Under the pieces are notes generated by a model. That model worked only from the letters and a program-made list of their open reading frames with translations, made no database searches and was not told the origin of the DNA. The position numbers and the translations under genes were made by a program. Of a DNA stretch of 64,000 bases, positions 1 through 64,000 are shown piece by piece. Source of the DNA: Barthelona sp. PCE (Eukaryota); assembly GCA_040285745.1 (NCBI GenBank), contig JAUFOR010000006.1, positions 372,001 to 436,000 on the forward strand, given 5' to 3'. How positions within the stretch are numbered: the stretch's first letter is position 1; each line of letters opens with the position of its first letter.

Positions 1-1
1 G

Positions 2-454
2 TACCTTCATGTCGGTGACTACATGCCTATTAACACTGTGCTGCATGACAACCTCGTGTCCTTCGGTTTTCTCGTATAGTATAACATAACCATCCCTGCC
101 TCCAGTCCACAGCATCTCCTTGGTGCAACCCACTCCCATTATGGGGAAATTGTGTTGCCCTTCGAGAATTTCATATTCTTTCAGGTTACTGGAGAGTAAA
201 TACGCTCTTTTTCTCCTACCACCAACTATATATTCTTGTTGCATATCAATTAATTGTGCAGAACACATAATCTCCTCTTTGTCCAGCGATATTTCTACAT
301 CATTCTCATCAGACTGAATCTGGACGAGATGAACAATGTTTGAGGTCGAATAAAGAAATCTATCCCCGTTTGCACATAAAATACTCCATACTGGAGGCTT
401 AAAAACTTCTTCTGCTTTTTCAGTATATTCATCATCAAAATCCTCAACTGACAT
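2..454 (-). CDS. WD40-repeat protein, N-terminal part (runs off window start)
   Basis: Not in ORF track. Manual translation from ATG at 454: MSVEDFDDEYTEKAEEVFKPPVWSILC...LEGQHNFPIMGVGCTKEMLWTGGRDGYVILYE..., open to the window edge. The H...TGGRDG.V.LY pattern fits a WD40 blade. Confidence 0.7.
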   Translation of the reverse strand, partial: MSVEDFDDEYTEKAEEVFKPPVWSILCANGDRFLYSTSNIVHLVQIQSDENDVEISLDKEEIMCSAQLIDMQQEYIVGGRRKRAYLLSSNLKEYEILEGQHNFPIMGVGCTKEMLWTGGRDGYVILYEKTEGHEVVMQHSVNRHVVTDMKV

Positions 455-585
455 GCGAAAATCGTGCTCATTCAGTCTCGGAACGCAGCATCTGCAGAAA
501 CTTCTGCAAAAACTCATTGTGTAAAGGGATAATTGACTGTTTGCATTTATATTACTCTTTACTGGGTGACTTACTCTTTAACCAC

Positions 586-1722
586 ATGCATTTCACCGGG
601 CAACATATTTATTCCAATAAGCTTTTCACATCAAAGCATTCTGAGTACTCACTCACTGTTAAGCAACTCTTTACACTTACAGATGAAAAAGATGAAACTG
701 TGGAACAACCCTTGGGCATGTACCTAACTACGTTCTGTTATGAGCCTGCAGTGATCCAGGAAATCAGAAAGCATGTGGATAATGATCGACCTATTCACAT
801 TTTCTCAGATTTTCCAGGAATCCCTCCTTCTGGTGTTGCCATTGATGAAAATCTGCGTGTTGCATTGGTTGGGTGCAGTGCCTTAGGGCAAAAAATATTC
901 CATGCTAAACTTTTCCTGATCAAATTTAATAATTTCCTCCGAATATGTATTTCAACTGGCAATCTTGATTCTGTGTGTATGTTTCACCTCATTAATAACT
1001 TTTGGGTTATTGATATCCCGAAACTCGAGGAAACACAACATGAACTTCCAAAAAACACATTCCTGCATGATTTACAAGGATTTCTCGCCACAATAGGTGT
1101 ACCATACGGTTTCTTAAGCAACTATGACCACCGGAGTATAGAGAATCTGGGTGCAAAGCTCATATGGTCGATTCCATTAAACGAGGGCTTGATTCCTGCC
1201 TTTGCAAAAGAAATTCACTCAGACATATTACAACGTCCGTTACAACGTTTTGGACGGCTTCAAGAAGGTGAACTATGGGCTCTCGCCTCAAGTATTGGAA
1301 ACCTTAGCAGCTCCTCTATGAAACAATACTGCAGTGCATTTGGAGTTGATAAGATTGTTGTTTTCTATCCAAGCACTCAATATATTACCAGAAATCGGTT
1401 GCAGAACTCGTCTCGCAACTTCTTCTATCCAGGCAAGCGGCCGGTTGAGTGCCTCAGCGAGTATAAACCGCTTGAGCACAAGAAATTATCACACTCTAAG
1501 CTAATGTACCGGATGGAAGAGGGTATTCTCACACATATGTACATTGGATCGCACAATCTCAGTTCTGCAGCCTGGGGCAAGTACACCACAAAATATTCGC
1601 CGAGAAACATCGAGTTAGGTGTATGGCTCTCTGCTGATTCCCTGCTAAATGCACCCCTTCACTTTGTTTTTGAGGAGAGTTCCCTTCCAATAGCCAGTGC
1701 ATTCGACCGTAACAAGATATAA
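586..1722 (+). CDS. TDP1: Tyrosyl-DNA phosphodiesterase 1
   Basis: Two HxK..N motifs: FHAKLFLIKFNNFLRICISTGNL and SHSKLMY...YIGSHNLSSAAWG, plus RNIELGV. First ATG is at 586; the track starts at TTG 517. Confidence 0.9.
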   Translation: MHFTGQHIYSNKLFTSKHSEYSLTVKQLFTLTDEKDETVEQPLGMYLTTFCYEPAVIQEIRKHVDNDRPIHIFSDFPGIPPSGVAIDENLRVALVGCSALGQKIFHAKLFLIKFNNFLRICISTGNLDSVCMFHLINNFWVIDIPKLEETQHELPKNTFLHDLQGFLATIGVPYGFLSNYDHRSIENLGAKLIWSIPLNEGLIPAFAKEIHSDILQRPLQRFGRLQEGELWALASSIGNLSSSSMKQYCSAFGVDKIVVFYPSTQYITRNRLQNSSRNFFYPGKRPVECLSEYKPLEHKKLSHSKLMYRMEEGILTHMYIGSHNLSSAAWGKYTTKYSPRNIELGVWLSADSLLNAPLHFVFEESSLPIASAFDRNKI

Positions 1723-1739
1723 TTGATGATTTTTAAAAT

Positions 1740-3833
1740 TTACTCAAGATCAATATTGAAGCGGAACGACCACTCTGTGTCGATAGACCATTGAGGGAAG
1801 TTTGTAGCCCAAGCAGTGTTGAACATATTAGCGTGAAAACCTCCATTCTCAACATCAGGAATTCTATCTTCAAAATTGAGAAGGTGTGGCGACTCGGGAG
1901 CAACAAGCGCAGAATCAAGTGGGGTGATCTTCATTCCATCAAAACCAAAAGAGTCACAACCGTGCAAGAACTGTCCTGCACTCTTGACATTGTTGGAAGG
2001 TGAAACACGTGATCCGAGCTTTTGAATGAATGCACCAGTGCGTACGATTGGGTTGAACTCCATCCACAACGCCTCGGGAATACGTGTTGTCTTCTTTCCG
2101 AAGAAGTCAGCTCTAACTGAAATCTTGCCATCCTCCGAAAACGTATAGTAAATAATAACAGAATCAGGCTTGCCATTGTTCGGATCGACACATTCTTCAA
2201 GCGTTCCTGTGACGACAATTTCAAGGGTAGATTCAACGGAAACAGCATAATACACGTTGTCTCTGACAAATCGTGCTTCACATCGTTCAACATGATAATT
2301 CTGGAAGCCCCACTTCCCGAAATCCATACGCGTCCACGATTGGCTTGGAATGTTATAGTACTTGTTAATGTACTGATTGAGAAAACGCTTATAATCGCTG
2401 TTATTGAACGTCTGATACATAACACCGCCGATGCGGTTCGAATCGGACACGATTGGATTTCCTTTGTAAGTAGCAGAGATGATGCTTCCGTCAGCCCCAA
2501 CCCTGATATCCTCAAAGTGATGGAACGAAAATCCACGATTCATATCAGCAGCACTAATGTATTGGGATAAATCCAAACGCGCAAACCCAACTATTTCATC
2601 GAGATCCCGAGTGAGAACAACGCGCAAGTGATTGCTTGGCTCAAGCATGCTTAAAGCGTCTTCGACCAATGCCCGATAGCTGCGCCAAACACCTTCAACA
2701 AATTGAATATCCTTATCTGCCCTGTGTTTTGTAAAGTCAGCGTTAAGCCAAACATCTTCATACCCGGGCATGTAGACCTTGTTATCGATCGACCACGTGT
2801 GCTCCATGGGTCGGGACATCATAAGAATAAAATCATCATAGGCAGATACAGGAATGAAATACCTCAATTCCTCAACACGACGACATACGGCACGGTGCGC
2901 TGCCATTCGGATGGGATCGCTACCATACCCATGAATCCAAGAGTCACCAATCTCTTTCGTGACAACAGGTAGCTGGCCCTTGTGCATGTGTGCATATTCA
3001 AAAAAAATGTCGTATGAAGAAGCCTTGATAACAGCATTTGGATATCTGCGTGTCAGGTTATGGTAATAAGAGCGAATGAGTTCAGAAGAATCAGGTGGGC
3101 CGTGATTGTCGCCAAGGAAGTAGAAGTCGAGTGCTTCAGTCCAGTCAGTGCTATTAAGAGCTGAGGGGCCACCATATCCAGCATGATGATAAGCAACAAC
3201 GAGCTCACCATCAATACCATCAGGACGCCACACAAACATCTTCTCAGTGTCTGGCCATGAGCTCGCCTTGTTGATGCCCACGTGCATAGAATGTACATTA
3301 TGCCTGTTAAGAATGGGTACTGCGCCGGCAGTGACACCTGGAACGTCCTTCAATGAGAAAACTCCACTGTTCTTAATGCCAAGCACGTTTGCTAGATCAC
3401 GCACAATTGATAGGACACCGTCTACCATGAACTCACATGACCCCTCGGCCTCTGGGTTGTATGGAAATGCATGCATCATGATATACCCAGATTGCATGTG
3501 GTCTTTCATGATGGTTTTGTTGGCAGCCGAAACTGCATCGCTGTCAAAGAATTTCTTAATCAAGTAAGGCTGTGTAGTGTACTTAAATTCGTTTTCAGAG
3601 CCTTTTAATTCTTCAATTAATCTAAAGGCACGAGGAAACAATTTCTCGTTGTATAAAGTCACTACATCAGCTGGAATTGCAGTAAAACCGATATCCAAAT
3701 GATTTTGAAATAACAAGTGCACTTTTTTGATGTGTGGATAAACTCCAGTATCAACAACTGGATCCACCCACGAATAAGCACATGAAAAGCATAAGATAAA
3801 TAAGAATGATACAATTAAGAACGCTCTACCCAT
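1740..3833 (-). CDS. Secreted/lysosomal glycoside hydrolase, GH38-N-like / DUF5054 family
   Basis: Signal peptide; VHLLFQNHLDIGFT metal-binding start, DVPG, DNHGPP, LPVVTKEIGDSWIHGYGSDP, EHTW, C-terminal NTAWATNFPQW. Confidence 0.75.
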   Translation of the reverse strand: MGRAFLIVSFLFILCFSCAYSWVDPVVDTGVYPHIKKVHLLFQNHLDIGFTAIPADVVTLYNEKLFPRAFRLIEELKGSENEFKYTTQPYLIKKFFDSDAVSAANKTIMKDHMQSGYIMMHAFPYNPEAEGSCEFMVDGVLSIVRDLANVLGIKNSGVFSLKDVPGVTAGAVPILNRHNVHSMHVGINKASSWPDTEKMFVWRPDGIDGELVVAYHHAGYGGPSALNSTDWTEALDFYFLGDNHGPPDSSELIRSYYHNLTRRYPNAVIKASSYDIFFEYAHMHKGQLPVVTKEIGDSWIHGYGSDPIRMAAHRAVCRRVEELRYFIPVSAYDDFILMMSRPMEHTWSIDNKVYMPGYEDVWLNADFTKHRADKDIQFVEGVWRSYRALVEDALSMLEPSNHLRVVLTRDLDEIVGFARLDLSQYISAADMNRGFSFHHFEDIRVGADGSIISATYKGNPIVSDSNRIGGVMYQTFNNSDYKRFLNQYINKYYNIPSQSWTRMDFGKWGFQNYHVERCEARFVRDNVYYAVSVESTLEIVVTGTLEECVDPNNGKPDSVIIYYTFSEDGKISVRADFFGKKTTRIPEALWMEFNPIVRTGAFIQKLGSRVSPSNNVKSAGQFLHGCDSFGFDGMKITPLDSALVAPESPHLLNFEDRIPDVENGGFHANMFNTAWATNFPQWSIDTEWSFRFNIDLE

Positions 3834-4214
3834 TTAAAAATACACAAAAAGAATGAAAGAAGATGAAAGAATGAAAAGCAGGTTTCTTTTCATAAAATCA
3901 CCTTATGATTTGGCTTATTAAGAATTATGTGTACATATATTCTCATTGACACACTGAAAAGTGAGAAAATACTCAGAGTATGAAAGTAAGTTGTTCTTAC
4001 ATTTAAATCTCTCTATAGATAAAGTTCTTTGATAAGGTTATTGGGGCTTTTTTGATAGGGTTAATGGTATATTTTTTGGGGGGTTTTATGAATATGACAT
4101 ACTTTCCTACTTTTTCTACCTGCATAAGAACCTTTAAGTCACTAAAAATCCACTTTTAGATACATTTATATTAGATAAATAGTTTTTCAAGTGATTTGGG
4201 ATTAAAAAGATTTA

Positions 4215-4808
4215 TTATTGTTCGGTTTCAGACTCTTGTTGTGTTTCAATTTCACTTTTTTTAGTTTTTTCTTCATCTTCTTTGTTTTTTGTCTCAATTT
4301 CCAGAAGATTTTTCTGATTCCATCGGGAGTCAAATGACTGAATTCTTTCTGCAGACATATTATCGTATGTTGTGATTGTTTCGGTCTCACCATCCTTTGT
4401 GGTAGTGATTATTCGTTGTTTTTCGTTACCTAAGCGCTTTTCAATCATGATTTTTTTCTTGCCAGTTTTGGAATTATAAGTCTCAGTTTTCTTGTAGAAG
4501 CAATGAACAGGTTCGATGGGATCGTCGGAAATAGAATTACTAAGACGATCAAGCGACTTTACGTTGCGATTTTTTCGGTTGAAGCGCTTGCGATAGCGAC
4601 CGTGATGCTTTTTTCCTTTCTTTTTGTTTTGTTTTTCTTTCAATGTTTCAATGGGTTTGGATTCGTCAAATGCGTTACATTCATTTGTTGAATTGGGATA
4701 AACAACCTCAAATTCAATCACAGGAATCATGTGATGCTTTGGCTTTGGGTATCTCCGGCGACGACGATAAAAGGGGGTAAAAGCGTTAATATTAGATGTA
4801 ATAAACAT
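4215..4808 (-). CDS. Myeloid leukemia factor (MLF)-like protein
   Basis: C-terminal NSKTGKKKIMIEKRLGNEKQRII...TYDNMSAERIQSFDSRW resembles the MLF core (DS.SG.EKMAIGHHI.DR...F.NM.E.DA..FD.EW); the N-half is basic and low complexity. Confidence 0.6.
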   Translation of the reverse strand: MFITSNINAFTPFYRRRRRYPKPKHHMIPVIEFEVVYPNSTNECNAFDESKPIETLKEKQNKKKGKKHHGRYRKRFNRKNRNVKSLDRLSNSISDDPIEPVHCFYKKTETYNSKTGKKKIMIEKRLGNEKQRIITTTKDGETETITTYDNMSAERIQSFDSRWNQKNLLEIETKNKEDEEKTKKSEIETQQESETEQ

Positions 4809-5133
4809 AGTAAATGAATAGAGTAGTATAATGTAAAGTGAGAATAGAGGAAAACACTCAATTCAAGGGGATTTAGGTCCATAGGCCCATGTTACACTAT
4901 TTTAAAATGCTAATTTGTGGATATATATTCCTATTTATTATATTTACAGCCCATAAATTAAGCTAATGATGGGTTTGAGCCTTGGAGGTCCACCTATAAT
5001 AAATACCTGCAAAAAGCATTTTTACAAACAACTGAATTAGTAATAGAGAATAAAATCACCCCACAGCTAAAGAAATTAGCAGAAACGAAAACAAACTTGT
5101 TTTTCTTTTAGTATTCCTTTACATTTCCGCGTT

Positions 5134-5856
5134 ATGGAAGGATGGATCTTTGTATCTTTATACCATGTATTTGCTGCAGTATATCTGTCAATAGCACGTG
5201 TATACATGGATAAACCAATTGTAACTTTCTGGTATTCTATCTGGTTAATACTAACGATCGTATCATACACGCTAACTGTGATGTTTCAGGGAGAATTGCG
5301 CCCAGGGCAGTGGGATCTAGTTCAAGATATTGAAGATGGCGAGGGTATTTCAGAATTTTACTTTTGTGAGCATTGCCAACAACGTTTGCCAATAAGAGCA
5401 AAACATTGTAGGGAGTTGAAGGTGTGTTATGCTCGATTTGATCACTATTGTTGGTGGATAGGCGCTGTGGGAACCAATCAGTTACCTTTCACTTTATTTA
5501 CCATTTTTGAATTCTTATATTTGATTTGTTATGCTGGCATGCTTCTTGAGGTTCTTTTTCACCTTGATAATAGTATTCTTACCCTTTTTGGAGTGATTTT
5601 TGCAATCAGCTGTTTATTCTTCATTATTTTCACATTTATGGTTGCATGCTTTAATTTATATTCCATTTCTGTCAATGAAACACAATGGGAGATGGAATCA
5701 AGACATAAAATCACATACTTGAAAAACAGAAAGCAAAACCCTTTTGATCATGGTGTTTTTCGCAATATTGCCTTAGCTTTTATCGATTTTAAGCGATCAA
5801 TCACTCGCGTAGACTTCCCATATAATTACCATCCTGATATCATGAAATCATCATAA
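5134..5856 (+). CDS. DHHC-family palmitoyltransferase (DHYC variant)
   Basis: FCEHCQQRLPIRAKHC....CYARFDHYCWWIGAVG, four TM segments, NETQWE (TTxE-like) and NPFDHGVFRNI (PaCCT) motifs. Confidence 0.9.
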   Translation: MEGWIFVSLYHVFAAVYLSIARVYMDKPIVTFWYSIWLILTIVSYTLTVMFQGELRPGQWDLVQDIEDGEGISEFYFCEHCQQRLPIRAKHCRELKVCYARFDHYCWWIGAVGTNQLPFTLFTIFEFLYLICYAGMLLEVLFHLDNSILTLFGVIFAISCLFFIIFTFMVACFNLYSISVNETQWEMESRHKITYLKNRKQNPFDHGVFRNIALAFIDFKRSITRVDFPYNYHPDIMKSS

Positions 5857-5883
5857 TGTAAATAGAATTCTTTTGTGCACCAA

Positions 5884-7773
5884 CTACGACAGCATTCTGA
5901 AATGAAGAAATCCGTTACGATATACAATATCTGCATTACGAACAAAGTGCAACAAGTTTATCCTCATAATTTCGTGTGAAAAGTTCGCTTCCTCCGCATT
6001 GAACTTTAAAACATCATAAACAAACTCAAAATCTTCCACCAAACTATGTACTCGATATAAAACACCAGCTTCACCCTGGTAGTACATGAATTTCATGCTA
6101 TTATACGTTGAATCCATTGGAATATCACATAAAACCTCAATCAAATCTTCGCCATTACACAGGTAAACCTTATCCAAGTACAAAAGATGATACTTATCCA
6201 AAAATTCCACAACTGGTGATCCTATTATTCCACAGTATTCAAAAAGAGGAAATGCAATAACACCTTCTTCCCACATATTATAAACAATAAAAATACAAAG
6301 TCTACCATCTTCATCAAAAACCTCCAGATAGACCATATCGGGATTATGAATATTAACATTAAAGAATAACCCTGTTGATTCCAAAAAATAATTGGCAGTA
6401 TCCACGACTGTTCCGTCTTTGAAAACCCACCAAACGATGCCCTTTGTCAAATACAGGTGACAAATGTTCCCAATGAATCTAACGCTCATCACTTCATTAC
6501 ACACCGTTCCATCACATGATATCGCTGTATTGTCTCGAACTCCAATGATCCCATACTCATTACCAACGATCATCATATCCTTTGCATCCTCAAACACTGT
6601 ACTACATAAAACACGGTTAGAGCTTGTGTGTACAACCTCTGTAAATGTCTCTCTGATGCGAATATAGCTGTCTTTGTTTACGTGAACTAAAGCATTTTTG
6701 TAATTCTCTACTATTTCATTGTTGAAACATGGATCTGCTCTAAAAATATGTAAAGTATTAAGCCATGGAGCTAAGTATATGCTACATCCATAAGTTCTCA
6801 TAACAGGCACCTCTCTTTGTGAAGAGCATGAAAAATACATACACCTTGTCAAGGTTAGCAATGTAGTTGGAGGGACATATTTAACTTGAAGACGAACTGT
6901 TTGCGTGTGTCCCAACACATTATGCAATAAGCTCCCAACGTATAATGTCTTACCCGGTGGTGACAGAGCTGTGTCAAAAACATAGCCTTGTTTGGTAATT
7001 TTCAACGTCTGATTCTGTCTACTCACAAGGTACAGTTCGTCATCAACATAGTAAGCATACGCAAGCAACATTTCTGATGGAATATCGTAAGAAATAGGAG
7101 AAGCAAATGCGCTGTGGTTAACAGACCCGATGAGAAACATGCTGTTACCAATTGTAATGATGTCCTTGTATATAGGGTGATTATACACTTCAACAACATT
7201 GTGATAACTATGTTCTCCCCTAAAAAATTCTGCCAAGTCCCAGCTATAGACCACGTTCAAAATAATCAACTCATTATCAACATCAACTATAACATGTTCT
7301 CCATCATGAATAAAATGTGCATAATATGTGTTAGTATGAGGAAATTTCACCAACCTTTTGAAACCACCATAATGAACACAATCCTGTGAAGCAAAATTGA
7401 AGTGGTTCATTCCATTTTCATCCAAACAAAGCATATCTGTATCTCTAACAACAGCAGCAAAAATTCCTAAACGTCTCTGAACAGTTACTTCATGAATTTT
7501 CAATACTTTGCTGTTTACGACATGAAAAAATTGCAACTCAATGCAAAATGAAAAATCAATACTAAAAAGCTTATTTGCGCTGTTTTTGCAGCGTTGCAGA
7601 TTAAAAATAGTGGAATACATGCTCTTTGATAGTATTTTCGGTACAATACCGAACGCATAATAATGATCATAATGAGAAAATATTTCATTACTTCTCAAAG
7701 TATAAAACAGCCCATTTTCATGCGGAACAAAGTGCTTTCCACACTTTGTAATACTTGAACTAAGCCTTGGCAC
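5884..7773 (-). CDS. Orphan beta-rich protein, lineage-specific family member 1 (GTG at the expected start)
   Basis: 629-codon ORF beginning GTG-CCA-AGG (VPR..., paralogs start MPR...). Composition and C-terminal RINLLHFVRNADIV motif are shared with the ORFs at 9386, 13513 and 20151. Confidence 0.75.
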   Translation of the reverse strand: MPRLSSSITKCGKHFVPHENGLFYTLRSNEIFSHYDHYYAFGIVPKILSKSMYSTIFNLQRCKNSANKLFSIDFSFCIELQFFHVVNSKVLKIHEVTVQRRLGIFAAVVRDTDMLCLDENGMNHFNFASQDCVHYGGFKRLVKFPHTNTYYAHFIHDGEHVIVDVDNELIILNVVYSWDLAEFFRGEHSYHNVVEVYNHPIYKDIITIGNSMFLIGSVNHSAFASPISYDIPSEMLLAYAYYVDDELYLVSRQNQTLKITKQGYVFDTALSPPGKTLYVGSLLHNVLGHTQTVRLQVKYVPPTTLLTLTRCMYFSCSSQREVPVMRTYGCSIYLAPWLNTLHIFRADPCFNNEIVENYKNALVHVNKDSYIRIRETFTEVVHTSSNRVLCSTVFEDAKDMMIVGNEYGIIGVRDNTAISCDGTVCNEVMSVRFIGNICHLYLTKGIVWWVFKDGTVVDTANYFLESTGLFFNVNIHNPDMVYLEVFDEDGRLCIFIVYNMWEEGVIAFPLFEYCGIIGSPVVEFLDKYHLLYLDKVYLCNGEDLIEVLCDIPMDSTYNSMKFMYYQGEAGVLYRVHSLVEDFEFVYDVLKFNAEEANFSHEIMRINLLHFVRNADIVYRNGFLHFRMLS

Positions 7774-7913
7774 TGCAAAAAAGTGAAAAAAGTTAGAAAG
7801 AGAGATATAAAGTCACAAACCCAAACAAATATCTGAATGATTTATTAACAACAAAAGCTTTATGTCAATTGTACAATGTACCACCGCGCTTCTATGAGAT
7901 ATACACTGAAGAA

Positions 7914-9059
7914 TTAATCAATCCTAAATGCTTCATGAAAACCTGGAAATAAATCACTGTCAGTAACATCTCTTTGACAAACATACTCTTTGGCTGCTAA
8001 TACAGTTCTCTCCAAGATCTTGCTGTGTCTTGAAAGAGTACTTGATCGATTTGCTAATGCTGTTAACCCCCTGATTGTTTCATAACTCTCCATATACTTG
8101 CGATAGCTCAAAACAAGACAGAGTGCTTCACCAATGACTGAAAAATACGTACAATATATGGAATCCGCTCTGGATCGAAGAATGCTAGCTGCAAAAATCC
8201 CTGAATCGATGTCTGAAGTAACCAAAGCATAGATAACTGTTGAGTAAAGTCCAAAAAGTCCAAAAAACCTCTCTTCCAAGCTTTTAGGCTGCATTAAAGC
8301 GTCGTGCTTTGAAAATGGAGCAAAAAATTGGTTCGCTAAAAAATTCAAAATAGGCTTTGCATCATCTTCACACTCTAAATACAAATCGTGATAAATATAC
8401 TTCATTTCCTCAATATTCATACTTGTAGAAAAGAAAGATGACAGTAAAAGAATGAAAGACTTCTCAATTCCCATATCATCTGTACAAACATCATTGCCCG
8501 ACAATAAATTGCACAACACGTTATTTGCATGTGTTAACTCGCCAGTTATCTGCTCTTCGAGAAATGAAAATACATGAATAAACTGAATATTCCCTCCAAT
8601 TCTATTCAAAATTCGGTCGATTGCAACTTTTTTCTTCTCGTCCTCTATGCTCAATAAAAAGTCACTATATGTTGTTAAATATGAGCATAGCTCCTCAAAA
8701 GGATCTTTAAATCGTTTGTTATCGGTAAAAAACAACAATAAATTACAAACCCACACTTTAGATACGAATAAAGCTAATCTATCTCTATTACGGATAGCTA
8801 TATCCACTGATAGCATTGATATTCTCAAAGCTTCACTGTATCTCCCTGCCTGATACAGATTAGAAATTAAAACAAGTTGCCCTGCCAAATGATTAAGAGA
8901 TATGTCTGATTTTTCAATGCATTCCTCAATATTAAATGGCTTTAACACGTCCATATCATTCATATATGTGAAACAAGTGAGAAACACAAAAACAACACCT
9001 ATTGAGTAAAATGCAACTCGGGCCTTTAAACAAAAGCTTGAAATATATTTTAAGGCCAT
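7914..9059 (-). CDS. Hypothetical alpha-helical (TPR-like) protein
   Basis: 381-codon ORF; LYQAGRYSEALRI is TPR-like. True start may be ATG 8963 (MNDMDV), which follows a pyrimidine tract. Confidence 0.65.
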   Translation of the reverse strand: MALKYISSFCLKARVAFYSIGVVFVFLTCFTYMNDMDVLKPFNIEECIEKSDISLNHLAGQLVLISNLYQAGRYSEALRISMLSVDIAIRNRDRLALFVSKVWVCNLLLFFTDNKRFKDPFEELCSYLTTYSDFLLSIEDEKKKVAIDRILNRIGGNIQFIHVFSFLEEQITGELTHANNVLCNLLSGNDVCTDDMGIEKSFILLLSSFFSTSMNIEEMKYIYHDLYLECEDDAKPILNFLANQFFAPFSKHDALMQPKSLEERFFGLFGLYSTVIYALVTSDIDSGIFAASILRSRADSIYCTYFSVIGEALCLVLSYRKYMESYETIRGLTALANRSSTLSRHSKILERTVLAAKEYVCQRDVTDSDLFPGFHEAFRID

Positions 9060-9385
9060 GTTGAGTGTTCAACAACCATAAGAAATAAAAAAAATGATAA
9101 TATTTGAACGACAGGCTCATGTGGTTTCATTACAAACTGTATTTCCTTGATTTCAAGGGTGTATAGTCAAATTTTACAACATATTACACCATGCAAAAGT
9201 GAAAAACTTTTCATATACTCATTTAAAAAATTCACATAGAAAATCAATCGTACAGTAAAACTACCCCTGCCAAACATTAAAGTGCTGTATTTTTTAACAA
9301 TAACAATTATGAGTGAACAACAAACTAAACTACAAAAATCTGCTCAACATCACAATTCCTCCCTTTACTCAATGCACAATATCAT

Positions 9386-11527
9386 ATGCCAAGATTGTTA
9401 CAAAAAAGCCATATAGTTCACAATGAACAGCATGAGCCCTTCATACTGACTGTTGATGATAAAACACGAAGTTTTGCCTATATAACAGTAGATGAAGAAT
9501 GTACAACAAACAGGGGAACATATTACTGCATTTCGACCTCGAACTACGATTATAATAGGGGAATTATGAGCGGAAAGTGTTTCAAAGACAATTTATTTTA
9601 TTCCTTTACTATTGCTCACAAAATTGATGATATTTGCTCGGTAAGTATATATTTTTGGTATATTACTGCAAATGGGCCACATGAAATCTCTAAAACAGTT
9701 GAATTTGATGCTGTTTTATCAAGTAGTGCAAAGTGGCAAGATTATAAACTATTTTGCTACACCCATCAAACTTTTTTCCTTATTGAAAATAGATCTCTTG
9801 AAATTACATATGCGCAACTAGAAGGAAAAAAGGTGGAAATTGAGTTAAATAATTTCGAACTCATCAGTCAGTCAACTTTTGTTTCTGCTTTTCCCATTTT
9901 TTCATATGAAGAGGGTGGAATATTCGGTTGTTGCCCAGTGTATTGTTATTTAGATAGTAATCTACTGGTACAGCCATTGAACAGTGGAGATGTCGATAAA
10001 ATTGATTTTTTTATTGACGTTTTAAACGCTGACTGTATGTTGCATGCTACAGAAGATACAGACGGGTATTCTCTTAGTTATTTTGTTCTTTCTGATGGAT
10101 GTGATACCATTGATATGTACAGTGCATTCCCAGAACTGAAATCATGTTTGACCAATGCAAGTATCGCCATAAAGAAGAAGCATGCAAACTGGGATAACCA
10201 CTTTGACTTAAATCATTGTCTTTACATGGTCATTTTTGAAGTTTCCCATGATGTTTTTGAATTCTCTTTGATTTTTAGGAATATGCTATTTTATTGCCGT
10301 GTTAATGCAGATGGAACCACTGAAGTTAATGATTTTTCACATTCATTGCATAGATGTAGGCTTTTCTTACCAAATATTTCGCCAGACAACTTTCAAAGAA
10401 TGCAATCGTTCCAATTTGAAACAAAAGTACCTGAAATATTAGGTATTACAGAAAGCGAATGTGGTATTCGTTTGAAACATTTTGTCTTCCGTTGTAGCAC
10501 TAACGTTTTTTTTGATATGAATCTCAATATATATCCTTGTAAGCATATTTCAAACAATATTTTTGTATTCACAGCCAATAATACCTACAACAAATTCTTA
10601 GGTGCAACTGTTTTTATCAACACTATCGATGAAACAGTGAGAGTCTTCAATCAAATAGAGAGGTTTGCCTCAGTTCCCTGTGACCCTATCATCAATAATC
10701 AATTTATGCTGGTTTCAACCCACCAACCGGATAGGACATTTATTACCTATGTGATAGACTATACTGCATCCATCGAAGGAAACTTATTACCAACAATTGC
10801 TCTTCCTGGGCAGATAATAGCACATAGTTACAGCGATGAAATGAATCTAATCTGTTGCTTACAGGCTGGTTCAAATTCAAGTTATGGAATTGTACATTTG
10901 TTTAATTATGAGGGTGTTTTACTTAATAACATTCGCGTGACTGAAACATATGATAGCCGCACCATGTTTTTTGTTGATAATTTGATTTTGTTGCAAAATT
11001 CTACTTCTATTATGATTGTTTCATTCAATGAAAAATTCAATTTACAAATTGAACATAGCCACACTTCATCACCTTTTTTTTGTTATAACCCGTTCAAAAT
11101 GGAGCTTTTTGGTGTTATAGATGGAGTTGAACGTGTGTGTCCGTTAGATGAATACTTTAACTTTAGCAGTCAAATGACTGTTTTAAATATTCAAAGTATG
11201 AGTTTGAGTAATAGTTATCCGATAGTTTTCTTTACAGAAGAATGGGCAGCAAGAGGTTCTGCTATTATACACTACTGTGATAAAGACTTTGAATTAAAAT
11301 TTTTAGGGTTTCCAAACTTTGATTATAGTAATAATCGTGTTGTTTCTATGATCGCATCACCTGAAGAGCGTAAATATCTAAAGCTACATATCAAAGAAGA
11401 ACCATTACGCTTTATTTTAAGGAAATCAAACAACGGTATTGACGACAGTGAAGTTTTTGAATACAATTTTGCAGAAATGATGAAAAACTTTAAAGTGATT
11501 ATGGCCAATGTAAATTTGTCCTTATAA
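9386..11527 (+). CDS. Orphan beta-rich protein, family member 2
   Basis: 713-codon ORF starting MPRLL; C-terminal EYNFAEMMKNFKVI motif. Confidence 0.8.
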   Translation: MPRLLQKSHIVHNEQHEPFILTVDDKTRSFAYITVDEECTTNRGTYYCISTSNYDYNRGIMSGKCFKDNLFYSFTIAHKIDDICSVSIYFWYITANGPHEISKTVEFDAVLSSSAKWQDYKLFCYTHQTFFLIENRSLEITYAQLEGKKVEIELNNFELISQSTFVSAFPIFSYEEGGIFGCCPVYCYLDSNLLVQPLNSGDVDKIDFFIDVLNADCMLHATEDTDGYSLSYFVLSDGCDTIDMYSAFPELKSCLTNASIAIKKKHANWDNHFDLNHCLYMVIFEVSHDVFEFSLIFRNMLFYCRVNADGTTEVNDFSHSLHRCRLFLPNISPDNFQRMQSFQFETKVPEILGITESECGIRLKHFVFRCSTNVFFDMNLNIYPCKHISNNIFVFTANNTYNKFLGATVFINTIDETVRVFNQIERFASVPCDPIINNQFMLVSTHQPDRTFITYVIDYTASIEGNLLPTIALPGQIIAHSYSDEMNLICCLQAGSNSSYGIVHLFNYEGVLLNNIRVTETYDSRTMFFVDNLILLQNSTSIMIVSFNEKFNLQIEHSHTSSPFFCYNPFKMELFGVIDGVERVCPLDEYFNFSSQMTVLNIQSMSLSNSYPIVFFTEEWAARGSAIIHYCDKDFELKFLGFPNFDYSNNRVVSMIASPEERKYLKLHIKEEPLRFILRKSNNGIDDSEVFEYNFAEMMKNFKVIMANVNLSL

Positions 11528-11647
11528 TCGCAACTATAAAAAATCTATAATGTCAGGCTGCTGTTACTTGCATAATTAGCAGGTTGAATCTCACTTTCTT
11601 TTCACATACAAAAACATGCAAATTTGAATAATACTTTGTAGAAGGTT

Positions 11648-11882
11648 GTAAATTTACTTCGGAGTTAGACACTTGTACGGGAGTTGCGAGCTCCCTCGAG
11701 TGCTGTGCTTGCACTGAGAATTGTTCTAGAGCCCCTTTTTTTAAAATAAAAGGGGGAGAAAGAAATGATGTAAGTACTCACAGAGTACAGGAGGGAAGAC
11801 CGCGTGTCTACTCCTCAGTAGATTTACTCCTACGAAATAGCGTGTTATTCACAAGCGTGCCATATTTGCGGAGTAAACATAT
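11648..11882 (+). ncRNA. Candidate structured non-coding RNA of unknown class
   Basis: GC-richer island in AT-rich intergenic DNA. Long closing helix 11648-11672/11804-11827, internal hairpins, second hairpin 11823-11877. G-U pairs work only on the + strand. Confidence 0.5.
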
Positions 11883-12092
11883 GATTGTATCCTTAAATAA
11901 AAACAAATTTTTTCTTTTTTCTTTTTCTTTGAAATAGTCATTTTTACAAAATGATTAAACCACAATAATCTACAAAATGATATTTAAACCTTATTTTGTC
12001 CACAAAGAAAATAGTACATATGATACTTACCATCTGATATGAAAATAATATTTGAGATAATGTATTCTTTGGTTGAATTCCGTCTAAGAGAC

Positions 12093-12165
12093 AACCAATT
12101 AGCTCAGTTGGAAGAGCGTTCGGCTACGAACCGAGAGGTCAGGAGTTCAAGTCTTCTATTGGTTA
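12093..12165 (+). tRNA. trnR-ACG: tRNA-Arg (anticodon ACG)
   Basis: Cloverleaf: acceptor AACCAAT/ATTGGTT, D arm GCTC-AGTTGGAA-GAGC (A20 Arg identity element), anticodon arm TTCGG-CTACGAA-CCGAG, T arm AGGAG-TTCAAGT-CTTCT. No encoded CCA; T run about 10 nt downstream. Confidence 0.93.
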
Positions 12166-12849
12166 CTAATCTCTTTTTTGTAGTATTGGATTTTTTTGCT
12201 TGTTGAATGATGGACATACATTCCGGATTTCTCTTTTTTTTCAATTTTTTATTAGGTGGATTACCCGACCTCGATCTTAGGAACTTATTCACGCCATCCA
12301 ACTATATATCTGTCAGTAAACATGCATGTATCCGAGAGAACTCAGCCCTTGTGAAGTCAGATTTATGCTAAGTTTGCTTCTTGTTTCTCTTCAATCATTT
12401 TGTTGTAATATCAATAATTTAACATTTGCAGACCATAAAGCTTCCATTATTTCTAATCGATTCAGTGAATACAGATTGTTATCCCTAGTATGTAAGAGCT
12501 TGTTCGCTGAAGTGTTAACTAGATCAACAAGGATTTTTAGTTCCATGTATATGATGATTGCAAGTAAGAAAACTCATGTGGCAAAAAAGTTTGGAAAAGG
12601 ATGGTTGGTGATTTTTTATTTCTTATCACTTTCAGTTACATTTATGACTTCATTGAAACAAGTGGCATGGTAAAACATCAATGAAAGTGATAACAAAGTG
12701 GTCAACTCAAAAATGTTCTATATCAAAAATTGTTGCTGTGGAGCAACTAAGAATATTTGGATGAGTTGAAGTTTGGAAAAAATTAAGTTGGAAAGAAAAA
12801 GTAGACAAGAGAAAAAAAAGGATTATTAAATTAAACCTCGTTACCAACT

Positions 12850-13420
12850 TAAGAACTCGCAGCAACTTTTTACATAGTTTTCATCCAAATCTCACTGAGG
12901 AAAGCGGCAACTCAAGTTCCACCAATCATGTGGATGGATAAAAAGGTTCTAAAACTTCATGCTTGATTTTCAAAACTTTTAGTGAACAAAATCCATCAAT
13001 TAATGATACTAAATAGTATGTATCTGTCTTCGTGTTCAAAATCTCAAGAACTATGTTTTTTGAGTATAGTATCAGTATGCTAACGATATCTATTTTGTCG
13101 TCAACTGGAATTACATAACCTGACTGGCTTCTTAGCACATGAACATTCTGAGACACATTTGAATATTTATATGTTCCCTTTTTTCATTGTGATGTTCAAC
13201 AAAACAATGCCTTGCTTGATAAAAAAATGCAATACACTCATTGAAGAATGCAGCCTATGAAAATCCTTTTTAGCATTCGTACAATCATGAAACCTAATGA
13301 TACTTGAACAGAATTTATACCGTTTGAAAACCGCTTCAGTTCTGTCAACGTGAAAAACTCCTGAATTAGAATGAATGTGAGGGCTTTAACAAGGCATTCC
13401 ATATTATGAAACAAATGTGC
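12850..13420 (-). pseudogene. Possible decayed gene fragment (perhaps of the orphan family)
   Basis: Short protein-like minus-strand ORF pieces (12926-13156, 13238-13486) separated by stops and frame changes. LVELELP after the 12926 stop recalls PIEIELP in the neighbouring paralog. Confidence 0.25.
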
Positions 13421-13512
13421 CCAAATGCAAGATATGCAAAAGAGAAAAGAGAAGGTGAACGTAGTACATTCCTTTTCTTCTTTCACTTGGTCCTTTTAGT
13501 TAGGTGTTTATA

Positions 13513-15453
13513 ATGCCACGCACAAACCCAATTATTCACACCAATTATGGTCATATTTTGCATTTTCACACTCACTCAATTATAGTTCCAGCTGGGCAAT
13601 CTAAAAAGGCAGAACATGATACTACGTTCACGGAATCTGCATTTATAGTGATTCCCAACCGGGAAATACGAATAGAACTGCCAGTATTATGCAACAAGTT
13701 TTTTATGTGCAGGAATTGTAACTTGTTTTATGAGACCGATAATGGGAAGCTTATCATAACTTTTTACGAGTTTAATGGAACAGAGTTTGAGGTTCAGCAA
13801 ACGGTCGATTTCAGTCAATTAGTTGATCTTAAGTACTCAATCATGACAGCGATTGATAGTGGAACTATATTATGTTTTATGTATAAAAGTGTGTATGTTG
13901 TTGATTTAGTTGAAAGGAAGTGTATTGAGTTGGAATATTCATTGGTAAGTAATTTTGGTAGGACTACAATATTGCTTGATGAGCAAGAAGAAAAGTACGT
14001 AACTCTTCTTCTCGTTGATGATTCCATCAAAACGTTTGAAATACCAGTTCCATATAATCTTAATTACAAATTGGTCGAGGTAGCCAACTCTATGAATCCA
14101 GAAGTTTTGTTCATCGGAGACGATATCGTTTACATAATGTCAGTTGTAAACTATGACTCCACACCTCAAATGCTAATTAATGAGTTCAACGTTCAATTGC
14201 AAATGTCAGGAAAAATGCAGTGTACACAATGCTTTGTGTTTGATGAAGTTTATTATTTCACATCAAATTTGCGTTTAGTTTCCTTCTCCTTCAAACGTGG
14301 AAAAGTTGAAAAGTGCGTTGAAGTGAGTAACACAAGCTTCCAACATTACACTATGATAAATCAAGAGCTATATGGTAATTACGGTCATGTTATGCACCCA
14401 ATTGAGACCATTCAGCGCAATATAAGTGGGTTTTGTCTTCTTCCGAATATGCCAATCACCATCAATACGTCTGATGTTTTTAATCCTATGCTGATTACGA
14501 ATAGAGGTGTGATGCACATTGACATATACAACTGTAAGAGCCCTCGTGGCATTATTCATGGTGTGGTGGAGGGAGTAGAGCGAACATTGCACAGAGTGGT
14601 AGCCAACCCGTCTGATGGCGAGATCGTCTACACTCAAATTTATTTTGACGGAAAAGAAACATATACTGCATGTAACGGGGCAACCGAGGTTGCAAAGATC
14701 TGTCATGTGTTTGAAGGCAGTGATTATCTTTTAGAATGTGTGAGAAATACCCTTTTCTACATAAATGAATCATACGATGATGTATTTCACATTAATGGTG
14801 CTGAGTTGAGAATGCCTGAAAATATGTGGTTCTACACAACATGTGTCGATAGTATCGTGTGGATTGCTGGTAGTAGCTACACTGGATTGGCTATACTAGA
14901 TGATTCAGGGAATGTTGTTGACTTCAGTACGTTTGCTACTGCAGTTGATATGTATCCCTGTCCATATGCTAACATATACGATCCATATTGTGCGCTTCAG
15001 ACCGAGGATGAAATGTTTTTCATTAGATACAGTCCTGAAAATAAGACTTTTAAAAAAATTTGTGTTGGCCGCTACAGTAGAAAGCCTTTTTCACATTTTT
15101 TTATTGATGAAACAGTGTTTTTGAATAACAAGAGATTGTATAGATCAAGTGAAGATTGTGTTACACCTATTGAAATTGAGCTTCCATGGGTATGCGAGTG
15201 TTCACCTGAATATTCGTATCATTCTGTAGTGCGAGGAACGCTATCAAGGCTACATATGCGGTTGGATGGATATAATATGGTTGTTGATACACTGATTTTT
15301 GATGGAGATTATTCATGTTTCACGATAGAGACCAAGAGTTACAATTTGTTAACAATTTTGGCAGAAAACAGCGTATTCTATCCAATTTCAACTATTACAG
15401 ATGTCCAATTGTGTAGAGCGTCCATTTTCAGTTCTTTTACACATTCGATGTGA
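13513..15453 (+). CDS. Orphan beta-rich protein, family member 3
   Basis: ATG 13513 (MPRTNP...), 646 codons; C-terminal KSYNLLTILAENSVF motif. Confidence 0.8.
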   Translation: MPRTNPIIHTNYGHILHFHTHSIIVPAGQSKKAEHDTTFTESAFIVIPNREIRIELPVLCNKFFMCRNCNLFYETDNGKLIITFYEFNGTEFEVQQTVDFSQLVDLKYSIMTAIDSGTILCFMYKSVYVVDLVERKCIELEYSLVSNFGRTTILLDEQEEKYVTLLLVDDSIKTFEIPVPYNLNYKLVEVANSMNPEVLFIGDDIVYIMSVVNYDSTPQMLINEFNVQLQMSGKMQCTQCFVFDEVYYFTSNLRLVSFSFKRGKVEKCVEVSNTSFQHYTMINQELYGNYGHVMHPIETIQRNISGFCLLPNMPITINTSDVFNPMLITNRGVMHIDIYNCKSPRGIIHGVVEGVERTLHRVVANPSDGEIVYTQIYFDGKETYTACNGATEVAKICHVFEGSDYLLECVRNTLFYINESYDDVFHINGAELRMPENMWFYTTCVDSIVWIAGSSYTGLAILDDSGNVVDFSTFATAVDMYPCPYANIYDPYCALQTEDEMFFIRYSPENKTFKKICVGRYSRKPFSHFFIDETVFLNNKRLYRSSEDCVTPIEIELPWVCECSPEYSYHSVVRGTLSRLHMRLDGYNMVVDTLIFDGDYSCFTIETKSYNLLTILAENSVFYPISTITDVQLCRASIFSSFTHSM

Positions 15454-15478
15454 TATTTTAATGCAATCAAAAAATTTA

Positions 15479-17380
15479 CTATGAACTGGGGAGCACAAAG
15501 AATGCCGCTGCGAATATTAAATAAACGATGAGCATGGCAGTACCCTGAAAGTAGTTACATTTGCCTTCATTACTCAGATAGTTAAAAATAAGAACACTAA
15601 GAAGCACGCAACACAAGTCTAATTCACCAAAGACAAGATTAAATGAGCCTGCAGGTGTATCATTGATAACATTCGACATCCAGACCAGCGCGGGTATCTG
15701 TATCAAACTAATTTGCATTGCAGCGCTTGATCCAATCTCAATGGATAATGCGATGTTATTGTGCATGGAAAACTGAATAGCGCTAACGAATTCGGCTATG
15801 TTTGGGATGATACCAATGATGCATACGCCAGCAAACTGTTCGCTGAGCCCCAGATCATCGAGAGCCGGCCGGATTACCTCTGTCAGAGTTTCACTAACGA
15901 TTGCAAACGCAACGGTAGCAAGAAGGAGTATCACAACAGATGTCTTAGTAGACCATTGGAACCCATCGCTTCCATGTGCCTCGCCTTCAAACAGATCACT
16001 GTGTGTGTGCAGTGTGAAAATGAGCCCAACAATGTAGGCTAACGGAAGGAGAACGGCAACAGCCATCTGGAGGGGGCGCAGGCTGGAATAGTATATGCTA
16101 TCTGCATCGAGATCTGATACTAGATCGTGGCAGCCACGGCACAGGTGCGTGTTGGCTTGCACTAAACAAGATGAACACTCCCATGACTTTCCACCGTACA
16201 GGTTCATGAATATAGTAGGAATGAAAGCACCACTTATTGAAACGAGCATAAGTAACGATGTTACACTTGCGCTCTTTGCGTTAAACTTTTGTTCTTTATA
16301 CTTAATTCCACCAAATATCATTGACAAACTCGGTAGTAACACTAATGTACCAAGTATGGAACCAGTAACACTGGCATGTATGAGGGTGTGCATTCCCTTC
16401 TTGACCAGGTTATAATAAGTGATCAGTTCGATGATGGAAGCGAAGGACGCATTGATAATTGCGCTTGCTAGGAAACCAGCCTGGTTCGAAATCATAGAAA
16501 TACCCTTACCAATATAATAAGCTAATGGTACGATACTAAGCATGCAAATAAAGAAAACTAAGAGAGGGTCTTCATGAGGCATGCTGGAAAAACCACTGCC
16601 TATAGCTAATAATACGAACGGGAGCATATTAACTAGGACAACTGACATGCCGCCGACTGAATACTTCAAGAAATTTCTATTGACTGGCTGGAATGTCATG
16701 AGCAGGATTTCATCATTGACAAACGGAAGAGAACGACGCAGTTTAATGTTCAGGGGAGCACTGAATGACAATTTAAACACCCTGAACACAGTCTTTGCTG
16801 ATGGAATCGTAACTACGAAAAACCATAAGATTGAACCAAAAATTGTCGTTGCTAGACCGCAAACGGTGCCGAAAATCACATAGAACATCAATCTGATAGG
16901 AAGTGCAGGCAAATCCACTTTTGCAGTCTCTACAACTGGCAGTTTATCATCGGGAAGCAAAGCTGCGCGTTCAGTTATTGTCTGCCTATCTTGAGGCTCG
17001 GAGGCGTTGCTTGGCACATACCGGATTATACATTTGTTGAATGGATAAAGCAGATATGCAGCCATTTGATTGCATACAAATGCATATTTACGGCATACAA
17101 ATGTCAGCAATAGAATCAAAGCAATGATATTGTAGAATAACCATAAGAAAAATCCACAAAACGCAACATAAACGATTCCACCAACTGAGAAGTGGTTCTC
17201 GAACTTGTTATTCTTTGGAAATTCATCTTGAAACAATTCTTGAACAGCTGGGCTGCGTTCTGTCAGAGGTCGTTCAGCTAAAGTACCCTTAAAGGGGAAA
17301 AACCCAAAAAGCGAGTCAATGTTGCGGTGGCGAGCCTCAATTTCCTGGCTTTTTGTTGGTGTGAGTGGCTCTGGTGTCAT
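15479..17380 (-). CDS. Cation/H+ exchanger, CaCA family, Vnx1/type II CAX-like
   Basis: Alpha repeats NASFASIIEL...GSILGTLVLLPSLSMIFGG and PNIAEF...SIEIGSSAAMQISLIQIP; end EGKCNYFQG; extra N-terminal TM region. First ATG is 17380. Confidence 0.88.
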   Translation of the reverse strand: MTPEPLTPTKSQEIEARHRNIDSLFGFFPFKGTLAERPLTERSPAVQELFQDEFPKNNKFENHFSVGGIVYVAFCGFFLWLFYNIIALILLLTFVCRKYAFVCNQMAAYLLYPFNKCIIRYVPSNASEPQDRQTITERAALLPDDKLPVVETAKVDLPALPIRLMFYVIFGTVCGLATTIFGSILWFFVVTIPSAKTVFRVFKLSFSAPLNIKLRRSLPFVNDEILLMTFQPVNRNFLKYSVGGMSVVLVNMLPFVLLAIGSGFSSMPHEDPLLVFFICMLSIVPLAYYIGKGISMISNQAGFLASAIINASFASIIELITYYNLVKKGMHTLIHASVTGSILGTLVLLPSLSMIFGGIKYKEQKFNAKSASVTSLLMLVSISGAFIPTIFMNLYGGKSWECSSCLVQANTHLCRGCHDLVSDLDADSIYYSSLRPLQMAVAVLLPLAYIVGLIFTLHTHSDLFEGEAHGSDGFQWSTKTSVVILLLATVAFAIVSETLTEVIRPALDDLGLSEQFAGVCIIGIIPNIAEFVSAIQFSMHNNIALSIEIGSSAAMQISLIQIPALVWMSNVINDTPAGSFNLVFGELDLCCVLLSVLIFNYLSNEGKCNYFQGTAMLIVYLIFAAAFFVLPSS

Positions 17381-17769
17381 TAAAGGGTATAAAAAATGCA
17401 AAGAACGCTACAGTGTTGTTTTATGGTATTCTATTACCTATAATGTTTGTGTGTGGCAGTTATTGCAATCGTACGTTGGAATTTATGAATATTAAGACTT
17501 GTTTTAACCAAGCTTGTTTTTTCATATTAGCAACGATGCTTAAATATTGTACGTTGTTTGTCTTTCATTTGCCATAAAAGTGGAGGAAATGAGAGTTGTG
17601 AGTCTTGATAAGAGGTGTTTGAAAATTTTTCATTTATCGTGTACGAATTTGGATCTAATGTGGGTTAAGTAGTTTGTCAGCGGAGTTTTAACACCAATGC
17701 AAATGAAATAATTTGTCAAGATACGCTACATTTGCTAAAGAATCGCATTAATTTTTTCTTCTCTTTTTC

Positions 17770-18669
17770 ATGAATCCAAATCAAAAAACTATTCTCTACC
17801 AAAGCCCACAGGCTGTTAGAGTTCTCTTGGAGCAGCAAGATTCTAAAGGAAAAGCTCAATTTGTAGATATTCAGAAAGTCTCGAATCATGGTTTGTTCCG
17901 TATCTCAAAATTCGGCAATGGTGTGTTGGTATGTGAGGTTTCTCCAGCGATGCACCCTCAAAATCCATTGATTTCGATACCTGCTGATAATGCATTTTTT
18001 TATAAGCCTGGATTTTTATTGACAGTTAATCCGCAAGATGGACGCAAGTTTGGCTTTGTTTTGAACAACTCTTCTCAAGATGCTATCATTTGGGGACTCA
18101 TTAACCAGTACCAAGAGAGTAGGAAGAATCCTCAACCTGCTCCTCAACCTATGCCTCAACCTATGCCTCAACCTATGATTCAACCCATGCCTCAGCCTAT
18201 GCCTCAGCCCCAACCAATGACCGGAGGGGGAGCGTTCATGCCCAGTATTGATTTTGGTGGTGGTAGCAAAGCGCGTGGTAAGGATTATATGCCTGTTATT
18301 GACTTTAAGCGTACTCAGAACACCGCTCCTGCGTTTGAGGAGGTCGATATGGTGCCTAGCAGCGCCTCCGAAAATGATTTGCTTGGAGCTCGAACTGAGG
18401 ATTACACCAAGAACTTTTTGAAAATTCAGGAAGACACAATTCATCGCAACAACATCATGAGGAGCAACCGTGAGGACGAGTACAAGACCCTTGATCTCCC
18501 GACGTGCGACAGTTACCAACCCCCCAAGCCTCAATCTCGCCCTGATGTTGAGAACACTGAGGCGTTCCGCTTGCTCAACTCGATGGGGTTCAACAGAGAT
18601 CAGATATACAGGGCGCTTGCTATGTATCCGAATGACGTCCAGGCCCAAATCAACTTTTGTCTTGGATAG
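17770..18669 (+). CDS. UBA-domain protein with N-terminal PH/EVH1-like region and PQPM repeats
   Basis: C-terminal AFRLLNSMGFNRDQIYRALAMYPNDVQAQINFCL is a UBA domain (MGF motif). The N-terminal fold is inferred only from the strand/helix pattern. Confidence 0.75.
   Translation: MNPNQKTILYQSPQAVRVLLEQQDSKGKAQFVDIQKVSNHGLFRISKFGNGVLVCEVSPAMHPQNPLISIPADNAFFYKPGFLLTVNPQDGRKFGFVLNNSSQDAIIWGLINQYQESRKNPQPAPQPMPQPMPQPMIQPMPQPMPQPQPMTGGGAFMPSIDFGGGSKARGKDYMPVIDFKRTQNTAPAFEEVDMVPSSASENDLLGARTEDYTKNFLKIQEDTIHRNNIMRSNREDEYKTLDLPTCDSYQPPKPQSRPDVENTEAFRLLNSMGFNRDQIYRALAMYPNDVQAQINFCLG
18130..18219 (+). repeat. Coding 12-bp tandem repeat (CCTCAACCTATG; PQPM)
   Basis: About 7 imperfect copies. Confidence 0.85.
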
Positions 18670-18709
18670 GGCGTTGATTCTTTGTTGATTCTTTGTTTGT
18701 AAATAATAA

Positions 18710-19849
18710 CTACTGTTTATTTCGGACGACAACTGCGTGTTGTATATACTCTAGATCATAAATATTTCCCAAAAGATCATTCACCTGTTCAACAAACTGG
18801 GTTTTGATTTCCTCATCCAAGCCAAATAGTAGTTCGCCGTTCTCCACGTACATATTTCCATCAGGTGCGAGGTTCGAGGCGATCTTTTCGATATGTGCCG
18901 AAGCAAACACCCCCACAAAAATGTTGCGTCTGTTCTTGAATTTCTTGATCCTTGTCATACCAAGGGAAAAAGTTAGTGAGATATTCTCGAAAGGAATTTC
19001 ATCAAGGCGTGTTATATATCTTGTAAGGTTGTCCAAAATGACGAGCCTCTCACTGTGAATGAATTCACCATCTTGGCGTGTTAGAGTATACTCTTCATTT
19101 TCAACAACAGTACCCAATCCAACATAAGGGCTTATGACAAAATCTCCGTCGTATTCTTCATGTGTAATGAGTGATGGATTCACAACCACATTCTCTTTTC
19201 CTAGTTGGTGTGCAAAACTGCCACTTACGTCAGAAAACGCAATTCCAGTACCTCTCCATAAGCGATAGTGGTCGCGGCGCAGACGTTTCATGGGAAAACA
19301 CTTCATATCCATGTCATATGCCCAATCAAACAAATTATTGCGGGCACCGTACCGGTCTCTCCACTTACGACGGAGTCGTTCGTCCCACACATTATGGTCA
19401 TATACACCACTTCTAATAGCATTACAACATGCTGTTATGCGATCATTGTCTTTAAACCTGTGTTTTGTACGCATATATGATGGTAGTGATGATGAATCCG
19501 AAACTGCCAGAGCATATGCTTCAATTGCCTTGTGAGTATCCTTTTGAATGAGGAAGTTTCCATAAAAGGGTAACAGGATTCTAACCCGATCCTCTGCTGA
19601 AAGAGTGCGATCTAACAAAATGCTCCAAAAAATCATTTGGCGTGTTAGAATCATCTCATCAAGCTCTACTATGCATATATCTAGCTCGTTTATCCCTCTG
19701 TTATGGTATAGTGTGTGTAATTCATGTCTGAAATCACTGGAATTCACAGAAAGAGCGTTTAGGATTTCTTCCCCTGCTAATAACTTAGGTGGTGTAATTC
19801 CCCAATGCTGTTTGACTCCAAATTGAGTTAACACTTGCTGATTAGACAT
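18710..19849 (-). CDS. DNAAF3: Dynein axonemal assembly factor 3 (PF22)
   Basis: GVKQHWGITPP, FYGNFLI, RFKDND, WDERLR...RYGARNNLFDWAYDM, YRLWRGTGIAF, GDFVISPY. ATG 19849. Confidence 0.85.
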   Translation of the reverse strand: MSNQQVLTQFGVKQHWGITPPKLLAGEEILNALSVNSSDFRHELHTLYHNRGINELDICIVELDEMILTRQMIFWSILLDRTLSAEDRVRILLPFYGNFLIQKDTHKAIEAYALAVSDSSSLPSYMRTKHRFKDNDRITACCNAIRSGVYDHNVWDERLRRKWRDRYGARNNLFDWAYDMDMKCFPMKRLRRDHYRLWRGTGIAFSDVSGSFAHQLGKENVVVNPSLITHEEYDGDFVISPYVGLGTVVENEEYTLTRQDGEFIHSERLVILDNLTRYITRLDEIPFENISLTFSLGMTRIKKFKNRRNIFVGVFASAHIEKIASNLAPDGNMYVENGELLFGLDEEIKTQFVEQVNDLLGNIYDLEYIQHAVVVRNKQ

Positions 19850-20150
19850 GATATTGGAGAAAAAAGGTAAAACAGAGCACTTCTTCAAATTTTCTGTAAT
19901 TGTTGATATATGTGCGTTATGCAAATAACTATACCACAATAGTCCACAGGAACATGCTTTACAGAAGATTTGCTGTTGATACACAATTTACGTTTCCAGG
20001 CATGTTTTGGTCACTTTAAATGTTGTTTATGGTTATAAACGTGCTATTAACCGCGCTTGAAAGCTGTTCAATACTATTCAAAGTTTTGAGCTTGGTATTT
20101 TCTTTCCTCACTCATTTCTTGCATCGCTTTTTCAGCTTTGCATACTCTAA

Positions 20151-22463
20151 ATGTACGATTCTAGCGAGTTTCCATATTTAAACGTCGATAAAGAGCATAT
20201 CTTGATAAATCAGCTTCCGTATGGTGATTTGTTGTATTTGAACACTGCATCTTGTTTAATAGGTATAGACGACGACGTTAGCTTTGTTGGATTCAACTTT
20301 GACATGGAAGACAACTTCATAATTGTTAGAGGCTGGCTCATTTCTCCTACAATTGTTAAATGCATTTTATATTCGGATTGTGAGATGTATTTTGCAACTT
20401 TATTCCTCACCGAGGACAAAAAAGTGGAGGTTGTCGATCGGATAATGATCTACGAAAGCGAAAATACGATGTTCTTCAGCGCATCAAACGTTATCCATTG
20501 CACGTCTTTTGGATTTTATGCAATTCATGCATATGACAATATCACGATCATCAATGTCTTGTCAGACAACATAGAGTCTTTTGAGATTGAGAAAGGTCGG
20601 CCTTTTAACTGTGCTGTAACCGATCTTGATGGAGAGCTGGTTTGTGACTTGTTTTACATTGAAGCACATGGCGTTTCCATTGTGCGCTATGTATCAGGTG
20701 TCGTCCAGAGTACACAGTCATTTGATAGTGGAAAGTTCCTTCATTCCAACTACTATCTGCTGCAGTATTCTTATGTCACAGCAGAGTGCCTGTTGTTCAA
20801 CGATAATTTTGACTCAGTGGACAGTTCGTTTCTGCCCGAGAAGAGAGAGCCGTTTGCATTTGTTGAACGCTTTTTGTTTTATAGCGATGGTGTTTACAAT
20901 GTTGAAAATCATGATTTCATTGAGATTGATCTACGTCAGGTAACGAACGCTTGCCAGTACTCACTGAAGGCGACGGCCGAGGGAAAATTTCTGCTCTGGA
21001 CAATGAGCGGCCTGTGTCATCTGGATGTTTACGCAAGGACGAAGTGTGATATTTCTAACAGCGGAGTCAACAAGTTAAGCAGTGAGCTTGGGTGCGTTGA
21101 GAGAAGTGCGTTCAACCAAAAGGTTAAAGTATATTTGGCAATAAGGAATGATGCTTTTGTTTGTCATTTGCAGAATCCGCAACCTAGCACATGTGGATTT
21201 CGATACGAGGACGATCTTCTTGAGCTCACATACCCCACCAATCAGGGATTTATAAACCTGCTGGTGAACACAGACAATGAGATGGTTGTTCATAAGTATA
21301 AGCTGGAGAAACAGAAACCTGTCTTCGGGGGCTTCGGCTTTGGAGGCCTGGCAGGAAATTGTAAGGATTGCATGACTCGCGACGACGGTTCTAAAGTGTT
21401 GTCCATCAACCCCCTTATGATTATGAATAATGAGGGAAACGTACTAACTCGAGTCGACACTGTGTCTTTTGGGGCGTCACTGAAGAAAAACGATCTGATG
21501 AACTACATGGGGAATAATATACTCGTTGGAAATACACGCATAATGCAGAAGGATCTCATTGTGCTTCATATTTTGGATGAGAACAACAGTATTTCGGATA
21601 TAGAAATTCCATTCGACAAGAAATACAACAGTAACGACTTATTCATGAGTGGACAGAGCGTATGGTGCGCGGACAACAGCGTTCAGATGCATGAAACCGG
21701 TAGGATATACAACTTGCATCGTTTTAATTTGGAAGACGAAGATATATCTTTGATTAAATTGGATCTTACCCAGAAGGAGGAGATACCAACAACCACTATG
21801 GGTACAGGTTTAGGCGGCGGCACTATTTTTGCGTCAAACATGTTTCAGTGTATTCGGGTAGTTGCGGCAACGGACGTTGATTGTGTCATACAGTACGGTA
21901 CGCAATGGTTCCTTGTACACGAGGAGCTTGGTGAATTCTCCACGTGCAGGATACCAGTCACGATCGGCGAGGTGAACAACCATGTTATCTTTGATGATTT
22001 GATTATCTTTTTCGCCTATAATAAGATTGTAGTTTGCCACATCCCCGACATTGTTGAAAACGGGGAGTCAAGTGATATTGTCGAAATTGGAATAGCTGAT
22101 ATCGATGGATGTTCTAAGAGCACATACATAATTAACAGAATTCTCGATATGGAGAAGCAAGAGTTTTTACTGATTTGGAATCGTGAAGGAAGTATCGGCA
22201 TCACGTCTTTCGACCCTCACACACACACTTCCACTTTCATTTTGAATGTGTCAGAAGTCCTCAGCAGTGTGACGGATATTGTTGAATGCGTCGAACACGA
22301 TGTTGAAATCAACAAAATGGCGTATGGCCAGAAGTACCAAGAAGAACTGCGAGCTAATAGTGCATCGCTTTTCGGTGGTAGGTCAAATCAGTTCACCTTT
22401 GGCAAATCACTTTCTAATCCTTTTACGTCTCAGAAGCCGGAAAGAGTTAGTTTTCTGAAGTAA
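20151..22463 (+). CDS. Orphan beta-rich protein, probable family member 4, with Gly/Phe-rich insertions
   Basis: 770 codons; FILNVSEVLSSVTDIV resembles the family C-terminal motif; insertions VFGGFGFGG, GTGLGGG, SLFGGRSNQFTFG. Confidence 0.75.
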   Translation: MYDSSEFPYLNVDKEHILINQLPYGDLLYLNTASCLIGIDDDVSFVGFNFDMEDNFIIVRGWLISPTIVKCILYSDCEMYFATLFLTEDKKVEVVDRIMIYESENTMFFSASNVIHCTSFGFYAIHAYDNITIINVLSDNIESFEIEKGRPFNCAVTDLDGELVCDLFYIEAHGVSIVRYVSGVVQSTQSFDSGKFLHSNYYLLQYSYVTAECLLFNDNFDSVDSSFLPEKREPFAFVERFLFYSDGVYNVENHDFIEIDLRQVTNACQYSLKATAEGKFLLWTMSGLCHLDVYARTKCDISNSGVNKLSSELGCVERSAFNQKVKVYLAIRNDAFVCHLQNPQPSTCGFRYEDDLLELTYPTNQGFINLLVNTDNEMVVHKYKLEKQKPVFGGFGFGGLAGNCKDCMTRDDGSKVLSINPLMIMNNEGNVLTRVDTVSFGASLKKNDLMNYMGNNILVGNTRIMQKDLIVLHILDENNSISDIEIPFDKKYNSNDLFMSGQSVWCADNSVQMHETGRIYNLHRFNLEDEDISLIKLDLTQKEEIPTTTMGTGLGGGTIFASNMFQCIRVVAATDVDCVIQYGTQWFLVHEELGEFSTCRIPVTIGEVNNHVIFDDLIIFFAYNKIVVCHIPDIVENGESSDIVEIGIADIDGCSKSTYIINRILDMEKQEFLLIWNREGSIGITSFDPHTHTSTFILNVSEVLSSVTDIVECVEHDVEINKMAYGQKYQEELRANSASLFGGRSNQFTFGKSLSNPFTSQKPERVSFLK

Positions 22464-24033
22464 GCATTCTGAACAGCTCTTCATCAATGTTTTCCACACA
22501 GTAAAAATAAGGTTTGAGCACAGGTAACATTCGACCGCACCATCCACGCAACAACAACATCTTCTCTTCTGAAGATGTGCTCAAAGATGTAAGCGAGGGC
22601 TCAATCCATAATGTTGTCATCTCAAGCTTTCTCTGAAAGTGCTCAACGATGCTGGCTAGATGCTTCGACTTGAAGCAACTCAAGTAATGTGTGAATAGGT
22701 CAAGAACGAACCACAACAAGCGCATTTTGCCTTCGTTTTCCGTCTCTATGAATCCAATATCAATTGTCCACTCTTTTAATAGGCCAAAAAGACATTCAAA
22801 GAAAGAGTCAACTGTTTGAACATCCACATAAAGCAACCTTCGTTGCACAATCTTCATTTGGGATTCTAAAACTATCCCAACGAGATATGAATGATCAAAG
22901 GCCGCAGAACCAATAACCTGTGGAATATCGATAGTTTTAAGATGTGTTGTTCCTGGAAAACCAGCAGCACGCAGTTTAATCGAAATTATTTCAATTTCTT
23001 TCTCAACCCATTTTTTCCCAATACGTGTATCACTAAGGAAAGATATGATGCGCATTTCGTATTCTTTCTTTAGAAAATCTGCATTGTTTCTCACAAATTC
23101 AGCGATATGAATGTCAAAATCAATAAGATGCTCAATTGTTGCCGAGAAAACAACAGAATCAGTAATTCTGTTCAGGAGAACAGCGCTTTTTTCGCATATT
23201 GCGTCATAGTATCGCTCAAAAAATTCATCAAAAAGTGCTAAGCAGTTTGCAGCCTGAGCAATTTTTGCGACACTAGAGATCACACTTAAACTATCCATAG
23301 CAAACAATTCAATACACCTCACGTCACTCGTCATGTTTTCATTCATAAAGTGGTACAGAAATCGGTTTATAAGAGGATCAATGAATGAAGAGTATCTCTT
23401 GCGGAATGCAGTCTGATATTCACAGTACTTGATAAGACCTGCGATGAACTCTTTGTACATATCGCTATTTGCCAGCAGCTCATCATTCACAATCGGACGC
23501 AAGTCCCACTTAATCGTCTCCATAGAATTTGAAAGCTGTGTTGTATAGATCTGTTGTATTTTATATCGTTTCTGCTCTAACATAAACGACAGATGGTCTC
23601 TTAAATCGCTCATATGAAAGCTATCTAGTGCTTCTTCGCAACGCTTGAAGTCCAAGAATAAGGAATCAAGTGGAGCAGAGGTTGTAATGTCAGTTATCAG
23701 TTTTGATACACGCTTACCCTCAATTAGTTCCAATTCTTTCGCACGAAAAGCAATCAATTTATCGACTACATCGGTTCCATCAACGTTATTTATAAAATCG
23801 TTGTGTTCTTTGAGTAGAGAAAAATCTAACAACCTCAGAGATGCATTTTCATCGATTTTATCAATGATTGCTTGAGTGCTCTCCCGTAAAAGTTCCACAG
23901 TTGTGGAAAAATCGCTTTGTAAACGAACAGTACGCTGTTTTTCGTTCACAAGCTTCTCATTAATTTCATTTCTGAGAGTGTTGAGATCATCGTAGCACTC
24001 CATTACCCGGAAAAACTCATCGTGCCAACTCAT
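22447..24033 (-). CDS. RINT1: RINT1/Tip20-like subunit of the Dsl1/NRZ tethering complex
   Basis: N-terminal coiled coil; PLINRFLYHFMNENMTS matches the RF.YHF....TN signature; HLIDFD and W...E helices. ATG 24033. Confidence 0.65.
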   Translation of the reverse strand: MSWHDEFFRVMECYDDLNTLRNEINEKLVNEKQRTVRLQSDFSTTVELLRESTQAIIDKIDENASLRLLDFSLLKEHNDFINNVDGTDVVDKLIAFRAKELELIEGKRVSKLITDITTSAPLDSLFLDFKRCEEALDSFHMSDLRDHLSFMLEQKRYKIQQIYTTQLSNSMETIKWDLRPIVNDELLANSDMYKEFIAGLIKYCEYQTAFRKRYSSFIDPLINRFLYHFMNENMTSDVRCIELFAMDSLSVISSVAKIAQAANCLALFDEFFERYYDAICEKSAVLLNRITDSVVFSATIEHLIDFDIHIAEFVRNNADFLKKEYEMRIISFLSDTRIGKKWVEKEIEIISIKLRAAGFPGTTHLKTIDIPQVIGSAAFDHSYLVGIVLESQMKIVQRRLLYVDVQTVDSFFECLFGLLKEWTIDIGFIETENEGKMRLLWFVLDLFTHYLSCFKSKHLASIVEHFQRKLEMTTLWIEPSLTSLSTSSEEKMLLLRGWCGRMLPVLKPYFYCVENIDEELFRMLTSEN

Positions 24034-24260
24034 AAAAATCCCTGTTTGATGAAGTAGTGAAATTGCAAAACAAAGTTTTAATTTGTTCTTTAAGTATTTA
24101 TTTAACTGATGACACGAAGCCAATGTAATGCTTTAAGCGCTTTTTATTTGTCAAATGTAATGTATCTACCTTGTACCAGGTTTAAAAGTTTTCACCCCTT
24201 ATCATTACGTAAGGTGGGCAACATTCGCAATTGACGCAGCTCCTTTCATTACACAAACAA

Positions 24261-25280
24261 ATGCCCGTTCATAAAGGAAAGAACGAGTATAAGCGACTTG
24301 AACAACCGATTAGCAGTCTTCAACTGAACCTTAAGCGACCCGCAAGGGATCCAAAGGCAATCGGACTTATTTTTTTTGTTCTCATGTTGATTTTGGGGTT
24401 CATAATTCTATTTTCAAAGATTCGCCCTGCTGTATGCAGTAATGTAATCATGTTGAATACTACACTTATCGAAATGGACATCAGCCAGATTGATAACATT
24501 TCGATTTCGGTCAATCTCCTGGACTTCGAGTTTGTTGTTGACGAGTCTTTGGACCCAACGAAGTTCAAGATCGTTTTGATCGAGAAGAACGTCCAAAACC
24601 CCTCGGACATGCCACACCTTATCATCGAGCGTAATATAGAGGAGAAGCTTCTGCATATCCACAACATAGATCCTGAGAATGATCGGCATCCTTGCCGCAC
24701 AGCAGCCCTGACTGTGCATGTCCCTTCGAATTGGGATGGCAGTGGTGCTTACAAGAACTATATATTCCGCAACTTCTCTATTGATGCCGTTACGGTTTCT
24801 AACGATGGTCTTGATATTGGTAATTGGACAAACACAAAGCTTGGAATCAAGTACCTGTGGATAAACGCGGAGGGATCAACAGTTACCGGAGACCATATCC
24901 GAGTGGCACATATGCGCGTAGAGGGCGGTGTTTCGATTAATAGAATTGAGTGCGTTGGTGATTCTATTCGTGAAATACAAATTCAGGCGTATAAGAACGA
25001 TCACTTTATTGGCAACGTCTCACGGTGCGCTGTTGACGCAAGCACATCTTTGGGCAGCGTGGTACTGGGCGTTAACAGCGAGTGGACGGGGTCGTTTGAT
25101 ATTGAAAGCGTGAAGGGTCTCGTGTGGATAGAGCGATTTGATCCATATGTGCATCTTGACTCTAGGTATATACACAATTCTCATCACAAACGGGGATACA
25201 TACGTAAGAATGCCGTACAGAACATAGTGATACATTCAGGCGGTGAAGGTCAGGTAACGCTTTTCCGTAACGATTTTTAG
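24261..25280 (+). CDS. Type II membrane protein with adhesin/DUF4097-like beta-strand repeats
   Basis: Single TM (IGLIFFVLMLILGFIILF); LTVHVP, ASTSLGSV, GSFDIESVKGLV repeats. First ATG 24261. Confidence 0.6.
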   Translation: MPVHKGKNEYKRLEQPISSLQLNLKRPARDPKAIGLIFFVLMLILGFIILFSKIRPAVCSNVIMLNTTLIEMDISQIDNISISVNLLDFEFVVDESLDPTKFKIVLIEKNVQNPSDMPHLIIERNIEEKLLHIHNIDPENDRHPCRTAALTVHVPSNWDGSGAYKNYIFRNFSIDAVTVSNDGLDIGNWTNTKLGIKYLWINAEGSTVTGDHIRVAHMRVEGGVSINRIECVGDSIREIQIQAYKNDHFIGNVSRCAVDASTSLGSVVLGVNSEWTGSFDIESVKGLVWIERFDPYVHLDSRYIHNSHHKRGYIRKNAVQNIVIHSGGEGQVTLFRNDF

Positions 25281-26791
25281 CGAATGCGAACATGATATAT
25301 GTTAGGTTTATCCTCTTCCTCTTTGGGATTTTCCTTTGAATTCCCGTCGAGAACGAAAGGAGACATAAGACTTCGGTGACTAACTGTAAGCTCGCTAGGG
25401 GTATAACCGCTGAACGTACTACCAGTAGGGATGATGTTCCTTTGCAACTTTCTGATAAAGTTTGTTGATGCTACGCTACTGTTAAAGTTTGAGAAGCTTG
25501 TTTCAGATTGCGATTTCTGTATTTGACGCTTTTGAATTTTTTGAGGAATTTTTTGAGGATTTTGGGTTTCATTGTTGAAGACCTCATAGTAAAGAAAGAA
25601 AAAACATCTGTATATGTTGATAGCAAAGCGATAGATATAGACCATAAACAGAGAAAACACAATGAAGCTCACTGCGTGATGAAGTTGTGTCGATTGGGAG
25701 AGCAACAGCACCGGTCCCGAGAGAACAACTGTGTATACAAACTGATTTGCTTCGACAAATACCCACGGTATGTCATACTTGTACGCAAAATTTAGCAGTC
25801 TTGGCAATGGGCTCTTGTGTGTCGTTGCGTAAAGTATGCTGATTGTTGTGAATAGGAGCACGCCAAGCGCTTCATTTAAAGGAACGTAACATATGAGGAG
25901 TGTAACCAGCAGGTACATGAAGTTCATAAATTCTGTCATAATAACGGTGGAATGAGAACAAAGGCGGGTGTTGTTCCACAGCGCTGAACCTGGTAGAAAA
26001 CGCTGGAATCTGATGCAACATAATAGAAGGTACAGCGTAGATACCATGAACTTATCTCCATCGTTCCGAAAGTCACGAAACACAAATAGTTTTAGGAAAA
26101 AGGTGGCAGTTCCAACTACAATAGGGATAAATGTAAAATCAACGAAAAGTTCACCCAAGTTATTGTTTGAATGTTTAAACTTCTTCGTTTTTTTGAATAT
26201 TAAAATGATAAAAATAAAAAAGAGAAGGAGGAAAAAGAAGAAAAAAAAATCGTTAATGAAGAACTCCTTAGATTGGTATTGGAAACAACTCAACCAATTA
26301 CCCAATAACCAGTCAAAAGCTGAAAATTTCAAAACGTAAATAAGTGTATCGAAAACTTTGGGAAAAACTCCAAATCGTTCTATAAGATGTAAAAACAACT
26401 GTGCATGCATGTACGCGTATGTTAAGAAGTAACTGAGCGATGCTTTTGTGAATAGAAAGTCTATAATCCAAAACGTTAGCACTGCAAGAAAAAGAGTCAC
26501 AGCAATAAAGACTTGAACAACAACAATCCACCCAGTTGGGCAGCGCACACATGCTGCACCCTGAGAAAACTCATATTTCCCACAACTCATGTCAATTCCA
26601 AAAACTGAGGAATTTCTCTTCACAAGATCAACTTTGAGATGTTTCTCTCCATGAGCGTAGCAGTTGCATGACTGCACATCTATTGAGCTGTCACTTACGT
26701 TCGGAATAATGTAAGAATGTTGAGAATCGAAGCTTGTGAAACATATACCCAGTGTTAGTAATGATGTGAGAAGAAAAAGAAGACGAAGCAT
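25277..26791 (-). CDS. Multi-pass membrane protein with signal peptide and Cys-rich ectodomain
   Basis: Signal peptide; CNC..., CGKY...ACVRCPTG; several TM helices; Ser-rich cytosolic tail. Confidence 0.7.
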   Translation of the reverse strand: MLRLLFLLTSLLTLGICFTSFDSQHSYIIPNVSDSSIDVQSCNCYAHGEKHLKVDLVKRNSSVFGIDMSCGKYEFSQGAACVRCPTGWIVVVQVFIAVTLFLAVLTFWIIDFLFTKASLSYFLTYAYMHAQLFLHLIERFGVFPKVFDTLIYVLKFSAFDWLLGNWLSCFQYQSKEFFINDFFFFFFLLLFFIFIILIFKKTKKFKHSNNNLGELFVDFTFIPIVVGTATFFLKLFVFRDFRNDGDKFMVSTLYLLLCCIRFQRFLPGSALWNNTRLCSHSTVIMTEFMNFMYLLVTLLICYVPLNEALGVLLFTTISILYATTHKSPLPRLLNFAYKYDIPWVFVEANQFVYTVVLSGPVLLLSQSTQLHHAVSFIVFSLFMVYIYRFAINIYRCFFFLYYEVFNNETQNPQKIPQKIQKRQIQKSQSETSFSNFNSSVASTNFIRKLQRNIIPTGSTFSGYTPSELTVSHRSLMSPFVLDGNSKENPKEEEDKPNIYHVRIR

Positions 26792-26887
26792 CTAGCCACT
26801 CAGCGTTCACTGAGTTAAGAATGGTTGATAAAAGACTGTTTACCGTTAACGTTTTGTTACTCCATTTCATTCAATTTGATTTTGTTG

Positions 26888-27490
26888 ATGACTATGAGTG
26901 ATCATGATGGGCTTGAGCCAAAGCAATTCTGGGAGAAAGACATTGAAGAAATACGTGTTTACGTTCCAATATTGTTAAATATTGTACAAGATGGTTGTGT
27001 GTTGAATGATCGTATTTTGTGGGATGCCCGTGATAACTCTTTAACAGTTGACGTGTTTTCGCGCATCACATGTTTGGATTTAGGGCTTCCAGATTCATTT
27101 ATTCCAGAGATTGAGGAATCTATGAACTCTCAGGTTGAAAAAGCAAAGGAACTTATGAGGGAAATTGATAGCACGAAGCCTCATGTTGTGCCAATCTTTT
27201 TAGATTTATCCGTTGGTTCAATTCGTTATCGTGATCAGTTTTTATTTAATTTGAGTGATAAAATTTGTCAGCCGTCAAAATTCGCAGACCTGCTTGTTGC
27301 AGAGATGTCTCTCCCTGTTGATTTTGCACCTTTAATCACATGGGAAATCTGGTATCAAGCAATTCAAAAGCCTCCGAATGTTGGTGATTGGAAAGCTCAG
27401 TTTAGAAATGCAGAACAGATCAAGCACTGGTCTCCGTATATGGAGAGTACACTCACAGAGGATTCAAAGAACATTATTGTTGGTGATTGA
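26888..27490 (+). CDS. SNF5: SNF5/SMARCB1/Sfh1-family chromatin-remodelling subunit
   Basis: Two SNF5 repeats: VPILLNI...LNDRILWD...FSRITCLDLGLP..FIPEI..SM..QV and VPIFLDLSVG..RYRDQFLFNL...P..FA..LVAEMSLP.DF...I. Confidence 0.85.
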   Translation: MTMSDHDGLEPKQFWEKDIEEIRVYVPILLNIVQDGCVLNDRILWDARDNSLTVDVFSRITCLDLGLPDSFIPEIEESMNSQVEKAKELMREIDSTKPHVVPIFLDLSVGSIRYRDQFLFNLSDKICQPSKFADLLVAEMSLPVDFAPLITWEIWYQAIQKPPNVGDWKAQFRNAEQIKHWSPYMESTLTEDSKNIIVGD

Positions 27491-28181
27491 TTTCGATGCA
27501 TTTGCAGCTTTGTAAGGTGCGACGAAATATGCAAGATACTGTGCCAAAATATGAGGAAAAATATTATTTAGCAAGTTTCTTCCCTCTTTATTGACATATT
27601 TCCGTTAAAAAACATTGTAGAAGGTAAAAAACAATAATGGATAAATTTTCTGCAAAGAGTAAATGATCTTCAACTGCTTTTTTTACATCACAGATTCTTC
27701 ATTCTCATGTCCATTTCGGATAGAAATCGTAAAAAGTTTTCGCAGAAATATAAACAATGACGATATATATATTTTTCTAAAGGAATTTTCTTGTGCTCAT
27801 TTTCTTGGATTTTGGGGAATCAACTCTTGACAATGGGGGTAATTTACAGAATGGAGGGGCATGGCCCTAGTCATATGCCATACACGACATCTATGCTTGA
27901 TATTTGGCATTTTTTGAGATTTGTTTCTAAAAAGTATGTATATTCTAGTAAAAATGACGTGAAATGGTTAAGTACTTCAGTTCTGCTGAATAAAATTCGA
28001 TGAATTTCTCAGGAATTTGTTGTTGAGCTTCTGTAACTCAATTCCTTTTCTAACCTCTTTTGTTTTTGTATGTAACAAAGATTGAAATGTTAACATGTTC
28101 TCCTAAAGAAAGATAGAATCGATGAAATTACAGTTATATGTCGATTTAGTTCAATGTCTTTTCACAAACATCTTTCTAACT

Positions 28182-28264
28182 TTGACAACTCGTCATTGAT
28201 GATCATCCCCAATATCAACGTTGGTGGGTGGATGCAAGCGATGACAATATTGTTGAGATGTCAA
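28182..28264 (+). other. Long RNA hairpin upstream of PFL
   Basis: TTGACA/TGTCAA, CTC/GAG, GTCATTG/CGATGAC, CATCC/GGATG and apical TATCA/TGGTG pairings. Confidence 0.45.
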
Positions 28265-28411
28265 GATTTTGTATTTTTGTGAAATTTCTTAAATATTTTT
28301 TACTTTCTTTGCACTGTCTATTGACTTTGAACAAGCTTTACAGGCTGTAGACCAGTCAGGAGCAACTGTTTACATTTTTTATGTTGTTTTTTCTTATATT
28401 TAGTTATTCAA

Positions 28412-30649
28412 ATGGAGAACGGTAATCTTAACATTAACCACGCCAGCGTCAAATCCTACATCGAAGAGAACTGTACGTTCTACGATGGTGACGCTTCTTT
28501 CCTTGCCGGTGCCACCGAGCGTACTGTCGCTCTTTGGGACAAGATCAAGGACCTCCTTGTTGAAGAGATCAAGAACGGTGTTCTTGATGTCGACACTTCC
28601 ACAGTTTCTGATATCGATGCTTTCCAAGCTGGTTACATCGAGAAGGACATTGAGACCATTGTTGGTCTTCAGGCCGATGCCCCCCTTAAGCGTACCCTTA
28701 AGCCTTACGGTGGTCTTCGTGTCGTCCAAGCCGCTGCCAAGGCTTACGGTTACACACTCGATGCTAAAGTTGAAGAGATCTTTGACAAGTACGTTATCAC
28801 CCACAACGATGGTTGTTTCGCCATGTACGATCCTGAGATCCGTGCCTGTCGTACTACTGGTATCCTTACTGGTCTTCCCGATGCCTACTCTCGTGGCCGT
28901 ATCATAGGTGATACTCGTCGTGTCGCCCTTTACGGTGTTGATGCTCTTATTGCCCAAAAGCAATGGGATAAGCACAACCTCATGCCCATCTCTATGGATG
29001 AGGCTGACATGCGTCTTTCCAAGGAGATCATGTTCCAGATCAAGGCTCTCAAGCAACTTAAGAACATGGCTGCCAGTTACGGTTTCGATATTTCTCGTCC
29101 CGCTGAGACTGCCGCTGAAGCCATTCAGTGGTCCTACTTCGGTTACCTCGCTGCCATCAAGCAGTCCGATGGTGCCGCTATGTCATACGGTCGTGTTTCC
29201 CGTTTCTTCGATATCTACATTGAGAAGGATATGAAGGAAGGCCGCCTTACTGAGGAGCAGGCTCAAGAGCTCATTGACCACTGGGTTATGAAGCTTCGTC
29301 TTGTCCGTCACCTCCGTACTCCCGCTTACAACGAGCTCTTTGCTGGTGATCCCACATGGGTTACCCTTGTCCTCGGTGGTTGTCTCGAGAACGGTGATAA
29401 CGGTGTCTGTAAGACTGATTTCCGTATCCTCCAGTCTTTCTACAACATGGGTCCTGCCCCCGAGCCCAACATTACTATCTGTTGGAACACTGAGGGCCGT
29501 ATGTCTGAGCACTTCAAGACTTTCTGTGCTAAGGTTTCTGTCGAGACTTCTTGTATTCAGTACGAGAACGATCAGCTCATGCAGGAGGCCGGTTACGGTT
29601 GCGATTATGGTATCGCCTGTTGTGTCTCTGCCATGAAGATGGGTGAGCAGATGCAGTTCTTCGGTGCCCGTTTCAACGCTGTCAAGCTTCTCCTTTTCGC
29701 CTTCAACGGTGGTAAGGATGAGATCAAGAACAAGCAAGTCGGTCCCGTCTACCCCGTTTTGGAGACCACCGATTACGATGTCGTCATGGAGCGTTACATG
29801 CTCTACCTTGACTGGTTGGCTGAGGTCTACGTTCGTACCATGAACATGATCCACTACTCCCACGATACTTACTTCTACGAGTCCCTTCAACTCGGTCTGC
29901 ACGATACTTTCGTCCACCGTTTCATGGCTTTCGGTGCTGCTGGTGTTTCCACCGTTGCTGATGCCTTCTCTGCCATGAAGTACGCTAAGGTTTCCATCGA
30001 GCGCGATCCCGAGACTGGTCTCACCACCGGTTTCCCTATTGAGGGTGATTACCCTAAGTTCGGTAACGATGATGATCGTGTTGATTCCATTTACTGTTTC
30101 ATTGTTGATGAGATCACTCGCAAGCTCCGTCGTCACAAGACTTACAGAGATGCTGAGCACTCACTTTCCCTCCTCACCATTACTTCCAACGTCGTTTACG
30201 GTACCAAGACTGGTGCTTGTCCCGGCCGTGGTGCTGGTGTACCTTTCGCTCCTGGTGCTTCCCCCGTTCACGGTGCTCCCGTCAACGGTGCTTTCGCCGA
30301 GCTCAACTCTCTCGCCAAGATCTCTTACGATTCTTGCCGTGATGGTATCTCACACACAGCTGGTTTCTCCACTAGTTCCCTTGGTAAGACTACTGAGGAG
30401 CGCATTGAGAACCTCAAGATCCTTCTCGAAGGTTTCTTCTCCAAGAGGGTTCACAACGGTAAGCGCCAAATGGGTTTCCACGTTAACGTTAACGTTTTCG
30501 ACAGAGAGATTCTCGAGGATGCCATGGCTCACCCCGAGAAGTACCCTGCTCTGACTATCAGAGTTTCTGGTTACGCTATCCTCTTCATTCGTTTGGATGA
30601 GGCCAAGCAACGCGAGGTTATTGCTCGTACCATCCACTCACAGATGTAA
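28412..30649 (+). CDS. pflB: Pyruvate formate-lyase (formate C-acetyltransferase, glycyl-radical enzyme)
   Basis: [33 protein letters not shown], catalytic [23 protein letters not shown], glycyl loop [12 protein letters not shown]. Strong C/T third-position bias suggests high expression. Confidence 0.97.
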
Positions 30650-30761
30650 TGCCAATAAAATCTTTCCTGTACAGATTAGAACTTAGTAAAAGAAAAAAAA
30701 TGAAATTTTGTTCTTATTGTTCAGTTCTGTTAAAGCTTCCGCAAAAAAAGTTAATTTTCTT

Positions 30762-33700
30762 TTATTCATTCATTTCACTCCGTTCAGAACATAAAGATAT
30801 AACGTTTTCAATTGTCTGATCCAGCTGCTGAATGTGCGAATTCATATCGTTATCGTAGTCCATTGAGCTTTCACTTTCAGACTTAAACGTTTCCTCAGCA
30901 CGACGCTTCAACAGAGCATCAAGCGTTGTTCTTTGCACGTTATTCAAGTGCACAGTATCGTTGCCCTCATACATACTTGATATCTCATTACTTGCATCGA
31001 TGGCAGAATCCAACAAAAACGATTGGAAATGGGATTCAGGCTTTAACAAAGATTTTAGCATCAAATTAGACTGGACCGGAGAGGTAGAAGCGGTGGTAAA
31101 AAGCTTGTTTTGCTTGTTTTCATGGAAATCAAATTCGTAGGATCCCATCGTTGAGAAACTTGAATTCGAGTGTGACTTGGACATATCTGATGATGAAACG
31201 TCCATTTTCATTGCATTCATGACAACAGGCTCCATCTTATCGAGCGGTTGTGTATCAATCCAAGCAGGTAACTTTTTTCCAACAACTTGTGAAATACTGA
31301 TTTGCTTCTTGAAAAAAGTCTTTTCCTTCGATTTCTTAGCCTTTTCATGCTTTTCTTCGCTTGCAGGGAAGAATTGATAAGGATTCTGCGTCGAGTCACA
31401 GTCGTAACGTAACTTAACATTGTCCTTTGTGTTATTCTGCACAAAAGAATCGATATTAAGAAACACAAGATACTTGGGCAGAGTCATGCCAGGTACAAAG
31501 CTTGTCTTATTACCGACGACATGCGTGGCAACAACGACAACTAAATATCCAGTTTTTTCACTGATAGTAACCGGTTTGCAAAATTCAACAGCAGTAGAAA
31601 TATCACTATGCAACTGCAATGGCATCTGGCTAAAAAGTCCGCTTGATTTAAAGTGTTCGTAGTCTGAAAGATTTCGTAGGGACAGATACATGTAGCGTTC
31701 GTGTGTACCGGCTGCGATACGCGCACATTGCTGTTGTCTACATGCATATATGCGAGACAGAACACCCTGGGCTTCTTGGGCGACGTACACTGCATGAGAA
31801 CTCTTAACCCAGTATAAAGACCTCTTGAAAAAATTATCATCAAGTAGGAGCTGAACCTTCCGCAGACGATCATACCACTCCTGGTTCTCCCATGGCGTAT
31901 TCATATGCATCTCCGAGCTGATAGTCTCACCGCTTTCTTCGTTGATGGACGTCATCGATGGATCTGTCTGATTGTAATTGGATGGAAATGGATTGGATCT
32001 GGGGTTGATGTAGGATTCAAACATTTTGAACTGCTCCTCAGCCTTGCCATTGTCAACAAATAAACAGTATTGGTGAATTCCACTGCGGTGACTCATGATA
32101 CAACTTGGCAGCGCTGGAATAGACCAGCAAAATGAATGCTTGAGTTGAAAGATCTCATCACAAGTGGCGTGCAGGTCGTACAGACCATCAAAGCTGGTGA
32201 ACAAATCAACGGTTTCAATGCTGAAGTTGAAGAGCAGCTTCTGAAAGTCCTCCGTCCCCTGGAATGTAAGGAACCGATCTCTTTCATCAGGTATGACGTT
32301 CGAAGCAAAGAAAAAGCCGAGCTTGTACGTGGAAGGCAACGCTTTTGAGTAGAGGTCGTTGAGGGGATATATGCTTGGATTTCTAGAAAAAATGACGATT
32401 TTTCCCGGTTGATTCAATTCACAACCTTCTTCACGCTTTAGTCTTGTTCCATTCATTAAAAATGAGTGAGAAATCGAATTATACTCTTCGAATGGAACGC
32501 ATCTGACTTTGTCATTCTCAAATGAAAGCACCATTGTGCTGTCATAGTGAGTATTGTTGAGCGTTGTGATCGGCTGCCAGTTCCATGGTTTGACGCCAGT
32601 GGTATGCGACATTGTAGTCATCATCATATTGTATATATCATTGGCGTCAGACTCACGGAAGAAGGCCTTTAGCATTGTTGACGTCTCATCGTCCATATTC
32701 ACAAACATTTCAAATCTCTTTTTGTACTGCAGGAATGACGATGCGCTCATGATAATGATCTCATTCTCCTTGGGTATCAGTGGGTCAATGTGTTTGATGG
32801 TGATTCGGAACGAGTCATGGATCTGGAAATCAAAAAAGGGAAGCCTGTCCATGTTGACGATGCAATCATTTTCATTCTGAAAGAAATTGGTCATCAATGG
32901 TATGGTGCTAGATTTTGGTGATATAAAAGCAAAAGATTCATCTTTGACTATATTGGCGCAGTATTTATCATAAAGGTCTCTGATACTAGTCTGTAGATGA
33001 TAGAACTGATAAGAATCCAAGATACCATGGCAGACAATAGGCTCATCCATGCACAATGACTCTTCACTAACAGATACTTTGTAACGATTTGCAATGTCAC
33101 GGATGTGGTCTATGTACTTCTTGTAGAAGAACCTGTCGTATATAGTAAAACAAAGGTATTTCCTAAACTTGTTCTTGAGTAAGCACATATCACTTGCGAG
33201 AATGGTAATACTAACCTTCATGTTTGAGAAACTAAACTCCAGAGGAATGCCCTTTTTCCTGCAAAATCTGGATATACTCAACAGATAATCCGTCATGTGA
33301 CACAGGTTAAGTTGGTGCTGAGTGAAAGTGGGCAGAACCAATGAGCGTTTTGTTACTGCAGTAGTGGTTTTGATATACTTAATAATCTGTTCTGCACGTT
33401 GAGGTGAGCACTTGATGTGGAAGTATCCACTCATAAAGTCTTCACTGCTTGTGTTACAGATCTTACCTGGATCAAAATCAAAGAATTCGTCCTCAATGAT
33501 CTCTCGCATTTTTTCTTTGTTCTCTGAGTAAATGAATTTGATTTCCACACTGGGGGAACTGTGCTTGATAAACTGAATGATCTGATCAGGATGAGCATCG
33601 TGTGCAGGGTTGAGAGGCAGCAATTTAGCAACGCAACGGAACTCGGTTCTATTTAGATAACTGATCAAACGAGATGCAAATTGTGTTGTTGGTCCGAATG

Positions 33701-35645
33701 GTCCGCTGACGTTGACTAGAGACTGCTTTTTGTTGTACTTATATATCACGTTAGGTGGTGTATTGAACCTAAAATCAAGCGATGAATGGTCTTTTCCTAA
33801 AGGGATACTGTATCCTACAGTTAAATTCTTGATTAAAAAGCTTAACATGTCTTTAATAGGTCGAACGTCCAAAACAATGCATAGATTCCTGTATCTCGAG
33901 CATTTCATCGTGGTTCCCATAAGGGAAATATTCCAAGTAGCAGTGGATCCCTTATTTTTGTCATTCAGCCACATTTTCTGAATATGGTCGAATTTTTCAA
34001 AACACAAGATAGTAATCCAATTCAAACGCAAGCTGTCTTTGTCCACTAGGAGTTCATCCAGCATTTCCATAAAATATGCTCCATCGATCATTTGGGCGTG
34101 GAAGTGTGGAAGCTTTGGAATATTTGTGATTGTAGACTCTGCGGACAACATAGAAGAGTTGATAATATCAGTGTAGCTCATTGTCTGCGATGACTGAGAT
34201 AGTTGGAGCATACTGGTTGACAAGTCCAATTCAACCTCTTCTTCATCGCTCTTGGCATCAACCATATCCATTAGACTATGTGCAATTTCTGATTTTGCAT
34301 CTGATGGTAGCTGAGTCGGAGAGATAAAACTCTGGGCGTTTGTCATAGCAATGTTGTTTTTCGAGAAATACTCTGATACTGAAGAGATTGATTCCTTGTT
34401 CTCCCTCTTAAGTCGCGACTCAGCCGACATAGTTGGTGATATACGATCACATTGCACCATCTGCAACACGCGTTTACGATTTGCGTCCACCCAAATAAAA
34501 GATCCTTTGGGTAGAAACTGTGGAATACACAAGCGCAAAAAGTCTACAATTTGCTGATCGTCGATTTCATCTGTAGGGACTTCAAATTCAAACATGTCAT
34601 AAATAATAGGGTGTGTTTGGAAGAAGCGCTGGATACTCTCCAACGTCTTTATGCATGAATCGGATGAGTTGACAGGGGCAGTCAAGCTGAGGATAGCTGT
34701 GTTGCGTGCGAACAGAGTTATGCTGCCGCATGGCTCCTTGGCGTATTTGATGGTATCGTTTAGTTCTATGTCAACAGCCAAAACGCTCATTATGTACTTC
34801 AGTCTGAAATTAACTGCCACCCTGAAGTTCTCTCTCCATCTCACTAGTGGGTCACGACACGAGCATAAGAACGCAATATCCGCGACGTGAAGTGTCGTTT
34901 CGACAAAATTCGGTGTAAGGGAAGGACCAACGCGGTGGAGCTTAAAACCCGCTTCATCAGTGATCTTCAACGTGTTTCTAAGATCTTCTTCGTTGTTTAA
35001 GTGAATAAAGCAATTGGGTGGCCTGCCATCAATTGCAACAACATTACCGTGTTGGATGAGCCAGTCGAGTATATCTTCGTTTTCAAGTGCTTGTTTGAGT
35101 TGCAGAATACAAGATCCCACGCCCCACACCGGGTGGAAGTTGGATGGAGCAGAGAAGAGAGAGTAATCTCCTAAAACAAAACGCCGATGCCACTTATGAA
35201 AGTTTTTGGCGTGTTGGGCTGAATCGAAGAAAAAATAAAAGTAATAACGGTCTGGCTTACCAACCGCTCCTTTCACAACGCCGATATCATACACAGTCTT
35301 GGAGAATTTCCAATTATCCTCCGTGGATGAGGCTAAAACATTCCTCGAAGTCGACATGTATAAAAGCAATTCTCTGATTATTTCATCACTTATACGGGGG
35401 AAATAACCAACAAAAATACACGTGTCACGATCAGTAGGAAGCTTCCGGTAATACATTTTTGTGTTACGTCTGTTGGCTGGCTTTTTTTTGGACTTACGTT
35501 GCTTCTTTTGGGTATTATTTGCGGAAGCATCTTGATTTATATTAGTATTCTGTACACTGATCTTTTTTGCACCTTGAATAACTGTGCAGCTTGGTATTTG
35601 TTGATTCTGTGGTACAAAATACGGTTCTTTCCTTGGATTATTCAT
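30762..35645 (-). CDS. Large RRM-containing protein with degenerate C-terminal PARP-like domain (PARP14-like layout)
   Basis: N-terminal RRM (CIFVGYFP...YYFYFFFDSAQHA) and a second RRM-like unit (CFIHLNNEED). C-terminal HERYMYLS...HFKSSGL, VATHVVG, TLPKYLVFL align by eye to the PARP ER.LFHG...I...GF, .VLVG, YPEYLI. motifs. Confidence 0.55.
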   Translation of the reverse strand: MNNPRKEPYFVPQNQQIPSCTVIQGAKKISVQNTNINQDASANNTQKKQRKSKKKPANRRNTKMYYRKLPTDRDTCIFVGYFPRISDEIIRELLLYMSTSRNVLASSTEDNWKFSKTVYDIGVVKGAVGKPDRYYFYFFFDSAQHAKNFHKWHRRFVLGDYSLFSAPSNFHPVWGVGSCILQLKQALENEDILDWLIQHGNVVAIDGRPPNCFIHLNNEEDLRNTLKITDEAGFKLHRVGPSLTPNFVETTLHVADIAFLCSCRDPLVRWRENFRVAVNFRLKYIMSVLAVDIELNDTIKYAKEPCGSITLFARNTAILSLTAPVNSSDSCIKTLESIQRFFQTHPIIYDMFEFEVPTDEIDDQQIVDFLRLCIPQFLPKGSFIWVDANRKRVLQMVQCDRISPTMSAESRLKRENKESISSVSEYFSKNNIAMTNAQSFISPTQLPSDAKSEIAHSLMDMVDAKSDEEEVELDLSTSMLQLSQSSQTMSYTDIINSSMLSAESTITNIPKLPHFHAQMIDGAYFMEMLDELLVDKDSLRLNWITILCFEKFDHIQKMWLNDKNKGSTATWNISLMGTTMKCSRYRNLCIVLDVRPIKDMLSFLIKNLTVGYSIPLGKDHSSLDFRFNTPPNVIYKYNKKQSLVNVSGPFGPTTQFASRLISYLNRTEFRCVAKLLPLNPAHDAHPDQIIQFIKHSSPSVEIKFIYSENKEKMREIIEDEFFDFDPGKICNTSSEDFMSGYFHIKCSPQRAEQIIKYIKTTTAVTKRSLVLPTFTQHQLNLCHMTDYLLSISRFCRKKGIPLEFSFSNMKVSITILASDMCLLKNKFRKYLCFTIYDRFFYKKYIDHIRDIANRYKVSVSEESLCMDEPIVCHGILDSYQFYHLQTSIRDLYDKYCANIVKDESFAFISPKSSTIPLMTNFFQNENDCIVNMDRLPFFDFQIHDSFRITIKHIDPLIPKENEIIIMSASSFLQYKKRFEMFVNMDDETSTMLKAFFRESDANDIYNMMMTTMSHTTGVKPWNWQPITTLNNTHYDSTMVLSFENDKVRCVPFEEYNSISHSFLMNGTRLKREEGCELNQPGKIVIFSRNPSIYPLNDLYSKALPSTYKLGFFFASNVIPDERDRFLTFQGTEDFQKLLFNFSIETVDLFTSFDGLYDLHATCDEIFQLKHSFCWSIPALPSCIMSHRSGIHQYCLFVDNGKAEEQFKMFESYINPRSNPFPSNYNQTDPSMTSINEESGETISSEMHMNTPWENQEWYDRLRKVQLLLDDNFFKRSLYWVKSSHAVYVAQEAQGVLSRIYACRQQQCARIAAGTHERYMYLSLRNLSDYEHFKSSGLFSQMPLQLHSDISTAVEFCKPVTISEKTGYLVVVVATHVVGNKTSFVPGMTLPKYLVFLNIDSFVQNNTKDNVKLRYDCDSTQNPYQFFPASEEKHEKAKKSKEKTFFKKQISISQVVGKKLPAWIDTQPLDKMEPVVMNAMKMDVSSSDMSKSHSNSSFSTMGSYEFDFHENKQNKLFTTASTSPVQSNLMLKSLLKPESHFQSFLLDSAIDASNEISSMYEGNDTVHLNNVQRTTLDALLKRRAEETFKSESESSMDYDNDMNSHIQQLDQTIENVISLCSERSEMNE

Positions 35646-35846
35646 GACCGATGTGCCCCAGCAAAGAAAAATTAACGCACAACAAGAACTTGTGTTGGTA
35701 AAGGTGTAAATTACTAAAGCAATGTTTTGTATGGCCTACACTTCTGCACAAGCAATAAGTATTGCTCTTAACGTACTTGGTTGTGTTAGTTGACTGGTTA
35801 CGTGTTACGTTATTCATTTTCTATCCCTTTTCTTCACAATTTAGTT

Positions 35847-37145
35847 ATGTCAAAAAAAGAGGAAGCACCTAAGCGTGTAATCGGAACTCCGACTCGACTG
35901 CAACGTAAGATTCACGTAGAGATAGATCCTGCGACGGGAGAGTTAACAGGACTTCCTAAACATTTAAGACGACAGATGAGAGTTGATGGAGGCAAATCAT
36001 CGGCCTCTTCATCCAAGAGGAAGGTCATTTCAGAGCCTACAGGCTTTCAGCATCGGGTACATGTTTATTATGATCATGACCGTCAGAAATTTGTTGGTTT
36101 GCCCAAAGAATGGGAAGATCTTCTACAGGCCAGTGGTATTACAATTGAGGAACAGCAGGCACATCCGGACGAAGTGCTTGAATCTTTGAAATATTTCACT
36201 GATGGCATGCCTAAGCCTAGACCCCCACCACCAAAGCTCGCCGAGATCTCAGGAAAGCTCAATGCGGCCGCGCGTATCTCCCCCCGCGATCCCCGCAAGC
36301 TGTACGATTCTATGCGGCGCATTGGACAAGGAGGATCCGGCTGCGTGTATGTGGGAAATCGAATTAAGGACGGAAAGCGTGTCGCTATCAAGACGACAGC
36401 TATCACACAGCAGGTTGACTTACAGGCTTTGAAGAACGAGATAGCAATGGCGAGGACATCGCAGCATCCGTACATTGTCGAATATGTTCAGTCGTATTTG
36501 TGTAGACCGACGAACGAGCTCTGGATTGTCATGGAGTATTGCTCCGGTGGATCATTGACACAATTCTTATCAGCGAACCAGAGCTTGGAAGAGCGTGAGA
36601 TCGCAACCATTTGTCAACAGGTGCTGGAGTCTTTGGAATTCTTACATTCATCATATCGTATTCACCGTGATATTAAATCGGATAATATATTAATGACTGA
36701 GCAGGGAGATTGCAAACTGGCAGACTTTGGATTCTGCACTCAACTTACGGCTGAAAGCCATACGAGGCATTCAACGGTCGGAACGCCATATTGGATGGCA
36801 GTTGAGCTCATTAAGGGCGCGCAATACGATCACAAAGTTGATATATGGTCGCTTGGAATATTGTTATATGAACTCTGCGAAGGTCAACCACCTTATCTAG
36901 ATTTGCCACCTTTGCGTGCCATTTTCGTTATTTCAACACGAGGAGCACCAAATCTAAAGGAACCAAATAGATGGTCAAGCGAGCTACGTGATTTTATTAG
37001 TTTGTGCGTCAAGATCAATCCAGAAGAGCGACCCGAGGCAAGTCAATTGTTGCAACACCCGTTTTTGCAGAAGTACGACACAACAGATTCATCTATCCTT
37101 GTACCTAAGGTTGATCGCACGAGAGAGAAATATCGTTTATTATAA
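35847..37145 (+). CDS. PAK: p21-activated (Ste20/PAK) kinase with two CRIB motifs
   Basis: CRIBs IGTPTRLQRKIHV..D...GLP and ISEPTGFQHRVHV..D...GLPKEW; kinase motifs GQGGSG, VAIK, HRDIKSDN, DFGFC, VGTPYWMA. ATG 35847. Confidence 0.93.
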   Translation: MSKKEEAPKRVIGTPTRLQRKIHVEIDPATGELTGLPKHLRRQMRVDGGKSSASSSKRKVISEPTGFQHRVHVYYDHDRQKFVGLPKEWEDLLQASGITIEEQQAHPDEVLESLKYFTDGMPKPRPPPPKLAEISGKLNAAARISPRDPRKLYDSMRRIGQGGSGCVYVGNRIKDGKRVAIKTTAITQQVDLQALKNEIAMARTSQHPYIVEYVQSYLCRPTNELWIVMEYCSGGSLTQFLSANQSLEEREIATICQQVLESLEFLHSSYRIHRDIKSDNILMTEQGDCKLADFGFCTQLTAESHTRHSTVGTPYWMAVELIKGAQYDHKVDIWSLGILLYELCEGQPPYLDLPPLRAIFVISTRGAPNLKEPNRWSSELRDFISLCVKINPEERPEASQLLQHPFLQKYDTTDSSILVPKVDRTREKYRLL

Positions 37146-37148
37146 AAT

Positions 37149-37646
37149 TTAATGATGGTTTTTGGCAAACTCGATGGCTTTTTCAATTGCCTCATCCTCA
37201 GAACTGTAGAATAAACACTGAACATCAGGACATCCTGCAACCATTGCACTGGCACGACAATCCTCTTTAAATAAGCATAAAATGGGTAAACCAAGATTCA
37301 TACAGTATGCAATTTCAAAACCAACACCATGTGAAGCTTGTGAACACTCTGCAATAACTACCTGTGAATTATCCATCCAATCTTTATCTCTCTGATAAAT
37401 TTCAGCATGCGTCATGTGCTTTTCAGAGGCAAATACCTCTAAGAGGCCTACGTGGTATGTGAGCACGTTTCCAATTTTTTGTAACTCGCACACAATCCTG
37501 TTGTATAGGGGTGCATCCTGTCTGCCTCCTCTTATACTGCCACAGAAGTAGATGTTGTAATCTTTATCCCCAGTACAAATGCTTGGATCATTATTCGTAT
37601 TACAGCCGCTTAGATCATTATCCCTGTTACAAACTCCGCCTTCCAT
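37149..37646 (-). CDS. DNPH1: 2'-deoxynucleoside 5'-phosphate N-hydrolase (Rcl/DNPH1)
   Basis: IYFCGSIRGGRQDA..Y, IYQRDKDW, VIAECSQASHGVGFEI, PILCLF, SAMVAG. Confidence 0.92.
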   Translation of the reverse strand: MEGGVCNRDNDLSGCNTNNDPSICTGDKDYNIYFCGSIRGGRQDAPLYNRIVCELQKIGNVLTYHVGLLEVFASEKHMTHAEIYQRDKDWMDNSQVVIAECSQASHGVGFEIAYCMNLGLPILCLFKEDCRASAMVAGCPDVQCLFYSSEDEAIEKAIEFAKNHH

Positions 37647-38199
37647 TGGTGCAAAAATCTGACCTGAAAGAAGTAAAAAAATTGAAAGTATGTTTATTCT
37701 TCATCAGATCAAAGAATGTAGTACTTAATCCAGCAAAAGTGAATTGTAAGCAAAAAGTATTCCAAACAGTGTAAGAATTTTTTTTTCTGCAAGCTATGAT
37801 CGAAATTCAGAATTATTTTGTTATAATAGCGCTATGTAGAACTATTTGATGGATGAATAAATCTTTGAATACTTCAAACACAAGCATTTGTGTATATTTT
37901 TTCTTCTTATTGTTTTAAGGAATATTTTTGATGTATGGTTTATTGTACATGGTTAAAAAGAGCATATTTTTGCTACTTTTAGAATCAAAATATATCTAAA
38001 TATCAAAGGATTGTTTGCAGTTGTGCAGGTGTTTTCTATTATTAGTAAGCGTAATTTTACTAGTGTAAAATCCAATATTTCACCAGGTGAACAACTATTA
38101 GTAATTTGAGTTGCATATTATTTGATGCTAAAGTTTGAAAATGCGCGCGCTTGTATTTCCTTTTCTACCACTCTTTCACGCCTTTCACATAAATAAGCA

Positions 38200-41078
38200 A
38201 TGTTTGGAAGGAAGCAAGAAGCACTGTTGACACAAACACAGCTTTCACGGGAATCCAATGAGTTTTCGGAAGTTGAATATCGATTGAAGAGCTCTTTGAA
38301 CAGTTTTAGTCCGAAGATTATTAATGTTTGGTCCATCGCAAACCCTCTTTTAACAGCAGAATTCGAGAGACGTTGTAAGGTATGAATTTAAAGGGAATTA
38401 TTGTATTATTTAACATTTAGGATATCCAAACTACAGCCGCATGGGTAGACACATCATTGCTCGACGACAGCAACAACGTAAGCGATGTTCTAAACAGAAA
38501 TTTCACGATTCCTACAGAAGGATTTCAATTGAGCGTTGGTTCACTTCCTCTTGTTCATCAAAACGTGGGCCCCCAGCGTTACGAGGCATTACTTTGTCTC
38601 ATGGGTATTGGAAAGGCACACATTGCTACAAAGGAACTCCTTACAACTCCCCCTACTATTCCTGCAGGATTTGATTCCCTTGTTCTGGAAAAGAACACTA
38701 CAGGAGTCGCAGGAGACTTCATCACACTGGCTAATGGTGCCAAGATCCATAAGGATTGTCATCATTTCCAGTATCTCATCAAGCATAACAGTCAGGTTCT
38801 GCCTTGCTATCTTATCCAGTTCGAATATGATCCCCTGAGCCCTGTCCAAGAGAACGTCGAGATCTGTGACTATTGTAACGAGAAGCGCGCAGAGGTTTAT
38901 TGCCTTCAAGATCAAATCACTTTCTGTGGTGAGTGCGACAGTAAGTTCCATGACCCAGACCCGGTTCTGAGACAGCACAAACGTGTGCCTATTACAGAAA
39001 TGCCCAAATCATTTGGCAACTGCCCTGAGCATGGTCTTCCATATCAGTTTTTCTGTCCTGAATGTTATATGCCTGTTTGTCTACACTGTAAGATGATTGG
39101 ACACCACTCTAGTGGCCCAGCAGCAAGCCACAAGCTTGTTCCTTTGAGTGATTTCTACAATAAGAAGATGCAAGAGAACGTTTCACTGGAAAAAGGAAGG
39201 AAAAAAATTAAGGCATCACTCAGAACACTCACAGAGCGAAAGATTGAGCTCAACCACAACATATCCGTTGTTGAAAAGCACGTGAGATCGCTGTTTGAAA
39301 AGGCCATGTCTCAGCTCTCTCACCTTGCTGGTTCTCGCTCGTTGGTCTTGGATTCACTAATTCTTGATGGATACAGACGCCTCGAGGAGTTTGATTCGGT
39401 CGAGGAGTTCATTGCTTTGGCAAAGAGCACGCTTCCTCCCATGGATTTCTTGAAGGCAGTCGTCCGTCATCGTACCCTGACACAGTCTGCTATGCAGCAC
39501 CTTGAGGTTGAGATCCCAACGTTCTCTCCAATCAATTCGACTGGAGAGGTCATGGTTCATGAAGGCACACATGACCCGATTGTGGATGACTTCAATAATT
39601 GGGGCGCGCAGCAGGATGATATTGCACAGAACTTTAAGAACCGCCTGCTGAGGGACCAGAACGGACTCCAGTCGTTCCTCCCACCTATGCAACCGAAAGA
39701 GCCCATGTTAGAGCAACCTTCCCAACCTGCACTCTCTTTCCCGCTTGATCCTGTACCTCAGCCCGTAATGGACGAGGCTGGAGCAGCTGAGGGTGTAGGT
39801 CTCGGTCTCGACACTGTTCAGCCACCTTCTACAAACTTCAGCGGATTTGGACTGTTCACTCCACGCCGTCGTAGACAGCAGTTTGACACTCCCTTTACGC
39901 TGAGCCCCAACATCTACAGCGATAGGAAGGATAAGGAGACGACTCCATATGTCGTGTTGACTGATACAAATCAGATCTTTACAGAACATGCTAGCGAAAT
40001 ATTAGCAGACCAGGTGAAACAAGAAGACGATGAGCAAGTTGCTGCTGAACCTGAAGAGGCTGTAGCAGAGCCAGCGCCATTCTTCAAGAACGCTTCAGTG
40101 GGTTCTATTGGGCTTTCTGGTCAAATGAAGCCTGTTGAGCTGGAGGAGCAAAGAAAGCCGTTTGAGTCTCCTATGTTGCAAAAGATAAAATCATCTTCTC
40201 ATTTTGAGAGAGCTGCAAAGGATATGGAGGGAAAAACAATTCCACAGCCTGTACAGGAACAGCCTCAACCAGCACCAATGCCTGTTCAACCTGTTCAACC
40301 TCAACCAGTTGTCGAACAACCTGTTATGACTCAGCCGAACTTTGAGGTATCACCAATGCTCGCTCTCACTCCCACAAAGAAGGAGGTGCAACCTCCAAAG
40401 GAGATTGATTCACCAATCAGCCCACCACCCGTCGCTCCCCAAGTGTTGTCGATAGAGTCCGTCATTGAACCTGACTACATGTTGAGTGTTCGCGCAGAGA
40501 AGCGCATGCACAGCAGAAGAGCTAGCGGTCGTGTCATCCCCACCGATGTGTTTGAGGGAAGCACGCTGCTTGTTGGTGAAGAGAAGCAGGTGTTGTACAA
40601 CGCACTTCCCTTCAAGGCAACCCCCATGACCCGTTCATTGTTTTCGTCAAAGAAGGGGGATAACAACCATAACCTTCGTGCGCTGCATAGCTGCGCTGAC
40701 CAGAGCGGCCCTTGTATCATCATTTGTCGCAGTGGAAACCATGTTTTCGGTGGTTATTCTTCTGGTCCTCTAAACACACTTGGAAACAGATTTGGTACAC
40801 CCAAGACCTTTTTGTTCTCGATCACAAACAACACTATTGTACCGTATACTGGAAGAGGTGATGTCAGCAGGATTTTGGTCGGTACTATTAATTCATTAGA
40901 GTTTGGATATGGTGATTTAAAGCTCGTTAATGATTTTACAAACTGTGAGTCTGCGGTTGAGAACTGCTACAGTTGTAATTTGCCAACAGATAGCGAATTC
41001 CCTGAAACATTATTGGCAGGATCAAAGGTGTTCGATATTGATGCCTGTGAGGTGTGGAACGTGATGCATAGACGCTAG
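38200..41078 (+). CDS. PARP-like fold + two B-boxes + coiled coil + TLDc protein (exons 38200-38379, 38421-41078)
   Basis: A 41-nt intron joins track ORFs 38200 and 38457 in frame. B-boxes CDYC...YCLQD...CGECD..FH...H.R and CPEH...FFCPEC..VCLHC...HH; C-terminal TLDc (LHSCAD..GP.III..SG..VFGGYS, TFLFS, FG.GDL, EVW). Confidence 0.85.
38380..38420 (+). other. Spliceosomal intron, 41 nt
   Basis: GTATGA...TTTAACATTTAG; removal restores the frame (RRCK|DIQT). Confidence 0.85.
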
Positions 41079-41190
41079 ATGCATACTGTAAAAGCTAAGT
41101 TCAAAAAGAGAAAATCTAATTAAAATGAACTAGTTTTGTAAAGACTATTTTCTGCCTTTTCACCCACTTTCGTTTCATGAGCATGGTATA

Positions 41191-43539
41191 ATGAACGATT
41201 TCAGTTTCACAGATGACTTCGAAAAGCGTACTACACGAACGCGAGTATGAGAATTTTTTTGAGATGTCAATATTTATATTTAGAGTGCTGCAGAGTTACA
41301 AAAATATTCGTTTCCTGAGAATGTTGCTGAAATCACAAGATTTATGAGATATGTAGAAAGTAGAGATCCAGTACGATTGAGTTTTGTCTTTCAAAGGCTT
41401 CCACATGTTGCCCCATTGTTCATTGAGGGGGACCTGGAGCGTTTAGCTGTGAGTTTCATGGGAAAATTCATCTCTTTGAACAAAGCGATGAAAGGGCTTT
41501 GTCTTGATTGTTTAAGCATTTTGTTGGATAAAACGTTGTTAAACTGCACATTTATTCGAAACGAAGTCTTTCCTTTTTTCTTAAAAGCCGTATTATCCAC
41601 ATCTAGAGACATTAATGATAATTTCTCAAGATTATTTGATTCGATAGTGCCTTTCCTAAGTGTTAACGTTATACCGATCCTACAAAAGCTTCTCTATAGT
41701 TGCACAGATATTCTTAAACCTTCTGGTTATCGACTTTTTGTTCTTCAAATTTACCCTGCAGTTATTATTAATAGACTGTTTAGTAATGACAGTTTCGACC
41801 AGATAGTAACGATACTAGAGTCCTTTTCGACCCACAACGACTACGAGTACCGGAAGGCAGCATACAGGGCGCTCAAGAGTTTTGTCTCACATTGTGACGA
41901 GACAGATGGGCAAGCGCTGCTTGATCGTTTGATGGTTCTTCTATGTGCTGGATGTGAGGACGAGGACCATGAGGTGCAGACGACTGCGTTTTCGACGTTG
42001 ATGGCATTCGTTCCAATACTCAGAAAACAGTTTAGTGGTAAGATTTTCACAGTATTCTCTTCCTTTGCAAACATGCAACCGGTCTCTATGAAGGATGATA
42101 TCCTTGATGACTTGTTCTTAGACCAAAACTTCAATATTCGATCAGCAGAAACGGTACGGAAACAAGCCCTATCATTGAAGAACCTACCTTTATTGTGGAA
42201 ATACCACTTTCACACATTAAGCGATGCAGATAAAACAACTATTATAGAGTTTGTGCTCACACAAGCTTCACTTAAACCAATACAAAAGGAAATTGTTACG
42301 GCGACACTTGAGTTGTTACCATTCTTTTTTAGAGTTTTTACTCATTCTTTTGTTAAGAAACCATCGCTGGACCATCGGTTTAATCGGTTTGTCGGTGTTT
42401 TGAAAGAGATTATTAGGTTAGCTGAAACCATAGATCTTGATACGTTGCAGCTCTGTAATAGTGTATTTTCATGCATATGTCAGAACACCAAGCATGTGAG
42501 CGTTGTTGTTGAACACCTGTTGCCATTATACGATGATTTGATGAGATCTTTGCCCCGTGATTTGTGTTATGTTTTTCTTCCGTCACTTTCGGTCTGTTTA
42601 CGGGCGTCAGTTCATCCAAAGAGTGGTTATTTTGCTGAGAACATCATTGTTATGATTGTTGAATTGCTGCAACATATTTTCGGAACGTTGGTTTTTCACC
42701 GAGAGCATTCTGTTTTCCTCATTGAGGTTTCATCAGTGCTCCTCCTGTTCCCCCCAGATGTAATATACTCGGTGCTTCTCCCAAAAATATTACTGAGATA
42801 CCTCGACCACGATCTTCTTCTTTCTCATGTCATGTATAAGAACATTGCGGTTTTGATGCGCAAGGTGTTTGAGCTGTCACCATCACTACAGCACCGTGTA
42901 GACTTTGCTTCGTTTCTGCTTGGCAGATTGTGCTACAATAATGATATGCGATACTCGCAGGAACTTCTTTGGTTGAACATTTGTGATGAGCTGTTAATGA
43001 ATTTGACTTCGGTGTTTAAGGTTCATTTCAAGGATGGTCTAATTGCGTTCATGATACGTAGGAAAGATGCAGTTGGCCTGTTGTGCTTTTTTGTCCAGAA
43101 TATCGCTTTTGAGTGTGGTGTACTGCTGTTGGATATTTCTTCTCCCCTTATTAAGGACTTTAATATAGTCTTAAGCAGCGCACCACCTGCTGTTGCTGAA
43201 GAAGCCAGTCATTTGATCAGGTTTTTTGCTGGCGACGTTGTTGATCATAAGCTCAATGCCTTGAAAGAAAGTTTCTTGCATTCCCTTGAACATGTGCCAC
43301 CCACCTTCCACAGCAATTCATTGTCGTCATCATCATCGCAATCAAAGATGAAGATGAGGTTCACAGGTGCAAAAGGTACCGTACGAAAGAAACCAATAGA
43401 GCAACAAGCTATGAGAAGAAACGGATCGAAGCCAAAACTCAAGAGATCACAAAGTATCAGTCACGGTAATCTAGCGCGGCGGGCTATGGGAAGTGATCGA
43501 AAGCGAAAGCTTAAGAAACAAGGTTCGAAATTATTTTAA
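41191..43539 (+). CDS. HEAT/ARM-repeat protein with basic tail (exons 41191-41244, 41284-43539)
   Basis: HEAT signatures DYEYRKAA and DEDHEVQTTA. An upstream exon from ATG 41191 splices in frame across a 39-nt intron containing an in-frame TGA. Confidence 0.75.
41245..41283 (+). other. Spliceosomal intron, 39 nt
   Basis: GTATGA...TTTATATTTAG, same ends as the 38380 intron. Confidence 0.75.
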
Positions 43540-43604
43540 TATTGTGTATTGGATTGTTTATTTGTTTAATGGATAAAACATGTGCGAAAACGATGCTGGT
43601 ATGC

Positions 43605-43997
43605 TTATGTGTAAACACAGAGGTCATTATATAGTTCTGCGAAGCGTGTCAATCCACCCTGCAGATAGTACACTTTTAATTCGGATCTATTGAGACTGTG
43701 TAATGAGTCAGACAGTAATTTCTGACACTTTGGGGACCTTAGCTGCCCTGCTGCACAATAAAAGACGATTTGTTCAACAGATGAAGGAATTGTTTGTAGG
43801 AAGGATTCTGGGTGCATGTTTCGTTGAGGTATGTGCCTAGCCCTGTTTGTAATCTGGAATAAGTCAAAATCTACGTCCCTAACGTCCACAATAACGGTTT
43901 TTTCGTGAAAGTCTTCATTTCTTATTGCTGCTGCCAGAGTTTCAGGTTTCATATGGTGGTTGATTTGATCCATATCTGTGCCCCTTGGATAAACCAT
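43605..43997 (-). CDS. Cdc25-like rhodanese phosphatase / arsenate reductase (Acr2/Ych1-like)
   Basis: VIVDVRDVDF, IVFYCAAGQLRSP (CX5R), VYYLQGGL. First in-frame ATG 43997. Confidence 0.82.
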   Translation of the reverse strand: MVYPRGTDMDQINHHMKPETLAAAIRNEDFHEKTVIVDVRDVDFDLFQITNRARHIPQRNMHPESFLQTIPSSVEQIVFYCAAGQLRSPKCQKLLSDSLHSLNRSELKVYYLQGGLTRFAELYNDLCVYT

Positions 43998-44204
43998 CTC
44001 ACTATCTTGAATCTTTGGTTGAGTTATAAGAGAAGAGAGAAGATTTGGTATGCATACATGAGCTCTCAATTGAAACGTTCACACGTTCCTCAGATAAGAT
44101 TAGCACCCGGTTCCTTTTCAAAATGCAGCAGCGAGAGAACAGAATTTCAGATTTTCTATTCTTGATTTTGTTCTTTACACCTTCTTTATACCTTTTTTAC
44201 ATTA

Positions 44205-45119
44205 ATGTCAGGGATTTACAACGTTGAAGTATCATCAGGATGGTCAACCAAATACAAGCCAAGTCTTTGTATTCTGGATAACTTTGCTTTTGTCGTTTTC
44301 GAGGACAAGCAAACACCTAATGATGAGCCAGATAAGATCATTGCCCTTTCACAAGCGAATATCATTGAGGAAGGCACCGAATTGCGAATTGTTAGCAAAA
44401 AGGGAAAAGAGTTGCTTAACATCAGTATTCCAGACTTTAATCAGCGTCAAACCCTTTACAATACTCTGAAATCTGCTTCACAGGGTAGGATGATGGGGGG
44501 TCAGCAGCCTGGAATGGCTCCTCCTATGGGTCAGCCAATGATGGGTCAACCAATGATGGGCCAGCCTCCTATGCAACCTCAACCTAATTTCGGAGCCCCC
44601 CAACCACAACCTAACTTTGGAGCCCCTCAACCTAACTTTGGAGCTCCTCAACCTAACTTCGGAGCCCCTCAACCTAACTTCGGAGCCCCTCAACCTAACT
44701 TCGGAGCCCCTCAACCTAACTTTGGAGCTCCTCAACCTCAACCTAACTTCGGAGCTCCCCAACAGAACTTCGGAGCTCTTCAACAGAACTTCGGAGCCCC
44801 TCAGGCCCCTCAACAGAACTTTAACCAACCTTTGTTTAACAATTTGACTCAACCCAAGGCACCATCTTACGGACAACCTCAAGCACCATCTTACGGACAA
44901 CCTCAAGCACCATCTTACGGACAACCTCAAGCACAAAATTTTGGTCAAGGCAATGCACCTGTTTATGGAGCTCCTACAACTCAACCCAGCCAAGGTTCTT
45001 ATGTGCCAAGTGTTAATAACCAGGCTCCCATGTACGGGAATCAAGCACCTGTTTATGGTGCTAACCAAAACCAGGGGTATGGTCAAAATAACGGAGCTCC
45101 ATTTATCCCCCACATGTAG
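44205..45119 (+). CDS. PH-domain protein with Q/P/N/G-rich prion-like tail
   Basis: N-terminal ~90 aa fit PH topology (WSTKY...CIL...FED...PDKIIALSQA.I...C-terminal helix); tail of QPNFGAP and APSYGQPQ repeats. Confidence 0.75.
   Translation: MSGIYNVEVSSGWSTKYKPSLCILDNFAFVVFEDKQTPNDEPDKIIALSQANIIEEGTELRIVSKKGKELLNISIPDFNQRQTLYNTLKSASQGRMMGGQQPGMAPPMGQPMMGQPMMGQPPMQPQPNFGAPQPQPNFGAPQPNFGAPQPNFGAPQPNFGAPQPNFGAPQPNFGAPQPQPNFGAPQQNFGALQQNFGAPQAPQQNFNQPLFNNLTQPKAPSYGQPQAPSYGQPQAPSYGQPQAQNFGQGNAPVYGAPTTQPSQGSYVPSVNNQAPMYGNQAPVYGANQNQGYGQNNGAPFIPHM
44575..44825 (+). repeat. Coding 21-bp tandem repeat (CAACCTAACTTCGGAGCCCCT; QPNFGAP)
   Basis: About 10 imperfect copies. Confidence 0.9.
44859..44930 (+). 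repeat. Coding 24-bp tandem repeat x3 (GCACCATCTTACGGACAACCTCAA)
   Basis: Three exact copies. Confidence 0.9.
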
Positions 45120-45453
45120 CTCTATGTAAATAGTTTCATAGTATAGTTTTTTAAGTCAAAAACGTTTATCTTTCATATAAAAAGTGGAATTTGGGCAGGT
45201 TTTTCATGAATAGGGGTACATGACTTTTGCACAATATTACCGACCTTGAAAGCACTGTACATCAAGATTAGATAGAACTAGTATTCGTTTACAGCTATGT
45301 GAATGGAAAATAAAGAATTTTTTTTCTCTTATATATTACAGCTATAGCAGTGACAGAACATCGCTTTTCACATCAAGATATACACACTACATCATCTCAA
45401 AAAGTTGGAAACAATAAATACCTTCCTTTTACTTAAATAACCTTCTATATAAA

Positions 45454-45912
45454 ATGGGTCGTCTTCAAGCATGCAAATCCAAGGGTTCCAGCGCTAGCGC
45501 TATCCCTTTCAGCCGCAGAGCCCCCGCTTGGTTCAAAGCTAGCCCCGAGAGCATCATTGATCAGATTGTCGAGCTTGCCAAGAAGGGTTTGACTCCCTCT
45601 CAGATCGGTGTTGTCCTCAGAGATACTGCTGGTGTTGGTCAAGTTTCTAGAGTTACTGGATCCAAGATTCTTCGTATTCTCAAGGCTAGAGGTTACGCTT
45701 CTGAGATTCCCGAGGATCTCTTTGCCCTCATCCGTAAGGCCCTGAACCTCCGTCGTCACTTCAAGTCCAACGGTAAGGATACCAACTGCGGTTTCCAAAT
45801 CGTCCTTGTTGAGAGCCGTATTCACCGTCTCGCACGTTATTACCGTCGTGTCGGAAAGCTCCCCCCCACCTGGAGATACAACTCTAAGGAGTCCTCCACT
45901 CTTATCGCTTAA
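45454..45912 (+). CDS. RPS13: 40S ribosomal protein S13 (uS15)
   Basis: MGRL...KG.S.SA.P, KKGLTPSQIGVVLRD, EIPEDL, VESRIHRLARYY, LPPTWRY. Confidence 0.98.
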   Translation: MGRLQACKSKGSSASAIPFSRRAPAWFKASPESIIDQIVELAKKGLTPSQIGVVLRDTAGVGQVSRVTGSKILRILKARGYASEIPEDLFALIRKALNLRRHFKSNGKDTNCGFQIVLVESRIHRLARYYRRVGKLPPTWRYNSKESSTLIA

Positions 45913-45919
45913 GTAAGAT

Positions 45920-46140
45920 GTTTGCTCGTTTAGAGCTTGGGCAGTGTCTCTGTTTTCCTTTTGAGGATTGCAGTGCATTCGCCGACTAATAAAAGTCCCT
46001 CAGGACTATAAACACGAGATCTTCGAAGTCTCGTGTACATATAGCGCCGCATCCATTTCACGTTTGTGGTTTTTTTTTTTTTTTTCGCTTCATTTGGGTA
46101 CATTCATTTTCACTTTACATTAAAGGGGCTACATTGTTTT
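45920..46140 (+). ncRNA. Candidate structured RNA downstream of RPS13
   Basis: Hairpins 45924-45936, 45940-45983 and 46012-46036, a T16 run, and a long-range AGTCCCT/AGGGGCT complement, all in an unusually wide convergent gap. Confidence 0.4.
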
Positions 46141-46195
46141 GATTATTACTTGGGGCATGGCACTTAACTTAAACAATAAACGTTAATTTTTACAC

Positions 46196-49100
46196 TCAAA
46201 TGAGATTGATGAACTCTTCACCGTCCTGTGCTCTCTGTGGACCACCAGAACAGAAGATACTGTAACTTAAAACAGCAAGTAGAATGACGGAAAGTGAAAT
46301 GATTGAGATAACAATCAGTGACCATCCGCTATCAACAGCAACTAAACCACATGCCTCCAAGCTGAATCTATTAGACTCACAACTGAGAGGGATAGTCTGA
46401 TTAATAACTGTTGGACAATGTGCGATGACATTGCTACAATGGTTAACGCAAATTGGAGTATCTAAAACGTTAACTGAATAACGAGGGAAGGAAAGATCAC
46501 AACTTAACAACTGAAGCGCTTCTAAACAATCCTGACTGACACCCATACAGCTCACGCTGTTAACAAGGTTGGCCTTCCATCCTTCGAATCGAATCATAGC
46601 GTCTTCATTTCTGAGTAACGCATCGTCAGCTGGAATACCTCTATAAGACAAGAAATCTCCCACTAGGTCTGGTACGTCCTTCTCTCCACAGAACTGCGTT
46701 GTGGCATGGGTGACTGAGTTTGACGTCACGCGCAACATTGTGCGATCAGTGACCCCAATAAGTACTGTTGTTGGCTCAGCAATTTCAAAGGTGTATTCGA
46801 AGAAGATGTCGGTCTCTTCCAATTCATACGAGTACTCAACGTTGCCGACAATGATGAACAGCGATATGTCACGCATGGGCTTTACCTCGATACGAACCAG
46901 ACGATTTCCTATAAAGGAGCGAACACTGTTTTCAACAATGATACTCTCCTTAAACGGAATAACTGGAGCCTCCATGAGCTTGAACGATATGAGACACTCC
47001 ATTGAGTCGCTGTATCGTTCATAATCAATGGTACTCTTGATGAATAATGTCAAAAAGTAGTCGCCCTGCACCTTCTTATCATAGTTATAGATGTGAGTCT
47101 TGGGAATATATAAATCTAAAACACCCTTTGTGTCACGCGTGAGTAGGTCTCCAGATTGCATGTAAACTTCCAGACCCTGACATCCAGCGTGATACTCTTC
47201 GGAATTGTTTACGTGGAACAATATATCGGGCTTAATACCGGTCACCTTTAGGCGCATACCGCGGTATTCACCAGATCCTGTTCTTACTGAAACAGTTCCT
47301 TCTGTAGCAATTGGTTCAGACAGTTTGGTGGTGATTGTTGTTGAGATACAGTGCTCACTAAACATTCTTAAGAAGAAATGAGTGACAGAGTCGTCGGCCC
47401 TATCCAAATAGAACGGACTAACGTGGACGTCACTAACACCGAAGCTTAAATCAAGAGATTCAATAGGCTGCCACTCCTCACCAGTCATTGAAACTTCAAA
47501 AGTCAACGAGGCTTCGTGTATGAATGTGGCATCAACACCGTGTCCCTTCTTGAAGGGGATACTGACAATCTGGCTCTGTTCGACTGACGCTACAAACTTG
47601 GGCACATTTGTCTCCAAGTAAACGACAGACGAATCATAGACGTCAATCTGTAATGAGTGATGCTCAGCGTTGTCGAATACTACATACAACCAATCGTACA
47701 TGGAAACAGAAGGGAAGTCGACTGTGCACGCAGTATCATGCTCATTGATGTGACACTGCCAAAAAACATCCTGGGTCTTGTACAATGTCGAGAAATAAGG
47801 ATTTGGTCGAATTTGCACGGTTAACTCTTTTGCCTGAAGTGCATACACAGTAATTTTTAGGAATTTCTGCTTATCTCCCTCAGTTTCTTTCAATGCAGCA
47901 GTCTCTAATGCATAAACTCTCTTTTCTGAACTCTTGCTTTGCAAACACTCAAGTTCAATACGTCTATCTGTGAATCTGTTGACTGTTACGAGTGTAGCAA
48001 TCTTTTTGCGCTCCAACGATACCAATAAGGTTTGCAGACCGTCAAATCCAGATACTACAGTCATATATAACTGCTGCTCAGAACCAACAACTGCATCCTG
48101 GAGCAGCTCGCGGAAGTCAATGATGGCCTTCTCGCCCAAGTCTTCAACACACTTATAAAGTGTGAACGATGATGGGGATGGTACCTTACCATACTCATAT
48201 ACAGGCACACCCTCTGCGGTCACATAGACGCAGAAAGGAACGTTGGCGTCATCAGACGGGACGAATCGATCATCCAGACTAAATTCTGCTACATAAGTGT
48301 TTGCATCTGCTAACATTTTAACGGGAACGCGGAAGTGCAAATTGGTAGCACGTGAGAATGAATAAAAGTCACTGTTACCGATATCCATAGTGATTAGATT
48401 GGTAGGCAGTGAATGGAACTCCATTTCAACGGGAGGAGACATGGAGGAGTCGAATTGGCCACGGATATCGGGCTCAAATCTTACCGTTACAAAGAGTCGT
48501 TCATGGTTTTTGTTAACGTTAGGGGGTAAAACTGCCATGAAACTTGCTTTTCCAACGCTTTTATCGAATCTTTGATTCACAACAACATCAGCCAACTCAT
48601 AATCATAGACCTTCTGACCGAAAGTGGACGAGAAGATGGCCACAGTAAATTCTCCACTGTGTGTTGATTCGCGATGAATCAAGGGGAGTGCGACATCCAC
48701 CTTCACCAGTGCCATTGATTCAGTTGCTGGAATATCCTCATTATTCAGCTCAAAAACATGAATGACGTCACAAACCAGACGCTGTTGTATAGTGACAGGA
48801 TTCTCTCTTGCATCGATCTTCTTTGGTTGAGCATCGTACAAGTGGAAATTAAAATCACATTCGGTTGTGAACAATCCACCAACACGAATATAAAGCAGAG
48901 AAATGAATCCAGTCTCTGAATGAGGTAACTGCAAGTAACTCCACATGTCTTTGTCAGAAGCAACAGAAACAATGTTAGAAAAGTCAGGCTCAGTAGCAAA
49001 TTGTATCTTACACTCTTGCCTTGATTCAACATAAATCTGTGCATACATACCGCTTAAATTCGGTAAGAAATTATACTCACATGATGTACCTTTGCATTTC

Positions 49101-52100
49101 ATCCATTGATCGAATGATATACGTGTTAATATATTAGATCTGACAACAACTTCAATCTTTGCACGACTCTTAGTCGATGATTCAGTGGCTAAAATGATTA
49201 CAAAATCTTGATAAAAAGCACCAAGTTCACCGTTATCAACAAGTTCGAATGCAAAGCTTGCACCCATGTCAGGGTCAGCAACACCTGCCTCTATCGCCTT
49301 CTTCGAATCACTCTTAATCGTGTACAATTGAAGAGAGTCGCAATAAACGTTTAGAACGTTGACAGAAATTGAGTAATGTGTTGAACTGCGGCTGAAGATA
49401 TGACGTGCAACACCGATAACTGAAGGACGGTGGATATCCACATCGATGACTGTTGAATACGAATGATACGCTTGATCGTACACAAAATCCGTGACAGAGT
49501 GGTAGATACCACTGCGGAAAGGTGTAACCTCCATGGTACACTCACCAGAATAATGATCTCCGTTGTTTACGACAATAATTAAGTTACGAATAGACATATC
49601 GCGATTCTTAAAGTCTGCATGAACTTCAACATTTTCTTTAGTGGATGTTGCCAACAGTTTTTTATCCTCATAGACTGAGAAAGGAGTAATACTACTCTTA
49701 ATTTCGGCACCAAAGCCCAAATCACTTGTTAATTTGATAGAGAAAACAGCATAGTTACCCTTTTGAACAGTGACAGTCTGTTTAACACTCTCAGGAGATG
49801 AAAGCTCACCAAAACGATATTCATACTTACGACAATCGACTGATCCTTCACCTTCGACCATTAAATAATAGAGTTTGTATCGATACACCGGGTCGAACGA
49901 TACTCGGCGCTTCTTGTTAGAAACAGACAAAATCCTACGACGATGAGTTGAAACACCACCTTCAAATAGAGTAATTTCACCATCATCAGAAGTGAAAGTA
50001 AAATCACAGTAAAACGCATAACCTGATGTCTGACCTATTTTATCATTTGTCCTAATCTCATAAAATGTATCATCGAAATTAGGCTGAGTAACATCAACTC
50101 CATTGTCTTGAACAATAATTTCAGCAACAGAAGCGGGTGTATCGAGTGTAACTTTAACATTGAATTTCTCATATACGTACTCAATTGGTACAATCGCCCA
50201 GACACTATCCTTGAGGTTAATTGGAAAGTTTTCTTCCGTTAACTCAATCTCGCATTCCTCACCACTCTGGCATACTTCATAACAAATATCTTCATCAATA
50301 TCGTTCATATGCATCAGTGAAGTGTATGGCATCTTTGTATCATGTAACACACATAGATTGTGTTGAACATCCTTGATCCTGATGGTAGCAGTTGCAGCGT
50401 AAATGGGCGCATCAAATCTAATGATTGGTAGATTCTCCCTATCTACCATAACTGTTGATTCTGAACCAGCAGATATGGTACTATGAACGAACGAATGAAC
50501 GGTAGCAGCAAGTTTGAGCTCTACTGTCTTTTGGGTACTCTGTATTGTTGATCCTACAGCGTTGTACTGCACAGATAACACCTGCTGTCCGGAGATGAGA
50601 GGGTGCTCATCATACATAGCAAAGTATGTACCGTGTGACACCAAAGAACCAATGTCATCAACACACGAAGAGGCTGTGTTAGTCGAATAAACAACGTGAG
50701 CTGTCTTTGGATCAGGGAGGTGGAGCAGAACGTATTCAGCTTGCTGTGAGTGAGCTCTGGCAGGTACCTTGAGATAACGAATAGCGCCAGGTGAAACCTT
50801 AATGGTGCCAATATCGGTAATTCCATTATAAAAGCTCGACTTGAGCACAACGCGAGCCGCAGAACCAGGGTTGTTCGGTGTAATACTTAGATAATGTCTG
50901 CCAAAAAGACAACACGTTGCCGATATCGTGGCATGTGCTCCATCTTTCACGGTCAGGGAGTAAGCATGTGAGCATTTCTCGCCCGAGCCGGTAGGGGCAA
51001 CACGCACTGTGGCATCTGTACCTGTGACAGAGACCGACCACGCAAAAAGAGAGAAAACCTCAAATGTACCTGCATGATCGTACAAAAAGACGATATTCTC
51101 AGTGAGCTCCTCATCAAAGGACGAGTCCTTGGTTAACTCACGGAGCGTGGGACGTTCATAATGCATGGTTGAATAGATTGGTTTGAGCTCGATAGCATCG
51201 CTCTTGGGCGTTGGAACTCTGAATGAAATAAACATTTCACCAGCCTTGAGCTCACAGGGAGTGATTTCGAACCGCTTATTCGTCGATGTAAAGACATGAG
51301 TGGAGTCGTAACCTAAACAGCCTATGAAAGGACCAGCGTGAGCGTCGATACGAATGAATAACTCAATTTCACCCTCATACTCAGTCTCAATCTCGAATAC
51401 AATTGTAGATGTACAAACGTTATCCAATTTTGATTCTAACTTACCATAAAAAATCTTTTCGAAATCCGAAATCTCAATTTGTCTACGTTCTTCTTCTTTT
51501 AAGATAACAAATGGAATCTTTAAGAAGCGGACCTCACCAGAAATCTGAGAAGTCGCAAGTGCAAGGCTATTAAGATATAGAGATGCTGAAAGCGGAATGT
51601 TCTCAAAAGGAATGGCACACGGATGAATGTCCAAGTGAATTGACTGTGAATTAGACTTACTTGAATCGAAATTCGGAAGAGTACTGTACTGGAAGTTACT
51701 TGTGCTAGTTGCAATTGGTTTCTCATTATTTCCACTGAGCATAAGATGGAAAGATGGATTCATGGAAATTTCATCAATCTTAACCTCAACACGAATGAAA
51801 TTCAGAGGGGAATGATGTTGAAGAAGGAAATATCTGTAATCACGAAGTGACATTTTGAATTTTTTCCAACTACTCTTTGATATTTTTTCAATATGAGAAC
51901 CTGATTTCTTCGAGTAGATAGTGATATGCATGCTCTGATCCATTTGAACATCATTGAAGTATACAGGTTGGAACAGGGTTAAAAACCATCTCTTCTTATC
52001 GTCCAATACATCAGTTTCACTCAAGAGGAAGTATGAAGTTCTTGTGGGTGTAAGTGATGAAACTCTAGTATCACTATTCTTCACAAAACATTCAACAGAA

Positions 52101-54940
52101 CCAGGAATCGAATCTGGGGCAAGTGATACTTGCGTTGCAATAGGAAGATGTCCTGCACTTTGTAGGTACAAATTGATAGAGAAAGCATCAGAGTTGCTCT
52201 TACCTAGCATAACTTCAAAGTGTTGGTATGTGCCACCAGGAAGATCTACATCAATGACGGTGTCTGGTTTTAATGTCCTTAAGGACATCAGTTCCGCGTT
52301 TAATGTGAATACTTCGTTGACCTGAGCCAAACTTTCCAAGGTGATGTAGTACTCTGTGGCATGGGTCTTACACGTTGGTAGGTGAAGATATATAGACGTG
52401 TTGAATCCGAGAACTCGTGTTTCTACGAGGGGATCGGAGTTCAAAGGGAGTAAGTTATAATAAGACTTGCAGGACGTATGAACATCTTGATCAAAGATTT
52501 GTAGACGAAGTGCTATGTCATACAGGTGATTATTTGGTATAGAGACCTTAACACGCAGTGAATCATTCTCCTTATATTCTTCAGTAACATCGAGAACAAA
52601 ACGATGATGTGAAATGGCACCAATTTCACCAAAGAAGATGGAATTTGTTTGAATACTATGGGTTTGCATCATTACGAATGTGAAGAAGAGGCGTAACTTA
52701 AAATCGGCATAGCTGTCTTCTGCAAGAACAATATACATATAACTATCCTTTAACAAAGCACATCCTATCACACTGGTGATACAACTCGTCAAGTTCTGGG
52801 AACCGCATACATCAATAAAATCGGTGTGGTCAAAACAATTCGTGGCAGGATCAAGAGGAGATTCTGAATGATAAACATAAAACAAGATATTTTGACTGGT
52901 GTCTTCTAATTCAAAATCACTAAATAAGAAACTAGCACTTTTGAGGTGAAGATATGGTACATTGTCCATAACCGGAATTTCAAATACTTCAAAACGATGA
53001 GTCTCTGAGAATTGAACAAGAGTCGATGTGTCATGTTCTAACTTCTTGAAATCAAGCATCTCAGTGAATTTGACATCAAGTGAAAAGTCAACAGACTCTT
53101 GTACTGTAGAATCACCTCTGGCCTTAATGCTGATAAAGTAATGCTCATGTTGCAAATCACAAGGAACATTCATCTTTAGTGGAACAGTGGCATAGGCAGG
53201 TAGGGTCTGTTTGAAGTCGTAGTTCAGACAGCAACTATCACTGGGTTCTCCAGCTAAATCGTTGCGGTTGATCATAATTGTCATTGGAATATGACCGACG
53301 TTGATCTCGAAATCAACGGTGAAACTACCAAGATACTCAGTGTTACGCAAATCTAACTCGAAGTACATGTATGATGTTGATGTGCAAGACGATTGGAAGA
53401 AAGAGTTGTTTGAAAGTAGAACAACTTCTTTTGGTTCTAAACTTGCAGTCAGTGCAATCGATTCATCGTGCCAATTGCTTGACTTAAGGATGATCTCCCA
53501 TAAACCGGGTTCCATCGAACAGGGACAGTATGTGTACTCATAAAAATGAGAGAATGAGATCTCTGCTCTACGGTCATATGACTCTCCCTTGTCATCATAC
53601 TTCAAAAAGACCATCGTCATTTCAGTGGGGATGTTAGGGTAAACCATTAGCGTTAGCGGTTCGTTGGCGGAGAAATCTGATGAGATGATTGCGTCTATGC
53701 TTGATGAAGAAATAGAGGACAAATTTAAACTCTTGAAGATCTCAAATCGAAGGCGCGTTTCAACATTGGCAAGATGCTCGACTTGAACGCTGTTGCCAGG
53801 ATAGAGTATGTTATCATGGTTCTCAACCTTGTGCAGAACAGGGCGCAGTGTAAGGCGCACCACAATCGTACGCCCCTCAACACGCGGCCGTACAGCACGC
53901 ACCGTGACACGAAGATTACGGTCCAAATCTGTAGGAAAGACCTCTACGCGGCGGCTTGTATTGAATACATCAACGGAAGATACGGTAGACCAGCCACGTT
54001 CCTCGCTTAGGAAGGATGGGTACGCGTCATACATGTAAGCGAAATCTGCCTTACCAAAAACTGTGGCAACCTCAAGAACATATGAACTATACTTTGGATC
54101 CAGCGATGCGTAAAAGAACTCCTGTTCAGCCTCCAACAGGCTGTATAACTTCGGCTCTTCAGTTAGCTCATGGGGTTCTTCCTTCTCCACATGAATAAGA
54201 TAGGTGAGAGTTTGTTCAGTCGTCCCTTTGTATTGAAGCGTGATGTAGCCACGGTGGTCCGCGTTACCGAAGTCGTCAGGTAGCCTGATTGCGGCTGATC
54301 GACCAACCTTTGCAACGTACGACTCAATATTAGAAGGACATTGTGCGAATGGGATCGTATACCCAGTATAGAAAACACAGTCATCATCCTCATTGTCGCC
54401 GTCTCCGACCAGGTATGTGAATGCAGTTCCTCTATAAAAATGTTCGATGGAAGACAGATCAACCGAAAAAACATGAAAAGAATTCGGTTCGAGTGCTGTA
54501 TTCTGAGCTGTTAAAGACGTTATTGAGTGGAACTCCGTCTTTGTCTTGCTGATGCGGACATCGATGTCAATACTCTCAGAGGGAAAGAATGTAACATAAA
54601 GTTCATTGGAATAATCAAAACATCCAAAAGTCTGTTTGAACCCTTCTTCCACATCTGAAAGGTCGACCGTGATGACCTGGAGTGCATCGTCAAAGTAATT
54701 TGGTTGTACATTGCTCACAAGTATACGTAAAGTACCATCATGGTCTGCATTGTTGAACTTAACTAATTCAAACGATACCAACTCCGGGGTTTCAAGTGAT
54801 GGGAGCTTGTAGGATAAAAAATTACAGCAGAATTCGTGCTTGAGAGTAAAAGTTGTATCAAATGATGCAATTGAAGCTGTTTCCCCCGTGAACGCCACCA
54901 AAAGGTGCGTTAATAGTAGGAAAATAATGATCTTGTGCAT
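46196..54940 (-). CDS. Giant type I membrane protein (2914 aa) with juxtamembrane Frizzled-like Cys-rich domain
   Basis: Signal peptide; repeated beta-sandwich-like units; DCLEALQLLSCDLSFPR...PICVNHCSNVIAHC (FZ/CRD pattern); one TM; short tail ending EEFINLI. Confidence 0.8.
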   Translation of the reverse strand: MHKIIIFLLLTHLLVAFTGETASIASFDTTFTLKHEFCCNFLSYKLPSLETPELVSFELVKFNNADHDGTLRILVSNVQPNYFDDALQVITVDLSDVEEGFKQTFGCFDYSNELYVTFFPSESIDIDVRISKTKTEFHSITSLTAQNTALEPNSFHVFSVDLSSIEHFYRGTAFTYLVGDGDNEDDDCVFYTGYTIPFAQCPSNIESYVAKVGRSAAIRLPDDFGNADHRGYITLQYKGTTEQTLTYLIHVEKEEPHELTEEPKLYSLLEAEQEFFYASLDPKYSSYVLEVATVFGKADFAYMYDAYPSFLSEERGWSTVSSVDVFNTSRRVEVFPTDLDRNLRVTVRAVRPRVEGRTIVVRLTLRPVLHKVENHDNILYPGNSVQVEHLANVETRLRFEIFKSLNLSSISSSSIDAIISSDFSANEPLTLMVYPNIPTEMTMVFLKYDDKGESYDRRAEISFSHFYEYTYCPCSMEPGLWEIILKSSNWHDESIALTASLEPKEVVLLSNNSFFQSSCTSTSYMYFELDLRNTEYLGSFTVDFEINVGHIPMTIMINRNDLAGEPSDSCCLNYDFKQTLPAYATVPLKMNVPCDLQHEHYFISIKARGDSTVQESVDFSLDVKFTEMLDFKKLEHDTSTLVQFSETHRFEVFEIPVMDNVPYLHLKSASFLFSDFELEDTSQNILFYVYHSESPLDPATNCFDHTDFIDVCGSQNLTSCITSVIGCALLKDSYMYIVLAEDSYADFKLRLFFTFVMMQTHSIQTNSIFFGEIGAISHHRFVLDVTEEYKENDSLRVKVSIPNNHLYDIALRLQIFDQDVHTSCKSYYNLLPLNSDPLVETRVLGFNTSIYLHLPTCKTHATEYYITLESLAQVNEVFTLNAELMSLRTLKPDTVIDVDLPGGTYQHFEVMLGKSNSDAFSINLYLQSAGHLPIATQVSLAPDSIPGSVECFVKNSDTRVSSLTPTRTSYFLLSETDVLDDKKRWFLTLFQPVYFNDVQMDQSMHITIYSKKSGSHIEKISKSSWKKFKMSLRDYRYFLLQHHSPLNFIRVEVKIDEISMNPSFHLMLSGNNEKPIATSTSNFQYSTLPNFDSSKSNSQSIHLDIHPCAIPFENIPLSASLYLNSLALATSQISGEVRFLKIPFVILKEEERRQIEISDFEKIFYGKLESKLDNVCTSTIVFEIETEYEGEIELFIRIDAHAGPFIGCLGYDSTHVFTSTNKRFEITPCELKAGEMFISFRVPTPKSDAIELKPIYSTMHYERPTLRELTKDSSFDEELTENIVFLYDHAGTFEVFSLFAWSVSVTGTDATVRVAPTGSGEKCSHAYSLTVKDGAHATISATCCLFGRHYLSITPNNPGSAARVVLKSSFYNGITDIGTIKVSPGAIRYLKVPARAHSQQAEYVLLHLPDPKTAHVVYSTNTASSCVDDIGSLVSHGTYFAMYDEHPLISGQQVLSVQYNAVGSTIQSTQKTVELKLAATVHSFVHSTISAGSESTVMVDRENLPIIRFDAPIYAATATIRIKDVQHNLCVLHDTKMPYTSLMHMNDIDEDICYEVCQSGEECEIELTEENFPINLKDSVWAIVPIEYVYEKFNVKVTLDTPASVAEIIVQDNGVDVTQPNFDDTFYEIRTNDKIGQTSGYAFYCDFTFTSDDGEITLFEGGVSTHRRRILSVSNKKRRVSFDPVYRYKLYYLMVEGEGSVDCRKYEYRFGELSSPESVKQTVTVQKGNYAVFSIKLTSDLGFGAEIKSSITPFSVYEDKKLLATSTKENVEVHADFKNRDMSIRNLIIVVNNGDHYSGECTMEVTPFRSGIYHSVTDFVYDQAYHSYSTVIDVDIHRPSVIGVARHIFSRSSTHYSISVNVLNVYCDSLQLYTIKSDSKKAIEAGVADPDMGASFAFELVDNGELGAFYQDFVIILATESSTKSRAKIEVVVRSNILTRISFDQWMKCKGTSCEYNFLPNLSGMYAQIYVESRQECKIQFATEPDFSNIVSVASDKDMWSYLQLPHSETGFISLLYIRVGGLFTTECDFNFHLYDAQPKKIDARENPVTIQQRLVCDVIHVFELNNEDIPATESMALVKVDVALPLIHRESTHSGEFTVAIFSSTFGQKVYDYELADVVVNQRFDKSVGKASFMAVLPPNVNKNHERLFVTVRFEPDIRGQFDSSMSPPVEMEFHSLPTNLITMDIGNSDFYSFSRATNLHFRVPVKMLADANTYVAEFSLDDRFVPSDDANVPFCVYVTAEGVPVYEYGKVPSPSSFTLYKCVEDLGEKAIIDFRELLQDAVVGSEQQLYMTVVSGFDGLQTLLVSLERKKIATLVTVNRFTDRRIELECLQSKSSEKRVYALETAALKETEGDKQKFLKITVYALQAKELTVQIRPNPYFSTLYKTQDVFWQCHINEHDTACTVDFPSVSMYDWLYVVFDNAEHHSLQIDVYDSSVVYLETNVPKFVASVEQSQIVSIPFKKGHGVDATFIHEASLTFEVSMTGEEWQPIESLDLSFGVSDVHVSPFYLDRADDSVTHFFLRMFSEHCISTTITTKLSEPIATEGTVSVRTGSGEYRGMRLKVTGIKPDILFHVNNSEEYHAGCQGLEVYMQSGDLLTRDTKGVLDLYIPKTHIYNYDKKVQGDYFLTLFIKSTIDYERYSDSMECLISFKLMEAPVIPFKESIIVENSVRSFIGNRLVRIEVKPMRDISLFIIVGNVEYSYELEETDIFFEYTFEIAEPTTVLIGVTDRTMLRVTSNSVTHATTQFCGEKDVPDLVGDFLSYRGIPADDALLRNEDAMIRFEGWKANLVNSVSCMGVSQDCLEALQLLSCDLSFPRYSVNVLDTPICVNHCSNVIAHCPTVINQTIPLSCESNRFSLEACGLVAVDSGWSLIVISIISLSVILLAVLSYSIFCSGGPQRAQDGEEFINLI

Positions 54941-55114
54941 TTCCCACCCTAGAGAAAGAATTAAAAGGAGTAATTAAGAGAAAACGAATTGGATTTATTT
55001 AGACTCATTTTGGTATTGCTGATGGCCGCATTCGCTAGTGTGATGCCAGCCTGCTTCATGAAATTAAACAGTTATGTGTTGTTTTCCCAACTATCCCTTC
55101 TTTCGAGACGCGCA

Positions 55115-57457
55115 ATGGTGGAACTAACTTCCCTTGACCAGATCTCGACACTTAAGCCCGGTACAAGGCAGATCATTATCGAAAATGTTGATTTAGACGA
55201 TTCACAGCTTTCAAACATATTTGCGCAATTGGAGCAGTTTAAACACTTGGAGTGGCTCTCTATCGCATCCAACAGGGTGACAACCCTGGATATAGATATG
55301 TCTGCATTTAAATCACTTGTATACTTTGATTTTTCAAGCAATCCCATTACTGAAGTTCCTTTACAAACTCTTACAACCATTTCCAACCTTAGGCACGTCG
55401 TTACGTCGTACCTCAGCGAAGAGTCTGAAGAGAATATGGCAATGGAGCTGGAAAATCTCCTATCTTTGAATGGGTTACCACTTGTAGCTGCTGAGAAGGC
55501 AAATCAGGATGTGCGCCAGTTGCTTCTGTCATTAAGTTCCACACCTGTAGCTGAGCTTGACGATGTAGAGCTTGAAGAGAAGATCGAAGCTGATATTAAA
55601 GAAGTTGTAGAAGAAACAGTCATGCCCGTTGAAGAAGAACCAGAAGCTGAAGTAGAGGAACCCTTCACGGTTGTCGATCGCATTTCTGTGGATGAAATAG
55701 AAGAAATAGCTAATGTTTTTGATGCGATTAAATCTATTTTTGTTAAGACACCTGAAGATGATTTATTTTTAACAAATCGTTTTGAAAAGAAAACAGGGAC
55801 AATTTTCAAACGTCTGGAGAGCAAACTTAACACAATTAGTGAAGAAGAAGCAGAAAAAAGAAGTGTTGAGATTCATAATGCCAAGTTTAATCTTTTCGAT
55901 CTTTGTTTAAAAGAATTTATAAGTATTGAATCAGCTAACGTTGTAACAGACGTTGAGATGCAGAAGGTGAACATATTGAATGTCATCAGGGAGAGCATGA
56001 ACGAATGTTTCCGTTCAGTAGTTCCAGTTATTGATATAGTTCAAGAACGTCATGAGAACAAGATTATTACATTGAAGCGCGAGCGTAAGGAGCTCCAAAA
56101 CGAAGTGTCCCGTGTGCTCAGCGTTGCCGAGAACTTACAGAATGACAACGAGCAGATGTTTAACGTTCAAAAAGATTCAAAGAACCGCTATGATCATGAC
56201 AAAATGGAACTTTTGAATAAGGTTGGTGATTTACAGGCTGAAAATGAACGTTTAAAGGCTAGAGTTCAACAACTAAAGTTACAACAGTTGAAATCACAAA
56301 AGGGAACCCAGGGTTTTCTACAGACTATGAAATCACGCATTCGTCCACCTTCTCCACAACTCAACACAACAGCAATTCCCAGCAGCGTCCCTAAATACAT
56401 GCAGGGGAAGAACGAAACTCCGAAAAAGGATACCCCAAAACGCACGTTTTTGCGTACGGATGAGGCACCTGCCAGTGCTACCACTAAGAAGCGCAGCAGG
56501 TCTTACAAACAACTCACGTTGAAGCAGACCAAGGACTTGATCAATGACGTGTACACTTCGAAGATTGCCCATGATAAGAAGTGCAAAGAAGTGGGTCTTC
56601 CTGTAGAAACATTGGAGCAACATATCATCACTTACTTTAATCAGAGATACGGATTAAAGAGGCTTGTTCAGGAGATGCTTCACTCTTTTTCAAGGGCAAC
56701 CAAGAAGTTTGCATTAGAAGATAACTATATTCTAGTATTCTTACGTATTCTTAAGCATCAAATTGATGAACATTTTGTATCGGTACAGAAGCAACTCGTT
56801 GAGACTGTTAATTCACTTGTTGATGTGTATCTTCGTAACAAATATCCCAATATGCCTATTAAAGCAGTTAAGAAAAAGGCACAGGAGGTTACCGCCGATT
56901 ACATTAATGAATCTATGTATGTTGACATTATCACATATATCTACGAGGAGGCAGACGCAATGGAGGTTCTCCAACTCGTACAGTCACATACAAAGAAGGA
57001 ATGGACACGTCGACTGGCTGAAGGAGATATAATAGACGATCTTGTTAATTATGATGGAGGTCTCAGTGCAGCAGAGCGTCTACGTTTCAAACAATTGTCA
57101 AAGAGTGGTAAATTGAATAATCATGTTGCAGAATTAAGTTTATTACCACAAAAAGAAAAAACAAAGATTAGATTCAATGATTTCATACAAATTTTATTAA
57201 ATTTCCAGTTAAACGGTCATATCGCATACCTCAAGACATTCCAAGACATTTTCAATACATTTGATGGTGATGGTAATGGTCAACTCAATGATGAAGAATT
57301 TAAGATGTTGATGAGAAAAGTCATTCATGGTCTGAGTGAGCTCCAATGCACAACTTACTTGAACGATGCTGATCCATTAGGTTCTAATTCGTTTACGTTT
57401 ACACAATGTGTTGAATTCTTCAGTGATAAGATCAGTTTCACAGATATAAGAGTTTAG
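55115..57457 (+). CDS. LRR + coiled-coil + EF-hand protein
   Basis: LRRs LEWLSIASNRV and LVYFDFSSNPI; coiled coil; EF-hands DGDGNGQLNDEEF and DPLGSNSFTFTQC. Probable ATG 55115. Confidence 0.8.
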   Translation: MVELTSLDQISTLKPGTRQIIIENVDLDDSQLSNIFAQLEQFKHLEWLSIASNRVTTLDIDMSAFKSLVYFDFSSNPITEVPLQTLTTISNLRHVVTSYLSEESEENMAMELENLLSLNGLPLVAAEKANQDVRQLLLSLSSTPVAELDDVELEEKIEADIKEVVEETVMPVEEEPEAEVEEPFTVVDRISVDEIEEIANVFDAIKSIFVKTPEDDLFLTNRFEKKTGTIFKRLESKLNTISEEEAEKRSVEIHNAKFNLFDLCLKEFISIESANVVTDVEMQKVNILNVIRESMNECFRSVVPVIDIVQERHENKIITLKRERKELQNEVSRVLSVAENLQNDNEQMFNVQKDSKNRYDHDKMELLNKVGDLQAENERLKARVQQLKLQQLKSQKGTQGFLQTMKSRIRPPSPQLNTTAIPSSVPKYMQGKNETPKKDTPKRTFLRTDEAPASATTKKRSRSYKQLTLKQTKDLINDVYTSKIAHDKKCKEVGLPVETLEQHIITYFNQRYGLKRLVQEMLHSFSRATKKFALEDNYILVFLRILKHQIDEHFVSVQKQLVETVNSLVDVYLRNKYPNMPIKAVKKKAQEVTADYINESMYVDIITYIYEEADAMEVLQLVQSHTKKEWTRRLAEGDIIDDLVNYDGGLSAAERLRFKQLSKSGKLNNHVAELSLLPQKEKTKIRFNDFIQILLNFQLNGHIAYLKTFQDIFNTFDGDGNGQLNDEEFKMLMRKVIHGLSELQCTTYLNDADPLGSNSFTFTQCVEFFSDKISFTDIRV

Positions 57458-57651
57458 AATTAAGTACAGCAGTCAAATCAAGTTAAATTAAATGTAAAGT
57501 GTTTACATATTTATGTATTTACTCAAATGTTCAGTGAAATTCTAAAAAAAAGAAGCTTAGAAATAAAAAAGTTGCACAAAAAGTGAATATTGGTGTTTGT
57601 TGTTTGTTGTTTGATTTTTCGGTCAATTACAACCACAAAAAATTTGTTTTT

Positions 57652-57861
57652 TTACCCAAATACATCCTCAAAGGATAAATCTCCGGGATCGTCTTGTTGA
57701 GGTTTAATAACGGAAAAATCACTACTAACCGGACCCAAAAGGTTCGTTTCAGTGGGTATACTATCACTAGAAGGTAACATTGCTTCTAATGTTGGTGATA
57801 CTGTGCTTTTGTATGCTGTTGTTTTCATATACTGTGATAGGCTTACTGGTTTGGAATACAT
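57652..57861 (-). CDS. Small hypothetical protein (may have an upstream exon)
   Basis: 69-aa Ser/Pro-rich ORF ending DLSFEDVFG. A possible CAG|GTTTAT...TTCCAG splice would add MAALIHVQHPKQ-IFFHCTTHKIP. Confidence 0.35.
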   Translation of the reverse strand: MYSKPVSLSQYMKTTAYKSTVSPTLEAMLPSSDSIPTETNLLGPVSSDFSVIKPQQDDPGDLSFEDVFG

Positions 57862-58697
57862 TGGTATTTTGTGTGTTGTGCAGTGAAAGAAAATCTGGAA
57901 TAAGGTGAGATTTAAAAATTCAAGTTAACTGAGCCTTTTTAAGTTTAAATACCAATTTAGTAGATATAAACCTGCTTGGGATGCTGTACATGTATCAATG
58001 CTGCCATTTCAGTGGTTGGAATGCTTTGTAAGGTTGGGATAGACAAAGTCTATCAAAAGATGAACTTGAGCCTTTTGTTTTGTTGAAAACATTTAAAAAT
58101 CCAAAATAGGAGTCAGTGTGCATGTGCACTACCGTCTTTTGGCTTTATTTGCTGGATGACTTGCGTATTTGCATGAAACAAATTTTCGTGTGCTAATATG
58201 AAAAAACAATCCGTATATCACATACGACTGGCAAATACGCGCTCTCTAGCATAAAAAAAGAATTATATTAAGATGATACAAAGATATTCTGTTTCTTTTG
58301 TTATTTATTGAGCTACACATTACAAGGTTCTGGAATAGATTATATATAATAACAAAACTACTGCAGCATTGAATAAAAGTATGAAAAATAATGGGAAATA
58401 CAACATATTTTCTTTAATGGTGAATCTTAAAGTATACACATATGTTCACCATGTAAACGAGGTGAATTATTAATATTATTACAAAGAGACTGTTCATACC
58501 AAAATAAAATAATTATATCCCAAAATTTTGTTCCGCAGGTTAGAGTTTAGGTTCAATATCCATATTCCGAGTCAGTACAAATGCATATATACTCTCGAAC
58601 TCACCGTGTGCTAAGAATGTTCAATGTCAAACAGTCACATATTGAATATTTCAACCTCTATCCATTTTCACGCGCGCGTATTTTATTTTAACGCGGG

Positions 58698-60635
58698 ATG
58701 GGGCACCACTCACCAGCTACACAGGATCAAAGCATAAAACCTACTCTAAATGCTGCGTTTGAGAATGGTAATCTTTTGCGCTATGATATGATTAAAAACA
58801 ACTCTTTCCATATTTATAGCAGACCTGACGCACAGCCAAGACACCATAAACCAGGAACATTGAGATCATGGTTCCATTTCTACTTAAAGAATGCTTCACT
58901 AACTACATACACATTTTATCTGCAAAACATACCAAAAAAGACTAAATTGTGGAAGCATGACATGCGTCCGGTTATTGCATACTCTCCCAGTGAGAGAGAT
59001 GATGATCATGTTATGATACCTAGTTGGGAGGATTATCACCGAATCGATGATGCTATTCAGATCATAAAGGGAACAGAAGATGTCATCGTGTCCTTCCAAA
59101 TTACTGTAACAGAGGATAGACCGTTATTCATAGCTCTTACTTTCCCATTCTGTCTGGAACATTTTCCTCAATTTTGGTCACAGTTGCGATTTGCACCAAA
59201 TATCCGCATCCTCGAGCAGCAGTTCTCTCGCTCTCATCAAAACAGACCAGTTTATATGTACGGCGTCACCAGTTTTGAGAATTCTCCCATTGATTTAACT
59301 TTGGAAAGCGTTATACAGTGTCAGAAACCGGTAATCATCGTCACTGCCCGTGTTCACCCGGGAGAAACACCAAGCTCGCACGTTATGAACGGATTTATTC
59401 AATTTTTAGCAACAAGAGATACACGTGCTGCGTTGCTGCTAGAACATTTCTTGTTTGTTTTTATTCCTTTTCTGAACCCCGACGGTGTTGCAATGGGCCA
59501 CTGGCGCAACGATTCAAGGGGCCTGAACATGAATAGAATGTATGGAATGAATAAGGTTGTTACCATCGATCGATTGTGTCATTGGTTGAAAGAAATCAAC
59601 ACACATTCCACACTAGCTCTGTTCTTGGACCTCCACGCACACGCAAATAAGCGTGGCTGTTTTATTTATGGAAACGCAGCGCCAGATTCAGAAATAGCAC
59701 CGATCATAATGCTTTATCCTCGTTTACTCAGCCTTTACTCCCCATTTTTCGATTTTAACGGGTGTGCATTCACACAGAGTATGCTCACTATTAAGGATAA
59801 ACGTGGAGAATCCAGGATGAACAGTGGACGAGTATGGAGTTACATTAATCTGAAAAACGTTATGATTTACACACTAGAATGCAACTACTGCTGCTCCCGT
59901 GTGATATCGAAGCTGAGATACTCTGTTTCTAATCCGGAACCAGAAATTTTGTCCCACTACACACCTTCATCTTTCCATCATGTTGGATATGCTTGTTGCG
60001 TTGGATTACTTGATTTGTTTGACATCAATGAGCAAGGAATACTGCGAAACAGTGAATTTGGATCCCTTTCAGGACTCATGTTAGCAAACTCTACCTTTGT
60101 CAGATCTCGTGAAGCGGCTGTTAAGGAAAAGAATAAGAGATCAGGGGTAGCAAGACGCAAAAATATGAGCAGAGTGAGATGGGACGCGCTTGGATTACCA
60201 ACAGCAAAGATTTTGATGCAAAATTGGGTCAAGCTGCATGATTTACTCGGTCAACCTATCCCTATGGCGAACATTACCGAAGCTAAGAAGAAGAGGCGCA
60301 GTAAGCGAAAGACTAGCGCTACCAAAAAACGAATGAAAAAATCTTCTTCAAAAAGTTCTGTTAAGAGTTCTGTGAGTGTTGAATCAATTGAAGCAGAAGA
60401 TGACTTCCCGATTGAAGTTATTCCAAGTCAGGTTCTCACAGGTGAGCAAGTTGTGAGCCCAGTGAATTTCTATTCTATAGAAAAAGATGAGCAAAATTAT
60501 TCTCCAGTTAAAAAAATGCAAAATGCTCATATTAACGATGTTGTTGTCCATGAACACGATGAATTAGAGTTAATAACTCGAGCAGGTAGAGCAAATCTTC
60601 ATACAATCAGTTTTGGTATGAACATAACGAGTTAA
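58698..60635 (+). CDS. AGBL5: Cytosolic carboxypeptidase (tubulin deglutamylase), CCP5-like
   Basis: FENGNL, SWFHF, ARVHPGETPSS, NPDGV..GHWR.DSRGLNMNR, DLHAHANKRGCFIYGN, YTLECNY. Confidence 0.88.
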   Translation: MGHHSPATQDQSIKPTLNAAFENGNLLRYDMIKNNSFHIYSRPDAQPRHHKPGTLRSWFHFYLKNASLTTYTFYLQNIPKKTKLWKHDMRPVIAYSPSERDDDHVMIPSWEDYHRIDDAIQIIKGTEDVIVSFQITVTEDRPLFIALTFPFCLEHFPQFWSQLRFAPNIRILEQQFSRSHQNRPVYMYGVTSFENSPIDLTLESVIQCQKPVIIVTARVHPGETPSSHVMNGFIQFLATRDTRAALLLEHFLFVFIPFLNPDGVAMGHWRNDSRGLNMNRMYGMNKVVTIDRLCHWLKEINTHSTLALFLDLHAHANKRGCFIYGNAAPDSEIAPIIMLYPRLLSLYSPFFDFNGCAFTQSMLTIKDKRGESRMNSGRVWSYINLKNVMIYTLECNYCCSRVISKLRYSVSNPEPEILSHYTPSSFHHVGYACCVGLLDLFDINEQGILRNSEFGSLSGLMLANSTFVRSREAAVKEKNKRSGVARRKNMSRVRWDALGLPTAKILMQNWVKLHDLLGQPIPMANITEAKKKRRSKRKTSATKKRMKKSSSKSSVKSSVSVESIEAEDDFPIEVIPSQVLTGEQVVSPVNFYSIEKDEQNYSPVKKMQNAHINDVVVHEHDELELITRAGRANLHTISFGMNITS

Positions 60636-60663
60636 AAAGCTTGAATTATACATCCTTAATTTA

Positions 60664-60765
60664 TTTCACGGTGATGAGTGTGGTCAGTGAAGCAAAGAAA
60701 GAACTCCTCCCACTTGAACGTGAGGATCATTGCGGATTGACAAGTCGACACACAGAACAACAATA
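60664..60765. ncRNA. Candidate snoRNA-like / K-turn RNA between the CCP5 and Snu13 3' ends
   Basis: Box C GTGATGA (60671), C'-like TGAGGA (60721), stem GTGTGGTC/GACACAC. No canonical CTGA box D on the + strand. Confidence 0.3.
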
Positions 60766-60793
60766 TGAGACTAATAAGAGTAAAACCCCACCA

Positions 60794-61204
60794 TTAAACG
60801 TTGATCTGCTCAACTGCAGTGCAAAGGGTTTCAATCTGGTCATTCAAGTGAGAATTCTTGCGCTTCTCGAAAGAGACTGCAAGTACTGCACGACTAACAC
60901 CGGAAGCACGGCCGAGAGCGACCTTAGAGGGAACATAAACGTAAGGAACGTTCTTATCCTCGCAGAGATAAGGTAAATGCATAACAATCTCGAAGGGAGT
61001 AGCATCTGCAGCAACTACAACGAGCTGAGAAAGACTCTTGTTAAGGTTCTTAGCGGTTTCATTGGCTCCACGACGGATTTGACGCTCAGAAGCTTGTTGA
61101 ACAAGATCAAGAATAGTAGCAGTCAGTTCTTCATCAGCAAGTGGACGGGCACGGGGATCGCTCTAAATGTAAGCATCTTCTAAGTAAAGAATGAAACAAA
61201 CCAT
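60794..61204 (-). CDS. SNU13: Snu13/15.5K (L7Ae family); exon 1 coding part is ATG only (61202-61204), exon 2 is 60794-61162
   Basis: Spliced translation MSDPRARPLADEELTATILDLVQQASERQIRRGANETAKNLNKSLSQLVVVAADATPFEIVMHLPYLCEDKNVPYVYVPSKVALGRASGVSR. Confidence 0.95.
61163..61201 (-). other. Spliceosomal intron, 39 nt, directly after the start codon
   Basis: ATG|GTTTGT...GCTTACATTTAG|AGC; needed to give Snu13 its start codon. Confidence 0.88.
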
Positions 61205-61283
61205 TTTTTAGTAAAGAGTTGAAATACCTTTTCTGAACCTTTCAGTGTTTGAATACATTTCTTTCTTAGGGCACATATGAATT

Positions 61284-62033
61284 ATGGGTGAATATGCCAT
61301 AGAGTGGGATGAAAAACAGCGATTAGAAGAAATTGGCGAGGTAGACACTCCTTCAGATTTTTATATGTCAGATAATCTTGATGAACTTTCTGAAGTGGAA
61401 GAGGCACCTGCTCCGTCACCTCTAGCATCTGCGATAAAGAAAAGAGCTGATAAACCAAAGAAACCAAAGGATAATCGATATTTTTCTTTGAAGTGCGATA
61501 TATGTGAATCAAAAGACCATGGAACCAGTGAATGTCCCTTCAACGTACCCAAGGTGTGCTATCTATGTGGTGGACCGCATCCAGCACAAGACTGTGATTT
61601 TATTATATGCAGGAACTGTGGTGAATTCGGTCATCTGAAGAGTAATTGCAAAAATCAAAGAAGACCTGTAATGGACAGATGTCTGTGTGGACAGAGGCAC
61701 TCAACAATGTATTGTAATTATAATGATCATGGTCCACGTAGATCAAAACGTTGTCCTGGACCCCAATTTCAAACTTTTATTACTTGTATGAACTGTGGAG
61801 GTGACCATTTCACATCAATGTGTGGTTCAGAGGGCGAAAGTAATTCTCATTCTAAAAGAAATAACAATAGACATCGTAATGAACGTCAACATCGTAATGA
61901 ACGTAATGAAGGACAAAAACAGAGGAGGAGAAGGAATTCTAGCTCAAAGATAGCTCTTCAGTCGAAATCTAATGGTAAAAACGGTGGTAGGCCGAAACAA
62001 AGGCGTCGTAATAGCAGATCAAATAGTAAATAG
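61284..62033 (+). CDS. CCHC zinc-knuckle protein (Air1/Air2/ZCCHC7-like)
   Basis: About five CX2CX3-4HX4C knuckles (e.g. CRNCGEFGHLKSNC), acidic N-terminus, Arg/Asn-rich tail. Confidence 0.75.
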   Translation: MGEYAIEWDEKQRLEEIGEVDTPSDFYMSDNLDELSEVEEAPAPSPLASAIKKRADKPKKPKDNRYFSLKCDICESKDHGTSECPFNVPKVCYLCGGPHPAQDCDFIICRNCGEFGHLKSNCKNQRRPVMDRCLCGQRHSTMYCNYNDHGPRRSKRCPGPQFQTFITCMNCGGDHFTSMCGSEGESNSHSKRNNNRHRNERQHRNERNEGQKQRRRRNSSSKIALQSKSNGKNGGRPKQRRRNSRSNSK

Positions 62034-62157
62034 TAATCTAATCATTTTCCTGATTTTTAAGCTATCCTTAAACACTCATATAAACTTCTAGCCAAGTTTT
62101 TAGTTTAAAATTAGATATCTAAGAGTTATCATTTTTTCTACCCTTTTTCGTTCTTAA

Positions 62158-63408
62158 ATGTTAAACGAAACACCATTACTCGTAAAGCTAAATCCTTCTA
62201 GACGGAGAAAAGTGGGAAAATCTGCTCCAAAACAGTCAAACAAGTTGATTTCCACAATTCTTTACATAAAATCGTTTGTTGGCATGACTGGAATAAGCGT
62301 GGGCTATTTCTTCTCTAAAGTGGGCGTTATACCTGTATTAACTCTTTACCCAATAATTTTGATAATTTCAATAGTACTTATGAATAATTTGAGCGATGTA
62401 TATCTGAGTATCTGTGAAGAATGGGGTCGAAAACCCCAGAATACAGGTGAGTTTGTGTCTATTCTTAATCCAGTAACCAAGAGAGTATTCGGAGTATCAA
62501 TAATAGCATGCCAGTATTGTTTATGTATGGCATATATTATACTGTTCTGTAACGAACTGAGCTCTCTGATGAATATCACGATTCATTCAATGTTTTTATT
62601 TTGTTCAGTTCCACTCATCCTTATAAATCTTTTTCCTTCATTAGTACAGCTTTCTTTCCTGTCTTTCGTTGGCTCCTTTCTCATTTTCTCGTCAATCCTT
62701 ACTGTTTTTGGTTCTAGTCTATTTGGAGTTCTCGATTACGGTCTTGATGACTATTTTGTTCCTGTTACAAGTGACGTTTCATCACATATCTTTACATTCA
62801 TGGGCGCATGTGTTTTCACATTTGAAGGCACAGCTGTTGTTGTTGTATTGATGAACGCGTTTAAGGAACCTAAATACATTAAAAAACTGAACGTTGGCGT
62901 ACTTACGTTTTTATGTTGTCTTTTCATTGCTACAGGCCTTCTTGTGTACGGTCGTGGTGGAACGAACGTACCTCAAATCGTTCCATTAATGCTAGGTGGT
63001 TTTGCATCTAAATACGTTTTTGCAGCTTCATCTTTTGCTTTGTTTTTAACGCATCCACTGATGGCTGCAACAATATACGATATGTTTGAGAAGAGAACGG
63101 AGAAAGATGCAGATGGTAAGGCTATTCAGCTCCCCCCTGAAGTCAACTTTACATTCATTATTCGAAGAGTTGGTATTGTTGTATCAATGCTCTTCAGTGC
63201 TTATTTGCTTCGTAATCAGTTTGGTAAAGTTAATGGTATTGTCTCATCCTCGTTCGGTTCGTACATAACACTCATTGCACCCGCTCAGATTCATATGAAA
63301 TTCATGAAGAATAATATGACCCCTTTCCAGCGCTTAATTGACTGGATTGGTATCATCCTTGGTGTTATTCTTATTCCCATTGGTACTTGGGAAGCAATTA
63401 TCGAGTAA
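62158..63408 (+). CDS. Amino-acid transporter, AAAP/SLC36-38 family
   Basis: IKSFVGMTG, QYCLCMAYI, GACVFTFEGTAVV, THPL; about 11 TM segments. Confidence 0.88.
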   Translation: MLNETPLLVKLNPSRRRKVGKSAPKQSNKLISTILYIKSFVGMTGISVGYFFSKVGVIPVLTLYPIILIISIVLMNNLSDVYLSICEEWGRKPQNTGEFVSILNPVTKRVFGVSIIACQYCLCMAYIILFCNELSSLMNITIHSMFLFCSVPLILINLFPSLVQLSFLSFVGSFLIFSSILTVFGSSLFGVLDYGLDDYFVPVTSDVSSHIFTFMGACVFTFEGTAVVVVLMNAFKEPKYIKKLNVGVLTFLCCLFIATGLLVYGRGGTNVPQIVPLMLGGFASKYVFAASSFALFLTHPLMAATIYDMFEKRTEKDADGKAIQLPPEVNFTFIIRRVGIVVSMLFSAYLLRNQFGKVNGIVSSSFGSYITLIAPAQIHMKFMKNNMTPFQRLIDWIGIILGVILIPIGTWEAIIE

Positions 63409-63486
63409 AAAAGTATGTAGATAGAGATAACAGTTGTTGATATAAGTGCACCACCTTGTTTATGAAAAGACAACCTCTTTCTTACT

Positions 63487-64000
63487 ATGATTTTTGAAGA
63501 AGGAACTTTGGTATTTGAGGGCCCACAGGGACAATCCATAACTATAGAGGAACCAAACTCATTTCTTATCTCTGGTAACGTACTATACTATCCTTTAAAG
63601 AAGTTCATCGTTGTTGTGAACCCATTGAATGGGTTAGAACAGGTATTTATCCTTGCGCCATCATTGCAAGATGCAACTATTTTGCATGTTGACATATGCT
63701 TTGTATTATTATCTTGTACGGATAGATGTGTGCGCCGTATCAGTGTATCCCCCGATGGCCAGCAATCAGAAACACTGCTGACTATGGATAAAGAAGGTGA
63801 GAAAGTTGTTGCTTGTGCGTGGCAGGGATTATGCATAGTCATGAATGGTGATTCTTTCTTTCTGAATGGATCTAGGTTCTACTCCAAGGACAATGACGAT
63901 GTTCTAGACCACGTAGTATTTCATAGAACACTTCCTTTCTTTGTTTTGTCATTCTCACAGTATGCATTGTTTTTTAAGTTTTCATCTAATGAATTATTAA
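63487..64000 (+). CDS. Beta-propeller-like protein, N-terminal part (runs off window end)
   Basis: Not in ORF track. ATG 63487 MIFEEGTLVFEGPQGQ... open to 64000; VSPDG and VVFHRTLPFFV are WD40-like. Confidence 0.65.
   Translation, partial: MIFEEGTLVFEGPQGQSITIEEPNSFLISGNVLYYPLKKFIVVVNPLNGLEQVFILAPSLQDATILHVDICFVLLSCTDRCVRRISVSPDGQQSETLLTMDKEGEKVVACAWQGLCIVMNGDSFFLNGSRFYSKDNDDVLDHVVFHRTLPFFVLSFSQYALFFKFSSNELL

Follow-up and report, generated by a model that had tools for sequence, protein, structure and literature searches.

A long imperfect hairpin in the largest ORF-free gap of a Barthelona sp. PCE contig region: a candidate gene for a small non-coding RNA

The hairpin locus and its surroundings

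The element described here occupies positions 11648-11882 of a 64,000-nt stretch of Barthelona sp. PCE DNA (contig JAUFOR010000006.1), which was analysed as a whole and is referred to below as the window. It sits in a 1985-nt gap without ORFs (11528-13512), the largest of its kind in the window. The G+C content of the window is 39.8%, and long ORFs without introns lie close together in it: 29 gaps separate the ORFs of 150 aa or more, 23 of these gaps measure less than 400 nt, and the next largest (the maximum among the other 28) measures 1240 nt. None of the ORFs within the gap at 11528-13512 has a family match or a protein-like look. The hairpin at the core of the element starts 116 nt 3′ of the stop codon of an upstream 713-aa ORF, and 211 nt separate the end of the element (11882) from a tRNA-Arg(ACG) gene. 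G+C stands at 0.39-0.41 across the element versus 0.24-0.29 just downstream. A first-pass annotation, made from the sequence letters alone, had placed a T-rich tract and a tRNA downstream of the element, and both are indeed there (Table 1), with T-rich tracts of this kind also present in other intergenic gaps of the window. A scan of the type used for bacterial promoters and terminators, which does not suit a eukaryote, gave zero terminators. We also considered a decayed gene copy lying between flanking genes that are tandem paralogues, and rejected it because the best BLASTP E-value in the comparison of the flanking genes was only 0.05.

The genome of Barthelona sp. PCE, with which the base composition and gene density of the window agree, is listed at 10.2 Mb, 40.3% G+C and 5064 proteins in Table 1 of PMC11316075, a source that also assigns the Skoliomonas strains TZLM1-RC, GEM-RC1 and TZLM3-RCL to a barthelonid-plus-skoliomonad clade of metamonads. 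A PAK-type kinase ORF of the window (35847-37145) has its best named relatives in these three strains at 49-50% identity, and one EukProt transcript is closer, at 57% identity. The window also encodes a full-length pyruvate formate-lyase (28412-30649, + strand; PF02901, E 1.8e-177, plus a glycine-radical domain) and ciliary assembly proteins, which together fit an anaerobic flagellate.

Table 1. Features of the hairpin locus and its 3′ surroundings, in window coordinates
Feature	Position	Strand	Remarks
Core feature: one imperfect long hairpin ('rod'), ~185 nt, centre near 11744	11643-11831	unsettled	minimum-energy and ensemble folds
Basal helix, 5′ arm: GTAAATTTACT-TC-GGAG-T-TAGACAC	11648-11672	+	first 10 nt form a palindrome; pair probability 0.90-0.98
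Hairpin interior	11673-11803	unsettled	rod continuation (-76.1 kcal/mol) or local hairpins (-74.8 kcal/mol)
Basal helix, 3′ arm: GTGTCTA-CTCC-TC-AGTAGATTTAC	11804-11827	+	pairs with the 5′ arm
Second hairpin, ending in ACA	11823-11879	+	shares 11823-27 with the basal helix
TCCTTAAATAAA, 11/12 match to the Giardia ncRNA 3′-end processing motif	11890-11901	+	weak context
T-rich tract (T6, T6, T5, T3)	11908-11930	+	read from the sequence
tRNA-Arg(ACG) gene	12093-12166	+	neighbour of the element, not part of it; only tRNA gene in the window

Architecture and stability of the fold

The robust feature of the locus is a single long imperfect hairpin and not a multi-branched RNA. Read from the base up, its near-perfect basal helix of 22 bp is made up of segments of 11, 5 and 6 bp, with a 2x2 loop after the first and a bulge after the second, the two arms forming a 25/24-nt duplex interrupted by this one internal loop and this one bulge. 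The outermost stem (11648-58/11817-27) contains 11 bp, one of them G-U, at a pair probability of 0.98, and the other segments of the helix are GGAG(T)/(A)CTCC and AGACAC/GTGTCT. Above the basal helix, the rod continues through GCG/CGC, CCCTC/GAGGG, GTGCT/AGTAC, a 9-bp helix and TTCT/AGAA to the apical CCCCTTTTT/AAAAGGGGG. When one arm is aligned with the reverse complement of the other, 59 columns are Watson-Crick, 7 are wobble, 20 are mismatches and 16 are gap columns.

Every stem named in the first-pass annotation was found where it had been placed, both in the sequence and in the helix list with its pair probabilities, including the hairpins drawn inside the basal helix (11679-84/11690-95, 11732-39/11748-55 and 11774-79/11783-88). 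In our folds, the interior either continues the rod or forms local hairpins at 11679-95, 11700-17 and 11774-88, while an apical hairpin (11732-56), which contains a T7 run at 11736-42, is common to both arrangements. Enforcing the local hairpins costs no more than 1.3 kcal/mol, and they are a genuine alternative to the rod. A switch-like RNA had been one of the options raised earlier, and the competing structures do lie within 0.7-1.3 kcal/mol of one another. Folded alone, the interior gives a z-score of -3.06 on the + strand (1/200 shuffles) and -4.42 on the - strand (0/200). It is thus still unusual when the basal helix is left out, and the signal therefore exceeds that of a pair of terminal repeats.

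A second hairpin follows on the 3′ side, with a lower stem of 8 bp (11823-30/11870-77), an AU-only middle stem and an upper stem of 7 bp (11840-46/11854-60, three G-U). Its stems are present as described earlier and its ACA (11877-79) lies 16 nt after the upper stem, but the hairpin is not exceptional when compared with shuffles, having a z-score of -1.16 when folded alone on the + strand, where 27 of 200 shuffles fold as well. It had also been proposed that this hairpin and the basal helix are mutually exclusive. Their overlap at 11823-27 is real, but the minimum-energy fold holds both in part: 8 bp of the outer stem are kept, the 3′ hairpin retains 6 bp of its lower stem, and the two adjoin with 0 nt in between. 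Forming all 8 bp of the lower stem comes at a cost of 0.7 kcal/mol. A third proposal, pairing of the 5′ end of the element with its 3′ end, is possible, but it costs 5.3 kcal/mol and is the by-product of a repeat. A palindrome occurs twice in the element in the same orientation (GTAAATTTAC / GTAGATTTAC), the first 13 nt of the element (GTAAATTTACTTC) recurring at 11818-30 (GTAGATTTACTCC) with 11/13 positions identical, and it is because of this 13-nt repeat with a 10-nt palindromic start that three segments are able to pair mutually. We rejected GTARATTTAC as a recurring protein-binding site, since it has 8 matches at up to one mismatch in the window versus 10.4 expected.

Across 11640-11890, the + strand folds at -78.8 kcal/mol (z -4.13) and the - strand at -73.1 kcal/mol (z -5.65), and on neither strand does any of 200 dinucleotide shuffles fold as well. 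To scan the whole stretch, 532 segments of 240 nt were taken at a step of 120, one of them registered on 11648; each was folded in both orientations, giving 1064 folds, and energy was regressed on composition. Among the 1064 window-strands, the locus ranks first on the - strand and third on the + strand. It is still first (z -5.51 on +, -5.44 on -) after the top 14 window-strands have each been shifted by up to 60 nt to their best register, the runners-up then being found at 32468, inside an ORF (z -4.51), and at 3548 (z -4.26). The former, 32468-32707 on the + strand, ranks second in the window for stability among 240-nt folds and lies antisense to a 1627-aa ORF (30762-35645, - strand). With this coding-region segment at a z-score of -4.5, strong folds evidently also arise in this DNA where nothing points to an RNA gene. 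The fold at our locus is real and the best of the window, yet it is not set apart as a class of its own.

The same coding-region value, along with the fact that the fold rests on one sequence, could be taken to mean that the hairpin is a chance fold without biological meaning. We regard this as extremely unlikely, however, given that 0/200 shuffles match the fold on both strands, that the locus comes first in the window and that 22 near-contiguous bp form across 131 nt. Complementarity in the flanks (11615-42 with 11832-60) is not above chance, and an extension of the hairpin into these flanks, as seen in a 493-nt fold, was rejected because 217 of 500 shuffles equal it. Elsewhere in the same 2-kb gap, 12619-12697 contains a 25-nt inverted repeat that is 80% complementary and has a 29-nt spacer; as a structured RNA this hairpin was rejected, its fold not being significant (z -1.67 and -1.57).

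With regard to strand, we see a slight lean to +. In the minimum-energy folds, + is favoured by 6.9 kcal/mol and the G-U pairs number 9 on + versus 4 on -, while the shuffle z-score for 11640-11890 is better on -. The earlier statement that G-U pairs favour the + strand overstates a weak bias: in a register-fixed alignment of the arms, 8 positions pair only on + and 5 only on -, a difference that is not significant. The T7 run sits at the hairpin tip on the + strand, where the - strand reads T4-A-T4. Runs of this kind are expected to stop RNA polymerase III, so that an RNA transcribed from the + strand would probably not be a full-length product of this polymerase. Downstream of the element, TCCTTAAATAAA resembles the 12-nt 3′-end processing motif of Giardia ncRNAs, the consensus of which was taken from PMC3510501. 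This was rejected as support for an ncRNA gene, since the match has one mismatch and the pattern is not enriched in the window, where a relaxed form of it has 8 matches versus 14.5 expected and the commonest motif variant, at up to two mismatches, has 12 versus 8.1 expected. The best copy of the motif in the window is CCCTTTACTCAA at 9361-9372 (+), which is one base off the commonest Giardia variant and lies 14 nt before an ATG at 9386; the 276 nt preceding it are not unusually structured (z -1.17).

Comparison with known RNA families

We searched Rfam release 15 at both gathering score and relaxed E-value thresholds. In agreement with the earlier failure to fit the element to U1-U6, U3, SRP, RNase P/MRP or hammerhead RNAs, 286 nt at the locus gave zero matches at E<=10 on both strands. 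The whole window at gathering score gave tRNA only, and searches of 11400-12200 at E<=10 and of the whole window at E<=5 gave nothing credible.

Box H/ACA RNAs have a single-stranded hinge with an H box (ANANNA) and an ACA whose distance is 14-16 nt from the top of the pocket above it and 3 nt from the 3′ terminus; in guides, the pocket is an open internal loop whose strands pair with the target around a uridine. The first-pass annotation had raised a divergent long H/ACA RNA. An RNA of this class could here be either snR30/U17-like or a single-hairpin guide (11823-11882) behind an unrelated 5′ hairpin. The order of hairpin, hairpin and ACA, with the ACA 16 nt below an upper stem, does resemble this class, but other features of the element differ from it. 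There is no hinge, the two hairpins directly adjoining each other in the minimum-energy fold, and no ANANNA starts between 11788 and 11878 on the + strand. The strands of the supposed pseudouridylation pocket, AAAUA/UAUUU, can pair together through five A-U pairs, the 3′ hairpin is ordinary in being no better than shuffles, and no Rfam H/ACA model matches at E<=10. In snR30/U17, the motifs m1 (AUAUUCCUA) and m2 (AAACCAU) lie in the internal loop of the 3′ hairpin and are almost invariant in 14 species, and non-fungal U17 RNAs measure 203-240 nt (Table 1 of PMC7601244), a range into which the 235 nt of the element falls. Neither motif is found at up to one mismatch inside 11648-11882, and the snR30-like reading is not supported. 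The best m1- and m2-like words, at 11824 and 11874, have two mismatches each (7/9 and 5/7 matches); although they are located on the 5′ and 3′ strands of the 3′ hairpin, respectively, they form its lower stem and not an open loop. On balance, we consider a very divergent H/ACA RNA of either kind very unlikely.

Among the universal RNAs, RNase P/MRP contains conserved regions CR-I and CR-V, which form the P4 pseudoknot; their consensus patterns are absent on both strands, and the P2-like and P1-like 3′ strands, between which P4 would be expected, are just 2 nt apart. SRP RNA gave no Rfam match at E<=10 on the 286 nt of both strands, with the helix 8 motifs as scored by the models. For snRNAs, there is no Sm site (RAU3-6GR) inside 11648-11882 and no Rfam match; ACAGAG occurs a single time, at 11780, with no AGC within the following 58 nt. 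The stretch 11853-68, which we take to resemble the 3′ end of vertebrate U6, was rejected as such because the Rfam U6 models give no match.

In ciliate telomerase RNA, a long-range helix closes around internal hairpins and is followed by a 3′ stem-loop and a T tract, and the closing helix, internal hairpins, 3′ hairpin and U tract of our element resemble this layout. The template of a telomerase RNA spans more than one telomere repeat. Within 11600-11935, the longest match in either sense to TATATGGTCT, TTAGGG or TAGGG is 6 nt, and the whole window has no telomere-repeat match of at least 10 nt; the element thus differs from a ciliate-type telomerase RNA in having no template for any of these repeats, as well as in its internal T7 run, and the telomerase reading put forward earlier finds no backing. 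The repeats are those given for Barthelona sp. PCE (TATATGGTCT) and for Skoliomonas (TTAGGG) in PMC11316075. It could still be argued that the models of Rfam miss an RNase P/MRP, SRP, spliceosomal or telomerase RNA that has diverged to an extreme, as the snRNAs of Giardia are described as too divergent for standard searches (PMC3510501) and the organism has a spliceosome, to judge from the 39-nt intron in its L7Ae-family gene. With zero Rfam matches at E<=10 on either strand and with the features set out above missing, this too is very improbable.

Box C/D RNAs, including U3, carry a C box (RUGAUGA) close to the 5′ end and a D box (CUGA) close to the 3′ end, next to a terminal stem. No C box is present in the element; its single TGATG (11766) lies 3′ of its single CTGA (11714), and the basal helix is flanked by neither of them. 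Upstream of the tRNA, 11940-12046 (+) has a possible box C/D-like layout, with a 7-bp terminal stem (11940-46/12040-46), AUGAUUA at 11951, CUGA at 12034 and a would-be guide that holds ATACTTACC (12024-12032), the same sequence as at the 5′ end of canonical U1. We rejected a box C/D identity for this stretch because the fold of 11890-12092, between the element and the tRNA, is ordinary (z -0.10).

Possible origins and roles of the hairpin

An L7Ae-family gene at 60797-61204 (- strand; PF01248, E 1.6e-23; spliced ORF of 123 aa), which we take to be Snu13-like, has a 39-nt intron right after its ATG (61201-61163, GTTTGT...GCTTACATTTAG). This shows that the organism splices, with short metamonad-type introns in which branch point and 3′ splice site are fused, a spacing known from Giardia (PMC6679479). 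The hairpin could be part of an unannotated transcript, either as a structured long intron of the metamonad type or as a UTR structure of the upstream gene. It starts with GUAAAU on both strands, and its - strand ends in CUAAC + 5 nt + AG, close to the fused motif of the confirmed intron (CTTAC + 4 nt + AG). In PMC6679479, long introns of diplomonads and Trichomonas are described as folding into stem-loops; such diplomonad and parabasalid introns share with the hairpin the GU start, the large internal stem-loop and, for the - strand, a CUAAC-type branch motif fixed a few nt before the AG. However, the splice signals of the hairpin would be buried in a helix, whereas the same source forces them to be single-stranded, and the flanking exons have no open frame, with zero ATG-started frames surviving the junctions 11648/11817 and 11648/11821 (+) or 11827/11657 (-). 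Nor is the pattern rare in the window, where it has 3 matches versus roughly 6 expected by our own estimate. As for a UTR, the hairpin begins 116 nt after the stop codon, and same-strand gaps are often shorter than 125 nt here. Membership in an intron or UTR is, in our assessment, most improbable.

A different origin is suggested by the arms of the hairpin. Over ~25 nt these are near-perfect, in contrast to the more weakly paired interior, a pattern that miniature inverted-repeat elements also show, and the length of ~185 bp would also suit a MITE-like or foldback relic, or another DNA-level palindrome, that has no RNA function. Both strands fold about equally well and the G-U asymmetry is not significant; an inverted repeat of DNA origin would give an equal thermodynamic signal on both strands. 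Yet the copy count that had been suggested as a check for a MITE shows the element to be single copy within 64 kb: allowing up to three mismatches, its 25-nt arm matches nowhere else in the window, and word-7 BLASTN of 11600-11935 against the window matches T-rich low-complexity sequence only. No target-site duplication is seen at 11643/11831 (...TGTAGA / ACGAAA...) or at 11648/11827 (...AAGGTT / TCCTAC...). Furthermore, the interior is unusually structured on its own, and only 4.46% of the genome is given as repetitive (Table 1 of PMC11316075). We consider a relic of this kind unlikely, though the likeliest of the rival readings; if the hairpin were one, the locus would be ordinary. In scans of metagenomes, the C-terminal 299 aa of the upstream protein gave 42 pattern matches, zero of them confirmed, and the arms of the inner helix, used as a gapped pattern, gave zero matches.

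Giardia, a relative in the Fornicata, has Dicer and Argonaute and makes small RNAs of ~25-27 nt. It is conceivable that the hairpin is likewise a precursor of small RNAs, from which a Dicer/RNase III-type nuclease would cut out the 25/24-nt basal duplex. Long-hairpin precursors of small RNAs (plant-type MIRNA and hairpin-RNA loci, or the structured ncRNAs from which Giardia small RNAs are cut) resemble it in being long and imperfect, in having one near-perfect duplex of ~25 bp and in coming from a single-copy locus between genes, but here the duplex forms the lowest part of the hairpin. A search of literature listings found nothing on Dicer or Argonaute in this organism, and we regard a precursor role as quite unlikely.

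Given a fold that is statistically rare, present once in the window and matched by no Rfam model, we tentatively favour a single-copy gene for a hairpin-shaped small non-coding RNA of no assigned class, the transcription, strand, ends and function of which we infer. This reading is favoured by the most stable composition-corrected fold of the window, equalled by 0/200 shuffles on either strand, and by a position in the longest ORF-free gap (1985 nt), which is also home to the only tRNA gene. The G+C contrast, the single copy, the want of a target-site duplication or a surviving intron frame and the greater stability on the + strand point in the same direction. Against it stand the unsettled strand, the z-score of -4.5 of a coding window and a Giardia-type 3′ motif that is not enriched. 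If the locus is such a gene, its functional unit would be the irregular hairpin at 11643-11831 (~185 nt), to which a 3′ extension of at most ~50 nt may belong. The two ends of the hairpin pair into the near-perfect 22-bp basal helix, enclosing ~130 nt that can either prolong the rod or form three to four short hairpins. It is presumably the fold, and not a guide or template sequence, by which the RNA would act, either as a rod that binds protein or as the substrate of a double-strand-specific nuclease.

Barthelonid metamonads are deep-branching anaerobic flagellates, and the genome considered here is among the smallest of free-living eukaryotes. That a 2-kb gene-free gap with the best fold of the region should be idle in so compact a genome is unlikely. 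Our literature searches on barthelonids found no description of their non-coding RNAs, and a passage search of PMC11316075 gave no mention of tRNA, snRNA or non-coding RNA. The RNA-seq published for the group used poly(A) selection (PMC11316075), which may leave out an RNA of this kind. Should transcription and conservation of the hairpin hold, the lineage would gain a new RNA, which might also show whether small-RNA pathways exist in barthelonids. More speculatively, and with rather low probability, it could represent a new, barthelonid-specific class of structured ncRNA of ~190-240 nt, whose interior switches between rod and multi-hairpin forms of near-equal energy and which may serve as a conformational scaffold or as a source of ~25-nt small RNAs.

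Two further intron-like sequences were noted near the locus. At 11545-11609 (- strand), 33 nt from the hairpin, a 65-nt pattern reads GTATGT...CTGAC + 5 nt + AG, with no convincing exons seen around it. At 13493-13527 (- strand), a 35-nt sequence reads GTTTGT...CTAAC + 4 nt + AG, and excising it brings an ATG at 13554 into frame with a 93-aa ORF of the - strand. This ORF overlaps the start of a + strand ORF at 13513 and is without a family match, so the arrangement may be due to chance.
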